Part shown: in pieces, positions 1-39,646 of the stretch | Position numbering within the stretch: the first letter of the stretch is position 1 | Layout: the number at the start of each line of letters is the position of its first letter | Source of the DNA: Acidimicrobiales bacterium | GTDB taxonomy: Bacteria; Actinomycetota; Acidimicrobiia; Acidimicrobiales; VFJN01 | Assembly (NCBI GenBank): GCA_035259985.1 | Contig: DATFVX010000047.1 | Location: 1 to 39,646 of the forward strand | Length of the DNA stretch: 39,646 nt | Reading direction: 5' to 3' | Notes under the pieces: model-generated | Seen by the model: the letters and a program-made list of their open reading frames with translations, nothing else | Database searches by the model: none | What the model was told of the DNA's origin: nothing | Translations under genes and position numbers: made by a program

Positions 1-666
1 AAGTACCAGGCGTCCGGCCTGCCCCTCCTCGATCTCATCCAGGAGGGCAACCTGGGTCTGATGCACGCCGTCGAGAAGTTCGACTGGCGCAAGGGCTTCA
101 AGTTCTCGACCTACGCAACGTGGTGGATCCGCCAGGCGATCACCCGTGGCATCGCCAACACGGGGCGTACGATCCGGCTCCCCGTCCATGCCGGCGACAC
201 GCTTGCGCGGCTGCAGAAGGCGCGGGCACGGCTCGAGCTGAAGCTCGGTCGCCCCGCCACGCTGGCCGAGCTCTCGGCCGAGGTCGAGATGCCCGAGGAC
301 AAGGTGACAGAAGCCCTGCGCTTCGCCGCCGAGCCCCTGTCCCTTTCCGAGCCGCTGCGCGAGGACGGCGACGCCGAGCTCGGCGATGTCGTCGAGGATC
401 GTTCCGCAGAGTCGCCGTTCGAGGTGGCGGCGACCGCGCTGCTGCCCGAGGAGATCAACCGACTGCTGGCGCCTCTCGACGAGCGCGAGCGCGAGATCCT
501 AAAGCTGCGCTTCGGGCTCGATCGTGGCGAGCCCCGCACGCTCGAGGAGGTGGGCGAGCACTTCAACCTCACCCGCGAGCGCATCCGCCAGATCGAGGCG
601 CGGGCAATGTCCAAGCTGCGCCACCCGTCGTCCGACACGGGCGCCCGCGACCTCCTCGCGGTCTGA
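1..666 (+). CDS. RNA polymerase sigma-70 family factor (group 1/2, HrdB/SigA/SigB-like), 5' end cut by window edge
   Basis: The frame is open from nt 1 ([28 protein letters not shown]). It has the region 2 motif [14 protein letters not shown] and the region 4.2 [22 protein letters not shown]. Stop TGA at 664-666. Confidence 0.9.
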
Positions 667-828
667 GGGCCTGAGCGCGCGGCGGCGGCCAAAGCCTCGG
701 GCTGCATCATCGGTTGCAGAAGGCGGTCCCGAGCGCGGCCGGGCGGGGGGCGTGGGGGGCAGAGGCTCCCGCCGGAGCCCCCCACCGTCGCTCGACCCGG
801 CTCCGCCGGTCGAGTGACCGATATACGA

Positions 829-882
829 CGCCGCCGAAAGGCGGCGGCCAAACTCTCGTTCCGCAACCTCCGGTTGCGGAAC
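829..882. terminator. Twin hairpins between the convergent sigma and ClC genes (candidate bidirectional terminator)
   Basis: CGCCGCC-GAAA-GGCGGCG at 829-846 and GTTCCGCAACC-TCC-GGTTGCGGAAC (11-bp perfect stem) at 858-882. No clear U-tract follows either. Confidence 0.55.
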
Positions 883-891
883 GAACCCCAG

Positions 892-2598
892 TCACCGCGC
901 CCCGTTCGTGCGCTCGAGGATCTCGTCGAGGCGGAGGACCTCGTCCGTGGTGACGACACCGACGAAGCGGTCGTCCCCGTCGACGACCGCGAGCACGTCG
1001 GCGTCACCCCCCTCCATGGCCTGCACTGCGTCACGCACCAGCCACGTCGTGCGGCCGCGCGGGGCGGCCACGTTGGCGATGGTGCGGATCTCGGTGGTGG
1101 CCCACGCCTCCCGCCTGATCGTCACCACCTCGTCCAGCGCCATCAGGCCGAGGTAGCGGTTGGCGTCGTCCACGACGGGGACTGCGCGCTGGCGATAGCC
1201 GACCAGGTGGACGGTGAGGAACTCCTCGATCGTGGCGTCGGGGGGCACGGTGCGCACGTCGGTCTCGAGGACGGCGCTGATCGGGAGCTCGAAGCGGCGC
1301 TCGAGGTGCCCCAGGCGCCCGGCCCGCTGGTGGTCGGACACCGACGAGTCGCCGACCAGCAGCTGTGACGCCGCGGTGGCGACGAATGCGGGCACGACGA
1401 AACCGGGGTGTCCGGTCGTCTCCGCGACGAACATGATCGCCGCCAGGGGCGTGCGGTAGCCGGCGCCGAGGAACGACGCCATGCCGACCACCAGCAACAG
1501 GTCGGTGTCCGCCATCCCCAGCGCACCGCTGGCGAAGCGGCCGGTCAGGGCCCCCAGCACCACCAACGGGATGACCAGGCCTCCGGCCCCGCCCCCGCCC
1601 AGCGTCGCCAGCACCGCCCCCACCCGGACCACCAGGAGCGTGAGCACGAGCCATTGGGCGAGGCCGGGATCGGTGGCCCAGCGGATCACGTCGTAGCCGG
1701 GGCCCAGGGTCAGCGGCGCGTCCGCAGCCGCCTCGGCCACGTACGCACAGAGGGCGAGGGCCGCGCCGGCCCCGAGGATGCGCAGCCCGACGGGGATGTC
1801 GGTGACCCAGGGGTCCCGCAGGAACCGCACCGCGCCGCTGAACAGGCGGGCCCCCAGGCCGCACAGCAGGCCGACGGCGAGCGCACCGCCGAGGTCCCGC
1901 CAGTCGAACGGTGACCCGCCCACCACCGGCAGGATCGGATCCGTGCCGTCGATGGCGGCGAACGTGACGTAGGCGGTCGCCGACGCCACCATCGCCGGCA
2001 GCACGTTGCGCCGCGCGAGGTCGGCGCGGTAGGGCACCTCGATGGCGAACAGCGCCCCTGTGGCCGGCGCCTTGAAGATCGCCGATATGCCCGCGGCCGC
2101 CCCGGCGACGAGGAGCAGCTTGGCGTCCTCGCGGGAGAAGAAGCGGGCAAAGCGCCGCTGGATGGTCGACCCGATGGCGGAGCCCGCGTAGATGGACGGT
2201 CCCTCGAGGCCGAGCGCACCGCCGTAGCCGATGGTGGCGATGCTTGCGAGGACCCGGCCCACGACGGGCCGGGTGGACATGTGCTCGTGCGCCTCCTCGT
2301 GGAAGCTGCGCACGTACTCGTCGGTCGTGGACGATGACCTGCCCTGGGCGATCCAGCGCAGGCACAGGTAGGCGACCAGCAGGCCCACGCCGGGGGCGCA
2401 CGCCTGGAGCCACAGCGGCCGGTCCGCGAGGCGATCGAACAGGCCGTCGATGGTGATGCGTTGGATGGCGTACACCGCGAGGCCGACGATCACGCCGGTC
2501 GCGCCGGCGAACAGGAACGTCTGGTGGGTGCGCCTGCCGATGGCCCGCGCCTCCAGCTGTCGATGCACCGGCACGAACGGCCGCTGAGCGGTCACCAC
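892..2598 (-). CDS. ClC-family voltage-gated chloride channel / H+-Cl- antiporter with C-terminal CBS pair
   Basis: 568-aa polytopic membrane ORF with the GLEGPSIYAG (GxEGP) filter motif and FKAPATGALFAIEV. The C-terminal soluble part is CBS-like (VPVVDDANRYLGLMALDEV, LAVVDGDDRFVGVVTTDEV). GTG start is preceded by GGGGGAGGG. Confidence 0.88.
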   Translation of the reverse strand: MVTAQRPFVPVHRQLEARAIGRRTHQTFLFAGATGVIVGLAVYAIQRITIDGLFDRLADRPLWLQACAPGVGLLVAYLCLRWIAQGRSSSTTDEYVRSFHEEAHEHMSTRPVVGRVLASIATIGYGGALGLEGPSIYAGSAIGSTIQRRFARFFSREDAKLLLVAGAAAGISAIFKAPATGALFAIEVPYRADLARRNVLPAMVASATAYVTFAAIDGTDPILPVVGGSPFDWRDLGGALAVGLLCGLGARLFSGAVRFLRDPWVTDIPVGLRILGAGAALALCAYVAEAAADAPLTLGPGYDVIRWATDPGLAQWLVLTLLVVRVGAVLATLGGGGAGGLVIPLVVLGALTGRFASGALGMADTDLLLVVGMASFLGAGYRTPLAAIMFVAETTGHPGFVVPAFVATAASQLLVGDSSVSDHQRAGRLGHLERRFELPISAVLETDVRTVPPDATIEEFLTVHLVGYRQRAVPVVDDANRYLGLMALDEVVTIRREAWATTEIRTIANVAAPRGRTTWLVRDAVQAMEGGDADVLAVVDGDDRFVGVVTTDEVLRLDEILERTNGAR

Positions 2599-2806
2599 CC
2601 CGCCCTCCCCCCGGAGCGCCGACCCCGCTGCTTCGTTGCGGGGGGCGACTGTGCTTCGTCGACGCCGCTCGCGTCGGTCGCGGGGCGCCCGCGATCAAAC
2701 GGTACGCACGGCCCCAGCACACTCATAGGGCGTGACCTTAGAGCCTTGGCCGACGCCGTCACGCAGCCTGTCGGATGCCGGGCACGCGACTCGCTACCAT
2801 CCCGGC

Positions 2807-2881
2807 CATGAAGAAGCTTCTGCTGCTCATCGCCCTCGTCGCCCTCGCCACAATCGCTGCCAAGAAGGTGCGCTCCGTCTG
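2807..2881 (+). CDS. Candidate 24-aa small membrane peptide (MKKLLLLIALVALATIAAKKVRSV)
   Basis: ATG-to-TGA ORF not listed in the track. It encodes a single hydrophobic helix flanked by Lys residues, and 21 of 24 codons end in G/C. No clear SD. It overlaps the 3' end of the convergent HAD ORF by 55 nt. Confidence 0.3.
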
Positions 2882-3762
2882 ACGGATGAGGCCGGGGCAC
2901 CGCCGTGGGCCACCCGCTGGCTCGCGGCGGCGACTGCGGCCCTCACGGGCGACCTCGGCGGAGCCGCCGGTTTGCGCCGGTCCCACAGCCACCGGGCTGC
3001 GAAGCCTGCACCCAGCGCCACGAGCACCGCGCCTCCACCGAGCGCCGCGTGACGCGGGGCGGGCATGGGCACCCGCTCGCGTAGCGGAACGCGCCGCGAG
3101 AAGCGCAGCACGTCCCAGTCCCGGGCACGCGCGGCCCGAAGCAGTTCCCGATCGGGGTTGACAACGACGGGGTGACCAACGGCCTCGAGCATCGGCAGGT
3201 CGGTGGCCGAGTCGCTGTAGGCGTACGACGCCGACAGGTCGATGCCGTCTCGCCGGGCCGCATCCTCGATGGCGGACACCTTTTCGGGCCCGTAGCAGTA
3301 ACGCTCCGTCCTCCCGGTGTAGCGGCCTTCCGCGTCGAGCTCGGCTCGGGTCGCCAATGCCTCGTCGACGCCCAGGAACTGCGCCAGCGGCGCCACGATC
3401 TCCTCGGGCGAGGCCGACACGATGAACACCTTCCGGCCTGCGGCCTGGTGCTCACGGATCAGGTCCACCGCCTCGTCGAAGACGATGGGTTCGACGACAT
3501 CGACGAGTGTCTCGCGCACGATGGCGGCGATCTCGGCCTCTTGCCAGCCCCGCGTGAGACGGAGGACCGAATCGCGCAGCTTGTCGAGCTTGGCGGGCGT
3601 CGCCCCGAACTGGGCATAGACGAGTTGGCCCCACGCGGCCCGGAGCAGCCGGCGGCGCGAGATCAGCCCGGCGCGGTGCAAGGGACCGCTGAACGCCACC
3701 ATCGACGCCTTGGCGATGACCGTCTTGTCCAGATCGAAGAACGCGGCGGAGCGCGGAGTCAC
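2827..3762 (-). CDS. HAD-IB family hydrolase (SerB-like fold) with C-terminal membrane helix
   Basis: GTG start gives VTPRSAAFFDLDKT (DxDxT motif I). Also FIVSASP (motif II) and YSDSATDLPML (motif IV). The C-terminal helix is GGGAVLVALGAGFAARWLW. Confidence 0.85.
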   Translation of the reverse strand: MTPRSAAFFDLDKTVIAKASMVAFSGPLHRAGLISRRRLLRAAWGQLVYAQFGATPAKLDKLRDSVLRLTRGWQEAEIAAIVRETLVDVVEPIVFDEAVDLIREHQAAGRKVFIVSASPEEIVAPLAQFLGVDEALATRAELDAEGRYTGRTERYCYGPEKVSAIEDAARRDGIDLSASYAYSDSATDLPMLEAVGHPVVVNPDRELLRAARARDWDVLRFSRRVPLRERVPMPAPRHAALGGGAVLVALGAGFAARWLWDRRKPAAPPRSPVRAAVAAASQRVAHGGAPASSVRRSAPSWQRLWRGRRGR

Positions 3763-3869
3763 GGCTGGCGACCCTAACGGCGGAGCCGGCCTGTCCGGCG
3801 AGCGGCCGGTTCAGGTCTTTGGCATGGTTACAAAATAATTGATTCGATTTCCATGCATCACTTTTGGAT

Positions 3870-3898
3870 TTGACACCTTCGGGGTCCTTGTGTAGCCT
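3870..3898 (+). promoter_or_regulatory. Candidate sigma-70-type promoter of the tad operon inside an AT-rich patch
   Basis: TTGACA (3870-3875), a 17-nt spacer, then TAGCCT (3893-3898, TANNNT). It lies just downstream of a roughly 70-nt AT-rich stretch (3815-3870) in an otherwise high-GC window. Confidence 0.5.
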
Positions 3899-4007
3899 TC
3901 CGGACCTAACCGCCTGGCTGCGGCGCCGACACCTCCGTTGCTCGTGGCGCCGTTGGCGGCCTCCCGGACTTCCCCCCGTGTGCCCACTTCGTCCCGGAGG
4001 TCCCCCC

Positions 4008-4652
4008 ATGCTGGTCGCCTGCTGGTCCGTCAAGGGCGGCGTCGGCACGACCGTCGTCGCCGCATCGCTCGCCCTCCTCCTCGCCCGGCGCCCCGGCCCG
4101 GGCATCGTGCTGGCCGACCTCGGGGGCGACGGGCCCGCGGTCCTCGGCCTCCCCGAGCCCGACGGCCCCGGCCTTGCCGGCTGGCTGGCGGCCGGCGACG
4201 AGGTGCCCGCCGACGGGTTGGCGCGGCTCGAGGTCCAGGCATCGCCGGGCCTGACGCTCTTGCCCCGTGGCCCCGGGCCCCTGCTGCTCGATCGAGCCGC
4301 CGTCCTGGCCTCGCTCCTCGACCGAGGGCCGCGACCGGTCGTGGTCGACTGCGGCACCACGGAACGGGTGGCGGCGGCCGTCGCCGAGGGTGCGCAGCGC
4401 TCGATCCTCGTCATCCGCCCGTGCTACCTGGCGCTCCGGCGGGCGATGGCCTCGTCGCTGCGGCCGTCGGAGGTCGTCATGATCCGCGAGCCGGGGCGCG
4501 CGATCTCCCGCCACGACGTCGAGTCGGCCGTCCGCGCCCCCGTCCGAGCAGAGATCGAGGCCGACCCGGCGGTGGCCCGAGCCGTCGACTCCGGCCTCAT
4601 GGCCGGGCGTCTGCCCCGATCGCTCGAGCGGGGGCTGCGCCATGCTGCGTGA
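4008..4652 (+). CDS. TadZ/CpaE/Ssd-like ParA-fold protein with degenerate P-loop
   Basis: ATG at 4008 lies 7 nt after GGAGG. The N-terminus is MLVACWSVKGGVGTTVVAASLA, a deviant Walker A that lacks the GK[ST] lysine. It sits directly upstream of cpaF and overlaps it. The longer TTG-3864 N-terminus looks non-coding (Arg/Pro/Trp-rich). Confidence 0.7.
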   Translation: MLVACWSVKGGVGTTVVAASLALLLARRPGPGIVLADLGGDGPAVLGLPEPDGPGLAGWLAAGDEVPADGLARLEVQASPGLTLLPRGPGPLLLDRAAVLASLLDRGPRPVVVDCGTTERVAAAVAEGAQRSILVIRPCYLALRRAMASSLRPSEVVMIREPGRAISRHDVESAVRAPVRAEIEADPAVARAVDSGLMAGRLPRSLERGLRHAA

Positions 4653-5868
4653 CCGTCGCACCGACGTCGTCGAGCTCGATGCCCGGGTCCATCGCCGGGT
4701 GATCGCGTCGGCGACCGACCGGCCGATGGATGATCCCGCCCTCGCCGACCTCGTCCGCGACGAGGCGCCGCTCCTCGGGGCCGACCAGGTGGCCGGCGTC
4801 GTGTCCCGGGTGCGGGCCCGGATCGGCGGCCTCGGGCCGCTCGAGCCCCTCCTCGCCGACCCTCGGGTGAACGACGTGCTCGTCAACGGTCCCGGTCCCG
4901 TCTGGGTCGAACGGTCCGGCCGCCTCGAGCGCACCCAGCTCGAGCTCGATCGACCGGCCATCGACCTGCTCGTCGAGCGGGTGGTGGCGCCGCTCGGCCT
5001 TCGCGCCGACCGCACGAGCCCGGTCGTCGACGCCCGGCTGCCCGACGGGTCGCGCGTCCACGTGGTGCTGCCGCCGCTGGCGGTCGACGGGCCCGCCGTC
5101 ACCATTCGTCGTTTCGGCGCCGCCGCCATCCCGCTCGGGGAGTTCTGCTCGCCCGGTGTCGCCGATCTGCTGGCGGGCGCCGTCGACGCCGGCCTCAACA
5201 TGGTCGTCTGCGGCGGAACCGGCGCCGGCAAGACCACGCTGCTCAACGCGCTGTGCGGCCACTTGGCGTTCGGCGAGCGGGTCGTGACGGTCGAGGACAC
5301 GGCCGAGCTGCGCCCGCCGGGCGAGCACGTCGTGCGCCTGGAGACCCGCCCGGCAAGTCCCGACGGGCTCGCCGCGGTCGGCGTCCGTGAGCTGGTCCGG
5401 GCGGCGCTGCGCATGCGGCCCGACCGCATCGTCGTCGGCGAGGTCCGGGGAGCCGAGGCGCTCGACATGCTCCAGGCGATGAACACCGGGCACGACGGGT
5501 CGCTGTCCACCGTCCACGCCAATGGCACGGGCGACGCATTGCGCCGCATCGAGACCATGGCGCTCATGGGGTCGATCGACTTGCCGTTGCCGGCCGTCCG
5601 CGAGCAGGTCCTCGGCGCCCTCGACCTGTTGGTACGGGTGGTCCGCGGTGCGAGTGGGGCACGGCTGGTGGCCGAGGTTGCCGAGGTCGTGGCCGGCCCC
5701 GGCGACACAGTTGCGACCCGCCCGCTGGCGGTCGGCCGCCGGTGTGTGGCCCGCCCGACACGCGCCGCCCGCCGCCCCGATGTCGCCGTCTGGCCGACCG
5801 GCGGACACGCCGGCACGGGCCACGCCGCCGACCCTGCGCCGGAACCGGCGATTGGGGAGCCGGCATGA
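4642..5868 (+). CDS. cpaF: CpaF/TadA-family type II/IV secretion ATPase (pilus assembly)
   Basis: Walker A GGTGAGKTTLLNAL, Asp box VTVEDTAEL, Walker B IVVGEVRG, His box GHDGSLSTVHAN. The start overlaps the stop of the upstream gene. Confidence 0.92.
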   Translation: MLRDRRTDVVELDARVHRRVIASATDRPMDDPALADLVRDEAPLLGADQVAGVVSRVRARIGGLGPLEPLLADPRVNDVLVNGPGPVWVERSGRLERTQLELDRPAIDLLVERVVAPLGLRADRTSPVVDARLPDGSRVHVVLPPLAVDGPAVTIRRFGAAAIPLGEFCSPGVADLLAGAVDAGLNMVVCGGTGAGKTTLLNALCGHLAFGERVVTVEDTAELRPPGEHVVRLETRPASPDGLAAVGVRELVRAALRMRPDRIVVGEVRGAEALDMLQAMNTGHDGSLSTVHANGTGDALRRIETMALMGSIDLPLPAVREQVLGALDLLVRVVRGASGARLVAEVAEVVAGPGDTVATRPLAVGRRCVARPTRAARRPDVAVWPTGGHAGTGHAADPAPEPAIGEPA

Positions 5869-6704
5869 CGCCGAACGCGTTGCTTGTTGCCGCCTGCCTG
5901 TCCCTGCCGGCCGGCTGGTCGCTCCGTGGCTGGTGGTCGACGCAGCGCGTGCTGGCCCGCGTCGCCGCCTCGCGTTCCGAGAGCGGAGCCACCGCCCCGT
6001 CGATGCGACCGGCGACGCAGGCCCCGCCCGCCGCTGTGGTCGCCGGTGTGGCCGGCACGGCGCTCGCGGTTCTCGTCCTGGGGCCGGTCGTCCTGGTGCT
6101 CGCGGTGCTCGGGGCGGCCGTCACGCCCCTGCTCGCCCGCCGCCGGCGACGCGCCCGGGCACTGGTGGCACGTCGCGGTCAGCTACCGCCGGCGCTGGAG
6201 CGGCTCGCGGCGTCCCTGCGCTCCGGGTCCTCGCTCCCGGTGGCGCTGGACGAGGCGGGCCGGGCGACGCCGGATCCGCTCGGCCCCGAGCTTCGGGCCC
6301 TGGCGCTGGGTGCCGGCCGCGGGCAGTCGATGGCCGCGGTGCTCGACGGCTGGACGCTGCGACACGACGACGCCGGCACCCGGCTTGCGGCAACGGCGCT
6401 GGTGCTGGCGACCGTCGTGGGAGTGACGCCCGCGCGAGCCGTCGACGGTGTGGCGGCCACGCTGCGTGAGCGTCTCGAGCTCGGCGCCGAGCGTCGGGCG
6501 CTCGCGTCGCAGGCACGCACCAGCGCGGTGGTGCTGTCGGCGGCGCCGGTGGTGTTCGCCGTGCTGCTGGGGATGGGTGACGGGGCGGCCGGGCGCTTCC
6601 TGCTGCACTCGCCGGCCGGGTGGGCATGCATAGCCGGGGGTTTGGGTCTCGATGCCCTTGGCGCCTGGTGGATGGCACGGCTGACGCGAGGTGAACTGTC
6701 ATGA
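5865..6704 (+). CDS. tadB: TadB-like type II secretion system F-domain membrane protein
   Basis: ATGA start/stop overlap with cpaF at 5865-5868. The T2SS-F-like core is LPPALERLAASLRSGSSLPVALDEA, flanked by TM helices. Confidence 0.75.
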   Translation: MTPNALLVAACLSLPAGWSLRGWWSTQRVLARVAASRSESGATAPSMRPATQAPPAAVVAGVAGTALAVLVLGPVVLVLAVLGAAVTPLLARRRRRARALVARRGQLPPALERLAASLRSGSSLPVALDEAGRATPDPLGPELRALALGAGRGQSMAAVLDGWTLRHDDAGTRLAATALVLATVVGVTPARAVDGVAATLRERLELGAERRALASQARTSAVVLSAAPVVFAVLLGMGDGAAGRFLLHSPAGWACIAGGLGLDALGAWWMARLTRGELS

Positions 6705-7513
6705 TCGCCCTCGGCCTGGGCCTGGCCTGGGCGGCGCTGGTCGCCATTGTTCTTGGCGAACGCCGCGTCGCGGCTCGCCACCCCGATCCGACGCCGCCCA
6801 CCCTCGTCCCGGGCGGCATTCTCCCGATCGTCGGCGGCCGCAACCGCGTCCACGGCGCAAGGCCCAGCCTCGTCACCGCCGTCGGCGCCTGGCTGCGGCG
6901 CGGGGCCGGGCGGCCCCCCGATCCCGCCGCCGATCGCCGGGTGGGCGGGGCCGTGCTGGTGGCCGCCGGCCTGGCGCCGTGGGCTCCGCCACTCGCCCTC
7001 GTCCCGGTGGCGTGGTCCCTGCTCGCCCCCACGCTCGTCGCCCGGCGGGCCAGGCGAGCGCACGAGGCCGCGGTCACCGACCAACTTCCAGACGTGGTCG
7101 ACCTCCTGCACCTGACCACGGCTGCGGGACTGCCGATCGCCACCGCGGTGGGCGCGATCCGATGCCGGCCCGGCGGACCGCTCGGAGCCGCCCTCGAACG
7201 GGCGGCCGCCCACATCGAGCGGGGAGGTACCACCTCGTCGGCGCTCGGACAGCTCCTCGACGACGCAGGTGCGTCGGTCCGGCCGCTCGCCGACGCCCTG
7301 GCGGCCCACGACCGCTACGGCACGCCGCTCGTGCCCTCACTCGAGCGTGTCGCAATCGAAAGCCGGCTCCGCCGCCGGCGTCACGCCGAGGAGGCCGCGC
7401 GCCGGCTGCCGGTCACCCTCCTCTTCCCGCTGGTGCTCACGACGCTGCCGGCGTTTGCCCTGCTCACGGTCGTCCCGCTCCTGGCGGGATCCTTCGGCTC
7501 CCTGAGCCCCTGA
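6701..7513 (+). CDS. tadC: TadC-like type II secretion system F-domain membrane protein
   Basis: ATGA overlap with tadB at 6701-6704. Contains LPDVVDLLHLTTAAGLPIATAV, RRLPVTLLFPLVLTTLPAFALL and terminal TM helices. Confidence 0.75.
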   Translation: MIALGLGLAWAALVAIVLGERRVAARHPDPTPPTLVPGGILPIVGGRNRVHGARPSLVTAVGAWLRRGAGRPPDPAADRRVGGAVLVAAGLAPWAPPLALVPVAWSLLAPTLVARRARRAHEAAVTDQLPDVVDLLHLTTAAGLPIATAVGAIRCRPGGPLGAALERAAAHIERGGTTSSALGQLLDDAGASVRPLADALAAHDRYGTPLVPSLERVAIESRLRRRRHAEEAARRLPVTLLFPLVLTTLPAFALLTVVPLLAGSFGSLSP

Positions 7514-7569
7514 ACCCCTCCCCCCGACGCAGCCCCACGCCACACCTCGGCGCGACCCCGGAGGTCGAC

Positions 7570-7794
7570 ATGTTCATCCACCCCCTGCTCTACGCCCACG
7601 GGCTCGCATCGCGAGCCGCCGGCCGCGTCGGTCGCCGGCTCACCGACGACCGCGGACAGGCGACGGCCGAGTACGGCCTGGTCATCCTGGCGGCCGGCGG
7701 CATCGCCCTCGGCGTCATCGCCTGGGCCGCCCAGACCGGTAGCTTCACCGACCTGTTCGAGTCGGTGATCGAGAAGCTGACCGACAACCTCTAG
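7570..7794 (+). CDS. Flp-type pilin-like small protein (DUF4244-like, Rv3656c-type)
   Basis: ATG at 7570 lies 5 nt after GGAGG. The 74-aa product carries a GQATAEYGLVILAAGGIALGV prepilin-like motif followed by a hydrophobic helix. Confidence 0.7.
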   Translation: MFIHPLLYAHGLASRAAGRVGRRLTDDRGQATAEYGLVILAAGGIALGVIAWAAQTGSFTDLFESVIEKLTDNL

Positions 7795-7805
7795 TCCCGT
7801 CAGCC

Positions 7806-8216
7806 ATGCGACGACTCCGGGCCGGCGCGCGTGGCGGTGGTCGCGCGCCGAGGCGCGACGCCGGCCAGGCGACCGTGGAGCTGGCCCTGGTCCTGCCGCT
7901 GGTTGCGGGCCTCCTGCTGGCGATCATCCAGGCGGGCGTGCTGGCACGCGACCAACTCCTCGTGACCCACGCCGCCCGCGAAGCCGTGCGCGCCGCCGCC
8001 GTCGACGACGATCCGGCGGCCGCACGACGCGCGGCCGAGCAGGCGGGCCCGCTGGCCGCGGATCGCCTCGACACCGAGGTGGTCGAACGGGGCGAGGTGG
8101 GTGGCAGGGTCGAGGTCGTCGTGCGCTACCGGTCACCGACCCGCATCCCGCTCGTCGGGACCCTGGTCGACGACGTCCTGCTCGAAGCGGCAGCCACCAT
8201 GCGGGTGGAGCGGTGA
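7806..8216 (+). CDS. TadE-like pseudopilin family protein
   Basis: 136 aa. The N-terminal GQATVELALVLPLVAGLLLAIIQ is a TadE-type motif and shares the GQAT[AV]E site with the Flp-like gene. It lies directly downstream of the pilin gene. Confidence 0.7.
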   Translation: MRRLRAGARGGGRAPRRDAGQATVELALVLPLVAGLLLAIIQAGVLARDQLLVTHAAREAVRAAAVDDDPAAARRAAEQAGPLAADRLDTEVVERGEVGGRVEVVVRYRSPTRIPLVGTLVDDVLLEAAATMRVER

Positions 8217-8233
8217 TGGGCGCCCGATCGTGG

Positions 8234-10597
8234 TCAGAGCGCGGCGCGAAGCAGGGCCAGGGCACCGGCCTTGTCGAGCGGCTCGTTGCCGTTCCCGCAC
8301 TTGGGCGACTGGACGCACGACGGGCAGCCGCTGCTGCAGGGACACGACTCGATGATCTCGGCCGTGGTCGCCAGGTGACGGGCGGCGGCTTCGTAGCCGA
8401 GCTCGGCGATCCCGGCGCCACCCTGGTAGCCGTCGTAGATCACGATCGCCGGCGCCCCGAGGTCGGCCTGGTGCAGCGTCGACACGCCACCGACGTCCCA
8501 GCGGTCGCAGATCGTGAACAACGGCAGCACACCGATGCCTGCGTGTTCGGCGGCGTGCAGGGCACCGGGGCCGTCGGCCGGCGCGACCCCCGCCAGTTCC
8601 AGCAGGCGCTCGGGGACCTCGTACCAGAACGCCCGCGTGCAGAGCGTCGAACGGGGCAGGTCGAGCGCGGTCATCCCCAGCGACTCGCCGGTCATGGCGT
8701 CCTTGCGCTGGTAGCCGATCACCTGCTCGTGGACCTCGACCGTCCCCAGGCCGACCTCGAGCTCGCCCAGCCGGCGCGTGGCGTCGCGACGCACGATCCG
8801 GATGTCGATATCGGTGCGCGCCACCGTGTACGTCGACCCGTCGTCGGGCTCCACGACGGCGGTGCGGCCGTCCAGGTCGAGGGCAGTCACCCGCCAGGTC
8901 TGGCCGGCGTGCAGGTAGGAGGCTCCCGGGTGCACCTGCCCGCAGGCACGGGCCAACTCCACGGTGCCGACCGCCTCTCCGTCCACCGCGCGGATGCTCA
9001 CCTCGCCGCCGGCCCCGGCACGGAGGCCGACCCCGTGGGCCGGCCAGCCGCCACCCGAATAGAGCGCCTGGGGGCCCCGTCCCCGGATCTGCTGGCGCAC
9101 GACGACATCGTCGGCGCGTGCGAGGCGCAGGACGACCTCGTCGAGGAAGCCCGGCCAGTAGCGCTCATCGGCGTGGGTGAGCGGCATCTCGTGGGCGGCA
9201 CAGCGCAGGTGCGCGTCGGCGACGAACGGATTCGCTGGGTTGATCACCGCCGGCTCGGGGGCCCGCCGCACCAGAGCGTCGGGATGCGTGGCGATCCATT
9301 GGTCGAGCTGGTCCGCGCCGGCGACGAGGACGGCCGCCGACGCTTGGCCCGACCGCCCGGCTCGACCCGCCTGCTGCCAGAACGAGGCGATCGTGCCCGG
9401 GAACCCGTTGAGCACCACGGCGTCGAGTCCACCCACGTCGATTCCCAGCTCGAGTGCGGTGGTCGCAACGACGCCGTCGAGGCGGCCGCTGAACAGCTCC
9501 TCCTCGATCTCCCGGCGTTCACCCGCCAGGTAGCCCCCGCGATACGGCTTGACGCGTCGCCGGCGGGCGGGAGGCAGGCGACGCCGGGCGTCGGACGCGA
9601 CGACCTCGGTCGACCGCCGGCTGCGGCAGAACGCGATCGTCTTGTGCCCCGACCCCACGAGCTCGGCTACCAGACCGGCCGTCTCCCGGTTGCCCGAGGC
9701 CCTCACCCCCGTCCGCTCGTCGAGCCGTGGGGGGTTCCACACCGCCACGAGGCGCTCGCCTTGCGGCGAGCCGTCGTCCTTCACGGCCTCCACCGGGAGC
9801 CCGCACAGCTCCGACGCCAGGAGGTCCGGCTGGCCGATGGTGGCGGAACAGCAGATGAAGGTGGGATCGGCGCCGTAACGGAGGGCCAACCGGCGGAGGC
9901 GGCGCAGCACGTGGGCGACGTGGCTCCCGAATATCCCGCGGAAGGCGTGGAGCTCGTCCACGACCACGTAGCGCAAACGCCCGAGGAACGTCGCCCAGCG
10001 ATCGTGGTGGGGAAGCATGCCGCTGTGGAGCATCTCCGGATTCGTGAGCACCGCGGTGGCGTGCCGTCGGATCCAGGCGCGCTCCTCCGGGCCGGCGTCC
10101 CCGTCGTATGCCCCGGCGACGACGTGGGAGAATCCCAGCTCGCCGAGCGCCCGCAGCTGATCGTGGGCCAGGGCCTTGGTGGGGTACACGAGCAGGGCGG
10201 TGCCGCGGCGCACCGGCGCCTGGGCGGCCTCCGCGATGGGCACCTGGTAGCAGAGCGACTTACCGGACGCGGTGCCGGTGGCGATAACCACCGAGCGTCC
10301 CGCACGAGCCAGGTCGATCGCCGCCGCCTGGTGCGACCAGAGGTGCGGGACATCGAGGCACCCCAGGACCTCGGGAGGCAGGGGGCGCGCGAGCTGCCCT
10401 GGCCGCCCGGGGCGTCCGGCAACCCGCTGCACATGGACCAGAGCCGATGGCCCGCCGCCGTCCTCGCCACCGACGTCACGGCCGGCCAGCGCGCCGAGCA
10501 GCACCCTCATCGGGTCGGCGCCCGTGGCGCGGGTCGGGTACCCGGTCGGCTCGTCGACCGGTCCCTCGAGCACGGACGTCACGTCGGCGAGGGCCAT
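8234..10597 (-). CDS. DEAD/DEAH-box helicase with C-terminal DUF1998 zinc module (MrfA/YprA, Rv3649-like)
   Basis: Motif I GTASGKS, motif II VVVDELH, motif III SAT, motif VI QQAGRAGR. The C-terminal four-Cys cluster is CPCSSGCPSCVQSPKCGNGNEPLDK. Confidence 0.92.
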   Translation of the reverse strand: MALADVTSVLEGPVDEPTGYPTRATGADPMRVLLGALAGRDVGGEDGGGPSALVHVQRVAGRPGRPGQLARPLPPEVLGCLDVPHLWSHQAAAIDLARAGRSVVIATGTASGKSLCYQVPIAEAAQAPVRRGTALLVYPTKALAHDQLRALGELGFSHVVAGAYDGDAGPEERAWIRRHATAVLTNPEMLHSGMLPHHDRWATFLGRLRYVVVDELHAFRGIFGSHVAHVLRRLRRLALRYGADPTFICCSATIGQPDLLASELCGLPVEAVKDDGSPQGERLVAVWNPPRLDERTGVRASGNRETAGLVAELVGSGHKTIAFCRSRRSTEVVASDARRRLPPARRRRVKPYRGGYLAGERREIEEELFSGRLDGVVATTALELGIDVGGLDAVVLNGFPGTIASFWQQAGRAGRSGQASAAVLVAGADQLDQWIATHPDALVRRAPEPAVINPANPFVADAHLRCAAHEMPLTHADERYWPGFLDEVVLRLARADDVVVRQQIRGRGPQALYSGGGWPAHGVGLRAGAGGEVSIRAVDGEAVGTVELARACGQVHPGASYLHAGQTWRVTALDLDGRTAVVEPDDGSTYTVARTDIDIRIVRRDATRRLGELEVGLGTVEVHEQVIGYQRKDAMTGESLGMTALDLPRSTLCTRAFWYEVPERLLELAGVAPADGPGALHAAEHAGIGVLPLFTICDRWDVGGVSTLHQADLGAPAIVIYDGYQGGAGIAELGYEAAARHLATTAEIIESCPCSSGCPSCVQSPKCGNGNEPLDKAGALALLRAAL

Positions 10598-10616
10598 GAC
10601 CAGATCCCAGGTTACG

Positions 10617-10634
10617 CCCGTGGAATTCCACGGG
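10617..10634. promoter_or_regulatory. 18-bp perfect palindrome CCCGTGGAATTCCACGGG in the divergent helicase/STAS intergenic region
   Basis: Read directly from the sequence. It lies in the 99-bp gap between the start codons at 10597 (-) and 10697 (+). Confidence 0.4.
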
Positions 10635-10696
10635 TGTCACGCGGGCCATGTTGCACCGCGTGGGTCCGAGAAGCCAGCGGGTAGGGTCAGCAGGCC

Positions 10697-11035
10697 ATGT
10701 ACCTGCGCACGGAGGTGTCCGAGATCGAGGGGTGGACCGTCGTGACGGTTCACGGTGAGATCGACGTCGCCACCTCTCCCGCATTGCGCGAGCGCCTGAT
10801 CGGCCTCGTGAACGACGGATCAGCACAGCTGGTGCTCGACCTCGAGGCCGTCGACTTCCTCGACTCCACCGGTCTCGGCACCATCGTGAGCATCCTGAAG
10901 CGGACTCGATCCCACGGCGGCGACCTTCGCCTGGTGTGCACCGAGGCCCGGATTCGGCGCCTGTTCGAGATCACCGGCCTCGACAGCGCCGTGCCGCTCC
11001 ACGCGTCCCTCGACGACGCCATCGGCGGCGGGTAG
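10697..11035 (+). CDS. Anti-sigma factor antagonist (STAS domain, RsbV/SpoIIAA-like)
   Basis: 112 aa. The pattern [19 protein letters not shown]...[15 protein letters not shown] includes the conserved phosphorylatable Ser in DSTG. Confidence 0.88.
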
Positions 11036-11038
11036 CCC

Positions 11039-11476
11039 ATGGCGGTCGTGGAGCTGGAGATCCCGGCCCACTCCGCCTATCTATCGCTGGTGCGCCTGGT
11101 CGTCGACGCGGCGGTCGGGTCGTTGGCGCCCGGGCTGAGCCAGGCGCGCCTCGACGATCTGAAGATCGCGGTCACCGAGGCGTGCTCCAACGCGATCGAG
11201 GCCCACGAGACCAACTGGTCCGAGGGTCCGGTGGTCGTCCGCTGCACGGTCGGCGACGACGAGGTCCGGGTGGAGGTCATCGATCGAGGCTCCGGGTTCG
11301 ATCCCGACGACGTCGAAGCCCTGCCCGCCGTGACGGACCCGCGGCGCCTGCGGCACGAGAGCGGGCTGGGCATCGCTCTCATGCGCACCCTGGCCGACGA
11401 GGTGAGCTTCACGCCGTCGCCCGACGGGACCCGGGTGAGCCTCGTCGTGCACCGGCCGCACAGCACCCTTGGGTGA
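11039..11476 (+). CDS. Anti-sigma regulatory factor, Ser/Thr protein kinase (RsbW/SpoIIAB-like HATPase)
   Basis: 145 aa with N-box TEACSNAIEAH, G-box DRGSGF and GLGIALM. It starts 3 nt after the STAS stop. Confidence 0.85.
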   Translation: MAVVELEIPAHSAYLSLVRLVVDAAVGSLAPGLSQARLDDLKIAVTEACSNAIEAHETNWSEGPVVVRCTVGDDEVRVEVIDRGSGFDPDDVEALPAVTDPRRLRHESGLGIALMRTLADEVSFTPSPDGTRVSLVVHRPHSTLG

Positions 11477-11512
11477 CCCCGGCGCCCAAGCCACCGAGAC
11501 GCGCTCGGGCAG

Positions 11513-11890
11513 TCAGCACTCCTGTTCGACGAAGTCCCCCACCGTGTTGAACGCCTCCTCCGCGCGCGGCAGGTCCTTCCGCACCTCATTGACGGCGTCC
11601 TGATCCGTCACGTCGATCTTGGAGAGCTTCTCGAAGCCCTTGAGGACCGTCTCATACTCGTCGGCGATCTCCTCCGGGGGGTCCAGGTCCCGCAACATGT
11701 CGAGGGCCTCCCGGAGTGCGTCCGGGTGCGTGACCGGGTTGATGTCGGAGAACCGCTCGTTGATGCGGTTGAAGCCCTGGCAGAACTCCTCGGTTGCCTG
11801 GCTCGACGCGCCGCCGCCGCCGTCGTCGTCGCCGCAGCCGCCAGCGATCAACAGGCCCGCGACCGCCAGGCCCGCCACAATGCGTCCCAT
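11513..11890 (-). CDS. Small lipoprotein of unknown function
   Basis: The internal ATG at 11890 gives MGRIVAGLAVAGLLIAGGCGDDDGGG (signal peptide with a relaxed lipobox) followed by an acidic helical domain. The longer ORF N-terminus is Arg/Pro-rich and overlaps the neighbouring gene. Confidence 0.6.
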   Translation of the reverse strand: MGRIVAGLAVAGLLIAGGCGDDDGGGGASSQATEEFCQGFNRINERFSDINPVTHPDALREALDMLRDLDPPEEIADEYETVLKGFEKLSKIDVTDQDAVNEVRKDLPRAEEAFNTVGDFVEQEC

Positions 11891-11898
11891 GCCCGCGC

Positions 11899-13110
11899 CT
11901 ATGCCTCCTCGTACTTTCGAAGCTCGCGCCGTGCCACCGACATGCGATGCACCTCGTCCGGGCCATCGGCCAGGCGCAGGGTGCGGACGTGCGCGTACAT
12001 CGATGCCAGTGGGGCGTCGTTGGACACGCCGAGCGCGCCGTGCGCCTGGATCGCCCGGTCGATGACCCGCAGGGCCACGTCCGGGGCCGCGACCTTGATC
12101 GCCGAGATCTCGATGCGGGCGCCCTTGTTGCCGACCGTGTCCATCAGCCATGCGGTCTTGAGCACCAGCAGGCGGACCTGCTCGATCTCGATCCGGCTGT
12201 CGGCGATCCACTGCTGGATCACGCCCTGCTCCGCCAGCGGCTTGCCGAATGCCGTGCGCGCCCGCACCCGCCGGCACATCAGCTCGAGCGCCCGCTCGGC
12301 GACCCCGATTGCCCGCATGCAGTGGTGGATGCGGCCGGGGCCGAGCCGGGACTGGGCCATGGCGAAGCCACCGCCCTCCTCCCCGAGCAAGTGGTCGACG
12401 GGGACACGAACGTCCCGGAAGACGAGCTCGCAGTGCCCCTCGTTGTCCTGGTATCCGAACACCGGGAGGCTGCGGACGTTCTCGAGACCGGAAGCGTCCA
12501 TGGGCACCAGCATCATCGACTGCTGCCGGTGTGGGGGCGCTGCGGGGTCGGTCTTGCCCATGACGATCGCCACCCGGCAGCGCTCACGGGCGGCTCCGCT
12601 GATCCACCACTTGTGCCCGTTGAGCACGTAGTCGTCACCGTCGTGTTCGATCCGAAGCGAGATGTTGGTGGCATCCGAGCTGGCGACCGCAGGTTCGGTC
12701 ATCGCGAAGCACGACCGGATCTCGCCCTCGAGCAAGGGCCGGAGCCAGCGCTCCTTCTGCTCGTCGGTGCCGAACATCGTGAGGAGCTCCATGTTGCCGG
12801 TGTCGGGGGCCGAGCAGTTGAGCGCCTCGGGCGCCAGCGGGCTGCGCCCGGTGATCTCGGCCAGGGGCGCGTAGTCGAGGTTCGAGAGCCCGTCCGTCCA
12901 CTCGGTCTGGTGCGGGAGGAAGAGGTTCCACAGCCCCCGCTCCCTCGCCTCGACCTTGAGCTCACCGAGGACCGGGGCATGCACATGGGGATTGCCCGAC
13001 TCGGCGATCTGTTGGTGATAGAGCGCCTCGTTGGGATAGACGCACTCGTCCATGAACCCCTCGAGCCGCTTGCGGAGCTCCTCGGCCCGAGCGCTCAGTG
13101 CGAAATCCAT
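11899..13110 (-). CDS. Acyl-CoA dehydrogenase family protein
   Basis: 403 aa with [25 protein letters not shown] and a C-terminal ADGPDEVHR-type motif. Confidence 0.9.
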
Positions 13111-13208
13111 TGTGCGACCCTAGACGAGCCCGTCATGTCCCGGACCTCGGGAATTGGCCACATTACGTGAGCTAATTGACGCGTAGTGCGTTCGACTAGC
13201 GCACCCGC

Positions 13209-13240
13209 CGTTACAGGTGTAACGTACGTGCAACGTTGCA
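13209..13240. promoter_or_regulatory. Two adjacent palindromes upstream of the acyl-CoA dehydrogenase gene (candidate operator)
   Basis: CGTTAC-AGGT-GTAACG (13209-13224) and TGCAACGTTGCA (13229-13240) lie in a locally AT-richer patch 100-130 nt upstream of the ATG at 13110. Confidence 0.35.
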
Positions 13241-13394
13241 GCGGGGGGCTACGCGGGGATTTGCGCTGGTGCTTCGTGTGCTGGCGTTTCCAGGTGTGCC
13301 GGTCCGATGGTCGGTCCCGTCCGCCCGCCTCGATCGTCGGGCCGGCGCACCTGGGGACGCGGGGGCAACCGCTGGCGGGGTCGACCTGATCTGA

Positions 13395-14000
13395 TCAAGC
13401 CTCGACGTCGCGCCGTCCCTCGAGGGCCCGCCCGAGGGTCAACTCGTCCGCGTACTCGAGGTCGCCACCGACGGGCAGGCCGCTGGCGATGCGGGTGACC
13501 CTCAGCCCGAGGGGCTTCAGCAATCGACCGAGGTACAGCGCCGTGGCCTCCCCCTCGAGGTTCGGGTTCGTGCACAGGATGATCTCGGCGATGCCCTCGC
13601 GGCCGATCCGATCGAGCAGCTCACGGACGCGGAGTTGCTCGGGCCCCACACCCTCGATGGGGCTGATGGCCCCCTGCAGCACGTGGTAGCGCCCGTGGAA
13701 CTCGCCGGTCTTCTCGACCGCCACCACATCGCGGGGCTCCTCGACGACGCAGACGACCGTGGCGTCACGCCGAGCGTCGGCGCAGATGCCGCAGGTCTCG
13801 CCCTCGGCCACGTTGAAGCAGGTCTGGCAGAACGCGACCCGGTCCTTGGCCTCGGTGATGGCGCGGGCCAAGCGCAGGGCGTCGGCCTTCGACAGCTTGA
13901 GCAGGTGAAAGGCGATCCGCTGCGCCGACTTGGGCCCGACGCCGGGTAGCCGCCCCAACTCGTCGATGAGGTCCTGGACCGGACCCGCGTACACGGCCAC
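13395..14000 (-). CDS. recR: Recombination protein RecR
   Basis: HhH motif [17 protein letters not shown], zinc finger [16 protein letters not shown], Toprim [14 protein letters not shown]. The start could be GTG 14000 or the in-frame GTG 13994 ([13 protein letters not shown]). Confidence 0.93.
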
Positions 14001-14006
14001 CAGAGC

Positions 14007-14426
14007 TCACTGACCCTTGCCGGGACCGGGGCCAGCGTCGGGGTCCCCGAGCAGGCCGCCGAGCGCACCCCCGAGCCCATCGAGGTCGAGGCCGCCGAGC
14101 GAACCGAGGGCGTCGCGCTGGAGCGCCGCCACCTTCGCGCCGGCGTCGTGGAGCGCCGCCACGATGAGGTCCTGGAGCATCTCGATGTCCTGCGGATCGA
14201 CGATCTCGGGTGCGAGCCGTACCGAGCGGACCTCGCCCGTGCCCGTCATCTCGACCGTCACCACGCCGCCCCCGGCGCTGCCCGTCACCACCTCGTCGGC
14301 GGCCCGCGCCTGCGCCGCGAACGCTTCCTGTGCCGACTCGAGCAAGCCACCGAGGTCGCCCGGTCCCGCCAACCCGGCGGACTCCGGCGGCTTCGGCGCC
14401 GGTGGATCGGACGGAGCGTCAGCCAT
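14007..14426 (-). CDS. ybaB: YbaB/EbfC-family nucleoid-associated protein
   Basis: 139 aa containing VVTGSAGGGVVTVEMTGTGEVRSVRLAPEIVDPQDIEMLQDLIVAALHDA. It occupies the canonical position between dnaX and recR. Confidence 0.88.
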   Translation of the reverse strand: MADAPSDPPAPKPPESAGLAGPGDLGGLLESAQEAFAAQARAADEVVTGSAGGGVVTVEMTGTGEVRSVRLAPEIVDPQDIEMLQDLIVAALHDAGAKVAALQRDALGSLGGLDLDGLGGALGGLLGDPDAGPGPGKGQ

Positions 14427-14429
14427 CAG

Positions 14430-16187
14430 TCAGTCCTCCTGGATGAGCTCGCCGCCTCCGAACGTGCGCACCACAAGGTCCACGCCCGAGGTTGCGGCGT
14501 CGTCGGCGTCGCGCAGCTCGGCCGGGTCGATGTGCTCGACGTCGTCGGGCGGCGCGACGGCCGAGGTCGTCGGGGCACCGCCGGTTGGCTCACCCTCTAC
14601 CACGATCGCCACCGGAACGGGTTCGCCGAAGTGTGCCAGCAGCGCATCCTCGACCTCGCGTCGTGACTCGTCGCACGCCCGCTGGTGCCACTCGTTGGAA
14701 ACTGCGAAGCGGACGGCGCTCGACTCTGGGTCGATCCAGCGCCCGCCGCGCCAGCGGCTCCGGACCGACTTCGGCAGTGCCGTCAACACGGCATCCGTCC
14801 AGGCCCTGGTGAGCTCGTCGAGCTCCGGGATGCGCCCGGCCGCCACCGCCACCGCCCCCGGTGACTCCTCCGCATCGCCTCGCTCCCCCTGCTGCCGGAC
14901 CACGGCGCCGAGGGTCGGCTTGTCGCCTGCGGGGCCCTTTGTTCCGGCCGATGGATCCGCCGACCGCCCGGCGTCATCGCGGCCCCGGCCGGACAGCGCC
15001 TTGCGGGCCGCGGCCGCGCCTCCGGCCGGGGCCGCGTCGGATCCTCCGCCGCCCGGGCCACCGCCGCGAGGGCGATCACCGCGTTCGAGCCGGTCGAGCC
15101 GGTCGAGGATCGCGTCGAGCGTCCGATCGGTCGCCGGCTGGGTGAGGCGGACGAGCGCCACCTCGACCACGACGCGCGGGTCCGGCTTACGAGCCAGCTC
15201 GATGAGGGACTCCCCCAGCACGTCGAGCGCCCGGGTGAGGCCGGCCGGCCCCAGCCGCTGGCCGACGCGGGCCGCCCGCTCCCGCCGGGCCGGCGCCACG
15301 TGCTCGTCCGCCGCACCCATGACCGCGAGGAAGGCATCACGCAGGGCGGCGATCAGGTCCTCGCCCATGGTGCGGGGATCGCGCCCTGCGGCCAGGGCGT
15401 CGGCGACGGCGACCAGGACGGCCCCGGTGTCACGGTCACACAGGGCGTCCAGCACGGCGTCCACGGGCTCGGAGGCGTCGAACACCTCGCCCAATGCCGC
15501 CACCTGGTCGAGCGCCGACAGGGTGTCGCGCGCGGAGCCGGCGCCGGTGCGGATGACATGGTCGACGGCGCGATCCACCGCCTCAGCGTCGAGACCGAGG
15601 CCGGCATCGGCGATGACGTGGCGGACGTGATCGGCCAGGACGTCCGGGGACAGCAGCCGGAACTCGAAGTGCTGTGTGCGGCTGCGGATGGTGGGCCGCA
15701 CCTTCTGGGGGTCGGTGGTGGCGAGCACGAACACCACGTGCTCCGGCGGCTCTTCGAGGGTCTTGAGCAGGGCGTTCTCGGCGCCCTGGCTGAGCATGTG
15801 GACCTCGTCGAGGATGATGACCCGGCGCTTGCCCGAGGTGCCCAGCGGGACGCGCTCGATCAGGTCGCGCATGTCGTCGACCTTGCTCTTAGACGCCGCG
15901 TCCTGCTCGAGCAGCCAGTCGACGACACGCCCCTCGGCCACCGCCACGCAGTTCTCGCACTTGCCACACGGCTCACCGTCGACCGGCGCGTCGCAGTTGA
16001 GCACCTTGGCCAGGATGCGAGCGGTCGAGGTCTTGCCGGTGCCCCGCGGGCCGCTGAAGAGGTAGGCATGGCCGACGCGGCCCTCGCGCACGGCATTGCG
16101 CAGCGCCTTGGTCACGTGCTCCTGCCCCAGCACCTCGTCGAAGCGCTGTGGGCGGTAGCGCCGGTAGAGAGACTGGTACGCGGCCAT
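14430..16187 (-). CDS. dnaX: DNA polymerase III subunits gamma/tau
   Basis: Starts MAAYQSLYRRYRPQRFDEVLGQEH. Walker A GPRGTGKTS, zinc module CGKCENC, Walker B ILDEVHMLS, and a low-complexity tau linker. Confidence 0.95.
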   Translation of the reverse strand: MAAYQSLYRRYRPQRFDEVLGQEHVTKALRNAVREGRVGHAYLFSGPRGTGKTSTARILAKVLNCDAPVDGEPCGKCENCVAVAEGRVVDWLLEQDAASKSKVDDMRDLIERVPLGTSGKRRVIILDEVHMLSQGAENALLKTLEEPPEHVVFVLATTDPQKVRPTIRSRTQHFEFRLLSPDVLADHVRHVIADAGLGLDAEAVDRAVDHVIRTGAGSARDTLSALDQVAALGEVFDASEPVDAVLDALCDRDTGAVLVAVADALAAGRDPRTMGEDLIAALRDAFLAVMGAADEHVAPARRERAARVGQRLGPAGLTRALDVLGESLIELARKPDPRVVVEVALVRLTQPATDRTLDAILDRLDRLERGDRPRGGGPGGGGSDAAPAGGAAAARKALSGRGRDDAGRSADPSAGTKGPAGDKPTLGAVVRQQGERGDAEESPGAVAVAAGRIPELDELTRAWTDAVLTALPKSVRSRWRGGRWIDPESSAVRFAVSNEWHQRACDESRREVEDALLAHFGEPVPVAIVVEGEPTGGAPTTSAVAPPDDVEHIDPAELRDADDAATSGVDLVVRTFGGGELIQED

Positions 16188-16225
16188 CGGCCGGATGCTA
16201 TCGGCGGCAGCTACGGCGCCAGCGG

Positions 16226-16420
16226 CCGGCCACGAAGCGGCCAGAAACGGGAAGCACGATGCCCGTCACCGGAGATGCCTGGGCCCGAGCGACCCGGCCA
16301 CGAAGCGGCCAAGAGCGGCAAACACAATGCCCGTCACCGGAGGTGCCTGGGCCCGAACGACCCGGCCACGAAGTGGCCAAGAGCGGGAAACACAATGCCC
16401 GTCACCGGAGGTGACGGCCA
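16226..16420. repeat. 68-bp tandem repeat, about 2.8 copies, between the dnaX start and the ffs 3' end
   Basis: Units start at 16226, 16294 and 16362 (CCGGCCACGAAGCGGCCAAGAGCGGCAAACACAATGCCCGTCACCGGAGGTG...). Units differ by a few substitutions. The third unit merges into the ffs terminator hairpin. Confidence 0.9.
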
Positions 16421-16514
16421 GGCGGTCTGCGGCACACCACAGGTTCCGCTGAGAGCTGCTGCCTCCCGGCCCTGACTCGGTTCACGGGCTGCAGTTGCAC
16501 AGGACCCGGCCGCC
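16421..16514 (-). ncRNA. ffs: Signal recognition particle RNA (small 4.5S-type SRP RNA); ends approximate
   Basis: The minus strand reads GGCGGCCGGGUCCUGUGCAACUGCAGCCCGUGAACCGAGUCAGGGCCGGGAGGCAGCAGCUCUCAGCGGAACCUGUGGUGUGCCGCAGACCGCC. The GUCAGGnCCGGnAGGnAGCAGC core matches the conserved domain IV motif (E. coli GGUCAGGUCCGGAAGGAAGCAGCC, from memory). The 5' and 3' ends are complementary. It is followed by the hairpin CCGTCACC-TCCG-GTGACGG and occupies the canonical position upstream of dnaX. Confidence 0.85.
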
Positions 16515-16570
16515 ACCTGCGGTCACGGGCGCGGCACACGATAGCGTGTGCTGCCCCGGGGACCACCCGA

Positions 16571-16656
16571 GGAGGGATGCGAGAGCGGCCGAATCGGCAC
16601 GCTTGGAAAGCGTGTGTGGGTCCTGCCCACCGTGGGTTCGAATCCCACTCCCTCCG
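16571..16656 (+). tRNA. tRNA-Ser (anticodon GGA)
   Basis: Acceptor stem GGAGGGA/TCCCTCC, anticodon arm CACGC-TTGGAAA-GCGTG, long variable arm GTGGGTCCTGCCCAC, T arm GTGGG-TTCGAAT-CCCAC, discriminator G. CCA is not encoded. Confidence 0.9.
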
Positions 16657-17079
16657 CACCGCAGGTCCGGACGGTTCCGCACCGTCCCGCCTGATACCCG
16701 CTGACCTTGGGATTTCGTCCGCCGCCGTTCCCGTCTGAGTCACGCCGGGTCCGGAGCTCCGAGCGTTGCTCTCGAGATCGCTCAGGCGATTCCGAACCCT
16801 CCGCGCGCAGCGTGGCAATCCCGGCCTGAGCTGCAGGGTGTCGCTCGAGGCAGGCTTCGTGCGTATGACCGCACGCACCGTGTCGAATTGCCGATATCCG
16901 ACTTCTCGAAAATTGAGTCTAGGAGAGTTCGGATCATCAAAATTCGACCTGACCCTGGCCAAAGCCTCAAATTGGCGACCGCCCGACAACAATTCTCAAT
17001 AGCGCTGATGGCCTCCCTGTGCGAAGCTCTCGACGTCGCCACGCGGAATGGCGACATTGGGCGGACAAGGGGGAACACC

Positions 17080-17565
17080 ATGTTCCGGCGGGCACTATCG
17101 CGGTTCACGATCGCAGCTCTGGCAGCTGCTGTCGCCACTGGATTGGCGGGCTACGCACCCGCCAACGCTGAGCCGCCAACGCACGACAAGAGCATCGTCA
17201 AGGACGTCGAGGCCACGATTCCTCCGCTGGCTGAGTGCCCAGCGGGCAACGCCGCCTCCATCGACCTGGTCTTCCACGACATCTTCCACCTGCACTTCAC
17301 CGACACGACCTTCCACGTCACAGCGACGCAGACAGGCACGTTCGTCACGAGGTCCGCCACCGGCGATGAGCTCGCCAGCGGCCACTTCACGACGACACTC
17401 TCGGACCAAGGGCCGGGTTTCCCGAAGGAATCCTTCACCAGCCACATCAACGCGACCGGCAAAGCCACAGATGGCACACAGGTAAGGATTCACATCGCCC
17501 AACATTTCACAATCAACGCGAATGGCGATGTGACCGTGGACCGATTCACGGCCGGCTGCAACTGA
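17080..17565 (+). CDS. Secreted hypothetical protein (161 aa) with lower-than-background GC
   Basis: ATG at 17080 follows AAGGGGGAA. Signal peptide MFRRALSRFTIAALAAAVATGLAGYAPANA, then a Thr/His/Phe-rich, beta-like mature part with one Cys near each end. No family recognised. Confidence 0.6.
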   Translation: MFRRALSRFTIAALAAAVATGLAGYAPANAEPPTHDKSIVKDVEATIPPLAECPAGNAASIDLVFHDIFHLHFTDTTFHVTATQTGTFVTRSATGDELASGHFTTTLSDQGPGFPKESFTSHINATGKATDGTQVRIHIAQHFTINANGDVTVDRFTAGCN

Positions 17566-17579
17566 GCAGTCCAGAGTGG

Positions 17580-17622
17580 GCGTGATCGAGATGATCTGAA
17601 TTCAGCGATCATCTCGATCGCG
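17580..17622. terminator. Long near-perfect hairpin between the convergent secreted-protein and VIT genes
   Basis: GCGTGATCGAGATGATC ... GATCATCTCGATCGCGC forms a 17-bp stem with one mismatch. The loop contains the palindrome CTGAATTCAG. Confidence 0.6.
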
Positions 17623-17758
17623 CCCTGCATGGTTGAACAGCCGTCGCCTCCCGGACAACCGGCATCCCGATCACCGACCTGGCGCATCCCCGATCCCCGG
17701 ACAAGCCACGCGCGTCATAGCGGCGGATCTGGGCGATCGGCTCGACAGCGGCAGGCTG

Positions 17759-18469
17759 TCACGCCTCGATGAGGGACCCCACCGCGAAGGAGACAGCCAT
17801 GGCGGTGAGCCCGACGGCCACGTTGCGGGCGACGGTGCGGCCGAGCGGCACATCGCCCCAGCGGGCGACCGCCGCCGAGCTCAGCCCCAGCGCGATGGTG
17901 ACGGCGATGAAGGTGGTCGGAACCCTCCATGCCGACGGCGTGAGCACCGCCGTCACAACCACCACCAGGGCTCCCAGCGCGAACACGAGTCCCGAGGCGA
18001 TAGCCGCCACCAGGGGCGGTGGCGGTGGTTCGTCGACCTCGATGCCGTGCTCCTCCTCGGCGTGGGCGGCCAGGGCATCGGCGGCAGTGAGCTCGACCGC
18101 GACCAGGCGCGCCAGGTCGGGTGCGAGGCCCTTCGCCTCGTAGAAGCGGGCCAGTTCGTCGAGCTCCTGATCCGGGGACCGGCGGAGCTGGTGCCGCTCC
18201 TCATCGAGCAGCCTGGCACGGGCGTCCCACTCGGCGGCGTCCTCGGTATAGCGGGATCCACCGACGGCGATCGCACCGGCGATCGTCGCCACGACCACCG
18301 CGGTCGCCGCAGCCCGGTTCGCGAGCCCGGCACCGAGCACGCCCTCGAGCACGCCCGCGATGGCCACGATCCCGTCGTTCGCATCGATGACGAGGTCCCG
18401 CAACCGTTCGCGGTCACGCCACAACTGGAGGAAGCCGGCCCTCACTACCTCCATCGTGACACCGCCCAC
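17759..18469 (-). CDS. VIT1/CCC1-family (DUF125) putative iron/manganese transporter
   Basis: N-terminal LVIDANDGIVAIAGVLEGV motif, a central acidic helical domain and C-terminal TM helices. The start may instead be the internal ATG (MEVVRAG). Confidence 0.8.
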   Translation of the reverse strand: MGGVTMEVVRAGFLQLWRDRERLRDLVIDANDGIVAIAGVLEGVLGAGLANRAAATAVVVATIAGAIAVGGSRYTEDAAEWDARARLLDEERHQLRRSPDQELDELARFYEAKGLAPDLARLVAVELTAADALAAHAEEEHGIEVDEPPPPPLVAAIASGLVFALGALVVVVTAVLTPSAWRVPTTFIAVTIALGLSSAAVARWGDVPLGRTVARNVAVGLTAMAVSFAVGSLIEA

Positions 18470-18569
18470 CGGGGCTCGTGATCCCCGACCCGAAGCCCCC
18501 GGCGCGCGGCCGGCGCGACGGCATTTCGCCGGTCAGCGGCCCCCGCCGCAGCCGGTAGCGTCGAACGCC

Positions 18570-19025
18570 GTGGATCTCGATGCCGCGATGGAGCTTGCCC
18601 TCGACGAGGCCGCTCTGGCAGTCACCCACGACGACGTGCCGGTGGGCGCAGTCGTGTTGCGCGACGGTGAGGTGATCGCGCAGCGCCACAATGAGCGGGA
18701 GCGCGCCGGCGATCCGACCGCCCATGCCGAGCTGTTGGCACTGCGGGACGCCGCCGAGGTCGTCGGATCCTGGCGCCTCGAGGGCACGACGCTGGTGGTC
18801 ACGCTCGAGCCCTGCCCGATGTGTGCCGGGGCGCTGGTCGCGGCCCGCGTCGATCAGGTGGTCTTCGGTGCCGCCGACCCCAAGGCCGGTGCATGCGGGT
18901 CGCTCTACAACCTGGCCGTCGATCCGCGTCTCAACCACGAGGTCGAGGTGGTGTCCGGGGTGCGTGCCGACGAGGCGGCCGTGCTCCTCACCGACTTCTT
19001 CGAGGAACGCCGCGGCGCCGGCTGA
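18570..19025 (+). CDS. tadA: tRNA-specific adenosine deaminase
   Basis: The CDA fold has HAELLALR (HAE) and PCPMCAGA (PCxxC). The start is GTG 18570 or ATG 18588. The longer ORF N-terminus (from 18360) overlaps the divergent VIT gene and looks non-coding. Confidence 0.88.
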   Translation: MDLDAAMELALDEAALAVTHDDVPVGAVVLRDGEVIAQRHNERERAGDPTAHAELLALRDAAEVVGSWRLEGTTLVVTLEPCPMCAGALVAARVDQVVFGAADPKAGACGSLYNLAVDPRLNHEVEVVSGVRADEAAVLLTDFFEERRGAG

Positions 19026-19061
19026 CCGGCCAGCGGAGGCCGGGGTTTCCGCTGCGGTGAG

Positions 19062-19286
19062 TCAGGCGGCGTCGGAGGCCGGCGACACCACACCACGGCG
19101 GCGCGGCACCGATGCGGCACCGCCCCGGAGCGATCCCCTGGCGCCACACCAGCAGCGCCAGATGACCACCGGTCCCTGCGCGGTGTTGTGGATCGCATCG
19201 ATGCGGGATGCGTCGAGCAACACCCGGGTTCGGTGGCTGGAGCAGTAGACGTCAAACATCGCGGGCGCTCCGGTGGTGGTCGACAC
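19062..19286 (-). CDS. Small hypothetical Cys/His-containing protein (65-74 aa)
   Basis: High GC3 ORF. The core is MFDVYCSSHRTRVLLDASRIDAIHNTAQGPVVIWRCWCG, with C-x2-H ... C-x-C spacing. The start is either GTG 19286 or ATG 19259. Confidence 0.45.
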   Translation of the reverse strand: MSTTTGAPAMFDVYCSSHRTRVLLDASRIDAIHNTAQGPVVIWRCWCGARGSLRGGAASVPRRRGVVSPASDAA

Positions 19287-19454
19287 GAGACATCAGGACA
19301 TCCATCGGCCGGCGCCGGGGGCGACGCCGGCCGGACCGATGCGCGAGCGCCCCGTCCCGTCGCAGGCTGTGCATTCGCTCCTCGGCCAAGAACGAGGTCA
19401 TCGGTTGCACCTGTCCCTCCTTCCGTTGGTCCGATCACTTGGCCTGCGCACAGT

Positions 19455-19472
19455 CCAATTTCACGAAATTGG
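19455..19472. promoter_or_regulatory. Palindrome CCAATTTC-AC-GAAATTGG upstream of the MocR-type regulator
   Basis: Perfect 8-bp arms lie in an AT-richer patch 80 nt upstream of the ATG at 19552. Further CCAATT/GATTGG half-site-like copies occur at about 19490 and 19531. Confidence 0.4.
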
Positions 19473-19551
19473 CCCTGGCTCAGGGCTCGATTGGAATGTA
19501 CTTTGGCTCCTAATCGGGCAGCGATCCAGAGCCAATTCGGAAGGCATTGGT

Positions 19552-21003
19552 ATGAACCAGTCCATTGAAGCGGCCCTCGGTGCCTGGTCGGAGGGTCCCG
19601 GTCCCCTGCATCGCAAGCTCGGGGAGGCGATCCGGCGTGCGATCGACCAGGGGATGCTCGCCGCCGGAGAGCGCCTGCCCGCCGAGCGGGAGCTCGCGAC
19701 CCGTCTCGCCGTGAGCCGGTCCACGGTCGTCACGGCGTTCGACGCCCTGCGGGCGGAGGGCCTGCTGGAGAGCCGACAGGGCAGCGGCACGCGTGTCCGG
19801 CAGCGGTCGGCGCGCCGGGGGGTCCCGGCGGCCGGCCTCACGCTGAGCCCCGTCTACCGATCGCTCATCGAGACGCACGACGAGGTGATCTCGCTGGCGT
19901 GCGCCATCTTCCCGGCGCATCCGGCGGTGGCCGAGGCGATGGTCGACGTCGTCACCGACGATGGGCCCAAGCTGCTCACGCAGATCGGCTACGCGCCCGC
20001 GGGACTACCGGAGCTCCGGGAGGCCGTCGCGGCGATGCTCACCCGCGACGGCACGCCGACCGAACCGGACGAGGTGCTGGCCACCACCGGCGCCCAGCAG
20101 GCGGTGAACCTGGCGACCCAGCTCCTCGTGCGGCCGGGCGACAGCATGGTGGTCGAGTCCCCCAGCTTCGCCGGCACGCTGGACGTGTTCCGCACCCGCG
20201 GCGCCCGCCTGACGCCGGTGGCGGTGGACGACGACGGCGTCGACGTAGGGGGCGTGCGCGCTGCGGTGGCGGCCACCCGGCCGGCCGCCCTGTATCTCAT
20301 GCCCACGTTCCACAACCCAACCGGGGCGCTGCTCGCCGTCCGCCGCCGGCGGGAGCTTGCGGAGCTGGCCGCCGAGACGGGCGTGGCGATCATCGAGGAC
20401 AACGCGCTCGAGAACTGCCCGCTCGACGAGGATCGCCCGCCCTCGATCGCGGCGTTCGCCGGCGCGGACGCCACCGTGCTCACCGCGGGGTCGCTCGGCA
20501 AGGCCGCCTGGGGCGGGCTGCGGATGGGCTGGCTGCGGGGACCGAGGTCGCTGGTCAGCCGCCTGGCCGAGCTCAAGGCGATGAACGATCTCGGTTCGCC
20601 CCTGTTCGACCAGGCGGTGGCCGCCAGGCTGCTGCCCCAGATGGACCAACTGCGGGACGACCACCGTGCGATGCTCCGGCGCAACCTGGAGCTCGTCGGC
20701 CGCCTGCTCGACGACGTGCTCCCCTCCTGGGAATGGCGCCGGCCCAAGGGCGGGCCGTCGCTGTGGGTTCGGCTGCCGGCGGGCACGGCGTCGGCGTTCG
20801 CCCAGGTCGCCCTGCGCTACGGCGTCGAGGTCATTCCTGGCGACGTCATGTCGCCCACGGGCGAGGACCTGCGCTACCTCCGGTTCCCGTACTCCGCCGA
20901 GCCCCCGGTCCTCGAGGAGACGGTGCGGCGCTTGGCGCAGGCCTGGGACGCCTACGCCCCCGGCGAAACCGCCGCCGCGAGGCCGCGCACGGTCGTCGTC
21001 TGA
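19552..21003 (+). CDS. MocR/GabR-type regulator: GntR wHTH fused to a fold-type-I aminotransferase-like domain
   Basis: ATG follows GGAAGG. The wHTH is LPAERELATRLAVSRSTVVTAFDALRAEGLLESRQGSGTRV. The C-terminal aminotransferase-like domain has TFHNPTG and the Lys motif GSLGKAAWGGLRMGW. Confidence 0.88.
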   Translation: MNQSIEAALGAWSEGPGPLHRKLGEAIRRAIDQGMLAAGERLPAERELATRLAVSRSTVVTAFDALRAEGLLESRQGSGTRVRQRSARRGVPAAGLTLSPVYRSLIETHDEVISLACAIFPAHPAVAEAMVDVVTDDGPKLLTQIGYAPAGLPELREAVAAMLTRDGTPTEPDEVLATTGAQQAVNLATQLLVRPGDSMVVESPSFAGTLDVFRTRGARLTPVAVDDDGVDVGGVRAAVAATRPAALYLMPTFHNPTGALLAVRRRRELAELAAETGVAIIEDNALENCPLDEDRPPSIAAFAGADATVLTAGSLGKAAWGGLRMGWLRGPRSLVSRLAELKAMNDLGSPLFDQAVAARLLPQMDQLRDDHRAMLRRNLELVGRLLDDVLPSWEWRRPKGGPSLWVRLPAGTASAFAQVALRYGVEVIPGDVMSPTGEDLRYLRFPYSAEPPVLEETVRRLAQAWDAYAPGETAAARPRTVVV

Positions 21004-21053
21004 GCCCGTCGCCGGGTCGGACTCGCCGTGTTTCGCTGGTAGCTTGCAGCCCC

Positions 21054-21140
21054 GGAAGGTTGCCAGAGCGGACGAATGGGGCGGCCTCGAAAGCCGTTGT
21101 GGCCTCCGGGTCACCGTGGGTTCGAATCCCACACCTTCCG
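21054..21140 (+). tRNA. tRNA-Ser (anticodon CGA)
   Basis: Acceptor stem GGAAGGT/ACCTTCC, anticodon arm GCGGC-CTCGAAA-GCCGT, long variable arm GTGGCCTCCGGGTCAC, T arm GTGGG-TTCGAAT-CCCAC, discriminator G. Confidence 0.9.
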
Positions 21141-21148
21141 CTCGCAGG

Positions 21149-21183
21149 TCCCGGACGGATCATCGTCCGGGATGGTCATTTTG
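21149..21183. terminator. Intrinsic terminator after tRNA-Ser(CGA), also facing the convergent VOC gene
   Basis: TCCCGGACG-GATCAT-CGTCCGGGA (9-bp stem) is followed by TGGTCATTTT. Confidence 0.7.
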
Positions 21184-21188
21184 GCTGG

Positions 21189-21593
21189 TCAGCCGACTGA
21201 CTGGCCGACCTCGATCAGGTGGCCGTCGGGATCGCGGACGTAGCACCGCAGCTCGCTGCCGAGGTCCTGGGGCGGGGTGAGGAACTGTGCGCCCCGGCCG
21301 TGCCAGTCGTCGTAGACGGCCTGGATGTCGGCGACCCGGATGTTGAGGAAGCTGCTCGTCCGATTCGGATCAGGCGGCGTCTCGAGGACGACCTCGGGCT
21401 TGTCGATCGTCGGCCCGCCGCCGACGTTGATGATGATCCAGGCGTTGGCGAGCTGGACGATGGACGGCTCCCCTGCCATGACCGTCTCGCCGCCCAGGAC
21501 GTCGGAGTAGAAGGCCGCCGATCGCTGCACGTCGTCGGAGACGATGAAGTGGGTCAACACGATGCCTTCGGAGGGGCGGGGTAGCTCGGCCAT
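21189..21593 (-). CDS. VOC (glyoxalase/bleomycin-resistance/dioxygenase) superfamily protein
   Basis: 134 aa. The pattern VLTHFIVSDDVQRSAAFYSDVLGG ... CYVRDPDGHLIEV is typical of a single VOC module. Confidence 0.8.
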   Translation of the reverse strand: MAELPRPSEGIVLTHFIVSDDVQRSAAFYSDVLGGETVMAGEPSIVQLANAWIIINVGGGPTIDKPEVVLETPPDPNRTSSFLNIRVADIQAVYDDWHGRGAQFLTPPQDLGSELRCYVRDPDGHLIEVGQSVG

Positions 21594-21614
21594 GAGGGCA
21601 TCCTTTCGCAGCGG

Positions 21615-23096
21615 TCAGCGGCGGGCGAGCAGGTCGAGGTGGCGGAGCCGTTCGTCCTGCGACTCGGTCAGCGGCGGGCCGCTCACCGCGTGGTGCGCCT
21701 CGGTGCCGGCGAGGATGCCAAGGCCCGCGACCGCAGGGCTGGCCTTGGCATCCTCCGCCGGCCGCGTCGGCGGTGGGGGCGTCTCGGGCTGGCAGACGCT
21801 GCCGGTGGGCGGGAGCCCCGGGGCGGCGAGCTCGGGCGGGTCGAGGAACGCCGGGCGTCTCCGGAAGTCCAGGCAGTCGAGCAGGTTGGACGCGTTGGCG
21901 TCGCGCCGGGTCAACGCGCCGAGGTTGAACTTCGTCTCGATCAGCCGCGGCACCGACGTGTGGTCATGCACGACGTGTGACACGTAGTTGCGCCGGGCGA
22001 ACGGGGAGATGACGAAGGCCGGCACCCGCAGGCCGTAATGGTCCCAGGCGGCGGGGGCGTCCGGGGTGGGCTCGACGTCGGGCGGGATGTCGTCGGGCGG
22101 CACCGCCCGCGGGGGGGCGACGTGGTCGTAGTAGCCGCCGTGCTCGTCGTACATGAACACGAGGACCGTGCGCGGCCACGCCGGGCTGGCGAGCACCGCG
22201 TTGATCACCGACGCGCTGAACGCCTCGCCCAGCTGGATGTCGCGCGGGTTCTCCTCGGTGTACGCAGTGACGCCGGGGCTGACGATGGAGACGTCGGGCA
22301 GCGTGCCGGCCCGACAGTCCGCCAGGAAGCTGGGAAACGTTCGCACCCGGTCGAGCCGCGCCCGCCACAGCGATGGGAACAGCGCGATGTCCGGGAGGTC
22401 CCACGCGTAGTCGAGCCACGAGATTCCGAACACGTCGAGCTTCTCCCAGATCGTGCCCCCGGCCGGGTGGGGCATGGCGAACGCCCGGCCGACGTCGGTG
22501 GTGGTGAGGTCCTGGCTGGTGGCGGCCTGCAGGTACATGCGGTTCGGGTAGGTCTGCGCCGGCGCGGACGCGAACCAGCGATCGCACAGCGGGAACGTCC
22601 CGGCGAGCGACCAGTAGAACGGCACGTCGGAGCCGTCCCAGTAGCGCATGGCGTTGGTGTTGTCGTTGTAGAGGAAGCCGTCCATGCGGCCCCCGTTGAT
22701 CTGCAGATGCGTGTTCTCCCACCGCTGGGAGACGCCGCGCCCGCTCTGGCAGGTGTCCGGCGCGTGGAACACGCGCACCGGCTCACCCGTCGTCAGCCGG
22801 TTGCTGTCCTGCGGCTCGCCACCCCGCAGCCGGTAGCCGTCGCCCCGCCGGAACGTGCCGAAGTAGGAGTCGTACGAGTGGTTCTCCTGCATGTAGACGA
22901 CGATGTGCTCGATCTGCGGCAGCAGGTCGACGCCCTCGGGCTTGCCGGGGTCGGGCCGGTCACCCGCCCGCCTGAGCCGGTGGCCGTGACCGGGCTGGCC
23001 CAGCCATGGGTGGCATCCGGTGAGCATGAGCCCGGCGCCGGCGGCGAGACCCTGGATCACGCGGCGGCGGGGCATGGGATCTGACATGCCGGTCAT
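21615..23096 (-). CDS. Phosphoesterase-family protein (phospholipase C / acid phosphatase AcpA type), Tat-signal lipoprotein
   Basis: The twin-arginine signal PRRRVIQGLAAGAGLMLTGC includes the lipobox LTGC. The family motif is MQENHSYDSYFGTF. The exact start among three nearby ATGs is uncertain. Confidence 0.85.
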   Translation of the reverse strand: MTGMSDPMPRRRVIQGLAAGAGLMLTGCHPWLGQPGHGHRLRRAGDRPDPGKPEGVDLLPQIEHIVVYMQENHSYDSYFGTFRRGDGYRLRGGEPQDSNRLTTGEPVRVFHAPDTCQSGRGVSQRWENTHLQINGGRMDGFLYNDNTNAMRYWDGSDVPFYWSLAGTFPLCDRWFASAPAQTYPNRMYLQAATSQDLTTTDVGRAFAMPHPAGGTIWEKLDVFGISWLDYAWDLPDIALFPSLWRARLDRVRTFPSFLADCRAGTLPDVSIVSPGVTAYTEENPRDIQLGEAFSASVINAVLASPAWPRTVLVFMYDEHGGYYDHVAPPRAVPPDDIPPDVEPTPDAPAAWDHYGLRVPAFVISPFARRNYVSHVVHDHTSVPRLIETKFNLGALTRRDANASNLLDCLDFRRRPAFLDPPELAAPGLPPTGSVCQPETPPPPTRPAEDAKASPAVAGLGILAGTEAHHAVSGPPLTESQDERLRHLDLLARR

Positions 23097-23635
23097 ACCG
23101 GCGCGGGACGGTACCGGATCCGGGAACCTGCGGCCCCGCTAGCGGAACAGCCGTGCGAGGGTGTATCCGCCCCCCCGCCGCGACCAGGCCGCCGACAATC
23201 GACACCGAGATGTAGACGAGTGCGACGCCCGCGCGGGCGAGCCCAACCCACAAGAACCGCATCAGCCTCCTCCAGATGTCGACCGAGTAGGAGCCATCGG
23301 CAGTGGTCGCTGCGGTTGTCGGCGAGCCCCATCGCCTTCGGGCGCCCATGCTACGTCCCCCCGCCCGGGACACACTCGAGTCGCGCAGCGGCCCCGCCGC
23401 CCGAAACCCCGGGGCCGCTGCGCCCGGCGTCGCCCCAGAGGCGCCGGCCGGTCTCTCTGACGACCCGTGGCGGTCGGGTCGTCCGGTCATAGATCGCGCG
23501 AGCACCGCGCTCCGTTACACCGACCACACGGCCGGGCCCGCCCGTAACGCGCGGTGACCCGCCACCCTGCGGCACCTACCCTGTGCCCGGGCTGGGATCG
23601 GCGGATCGAGGCGCGGGCAGGATGCGCAGACGGCC

Positions 23636-26600
23636 ATGACACACATGAACATCGACGAGCAGCGGATGCGGATGGTCGGGCCGACGGCCCGACTCGTGGA
23701 GTTCCTCCGCGAGCTGGCGAGGACCGGCCGCCCGCCCGTCCGCAGCGTCGACCGCCACCCGGTCGTGCGGTGGCTCTACGACCTCCCCGCAGAGCTCACG
23801 CTGGACACCGAGGCCGGGCCGGGCGAGACGGTCCTGTCGATCGACCCGGTGGCCTCGGAACCCCCGCCCTCTCCCCCGGCGGAGCTCGAGCCATGGCTCA
23901 GCCGGGCCGACATCCAGGACTCGGCGCTCGACGCGCCGGAGCTCCCCGACGCCATCCCCGACGACGCCCGCGACCAGGCCGTCCGCCGCTACCGGCCGTG
24001 GGTCGGTCGCTGGCAGGTGTGGGCGGAGGCCGACCGCCTCCTCGCGCCCCGCCGCTCGTGGTACGAGGAGCTGGCACGGGCGGGCCGCCAGCTCGAACAG
24101 CAGGACGACATGTACGAGCTGGTGATCGGCACCGGACTGCTCACGTGGTCCTCGCCGACCGGCGACGTCCGCCATCCGCTGCTGACCACGCGGGTCGACG
24201 TCAGGACCGATGCCGCCACCGGGCGGGTCGACGTCGTCGTCCCCGACCAGGCGACCACCAGCTTCGGCGACCGGGCGTTGCTCGAGGGACAGCCGGACTT
24301 CGACTCCCACCGGCCACAGCTGGTCCGGGACGAGATCCGCTCGGGTGCGGCCGTGCCGCTCGGGGACCACAACAAGGAGCTGCTCGCCCGCTGGCAGGCG
24401 CTCGCCCTCCGCCGGGCACTGCCCTACGAACATTCGTGGAAGCCGTCGGAGGCGGGCGAGCGGGGCCCCGACCTGCGCTTCGCGCCGGCGCTCATCCTGC
24501 GCGAGCGCGACCGAACCAGCCTGATCGACTACTTCGACCGCATGCTCGAGGCTCTGTCGGGCCCGACGGCGGCGGCGCCGCTCGGGCTGGCCCAGCTGCT
24601 GGCGGCGCTGGAGCCGGAGGACCGGCTCGCCTGGCTCGAGCGCGAGGGCGCCACCGACGGTGGAACGGTGGGTGGCGATCCGCTCTTCCCGCTGCCCGTC
24701 AACCCGGAGCAGCGCCAGATCATCGACCGGCTGCGCACCGACAACGGTGTCGTCGTTCTCGGTCCACCGGGCACCGGCAAGACGCACACGATCGCCAACC
24801 TCCTGTCCGCGCTGCTGGCTCGCGGCCAGCGCGTGCTCGTGACCAGCCAGAAGGCGCAGGCCCTTCGGGTGCTGCGCGAGAAGCTGCCGCCCGAGATCCA
24901 GAAGCTCTGCGTCTCGATGACCGACGTGGCGCGGGGTGGCTCCCGTGAGCTGGACGAGAGCGTCACCGCGCTGTCGGACCGCTACTCCACGTTCTCGGTC
25001 GCGCGCCATGAGGAGGAGACGCGGCGGCGCACCGCGGCGCGGGACACGGCCTGCCAGCGGGTCGCGCAGCTGACCGAGCGGATCCGCGCGCTCCGCGCCG
25101 CCGAGACGGAGGTGCATCCGTCGGTCGCCGATGGCTACGAGGGCACCAAGGCACGCATCGCGGAGCGGCTTCACGGGAACGCCCCGGCCTGCGACTGGAT
25201 GCCGACGCCGCTCCCCGCGGACGCGCCGTTCGATCCGCCGCTGCGGGTCGACGAGCTCGTCGAGCTCCGGGGCCTCCTGGCGTCGCGCACGCCGGAGCGG
25301 GTGGCACGGCTGCGCCAACTGTTCCCCGACCTGGCTGCGGTGCCCACCGGCGTAGCGATCCAGGCGCTGGTCGATGCCGAGACCGCCGCCGCCACCGAGG
25401 CGCAGGATGCTGCCAGCGAGCTGTCCATGGCGCTCTCGGCCCTCGATCGCGAGGATCTGGCGGCGGTCCGCACCGAGGTCGACCGGTCGCAGGCCGCGAT
25501 CCACGCACTGGGCCTCGGCCCCGACCCGGGGATGTGGGCCGACGACTGGCGCCGGCACGCGGTCGGCGATGCGCTGGCGCGGCGCGAGCTCGGGATCTGG
25601 CACCAGCTGGCGCAGCTCGGCCGGCACGCGGCGGTCGCCCAGGACCGCCTGAACTCGATCGGGCTCCGCACGGTGGCGCTGCCGCAGTTCGATGCCTACG
25701 GGCCCGGCAGCTTCGTTCACCAGCTCGACGCCGGACGCGCGCTCGCCGTGCACCTGGCGGCTGGCAGTCAGCTCAGGAAGCGCTTCCGGCCGGCCGTGCA
25801 GAAGCGCGCCGAGCGCCTGCTCGCGGGCGCGGCCGTGGATGGCGCCCCGATCACCGATGGCGCGCAGCTCGACTGCGTGATGGCCACGCTGGAGGCCGAG
25901 CACACCGCAGGCGTGCTCGCGGGGCACTGGGCGCTCGTCGGCGTCCACCTCGACCCGGGCCTGCCGATCCCCCGGCGCGTTGCCCAGCTCGTGGACCTGG
26001 CGACCGCGCTCGACAACGTGCTCGCGGTCGTCGCCGCCCGCGACGCCGTCGAGCGGCGCCTCGGCGCCCGCGGCGCCCGCGTCCCCCTGGCGGCGCCGAG
26101 CGACTGGGTGGGCTTCGCCGGCGTGCTGAGCGCGGTCCAGGCCCGGCTCGAGGCCGAGCGCGCGACGCAGGTCCTGCGCGACCTCGCGGCCCGCTTCGAG
26201 CTCGAGGCGCAGTCACCCGCAGCAGCTCCCGAGATCGGTCGGCTCGGAGCGGCGGTCGCCGCGCGTGACGTCGACGCCTACGGGTCGGCGCTGCGGGCGC
26301 TGGCCGGCGCGCCCGCCGAGCAGGCCGAACAGCTCCGCTGCGACGAGCTGCGGGGCCTGGTGGAGGCGGCGCACCCGGTTCTCGCCGACCTCCTCGACCG
26401 CACCTGCCGGGCCGACGAGTGGGACGGCCGGATCGGTTCCTTCCCGGCGGCATGGGCGTGGGGCAAGGCCAAGACGTTCCTCGACGGCGCCCGGGAGCCC
26501 GGCCTGGAGGACCGGCTGGCCGCGGAGCTACGCGACGCCGTCGATCGGGTCGGGCGAACGACCGCGGAGCTCGCGGCCGAGGAGGCCTGGGGCGAATGCC

Positions 26601-28150
26601 TGCTGCGCATGTCGGCCCATCAGGAGCAGGCCCTGCGGTCGTACCGGTCGAACATCGAGGACCGGGGCATGGGCACCGGCCGATGGGCGCCCCGCTACGC
26701 GGCCGCCGCCCGGGCGGCCATGATCGAGGCCCGGGACGCGGTGCCGGCGTGGATCATGCCGCTCCGCGACGTCGTCGACACCGTGCCACCGGACCAGAAC
26801 AGCTTCGACGTCGTGATCATCGACGAGGCCTCCCAGGCGAGCATCGAGTCGCTGTTCCTGCTGTGGCTGGCGCCGCGTGTGATCGTGGTCGGTGACGAGC
26901 GGCAGTGCGCGCCGTCCCAGGTGATCAGGGGCGAGTTGCAGCCGATCTTCGATCGGCTCGACGACTACCTCGCCGACGTGCCGGACTACCTGAAGCTGGC
27001 GTTCACGCCGAAGTCGAACCTGTTCAGCCTCCTGCAGACCCGATTCGGGTCGGTCATCCGCCTGCGGGAGCACTTCCGCTGCATGCCCGAGATCGTCGGC
27101 TGGTCGTCTCTCCAGTTCTACGCCGATGCGCCGCTGGTGCCGCTCCGCCAGTTCGGGGAGGAGCGCCTTCCGCCGCTGCGAACGATCCACGTCGCCGGCG
27201 CCTTCACCGACGGGAGCTCGACCCGGCTGCGGAACCCGCTCGAGGCCGAGGCGCTGGTCCGGGGCCTGGTCGCCTGCCTCGCGGACCCGGCGTACGAGGA
27301 CCTGACGTTCGGCGTCGTGGTGCTGCAGGGCAGCGGCCAGGTGCGGCTGATCGAGGACCTCCTCGAGCAGCGGGTGTCACCCGAGGAGTGGGAGCGGCGG
27401 CGGCTCCGCGTGGGCACCCCGCCCGACTTCCAGGGCGACGAGCGTGACGTCGTGTTCCTCTCGATGGTCGTCGCCGATCGCCGCCGCGCGGTCACGGCGC
27501 GCGAGTGGCAGCGCCGGTTCAACGTTGCCGCCAGCCGCGGCCGCGACCAGATGTGGCTCTTCCACTCGGTGACGCCGGACCTGTTGTCGCCGGCCGACCT
27601 CCGGCGGTCGCTCCTGTCGTACATGTCGGGCCCGCCGGCCCCGGCGGCGCTCGAGCGCTTCGACGACCTGACCTGGGACTCGGACACGCGTGAGCCCTTC
27701 GAGTCGCGCTTCCAGCAGCGGGTGTTCGTCGCGCTCCGGGACCGGGGATTCCACGCGACGCCACAGGTCGACGTCAACGGCCGGCGGATCGACCTCGTGG
27801 TGAGCGGCGCCAAGGGCCGGCTGGCGGTCGAATGCGACGGCGACGACTGGCACGCCGGGCGTGAGGCGCAGGTCGCCGACCTCGAGCGCGAGCTCGAGCT
27901 GCAGCGGGCGGGCTGGAGGTTCTGGCGGGTGCGCGAATCGGAGTTCTACGTGGACCCGGCGGCCGCCCTCGGCGGGCTGTGGACCACGCTCGAGTCCCGG
28001 GGCATCCGGCCGGGCGACGTCGTGGACGCGGGGAACGAGGCGGTGCCGCTGGTGGAGACCTGGGCGCCGACGACGCTGTCCGGCGAGGAGGGGCTCGATG
28101 GCCTCGACGGCGCCGACCCCGCCGAGCTGGACGTCGAGATCGGCCCCTGA
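23636..28150 (+). CDS. 1504-aa SF1 (UPF1/DNA2-like, AAA_11/AAA_12-type) helicase with DUF4011-like N-terminus, large helical insert and C-terminal PD-(D/E)XK (DUF559/REase-like) nuclease domain
   Basis: Walker A GPPGTGKTH (aa 376-384, nt 24761). Motif II VIIDEASQ (aa 1060-1067, nt 26813 on), then VVGDERQCAP, FQGDERDVVFLSMV and FNVAASRGRDQMWLF. The C-terminal nuclease-like core is RIDLVV...LAVECDGDDWH...GWRFWRVRESEF (aa about 1355-1440). Confidence 0.85.
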   Translation: MTHMNIDEQRMRMVGPTARLVEFLRELARTGRPPVRSVDRHPVVRWLYDLPAELTLDTEAGPGETVLSIDPVASEPPPSPPAELEPWLSRADIQDSALDAPELPDAIPDDARDQAVRRYRPWVGRWQVWAEADRLLAPRRSWYEELARAGRQLEQQDDMYELVIGTGLLTWSSPTGDVRHPLLTTRVDVRTDAATGRVDVVVPDQATTSFGDRALLEGQPDFDSHRPQLVRDEIRSGAAVPLGDHNKELLARWQALALRRALPYEHSWKPSEAGERGPDLRFAPALILRERDRTSLIDYFDRMLEALSGPTAAAPLGLAQLLAALEPEDRLAWLEREGATDGGTVGGDPLFPLPVNPEQRQIIDRLRTDNGVVVLGPPGTGKTHTIANLLSALLARGQRVLVTSQKAQALRVLREKLPPEIQKLCVSMTDVARGGSRELDESVTALSDRYSTFSVARHEEETRRRTAARDTACQRVAQLTERIRALRAAETEVHPSVADGYEGTKARIAERLHGNAPACDWMPTPLPADAPFDPPLRVDELVELRGLLASRTPERVARLRQLFPDLAAVPTGVAIQALVDAETAAATEAQDAASELSMALSALDREDLAAVRTEVDRSQAAIHALGLGPDPGMWADDWRRHAVGDALARRELGIWHQLAQLGRHAAVAQDRLNSIGLRTVALPQFDAYGPGSFVHQLDAGRALAVHLAAGSQLRKRFRPAVQKRAERLLAGAAVDGAPITDGAQLDCVMATLEAEHTAGVLAGHWALVGVHLDPGLPIPRRVAQLVDLATALDNVLAVVAARDAVERRLGARGARVPLAAPSDWVGFAGVLSAVQARLEAERATQVLRDLAARFELEAQSPAAAPEIGRLGAAVAARDVDAYGSALRALAGAPAEQAEQLRCDELRGLVEAAHPVLADLLDRTCRADEWDGRIGSFPAAWAWGKAKTFLDGAREPGLEDRLAAELRDAVDRVGRTTAELAAEEAWGECLLRMSAHQEQALRSYRSNIEDRGMGTGRWAPRYAAAARAAMIEARDAVPAWIMPLRDVVDTVPPDQNSFDVVIIDEASQASIESLFLLWLAPRVIVVGDERQCAPSQVIRGELQPIFDRLDDYLADVPDYLKLAFTPKSNLFSLLQTRFGSVIRLREHFRCMPEIVGWSSLQFYADAPLVPLRQFGEERLPPLRTIHVAGAFTDGSSTRLRNPLEAEALVRGLVACLADPAYEDLTFGVVVLQGSGQVRLIEDLLEQRVSPEEWERRRLRVGTPPDFQGDERDVVFLSMVVADRRRAVTAREWQRRFNVAASRGRDQMWLFHSVTPDLLSPADLRRSLLSYMSGPPAPAALERFDDLTWDSDTREPFESRFQQRVFVALRDRGFHATPQVDVNGRRIDLVVSGAKGRLAVECDGDDWHAGREAQVADLERELELQRAGWRFWRVRESEFYVDPAAALGGLWTTLESRGIRPGDVVDAGNEAVPLVETWAPTTLSGEEGLDGLDGADPAELDVEIGP

Positions 28151-28171
28151 CCGAGGGGCCGCCCTGGAGCC

Positions 28172-28459
28172 TCAGCTCTTGACGAGGCGCTCTATCGCGC
28201 GGGTGGCCTCGGTGACCTTCTCGGCGGCGTCGGGGGCCCCCGATGCCACGGCGTCGCTGACGCAGTGGTGGAGGTGCTCGTCGAGGAGCCCGACCGCCAC
28301 GCTCTGCAGGGCGCTCGTACAGGCGGATATCTGCGTCAGCACGTCGATGCAATAGGTGTCGGACTCCACCAGGCGCTGCAGGCCCCGCACCTGGCCCTCG
28401 ATCCGGCGCAGGCGCTTGAGGTAGTCGTCCTTGGTCATGGTGTAGCCGGCCACGTACAT
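28172..28459 (-). CDS. csoR: CsoR/RcnR-family metal-sensing transcriptional repressor (Cu-type C-H-C ligand set)
   Basis: 95 aa with KDDYLKRLRRIEGQVRGLQRLV, YCIDVLTQISA and EHLHHC (Cys ... His-x3-Cys). Confidence 0.88.
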   Translation of the reverse strand: MYVAGYTMTKDDYLKRLRRIEGQVRGLQRLVESDTYCIDVLTQISACTSALQSVAVGLLDEHLHHCVSDAVASGAPDAAEKVTEATRAIERLVKS

Positions 28460-28474
28460 ACCCTAACGGGGTAT
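28458..28474. promoter_or_regulatory. CsoR-type operator-like pseudo-palindrome ATACCC-TAACG-GGGTAT
   Basis: Read directly from the sequence. It overlaps the annotated csoR start codon and lies in the 63-bp csoR/nfo divergent gap. It resembles the GC-rich ATACCC...GGGTAT boxes reported for CsoR regulators (from memory). Confidence 0.5.
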
Positions 28475-28522
28475 CGACGGAACGGGAACCGACCCGGCGG
28501 ACCGCGGGCGTAGCCTGATGGG

Positions 28523-29281
28523 GTGCTCATCGGATCCCACGTCAACCAGGCCGACCCGCTCGGCGTCGCCGCCGCCGAGGACGCCGATCTCGTCCAGATC
28601 TTCCTGGGCGACCCCCAGAGCTGGAAGAAGCCGCCGCCCCGGGACGACGTCGAGGAGCTGCGGGCATCGCCGGTGCCGGTCTACGTCCATGCGCCCTACC
28701 TGGTGAACCTGGCGTCGCCCAACAACCGCATCCGCATCCCGTCGCGGAAGATCCTGCAGAACACGTGCGACGCCGCCGCCGAGATCGGTGCCCGAGCGGT
28801 GATCGTGCACGGCGGGCACGTCACCGATGACGACGAGCCGGGCGCCGGGTTCCTCCGCTGGCGCAAGGGCCTGGAGCAGCTCGAGACCGAGGTGCCGGTC
28901 TACCTCGAGAACACGGCCGGGGGCGACCATGCGATGGCCCGCCACTTCGACACCATCGCGGGCCTGTGGGAGGCGATCGGCGACAAGGGCATCGGCTTCT
29001 GCCTCGACACCTGTCACGCCTGGGCGGCGGGTGAGGCCCTCATCGACGCCGTCGACCGCATCAAGGCCATCACCGGGCGCATCGACCTGGTGCACTGCAA
29101 CGACTCCAAGGACGCAGCCGGGTCCGGTGCCGACCGCCACGCCAACATCGGCACCGGCACCATCGACCCCGAGCTGCTCGTCGCCGTCGTCTCGGCGGCC
29201 GGTGCTCCGGTGGTGTGCGAGACGGCCCCCGAGGGCCGCAAGGACGACGTCGCCTTCCTGCGCGACCAGACGGCGACCTAG
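28523..29281 (+). CDS. nfo: Deoxyribonuclease IV (endonuclease IV, AP endonuclease)
   Basis: GTG start. Contains [38 protein letters not shown] and HCNDSKD (metal-ligand motifs of the TIM-barrel EndoIV family). Confidence 0.92.
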
Positions 29282-29358
29282 GGCAACCGACGAACTTGCG
29301 GTGGCTAGGGCCCCCATGGGGTCCCCAACCGCCGCAAGTTGGGGAGGGACGGACGGGG

Positions 29359-31257
29359 CTACGCCAGCCCGAGCGCCGTGGTCTCGTCGGCGGCGGTGGG
29401 GTCGTTGCGCACGAGCGTGCGGTACAGCTCCGCGTAGAGCCCATCCCTCGCCACCAGGTCCGCATGGCGGCCCCGCTCGACGATCCGGCCGTTGTCGAGC
29501 ACCAGGATCTGGTCGGCGGAGACGATGGTGGACAGGCGATGGGCGATCACGAAGCTGGTCCGGCCGGCGAGCGCCACGCCCAGCGCCTCCTGCACGAGCG
29601 CCTCGTTCTCGGTGTCGAGGTTGCTGGTGGCCTCGTCGAGGATGACGATGGCCGGGTCCTTCAGCAGCATGCGGGCGATGGCCAGGCGCTGCTTCTCGCC
29701 ACCCGAGAGCCGGTAGCCCCGCTCCCCCACGACCGTGTCGTAGCCGTCCGGCATGCGGGCGATCACGTCGTGGATCTGGGCGGCGCGGCAGGCGGCCTCG
29801 ACCTCGTCCTGCGTGGCGCCGGGCCGCGCGTAGCGCAGGTTGTTCCCGACGCTGTCGTGGAACATGTGCGGGTCCTGGGTGACGACGCCGACGGCACCGT
29901 GGAGCGAGTCCAGCGTGAGGTCGCGGACGTCGCGGCCGTCGATGCGCACGGCGCCGTCGGTGACGTCGTAGATGCGCGCGATCAGCATCGACAGCGTCGT
30001 CTTCCCCGCCCCCGACGGCCCGACCAGGGCCACGAGCTCGCCGGGCCGCCCCCGCGCCGAGACGCCCTGCAACACGTTGCGCGTTCGAGCGGGGCCGCCG
30101 TTGGTGCGGCCGTCGGCGGATGGCGTGGCGACGGCGGGATCGAGCTCGAGGGTGGGGACGATCGTGCCGGTGGGGTACGCGAACCACACGTCGTCGAACT
30201 CGACCTCGCCCCGGACGTCGACGAGGTCCACGGCGCCGGGCCGGTCGGTGAGCGGCACCGGGGTGTCCAGCACCTCGAACACCCGGTCGAACGACACGAA
30301 GGCGCTCATCAAGTCGACGGGAGCGTTGCTCAAGGCGGTCAGCGGCCCGTACAGGCGCCCGACGTAGGCCGCCATCGCGACCAGCGTCCCGACCGAGAGC
30401 GCACCGGAGATCACCTGGAGCCCGCCGACCCAGTAGATGGCGGCGGTGCCGATGGCTCCCACCAGGCCGAGAGCGATGAAGAAGGTGCGCCCGAGCAGCG
30501 CGGCCTTGATGCCCGCCTGCCGGACGCCGTCGGCCCGTGCCGCGAAGCTGCGCTGCTCGTCGTTGCCGCGGCCGAACAACTTCACCAGCAGGGCGCCGGC
30601 CACGTTGAAGCGCTCGGTCATCGTGGTGTTCATCGACGCGTTCAGGTCCATCTGCTGGCGGGTGACCGCTTGCAGGCGCCGGCCGACGCGCTTGGCCGGA
30701 AGGATGAACAGCGGCAGCACCACCAGCGACAGCAGCGTGAGCCGCCACTCGAGCAGGGCCATCGCCGCCAGCGTCGTGACCAGGACGATGACGTTGGACA
30801 CGACCGAGCCGATCGTGCCCGTGAGGGCCCGCTGGGCGCCGACGACGTCGGTGTTGAGGCGGTTGGTCAGCGCCCCGGTCTGGGTGCGGGTGAAGAAGGC
30901 CAACGGCATGCGCTGCACGTGGGCGAAGAGCGCCACCCGCAGGTCGTAGATCACACCCTCGCCGACGCGGGACGAGACGTACCGGTCGGCCACCGCCAGG
31001 GCCGCGCTGCCGAGCGCCGCCAGCACGGCGAGGCCGGCGAGGAGGTTCAGGTACGACCGGTCGCCGTTGGGGATGGCCGTGTCGATGATGCTGCGGAAGA
31101 GCAGCGGCGGCACCAGCTGGACGAGCGCGGTGGCCACGATGATCCCCAGGTAGCCGAGGAGCATCCAGCGATAGGGCCGGGCGAACCGCCAGACCCGCCA
31201 CACGAGCGACCGGTCGACGCTGGCGCCCTCGAGCTGGCTCGGGTCGGCCCCCAGCAT
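29359..31257 (-). CDS. ABC transporter, fused permease/ATP-binding exporter (MsbA/MdlB-like half transporter)
   Basis: N-terminal 6-TM domain, Walker A GPSGAGKTT, signature LSGGEKQRLAIAR, Walker B VILDEATS. The start was chosen at ATG 31257 (MLGADPSQLEG). The ORF is open upstream to 31461, but that part looks non-coding. Confidence 0.88.
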   Translation of the reverse strand: MLGADPSQLEGASVDRSLVWRVWRFARPYRWMLLGYLGIIVATALVQLVPPLLFRSIIDTAIPNGDRSYLNLLAGLAVLAALGSAALAVADRYVSSRVGEGVIYDLRVALFAHVQRMPLAFFTRTQTGALTNRLNTDVVGAQRALTGTIGSVVSNVIVLVTTLAAMALLEWRLTLLSLVVLPLFILPAKRVGRRLQAVTRQQMDLNASMNTTMTERFNVAGALLVKLFGRGNDEQRSFAARADGVRQAGIKAALLGRTFFIALGLVGAIGTAAIYWVGGLQVISGALSVGTLVAMAAYVGRLYGPLTALSNAPVDLMSAFVSFDRVFEVLDTPVPLTDRPGAVDLVDVRGEVEFDDVWFAYPTGTIVPTLELDPAVATPSADGRTNGGPARTRNVLQGVSARGRPGELVALVGPSGAGKTTLSMLIARIYDVTDGAVRIDGRDVRDLTLDSLHGAVGVVTQDPHMFHDSVGNNLRYARPGATQDEVEAACRAAQIHDVIARMPDGYDTVVGERGYRLSGGEKQRLAIARMLLKDPAIVILDEATSNLDTENEALVQEALGVALAGRTSFVIAHRLSTIVSADQILVLDNGRIVERGRHADLVARDGLYAELYRTLVRNDPTAADETTALGLA

Positions 31258-31447
31258 GGGATGTGACCCCACGCTCCCACCACCGACTCGTCCACCAACA
31301 CGCATGAGGTGCAGGCTACGGGCGCCATGGCGACATGAACGCTCTCGGTGGCCCGGGCTTTCGGTGGACCGGGACCGCCCGATACTGTCGGCGGCGCCGC
31401 CCGGGGGGAGCGGGGAGGCGGCGAGACGGCTGGGGAACCGGGGATCG

Positions 31448-34021
31448 ATGGCTGCCACCACGACGGACAGGACCGACGCGAGCGTGACGGCAGGGCGGAC
31501 CGGCGGTGCTCGGCTGCCGCGCTGGCTGGCCCTGCTCCTCGTGTCGCTCGCCGGGCTGCTTCTCGAGGTCGGCTACACCCGCATCGTCGGCTACAAGCTC
31601 TGGTACTACTACACCTACCTGGTCATCGGGCTCAGCCTCCTCGGCATCGGATCGGGCGCCATCCTCGTGGCCATCTGGGAGCCGATGCGGCGGTGGGCCA
31701 CCGAGCGGATCATCGCCGTCTGCTCGGTTGTCGGCGCCGTGAGCATCGCGCTCGGCTATCTGGCGATCGCCAGGTTGCCCATCGACACGTTGGCCATCTG
31801 GGACTACGGGTCCGGCGCGTCGTTCGGCAACCTGGGCCTCCTTGCCCTGATCTGCCTCCTGCTGTTCGCCTCGTTCATCGCCCTGGGCGTGATCCTGGCC
31901 ACCGTCCTGGGCCGGGCGGGCGATGGCGTCGGGCGCCTCTACTTCGCCGACCTCGTGGGCGCCGCGCTCGGGTGCCTGCTGGCGATCCCCCTCATCGTCC
32001 GCCTGGGGCCGCCGGCGGTCGTCATGGTCGCGGCGTTGGTGTTCGCCGCCGTGGGCGTGCTGTCCAGTCCCCTCCGCTCGCCGACGTTCGTCGTGGGATC
32101 GGTCGCCGCCGCCCTGCTCCTGGCCGTCGTCGCGGGGCGGGGCATCCTGCCGGATGTCCGGAACGAGGCGGGCAAGTTCGGTGGAGGCGGCCCCGGCGTC
32201 GACTACTCCGACTGGGGGCCGGTGTTCCGTGTCGATGTCACGGGTCCGCTCCCCGCCCACAAGGGCGAGAACCGGATGCTGATCCACGACGGCAATCCGG
32301 GCTCCGGCTTGTGGCCGTTCAACGGCGACCTCTCCTCGCTCACGCGCTACGACAGCGACCCGCGGGCCATCCCGTTCGCCGTGCTCGACGGCGCGCCCGG
32401 GCGCGAACTGATCATCGGCTCAGCGGGCGGCAACGAGATCCTCGCCTCGCTGTACTTCGGGGCCGACGACATCGAGGCCGTCGAGCTCAACCCCGTGACC
32501 GTGTCGCTGCTGAAGGACCACTTCGCCGACTACACCGGGCACCTGACCGAACGGCCCGACGTCAAGCAGCACCAGGGCGACGGGCGGTCCTACCTCGCCC
32601 GCCACAACGCCGACTACGACCTGGTGTGGTTCCCGGCCCCGGACAGCTATGCCGCCAACAACGCCGCCTCGTTGGGCGCCTTCGTGCTGTCCGAGAGCTA
32701 CCTGTACACGACGGAGATGATCGAGGAGTCCCTGGATCACCTCACCCAGGACGGGATCATGGTCGTGCAGTTCGGCGAGTGGGACTTCGGGACGCAACCC
32801 TCGCGGACATCGCGCTACATCACGACCGCGCGCCGAGCCCTCACGAACTTCGGCGTCGACGATCCCGCCAGCCATCTGATGGTGGCCGTCGAGGAGCCGC
32901 CGAGGGGAGACGGCCTGTCGACCAGCCTGTCGACGATCGTCGTGAAGCGCACGCCGTTCACCGACGCCGAGGCCGACGCCTTCGCGACCACGGTGGCCGG
33001 CCTCCCCGACCACCACGCCGTGTACGCGCCCGGCGTCGACCTCGTTGCCAACGAGCCGGGTGATCGGACCGTCGCCCGGCTGGCGGGCGGCAGCGATGCG
33101 GACGTCCAGGCGCTGGTCGCCGGCTCCAGCCGGGAGATCGACCCCATCAGCGACGACGCCCCGTTCTTCTGGCACTTCCACGACTTCCCCCACGTGCTGG
33201 GCGACATCCTGTCGCCGCTCGACACCAATGACCCCGAAGACGTCATCGGCGAGCGCGTGCTGCTCCTGCTGCTGGCCATCGCCGTCGTGTATGCCGCGGT
33301 GTTCCTCCTGCTGCCGTTCGTCGCCGTGCGCCGGACCTGGAGGGCACTCCCGGCCAAGGGGCCGTCCGGCGTCTACTTCGCGGCGCTCGGGCTGGGCTTC
33401 ATGTTCTTCGAGATCACGATGATCCAGCGGCTGGTGCTGTTCCTGGGCTACCCGACCTACTCGCTCACGGTGACGCTGGCCTCGATCCTGGTGTTCACCG
33501 GCATCGGCGCGCTGGCGAGCCGGCCGCTGGCGGCATGGCGGCGCTCGCCATTGCCACTGATCCTGGGCGTGCTCGCCTGCCTGACGGTCTTCTACCGCTT
33601 CGGGCTCGACCCGCTCACCGAGTCGCTGCTGTCCTCGTCGCTGGGCGTGCGCGTGCTGGTGGCGGTGCTGCTGCTGGCCCCGCTCGGCCTGTGCCTGGGC
33701 ATGTTCATGCCGCTGGGCCTGGCCACGGTGTCGCGGCTCACCGACCACGGCGATGCGTATGCCGCCTGGGGCTGGGCGATCAACGGCTTCTTCTCCGTGA
33801 TCGGCTCGGTGCTGACGACCATCCTGTCGATGTCGCTCGGCTTTCGGGCCGTCCAGCTGGCGGCGCTGGCCATCTATGCCGTAGCCGTGCTGGCGTTCGT
33901 TGCGCTGAGGCGATCGGCGGACCGCGCCGCCATCCCTCGGGCCCGCGAGCTCTCGCCTCCGGCGGACGAGCCGACGGAGGCGGTCCTCGCGCCGGCCTCG
34001 GTTTCGGGCTCTCATACCTGA
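31448..34021 (+). CDS. Spermidine-synthase-like (class I MTase fold) protein flanked by two polytopic membrane modules
   Basis: ATG at 31448. There are about 7 N-terminal TM helices. The central domain has LIIGSAGGNEILASL, AVELNPVTV, QGDGRSYL and DLVWFPAPDS (aminopropyltransferase-like pattern). A further multi-TM module follows from about aa 640. Confidence 0.75.
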   Translation: MAATTTDRTDASVTAGRTGGARLPRWLALLLVSLAGLLLEVGYTRIVGYKLWYYYTYLVIGLSLLGIGSGAILVAIWEPMRRWATERIIAVCSVVGAVSIALGYLAIARLPIDTLAIWDYGSGASFGNLGLLALICLLLFASFIALGVILATVLGRAGDGVGRLYFADLVGAALGCLLAIPLIVRLGPPAVVMVAALVFAAVGVLSSPLRSPTFVVGSVAAALLLAVVAGRGILPDVRNEAGKFGGGGPGVDYSDWGPVFRVDVTGPLPAHKGENRMLIHDGNPGSGLWPFNGDLSSLTRYDSDPRAIPFAVLDGAPGRELIIGSAGGNEILASLYFGADDIEAVELNPVTVSLLKDHFADYTGHLTERPDVKQHQGDGRSYLARHNADYDLVWFPAPDSYAANNAASLGAFVLSESYLYTTEMIEESLDHLTQDGIMVVQFGEWDFGTQPSRTSRYITTARRALTNFGVDDPASHLMVAVEEPPRGDGLSTSLSTIVVKRTPFTDAEADAFATTVAGLPDHHAVYAPGVDLVANEPGDRTVARLAGGSDADVQALVAGSSREIDPISDDAPFFWHFHDFPHVLGDILSPLDTNDPEDVIGERVLLLLLAIAVVYAAVFLLLPFVAVRRTWRALPAKGPSGVYFAALGLGFMFFEITMIQRLVLFLGYPTYSLTVTLASILVFTGIGALASRPLAAWRRSPLPLILGVLACLTVFYRFGLDPLTESLLSSSLGVRVLVAVLLLAPLGLCLGMFMPLGLATVSRLTDHGDAYAAWGWAINGFFSVIGSVLTTILSMSLGFRAVQLAALAIYAVAVLAFVALRRSADRAAIPRARELSPPADEPTEAVLAPASVSGSHT

Positions 34022-34055
34022 CGATCCGTCAGAATCGGTCGTATAGCGTGCCGGC

Positions 34056-35228
34056 GTGGACCTCCGGGAGAGCGCCGACGACCGGTCCTTCCGCGACGAG
34101 GTCCGCACGTTCCTGGAGGACAGCCTGGCCGGCGAGTTTGCCGCCCTCCGGGGCCGGGGCGGCCCCGGCGACGAGCGCGCGCTGTTCGAGGAGCGACTCG
34201 CCTGGGAGCGCCACCTGGGCGCCCACGGCTGGACGTGTGTCGGCTGGCCCAAGGAGCACGGCGGCCGGGGTCTGTCGCTGCGGCGCCAAGTGGTCTTCCT
34301 CGAGGAGTACGCCCGCGCCCGGGGCCCGGGACGGCTGGGCCACATCGGCGAGGGCCTGCTGGGGCCCACCGTCATCGCCTTCGGGTCGCCCCAACAGCGG
34401 CTGCGCTTCCTGCCGCCGATCCTCGCCGGCACCGAGCTCTGGTGCCAGGGCTACTCGGAGCCCGATGCGGGCAGCGACCTGGCCAACATCGCCACCAGGG
34501 CGTCGCGCGACGGCGACGACTGGGTGATCCACGGGCAGAAGGTCTGGACCTCGCTGGCCCACTGGGCGGACTGGTGCTTCGTGCTGGCGCGCACGTCGCC
34601 GGCCCCCGACCGCAGCGCGCGCCACGCCGGCATGTCCTACCTCCTGGTTCCCATGCGGCAGGACGGCGTCGAGGTCCGGCCCATCGTGCAGCTCACCGGC
34701 GACAGCGAGTTCAACGAGGTGTTCTTCGACGGCGCCCGCACGCCGGCGGAGAACGTCGTGGGCGACGTGGGCGGCGGCTGGGGCGTCGCCATGGGGACCC
34801 TGGCGTTCGAGCGGGGCGCATCGACGCTGGGGCAGCAGCTCAACTTCCGCAACGAGCTGGATGCCATCGTCGCCGCCGCCCGCCGCTCCGGCACGGCCGG
34901 CGATCCCGTCCTGCGCCAGCGACTGGCGCAGGCACACATCGGCCTGGAGATCATGCGGCTCAACGCCCTGCGCACCCTCGCGGGCGGCGAGGCGGGCGCC
35001 CTCCCGCCCGGGGCGCTGATCGGCAAGCTGTTCTGGGCGACGTTCCACCGGGGACTGGGGGAGCTGGCGATGGACGTGCTCGGGGCCCACGCGTTGGCGA
35101 CCGGAGACCCCGCGCTCCGGCGGCTGTTCCTCTTCAGCCGGGCCGACACGATCTACGCCGGGTCGAACGAGATCCAGCGCAACATCATCGGCGAGCGCGC
35201 CCTCGGCCTGCCCAAGGAGCCCCGGTAG
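34056..35228 (+). CDS. Acyl-CoA dehydrogenase family protein
   Basis: 390 aa, GTG start, with WCQGYSEPDAGSDLANI, INGQKVWTS-like (IHGQKVWTS) and GSNEIQRNIIGERALGLPKE. Confidence 0.9.
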   Translation: MDLRESADDRSFRDEVRTFLEDSLAGEFAALRGRGGPGDERALFEERLAWERHLGAHGWTCVGWPKEHGGRGLSLRRQVVFLEEYARARGPGRLGHIGEGLLGPTVIAFGSPQQRLRFLPPILAGTELWCQGYSEPDAGSDLANIATRASRDGDDWVIHGQKVWTSLAHWADWCFVLARTSPAPDRSARHAGMSYLLVPMRQDGVEVRPIVQLTGDSEFNEVFFDGARTPAENVVGDVGGGWGVAMGTLAFERGASTLGQQLNFRNELDAIVAAARRSGTAGDPVLRQRLAQAHIGLEIMRLNALRTLAGGEAGALPPGALIGKLFWATFHRGLGELAMDVLGAHALATGDPALRRLFLFSRADTIYAGSNEIQRNIIGERALGLPKEPR

Positions 35229-35267
35229 ATGGTCTGTGTGGTCGCGGAGCCCCGAGTCACTTGCCTA

Positions 35268-35511
35268 GCCCGTGGGTTGCCGGAACCCATTGCCTCCGGT
35301 GCAGGAGGAACGGCCGGCGACGCCACCCGAGGCAATAGGTTCCGCCCACCCGAGCCCGAGGTCATAGGTTCCGCCACCGGAACCCATCGCCTCGCCCGTC
35401 GATTGCCGGAACCCAATGCCTCCGGTGCAGCAGGAGCGGGCGAGGGACTGACCAACGGTTGCCGTTGGTCATTGCCGCGGGCCCGCACGACCGTTCGTCA
35501 TTGCCTCGGGC
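35268..35511. repeat. Repeat-dense intergenic region: 42-nt direct repeat (x2), 15-17-nt motif CCGGAACCCAWTGCC in both orientations (x5), hairpin and 15-nt direct repeats
   Basis: The 42-nt direct repeat copies are A1 at 35268-35309 and A2 at 35394-35436. Forward motif copies lie at about 35280, 35377 and 35406, and reverse copies (GGCAATAGGTTCCGCC, GGTCATAGGTTCCGCC) at about 35331 and 35359. There is a hairpin GACCAACGG-TTG-CCGTTGGTC at 35450-35470. TCATTGCC(G/T)CGGGCC occurs at 35469 and 35497. Confidence 0.85.
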
Positions 35512-35524
35512 CTGGAGCGGTGCG

Positions 35525-36373
<849 letters not shown>

Positions 36374-36386
36374 CGCGAGGACACCG

Positions 36387-36788
36387 ATGGCACAGACCGT
36401 GTTCGACTCACTCGACGAGGTCCGGGCCGCCGTCGGCCGCCGCCTCGGTGTCAGCGACTGGCTCGAGATCACGGCGGATCGCCTGGGGGGCTTCGCCGCC
36501 GCTACCGGCGACCGCGACCACGTCCATCTCGCCCTGGCGCTGACCAACCTGTTCCTCCCACAGGTCGTGGAGGTCCGCGGCGCATCCCTGGGCGTCAACT
36601 ACGGCACGGGCAGCGTGCGGTTCGGCGCGCCCCTGCGCGCCGGCACGCGGGTGCGCGGCACGGCCGAGCTGGCGGCCTGTGACGAGATCGCGGGTGGGGT
36701 GCAGACGACGATCCTCATCACCGTCGAGGTCGAGGGCGCCGACCGACCGGCCTGCGTGGTCGAGTCCCTGAGCCGCTGGCTCGCCTAG
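36387..36788 (+). CDS. MaoC-like (hotdog fold) dehydratase family protein
   Basis: 133 aa directly downstream of the SDR gene. It shows a hotdog-fold pattern with the conserved D-x4-H catalytic-type spacing (GDRDHVH) and VRFGAPLRAGTRVRG. Confidence 0.75.
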   Translation: MAQTVFDSLDEVRAAVGRRLGVSDWLEITADRLGGFAAATGDRDHVHLALALTNLFLPQVVEVRGASLGVNYGTGSVRFGAPLRAGTRVRGTAELAACDEIAGGVQTTILITVEVEGADRPACVVESLSRWLA

Positions 36789-36790
36789 CG

Positions 36791-36807
36791 GGCGCACTTC
36801 GTGCGCC
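36791..36807 (+). terminator. Hairpin after the MaoC-like gene
   Basis: GGCGCAC-TTC-GTGCGCC starts 3 nt after the stop codon. There is no U-tract. Confidence 0.4.
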
Positions 36808-36902
36808 GCGGGTCGTCCCGGTTTGGGGACCGGTCTCGCGGCGTGGTAGTTAAACGGATCGCAATGCCCGAAGCCTGAATTTTGACGGTGCCAAATCCCT
36901 TC

Positions 36903-37646
36903 ATGCAGAACGACTTCACCCGCTCGGAACGCGAGGCGCTCAAGGCGATCTATCGCTTCACCCGCGACGGCTCCGAGGCACACACCGGGACGCTGGCCGA
37001 ACGGCTCGGGCTGTCCCCGGGGACGGTGACCACGCTGGTCAAGCGGCTGGCCGACCGAGGACTCGTCGACCACCGCCCGTACCAGGGCGTGCGGTTCACC
37101 GCCGACGGGCGGCGGGCGGCGGTCGCGGCCATCCGGGTCCACCGGATCGTCGAGCGCTTCCTCGCCGACATGCTCGGCTACGCGTGGAACGAGGCCGACG
37201 CGCTGGCGGTGGCGTTCGAGCACGACCTTCCCGACGAGGTGATCGACCGGCTCTACGTGGCCCTGCACCGGCCGGAGACCTGCCCGCACGGGTTCCCGAT
37301 TCCCATCGCCGAGGCCGACGAACTGCCCAACACGCCCGAGCTCTACGACCTTGAGCCCGGAGACGTGGCGGAGGTGGCGGTGTCGGGGTCGACCGACGCC
37401 GAGATCCTGTCGTTCCTCGGAACGCTCGGTGTCGTGCCCGGGGTGCAGGTGACGGTCGTCGAGAAGCATCCGTTCGACGGGCCGCTCGTGGTCGAGATAG
37501 ACGGGCAGACCCGCACCATCGGCGAGCGCGTCGCTCGCCAGGTGTACGTGACCAGGCGCATACAGGCCGACGAGGGGCGGCGGGTCAACGGTGCGCGACC
37601 GGCTGACGGGCGTACGGCCGACGCCCAGTCGGCGGACAGCCAGTAA
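36903..37646 (+). CDS. DtxR/IdeR/MntR-family metal-dependent transcriptional regulator with C-terminal FeoA/SH3-like domain
   Basis: HTH TGTLAERLGLSPGTVTTLVKRLADRGLV, dimerisation/metal helix VHRIVERFLADMLGYAWNEADALAVAFEHDL, C-terminal domain LEPGDVAEVAV...VVPGVQVTVVEK. The start is ATG 36903 or TTG 36882. Confidence 0.85.
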   Translation: MQNDFTRSEREALKAIYRFTRDGSEAHTGTLAERLGLSPGTVTTLVKRLADRGLVDHRPYQGVRFTADGRRAAVAAIRVHRIVERFLADMLGYAWNEADALAVAFEHDLPDEVIDRLYVALHRPETCPHGFPIPIAEADELPNTPELYDLEPGDVAEVAVSGSTDAEILSFLGTLGVVPGVQVTVVEKHPFDGPLVVEIDGQTRTIGERVARQVYVTRRIQADEGRRVNGARPADGRTADAQSADSQ

Positions 37647-37669
37647 CCAGAGGAGAGGGACGTAGGACG

Positions 37670-39646
37670 ATGGTGTCGCTACTCGCCGCGGAAGGCGGTT
37701 ACCAGGAGTTCACCCTGCGGGGTGGTGAGTGGTTCATCCTGATCGGCGCGGCGTTGACGGCGCTCCTCGCCATCGGGACCGGCTTCGTGCTCATGCGCAG
37801 GGTGCTCGAGGCCGACGAGGGCACCCCGAAGATGATCGAGATCGCCAAGGCGATCCAAGAGGGTGCGCTCGCCTACCTCAAGCGGCAGTTCCGCACGATC
37901 GCATTCATCCTCGTGCCGCTCGCCGTGATCGTCTTCGTCACGTCGGTCGCCGTCGAGAAGCCGAACGGCGTGGAGGCGCTGTCGTTCGCCGAGTCGGGCA
38001 CGTGGCGCACGCTGGCGTTCCTCGCCGGGTGTGTCATGTCCGGGCTCACCGGGTTCATCGGCATGAGCCTGGCCGTGCGGGGCAACGTGCGCACGGCCGC
38101 CGCCGCGCGCAGGGGCGAGATGGCCCCGGCGCTGCAGGTGGCGTTCCGCACCGGCGGTGTCGCCGGCATGTTCTGCGTGGGCCTGGGCCTCATCGGCGCC
38201 ACGCTCATCATGATGGCGTTCCAGAACACGAGCTCGGCCATCCTGGTCGGGTTCGGGTTCGGCGGCTCGCTGCTCGCCCTGTTCCTTCGGGTGGGCGGCG
38301 GCATCTTCACCAAGGCGGCCGACGTCGGCGCCGACCTGGTCGGCAAGGTCGAGGCCGGCATTCCCGAGGACGATCCCCGCAACCCGGCCACCATCGCCGA
38401 CAACGTGGGCGACAACGTCGGCGACTGCGCCGGCATGGCGGCCGACCTGTTCGAGTCCTACGAGGTGACCCTCGTGGCGTCGATCATCCTCGGCGTCCCG
38501 GCGTTCCAGCGCATCTTCCCCGACCAGCCCGGGCTGTGGGCGGCCGGCGCGCTGTTCCCGCTGGCCGCCCGTGCGCTGGGCGTGCTGGCGTCGATCGTCG
38601 GTGTGTTCGCCGTGCGCGCACGCTCCAGTGACAAGACCGCGATGGCGCCCATCAACCGGGGCTTCCTCACCGCGGGGATCCTCACCGTGGTCGGCACGCT
38701 GGTGGTGGCGCTGGTCTACATCGGCGACCCCGACGGGCTCGTCAGCAACGTGGGCCTGCGGATGTTCGGGGCCGTGGTGATCGGCCTGGTGCTCGCGCAG
38801 GTCGTCAGCCGCATCACGGAGTACTTCACGTCCACCGAGCGGGCCCCGGTGCGGGAGATCGCCGACGCTGCGGAGACCGGGCCCGCCACCACGGTGCTGG
38901 CCGGTACTTCGTCGGGCCTCGAGTCGTCGGTCTGGGCCATCGTGGCCATCGCGATCGCCCTCGGCGCAGGGATCGGGCTGGGCAGTGGAGACACGCAGTT
39001 CACGCTGTACCTCGTGGCCCTCACCGGCATGGGCATGCTGGCGACCACCGGCGTGGTGGTCTCGGAGGACACGTTCGGGCCGGTCGCCGACAACGCCGCC
39101 GGCATCGCCGAGATGTCGGGCGAGTTCAAGGGCGAGGCCGAGCGCGTGATGGTGAGCCTCGACGCCGTCGGCAACACCACCAAGGCCGTGACCAAGGGCT
39201 TCGCGATCGGCTCGGCGGTGATCGCCGCCGTGGCGCTGTTCGCCAGCTTCGTCGAGACGTCGGCCAACGAGATCCTGGCCGTCGGCGTCATCGAGCGCCT
39301 CCAGGACACCGCCGAGGGCATCTTCAGCGTCATCCAGATCAACGTGGCCAACCCGAAGATCTTCATCGGCCTGCTGATCGGCGGCGCCGTGCCGTTCCTG
39401 TTCTCGGGGCTCGCCATCCGGGCGGTGGGCCGCACCGCCGGGGTGGTCGTGCAGGAGGTCCGCCGCCAGTTCGCCGACGGCAAGATCATGTCGGGCGAGA
39501 AGCGGCCCGACTACGCGCCGGTGATCGACATCTGCACCGCGGCGTCGCTGCGCGAGCTCGCCACGCCCGCACTGCTGGCCGTCCTGACGCCGGTCATCAT
39601 CGGCTTCGGCATCGGCTACACGGCCCTTGGTGGGTTCCTGGCGGCG
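37670..39646 (+). CDS. hppA: Membrane-bound proton-translocating pyrophosphatase, K+-independent type; 3' end beyond the window
   Basis: This ORF is not in the track because it has no stop in the window. ATG at 37670 follows AGGAGAGGGA. Contains AIQEGALAYLKRQF, GGGIFTKAADVGADLVGKVE and DNVGDNVGDCAGMAADLFES. GNTTKAVTKG has Lys at the position that is Ala in K+-dependent enzymes. Confidence 0.93.
   Translation, partial: MVSLLAAEGGYQEFTLRGGEWFILIGAALTALLAIGTGFVLMRRVLEADEGTPKMIEIAKAIQEGALAYLKRQFRTIAFILVPLAVIVFVTSVAVEKPNGVEALSFAESGTWRTLAFLAGCVMSGLTGFIGMSLAVRGNVRTAAAARRGEMAPALQVAFRTGGVAGMFCVGLGLIGATLIMMAFQNTSSAILVGFGFGGSLLALFLRVGGGIFTKAADVGADLVGKVEAGIPEDDPRNPATIADNVGDNVGDCAGMAADLFESYEVTLVASIILGVPAFQRIFPDQPGLWAAGALFPLAARALGVLASIVGVFAVRARSSDKTAMAPINRGFLTAGILTVVGTLVVALVYIGDPDGLVSNVGLRMFGAVVIGLVLAQVVSRITEYFTSTERAPVREIADAAETGPATTVLAGTSSGLESSVWAIVAIAIALGAGIGLGSGDTQFTLYLVALTGMGMLATTGVVVSEDTFGPVADNAAGIAEMSGEFKGEAERVMVSLDAVGNTTKAVTKGFAIGSAVIAAVALFASFVETSANEILAVGVIERLQDTAEGIFSVIQINVANPKIFIGLLIGGAVPFLFSGLAIRAVGRTAGVVVQEVRRQFADGKIMSGEKRPDYAPVIDICTAASLRELATPALLAVLTPVIIGFGIGYTALGGFLAA

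Follow-up and report, generated by a model that had tools for sequence, protein, structure and literature searches.

The window, the whole 39,646-nucleotide stretch of DNA analysed here, carries at positions 23636–28150 of the plus strand a complete open reading frame that starts with ATG and translates into a helicase-nuclease of 1504 aa. Its GC3 of 0.94 and GC2 of 0.50 are typical of real genes in a window of 72% GC, and an identical protein is on record (P0001) from an Acidimicrobiales MAG as an "AAA domain-containing protein". The initial annotation had described the gene as solitary, and this holds: the open reading frame is real, the upstream neighbour is divergent, and csoR downstream (28172–28459, minus strand; Pfam Trns_repr_metal) is convergent with it at a distance of 21 bp. 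The neighbours of the gene within the window are housekeeping or metabolic genes, and the backbone includes dnaX, ybaB, recR, and a gene for an AP_endonuc_2-family TIM-barrel protein. As had been observed before, no mobile-element genes flank it; no integrase, transposase, or att repeat was found within the window, and neither att-like copies of the tRNA-Ser 3′ end nor flanking repeats, direct or inverted, rose above chance-level GC-rich matches. No promoter or terminator was picked up by consensus scans, which is unsurprising in an actinobacterium of 72% GC. A fluoride riboswitch and a tRNA-Ser, both overlooked earlier, lie near the gene.

Comparison with related loci delimited a variable slot (21142–28170) around the gene. 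The left edge is formed by tRNA-Ser(CGA) (21054–21141, plus strand; ARAGORN and Rfam), with homology to loci L002 and L115 ending at 21142–21143, and the right edge by the conserved csoR. Homology to the helicase-bearing loci L092 and L002 begins at 23539–23542, and homology to the helicase-free loci L093 and L095 begins at 28170–28171, which is the csoR stop codon. The cassette common to the helicase-bearing relatives and missing from the empty sites holds this single gene and spans ~4.6 kb (23540–28170). Copies of the helicase occur in the window and in L091, L092, and L002. L093 and L095, with 95%-identical flanks, lack it, and so do all deeper relatives with as much as 10 kb of sequence upstream; loci without the gene branch from within the clade that carries it. 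csoR and the TIM-barrel gene lie side by side in dozens of related contigs, whether these carry the helicase or not. The helicase-nuclease is accessory, lying in a variable slot bounded by a tRNA gene, and the earlier caveat of an old resident repair factor is at odds, in the lineage of the window, with helicase-free sites whose flanks are 95% identical. The host-like composition was borne out, since composition is native and the dS of the gene equals that of its flanks, giving no sign of recent transfer. With a dN/dS of ~0.2 (0.17–0.29 region-wise), the gene is under purifying selection, which is tighter in the RecA core than in the N-terminal domain and the insert. The idea that the insert is positively selected was rejected, as the region-wise values reflect relaxed constraint at that resolution.

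The motor of the protein is encoded in two separate parts. The first half of RecA1 (aa 351–484; 24686–25087, plus strand), matched by Pfam AAA_11, AAA_30, and AAA_19, carries motif I (Walker A, GPPGTGKT, with K382) and motif Ia (VTSQKAQAL). The second half of RecA1 together with RecA2 (aa 1046–1315; 26771–27580, plus strand), matched by the second stretch of AAA_11 and by AAA_12, carries motifs II (DEASQ, aa 1063–1067), III (GDERQ), IV-like (REHFRC), V (FQGDERD), and VI (NVAASRGRD). The Pfam scores for AAA_11 (62 bits; aa 355–484 plus the second stretch) and AAA_12 (57.8 bits; aa 1128–1308) both exceed the cut-off of 27. Every motif cited in the initial annotation was located at the residues given there, namely Walker A (GPPGTGKTH) at aa 376–384, Walker B (VIIDEASQ) at aa 1060–1067 and, in a RecA2 that is intact as reported, GDERQCAP at aa 1086–1093, FQGDERDVVFLS at aa 1265–1276, and NVAASRGRD at aa 1296–1304; the 684 aa between the two Walker motifs confirm that the ATPase core is split. 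K382 and Q405 are invariant in 119/119 family members, and D1063, E1064, Q1067, Q1090, H1146, D1268, N1296, and R1301 are likewise invariant in the family alignment. Foldseek placed the motor fold with SETX, IGHMBP2, Upf1, Aquarius, and Dna2 at a probability of 1.0 (E from 1e-9 to 1e-6), in agreement with the UPF1/DNA2-like SF1 assignment made before, and aa 1046–1315 matched SETX, IGHMBP2, Upf1, and Dna2 at E from 1e-9 to 1e-7; a profile search of PDB sequences matched helicase cores only. By its motifs and fold, the motor is a UPF1-like SF1B helicase with intact catalytic residues. ATP-dependent translocation and unwinding in the 5′→3′ direction would be expected from membership in the UPF1-like family. 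The eukaryotic UPF1-like SF1B helicases (Upf1, SETX/Sen1, IGHMBP2, Aquarius, and Dna2) have the RecA1/RecA2 fold and motifs I–VI in common with the window protein; however, their 1C region comprises a few tens of residues, compared to ~560–680 aa of helices here, and none carries a C-terminal Vsr-type nuclease. In Dna2 the nuclease is N-terminal and of another type, and membership in the Dna2 family was rejected on the C-terminal Vsr-type nuclease of the window protein and on its N-terminal 350 aa, which match nothing.

The two parts of the motor are separated by an all-α insert (aa 485–1045; 25088–26770, plus strand), which AlphaFold2 models with a pLDDT of ~85–93 as ~20 helices, the longest of 38 residues, and one small hairpin. 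In this model the insert is a set of helical bundles and not a single long coiled coil. Its reported richness in Ala (21%), Leu, and Arg was reproduced, and Gly is abundant as well. Reading the motifs against Upf1, we take the insertion point to be the 1C "prong" of UPF1-like helicases, between motifs Ia and II. Across the family the insert aligns colinearly (gap fraction 0.01, 41% identity), and the same all-helical insert is found at this position in 1,003 clusters at 50% identity. The insert is not peculiar to this gene but the hallmark of a whole superfamily that includes Hhe, ProA, and PDC-S37-type proteins.

The N-terminal domain (aa 1–350; 23636–24685, plus strand; AlphaFold2 pLDDT ~80–93) consists of a 47-residue helix followed by a β-sheet core built on ELVIGTGLLTW (aa 161–171) and HPLLTTRVDV (aa 180–189). 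We propose that it is a sensor or regulatory domain. Searched each on their own, the N-terminal 350 aa and the insert had no Pfam match even at E ≤ 10 and none in PADLOC or NCBIfam at permissive E-values. DUF4011, whose signature these motifs had seemed to resemble in the initial annotation, was absent by Pfam from the window protein and from 240 relatives, and hhalign of the domain against three DUF4011 N-termini gave a marginal match (E = 0.014, probability 3%) confined to the ELVIGTGLLTW...HPLLTTRV motif; the domain is possibly a very distant DUF4011 relative. DUF3320, suggested as a check, had no Pfam match in the protein either. Foldseek of the combined N-terminal domain and insert model against the PDB found no match at E ≤ 1e-3, the hits being restricted to helicase-core fragments and low-probability long-helix matches (dynein, Rad50, SMC/MukB). 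Matches of the model to viral structures, limited to SbcC/SMC-like ATPases at TM 0.06–0.11 and rmsd 30–50 Å, were dismissed as topological noise.

The C-terminal part contains a Vsr-type PD-(D/E)XK nuclease (aa 1359–1452; 27710–27991, plus strand), identified as REase_MTES_1575 (PF18741) at 93.5 bits against a cut-off of 38.2. Of the DUF559/Vsr-like core noted previously, the Vsr-like part is thereby supported, whereas DUF559 scored 15.5 bits, under its cut-off. The motifs IDLVV (aa 1385–1389), ECDGDDWH (aa 1399–1406), and WRFWRV (aa 1427–1432) align with genuine Hhe, DUF4011, and DUF3320 proteins (an E. coli Vsr sequence was included in this alignment for illustration only). From the alignment, D1386, E1399, D1401, and H1406 are proposed as catalytic residues; D1386 and D1401 occur in 119/119 members, E1399 in 104 and H1406 in 90, and the window protein has all four. 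D1386, E1399, and D1401, the residues named in the initial annotation, are thus in place. An acidic, low-confidence tail follows (aa 1453–1504; 27992–28147, plus strand; pLDDT < 60). After this tail 37/119 relatives (31%), the window protein not among them, carry an Lsr2-type DNA-binding domain (PF23359). Lsr2 is a protein of high-GC Actinobacteria that binds AT-rich DNA of horizontal origin, and nucleases of the Vsr and restriction-endonuclease type act on DNA. The nuclease type, together with the DNA-binding modules of relatives (the Lsr2-type domain and, in Proteobacteria, DUF3320), makes DNA the likely target of the enzyme.

To place the protein among known systems, we compared it with single-gene helicase-nucleases implicated in phage defence. 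The comparator named in the initial annotation, Nhi, resembles the window protein in concept, as one protein with an SF1 helicase and a nuclease acting in stand-alone defence; however, it proved a poor match (PADLOC Nhi, E = 0.019, 11.7 bits, no aligned stretch), its size and domain order differ, and its core is not split. Nhi has no meaningful sequence match; the relevant relatives are Hhe, ProA, and PDC-S37, in which Walker A and Walker B are ~600–940 positions apart. Hhe has been used experimentally as a single-gene helicase-nuclease defence, with T7 DNA-metabolism genes as candidate triggers (bioRxiv 10.1101/2024.10.10.617714). Like the window protein, it combines in one polypeptide an N-terminal domain, a UPF1-like SF1 helicase with a very long insert between Walker A and B, and an MTES_1575 Vsr-type nuclease whose motifs align residue for residue; it is also stand-alone and is known from defence islands and plasmids. 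The differences are that Hhe is a proteobacterial protein of ~1,900 aa with a Walker gap of 937–939 aa (648 aa in a cyanobacterial DUF4011 protein), and that it has a Pfam-detectable DUF4011 (110–129 bits in genuine proteins) and extra C-terminal sequence; the clade of the window protein is actinomycetotal. Against the Hhe model of NCBIfam (NF042953) the window protein scored 111.4 bits, the cut-off being 2000, with only the helicase halves and the nuclease aligning; the N-terminal domain and insert are matched neither by this model nor by PADLOC PDLC02194.

ProA (NCBIfam NF058533, "anti-phage protein ProA") reached the highest score of any named family, 178.7 bits where the cut-off is 1500. 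Its Walker gap is comparable (profile ~773 to 1297) and its nuclease the same, and it differs in its ~1,900 positions, with ~650 before Walker A compared to 375 in the window protein; in one Streptomyces protein of the family, most of the insert is covered by the ProA model. PDC-S37, a PADLOC single-gene phage-defence candidate (PDLC05009) with no curated cut-off, scored 164 bits and is nearly identical in size (1,550 positions) and layout, with Walker A at ~300–357, Walker B at ~931, and the nuclease at ~1230–1339; only profile positions 298–357 and 928–1339 align, the N-terminal domain and insert remaining outside. Homologues over the whole length, N-terminal domain and insert included, are WP_000653919.1 (~1,500 aa, Acinetobacter baumannii p3ABAYE) and WP_081570538.1 (Sphingobium, 1,937 aa). 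The family profile is colinear with both (618 for Acinetobacter and 636 for Sphingobium; Walker spacing 683–685 aa) and matches their N-termini at E = 5e-14 and 2e-21, respectively. These proteins belong to a different phylum, have ~30–38% identity in alignable parts and, in the Sphingobium protein, add a C-terminal DUF3320 region that the window protein does not have, a domain described as wHTH (PMC3710099). Their plasmid genes adjoin BREX-1 in Acinetobacter and are flanked by a restriction endonuclease and AbiE in Sphingobium. Mokosh (MkoA/MkoC) was rejected as an assignment, since only the helicase halves match and there is neither a PLD domain in the protein nor an adjacent PLD gene in the window. 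No paper on the family emerged from literature searches for ProA, EruA, PDC-S37, and the combined DUF3320/DUF4011 architecture.

The unnamed clade to which the window protein belongs is represented in 584 or more species genomes, almost all of them from Actinomycetota. Full-length members occur on large Streptomyces and Tsukamurella plasmids, and a Streptomyces plasmid member adjoins Wadjet and IS256. Other members lie beside DrmD (589 bits) or Type ISP restriction-modification genes, and single contexts combine a member with MAD7, NERD-kinase, UvrD, Prim-Pol, and GIY-YIG, with SNF2+PLD, Type III restriction-modification, and AAA_15, or with ISL3, PD-(D/E)XK, and PIN; in another, tandem paralogues of the family are accompanied by Vsr, Fic, and AbiEii. 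Neighbouring systems elsewhere thus include Wadjet, DISARM-type, Type ISP and Type III restriction-modification, MADS, and toxin-antitoxin, and defence neighbours were found in at least 7 of ~12 lineage-level contexts, a descriptive sample with no background statistic. No universal partner gene was found across 65 loci; subclade-specific neighbours (an SF2-helicase/sigma-70 open reading frame, and a DUF4145 protein followed by DrmD) are both absent from the window. The choice between patchy and core distribution raised by the initial annotation has a divided answer, since the gene is patchy in the lineage of the window and stably syntenic among housekeeping genes in Micromonosporaceae-type loci (secA...prfB region) and in the Rhodococcus opacus group. 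A search of the phage collection turned up no protein of the family.

Taken together, these data point to a stand-alone, single-polypeptide candidate defence enzyme of the Hhe/ProA/PDC-S37 type, to which we assign a probability of roughly 60%. This reading, which the initial annotation had offered beside a replication-fork role, is favoured by the domain architecture and intact active sites, by the accessory status of the gene at its slot, with empty sites in close relatives, by relatives in defence islands and on plasmids, and by anti-phage families as the closest profiles. Counted against it are scores far below the curated Hhe and ProA cut-offs, an N-terminal domain and insert that match no defence model, the housekeeping neighbours in the window with no integrase, transposase, or att repeat, the native composition and a dS equal to that of the flanks, a defence-island association that is a sample of about a dozen lineages, and the stable synteny in Micromonosporaceae and the R. 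opacus group.

That same synteny would suit a host DNA-repair or replication-fork processing enzyme which, like Dna2, unwinds and trims 5′ flaps or stalled forks of the host chromosome and has no immune role. Sequence and fold searches with the motor rank Dna2 among the best matches, the gene has native composition, a dS equal to that of its flanks and purifying selection acting on it, and dnaX, ybaB, recR, and the AP_endonuc_2-family gene lie in the same backbone. We nevertheless consider such a role unlikely, in view of presence and absence at one site among relatives with 95%-identical flanks, of copies on plasmids, as tandem paralogues, and beside restriction-modification, DISARM, Wadjet, MADS, and toxin-antitoxin systems, of a domain order and nuclease type unlike those of Dna2, and of nearest profile families that are all anti-phage.

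The plasmid copies, one of them beside a Wadjet operon, are consistent with an enzyme acting mainly against plasmids and other mobile elements, or in competition between elements, by recognising incoming or AT-rich DNA in a Wadjet- or Lsr2-like manner without responding to phage. The Lsr2-type domain in 37/119 members and the lack of family members in the phage collection point the same way; however, the window protein is without that domain, the neighbouring systems elsewhere are mostly anti-phage, and the data do not discriminate between action on plasmids and action on phages. This reading too appears improbable. An RNA target, with a motor tracking transcripts like Upf1, SETX, IGHMBP2, or Mokosh MkoA in RNA surveillance or R-loop removal, is suggested by the closest solved structures, which are RNA or RNA/DNA helicases (SETX, IGHMBP2, Upf1, Aquarius), and by the match of the helicase halves to MkoA and MkoC. 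It is very unlikely, as the fused nuclease is of the Vsr/restriction-endonuclease type, the modules appended in relatives are DNA binders (Lsr2 and the wHTH DUF3320; PMC3710099), and there is no PLD or HEPN RNase module of the kind found in Mokosh or the original MTES_1575 protein.

As a defence enzyme, the protein could work as follows, with autoinhibition, trigger, and polarity modelled on UPF1-like helicases and Hhe. At rest, the N-terminal domain and the helical insert would restrain the motor and the nuclease. This restraint would be released by a cue that an invader produces. The best candidate is DNA of abnormal structure, for instance a single-stranded tail with a free 5′ end or an intermediate of replication or recombination. 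The motor would then load on single-stranded nucleic acid, move 5′→3′ with ATP and deliver the C-terminal nuclease to DNA, and the resulting cuts would stop replication of the invader and possibly that of the cell. A bolder version, which we hold to be quite unlikely, is that the N-terminal domain and the ~560-aa helical module form a new kind of sensor gating an SF1B motor-nuclease, and that in the high-GC Actinomycetota base composition may help the clade to distinguish foreign DNA from its own, in about a third of its members through the Lsr2-type binder of AT-rich DNA, as a restriction-like immunity without a methylation mark.

For the window alone the result is modest, an accessory defence-type gene in a tRNA-bounded variable slot. 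Its wider meaning lies with the family. Hhe-type single-gene helicase-nucleases are confirmed anti-phage proteins, and their split ATPase core defines a much larger superfamily. The Actinomycetota branch falls below the cut-offs of current defence-annotation models and is therefore a family for annotators to add, and its compact Lsr2-fused and Lsr2-free natural variants are available for asking what the N-terminal domain and the insert sense.

The plus-strand ORF at 23636-28150 of the window encodes a protein of 1504 aa, recorded as P0001 from an Acidimicrobiales MAG. Spurious long ORFs are frequent at the window's 72% GC, and the opposite strand here has an ORF of 790 aa; we take the helicase ORF as a real gene because of its codon signature (GC3 0.94, GC2 0.50). 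Translation placed all ten motifs named in the initial annotation at the residues it had given, and Walker A (376-384) and Walker B (1060-1067) lie 684 residues apart, splitting the ATPase core as had been said. Pfam detected AAA_11 in two pieces, AAA_12 at 1128-1308 and the Vsr-type nuclease REase_MTES_1575 at 1359-1452 (93.5 bits versus a cut-off of 38.2); the C-terminus, described earlier as DUF559/Vsr-like, is Vsr-type, and DUF559 itself scored under the Pfam cut-off. The motor grouped with SETX/Sen1, IGHMBP2, Upf1, Aquarius, Dna2, nsp13 and ZNFX1 in sequence and fold searches (Foldseek probability 1.0, E 1e-9 to 1e-5) and, judged by sequence and predicted model, it is a UPF1-like SF1B helicase. 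The proposed fusion of a UPF1/DNA2-like SF1 helicase to a PD-(D/E)XK nuclease was correct. All 119 family members compared keep K382, Q405, D1063, E1064, Q1067, Q1090, H1146, D1268, N1296 and R1301, together with D1386 and D1401 of the nuclease; E1399 is present in 104/119 and H1406 in 90/119, and the window protein carries all four nuclease residues. The nuclease motifs align position by position with those of genuine Hhe, DUF4011 and DUF3320 proteins, and from these positions the helicase and the nuclease both look active.

The predicted structure was obtained with AlphaFold2 from 85 family sequences in two overlapping segments, aa 1-1130 (mean pLDDT 84.4, pTM 0.52) and aa 340-1504 (mean pLDDT 82.5, pTM 0.60); the local models are confident, and relative domain placement is uncertain because of these pTM values. 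The insert between the Walker motifs starts just past motif Ia (VTSQKAQALRVLREKLP) and ends just ahead of motif II, a position that, mapped by the Upf1 motif order, corresponds to the short 1C 'prong' of UPF1-like helicases. It is predicted to form about 20 helices, the longest of 38 residues, and one small hairpin (pLDDT 85-93). Of the earlier description as helical or coiled-coil, the helical part holds, but the model gives a set of helical bundles rather than a single coiled coil. In the predicted N-domain (aa 1-350), a helix of 47 residues precedes a beta-sheet formed around the ELVIGTGLLTW and HPLLTTRVDV strands. No solved structure resembling the N-domain or the insert was found by Foldseek of the predicted model against the PDB, and each region scanned alone gave zero matches in Pfam, PADLOC and NCBIfam. 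A likeness of the N-domain/insert model to viral SbcC/SMC-like ATPases was rejected as noise (TM 0.06-0.11).

The DUF4011 domain suggested for the N-terminus gave no Pfam match in the full protein and was undetected in 240 relatives, and DUF3320 had no Pfam match in the helicase-nuclease. An hhalign-type profile-profile comparison with three genuine DUF4011 N-termini returned E 0.014 and a probability of 3%. The alignment pairs ELVLGTGLLsW...R.hLLtTrl with ILYLALGFLEW...RYAPLFTIPV of Hhe, which is the very motif spotted initially, and the segment aligned to it falls within the Pfam DUF4011 span of the genuine DUF4011 proteins; distant homology of the N-domain to DUF4011 is a plausible possibility. 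Among the named defence families, the protein belongs neither to Hhe (NF042953), with 111 bits for a cut-off of 2000, nor to ProA (NF058533), with 179 bits for a cut-off of 1500. The PADLOC candidate PDC-S37 shares its size and layout but aligns only over the helicase halves and the nuclease (164 bits), and Nhi, the comparator offered in the initial annotation, did not match the window protein.

The Walker A to B distance in profile coordinates is about 600 positions in PDC-S37, 520-650 in ProA and 900 in Hhe, compared to merely about 100 in the MkoA and PLuB profiles. In individual proteins, the spacing of 684 aa in the window protein is accompanied by 685 aa in an Acinetobacter plasmid protein, 683 aa in a Sphingobium DUF3320 protein, 648 aa in a cyanobacterial DUF4011 protein and 937-939 aa in Klebsiella and Vibrio Hhe. 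The insert is colinear within the family (gap fraction 0.01), with 41% identity among relatives less than 60% identical overall. When only the insert was used as query, an exhaustive phmmer search recovered 1,003 clusters at 50% identity, of which 474 reached E<=1e-10, and in essentially all full-length matches it lies at residues ~485-1060 of 1,450-2,280-aa proteins; the insert therefore marks one superfamily and is absent from other architectures. The family profile aligned colinearly with the Acinetobacter plasmid protein (score 618; N-domain E 5e-14, C-terminal insert part E 6.5e-21) and with the Sphingobium plasmid protein (score 636; N-domain E 2e-21, nearly whole insert E 1e-15). In one Streptomyces family member, the ProA model extends through most of the insert, a hint that the inserts are deeply homologous. 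An ATPase core split in this way typifies single-gene helicase-nucleases of this kind, and the finding is less unusual than it first appeared.

Full-length relatives occur across Actinomycetota at 46-55% identity over 99% of length, and screening a single genome for each species turned up at least 584 carriers, almost all Actinomycetota, including Rhodococcus, Streptomyces, Kitasatospora, Pseudonocardia, Gordonia, Nocardia, Micromonosporaceae, Streptosporangiales, Geodermatophilaceae, Kineococcus and Acidimicrobiales. Protein clusters mostly track taxonomy, with exceptions: an Actinopolymorpha copy falls within the Streptosporangiales cluster, Rhodococcus forms two distinct clusters, and the Iamia copy is no nearer to the window protein than Streptosporangiales copies are. 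Large Streptomyces and Tsukamurella plasmids bear full-length members; the phage collection searched contained none. A C-terminal Lsr2-type DNA-binding domain (VRAWAR..G..V..RGRLP) is present in 37 of the 119 members, joined via an acidic tail that also ends the window protein (e.g. P0034, P0046, P0048, P0041, P0016 and P0022); the NCBI name 'histone-like nucleoid-structuring protein Lsr2' on several such 1,580-aa proteins is misleading for a helicase-nuclease. One member on a 7.3-kb contig (L016, JBKOVG010000088.1) binned as Candidatus Methylomirabilota clusters tightly with Micromonosporaceae copies and is likely a mis-binned contig or a recent transfer. An 87%-identical Acidimicrobiales copy (L002:9097-13630) is split into ORFs of 295 aa (the N-terminus) and 1,209 aa, reflecting either decay of the copy by frameshift or a fault in the assembly.

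No neighbour gene is conserved across the whole family, and the helicase-nuclease therefore works alone or with lineage-specific partners. In a sample of about a dozen lineages, which is not a statistical test, the defence or mobile-element settings observed were a Wadjet-type operon and IS256 on a Streptomyces plasmid; a DUF4145 protein and then DrmD (589 bits) on Streptomyces and Kitasatospora chromosomes; a Type ISP R-M enzyme in Microbispora; MAD7, NERD-kinase, UvrD, Prim-Pol, GIY-YIG, KilB and a transposase in Actinopolymorpha; SNF2+PLD, Type III R-M, AAA_15 and UvrD-PD-(D/E)XK at locus L174; tandem paralogues of 1,531 and 1,424 aa, then a stand-alone Vsr endonuclease, Fic and an AbiEii fragment in Kineococcus (L173:10001-18930); and ISL3, a second SF1 helicase, a PD-(D/E)XK protein and a PIN/DUF433 pair in Iamia. 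Of the distant proteobacterial homologues, one lies immediately after BREX-1 and another between a restriction endonuclease and AbiE; genuine Hhe genes adjoin DUF262, or SLATT and Qat genes. Non-defence settings were also seen: the gene is kept between aldehyde dehydrogenase and tryptophan dioxygenase in a secA...prfB stretch of Micromonosporaceae-type genomes, among acyl-CoA metabolism genes in the R. opacus group, and in metabolic surroundings at L003. In a subclade spanning six genera, the helicase-nuclease adjoins an ORF of ~1,350-1,560 aa (e.g. L036:6731-11407, minus strand; equivalents in L031, L033, L035, L067, L071, L075 and L077) that joins an SF2 helicase (PbeA-like, 198 bits) to a complete sigma-70 factor with regions 1.2-4 (MzaA-like 308 bits, PRK05901 522 bits), an ORF call that may merge two genes. 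Three ADP-ribosylglycohydrolase genes (L001:14826-16295, L004:4991-6085 and L115:6116-7636, the last fused to a dual-specificity phosphatase of 'Swiss Army Knife' type) lie beside family members or in a helicase-free relative's variable slot, a recurrence that may be coincidence or a conflict-system association.

The initial annotation had cautioned that the gene could be an old resident repair factor. Its neighbours are housekeeping or metabolic (dnaX-ybaB-recR, VIT1, a MocR-type regulator, glyoxalase, phosphoesterase, csoR, a TIM-barrel protein of the AP_endonuc_2 family and an ABC exporter), and the window showed neither integrase nor transposase, nor att or flanking repeats. Among 80 metagenome contigs retrieved via the TIM-barrel gene downstream, conservation of the csoR-TIM pair is widespread, and only L091 (identical) and L092 (flanks 96% identical, helicase 85%) carry the helicase, as does the separately fetched L002. 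It is missing from L093 and L095, whose csoR and TIM are 95% identical and ABC 89-91%, and from all deeper relatives in up to 10 kb of upstream sequence; this patchy distribution, with closely similar flanks lacking the gene, argues against an old resident repair factor in this lineage. In DNA alignments the shared helicase cassette begins at 23539-23542, 95 bp 5' of the ATG, and breaks at 28170-28171, the csoR stop codon, 20 bp beyond the helicase stop. Inter-genome homology stops at 21142-21143, the exact 3' end of tRNA-Ser(CGA) (21054-21141, plus strand), making this tRNA the left edge and csoR the right edge of a variable slot at 21142-28170. The slot holds glyoxalase, phosphoesterase and helicase in the window; a TPR protein, a DUF4062-STAND protein, LtrA and helicase in L002; an rve integrase and a methyltransferase in helicase-free L095; an ECF sigma factor, a NUDIX protein and the ADP-ribosylglycohydrolase-phosphatase fusion in L115; and a CopA-type ATPase adjoining csoR in L099 and L100. 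This copper ATPase (L099:5609-7942, L100:7335-9668) is the usual operon partner of csoR; the window csoR has no adjacent copA, and slot turnover seems to have parted this repressor from the gene it controls. A fluoride riboswitch (RF01734, 23281-23345, 45.7 bits for a gathering score of 34) lies upstream of the helicase on the minus strand. After it come a strong ribosome-binding site, a hydrophobic ORF of 41 codons (23139-23264) and a Tat-signal phosphoesterase gene of the PLC family (21615-23096), with no crcB/eriC fluoride exporter seen behind the riboswitch, an unusual regulon for RF01734. When the 1.1-kb csoR+TIM flank was put on a neighbour-joining tree (no support values), helicase-free L093 and L095 nested inside the helicase-bearing clade and every outgroup lacked the gene, which suggests that the helicase was acquired by the ancestor of a shallow clade (JC distance about 0.1) and lost later. 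Helicase dS (0.39-0.47) equals that of the flanks (0.28-0.45), and the gene was therefore co-inherited within that clade. Its overall dN/dS of 0.17-0.24 denotes purifying selection, with 0.07-0.18 in the RecA core and 0.17-0.29 in the N-domain and insert, compared to 0.04-0.08 in csoR and the TIM-barrel gene.

Taken together, the SF1B motor and the Vsr-type nuclease are both intact, two family-specific modules are conserved, the gene is accessory, and linkage to defence genes recurs among the sampled lineages. In the mechanism we propose, the N-domain and insert would sense a cue and gate the enzyme; the released motor would then move 5'->3' on single-stranded nucleic acid and bring the nuclease to DNA. 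DNA is the favoured target because of the Vsr-type nuclease and the DNA-binding modules appended in relatives, namely the Lsr2-type domain and the DUF3320 of the Sphingobium relative, a domain described as overlapping a wHTH (PMC3710099). A screen of phage genes against Hhe put forward seven T7 DNA-metabolism genes as candidate triggers and saw toxicity when a Bas63 gene was co-expressed, its authors leaving the mechanism open (10.1101/2024.10.10.617714); these results would fit sensing of replication-associated structures or activities. The initial finding is real and was correctly described. The helicase-nuclease is best read as an unnamed actinobacterial clade of a known kind of single-gene helicase-nuclease defence protein, locally new in that current defence models do not capture it at their cut-offs, in that neither its N-domain nor its insert matches any structure or profile, and in that the window copy occupies a tRNA-bounded variable slot with documented presence and absence.
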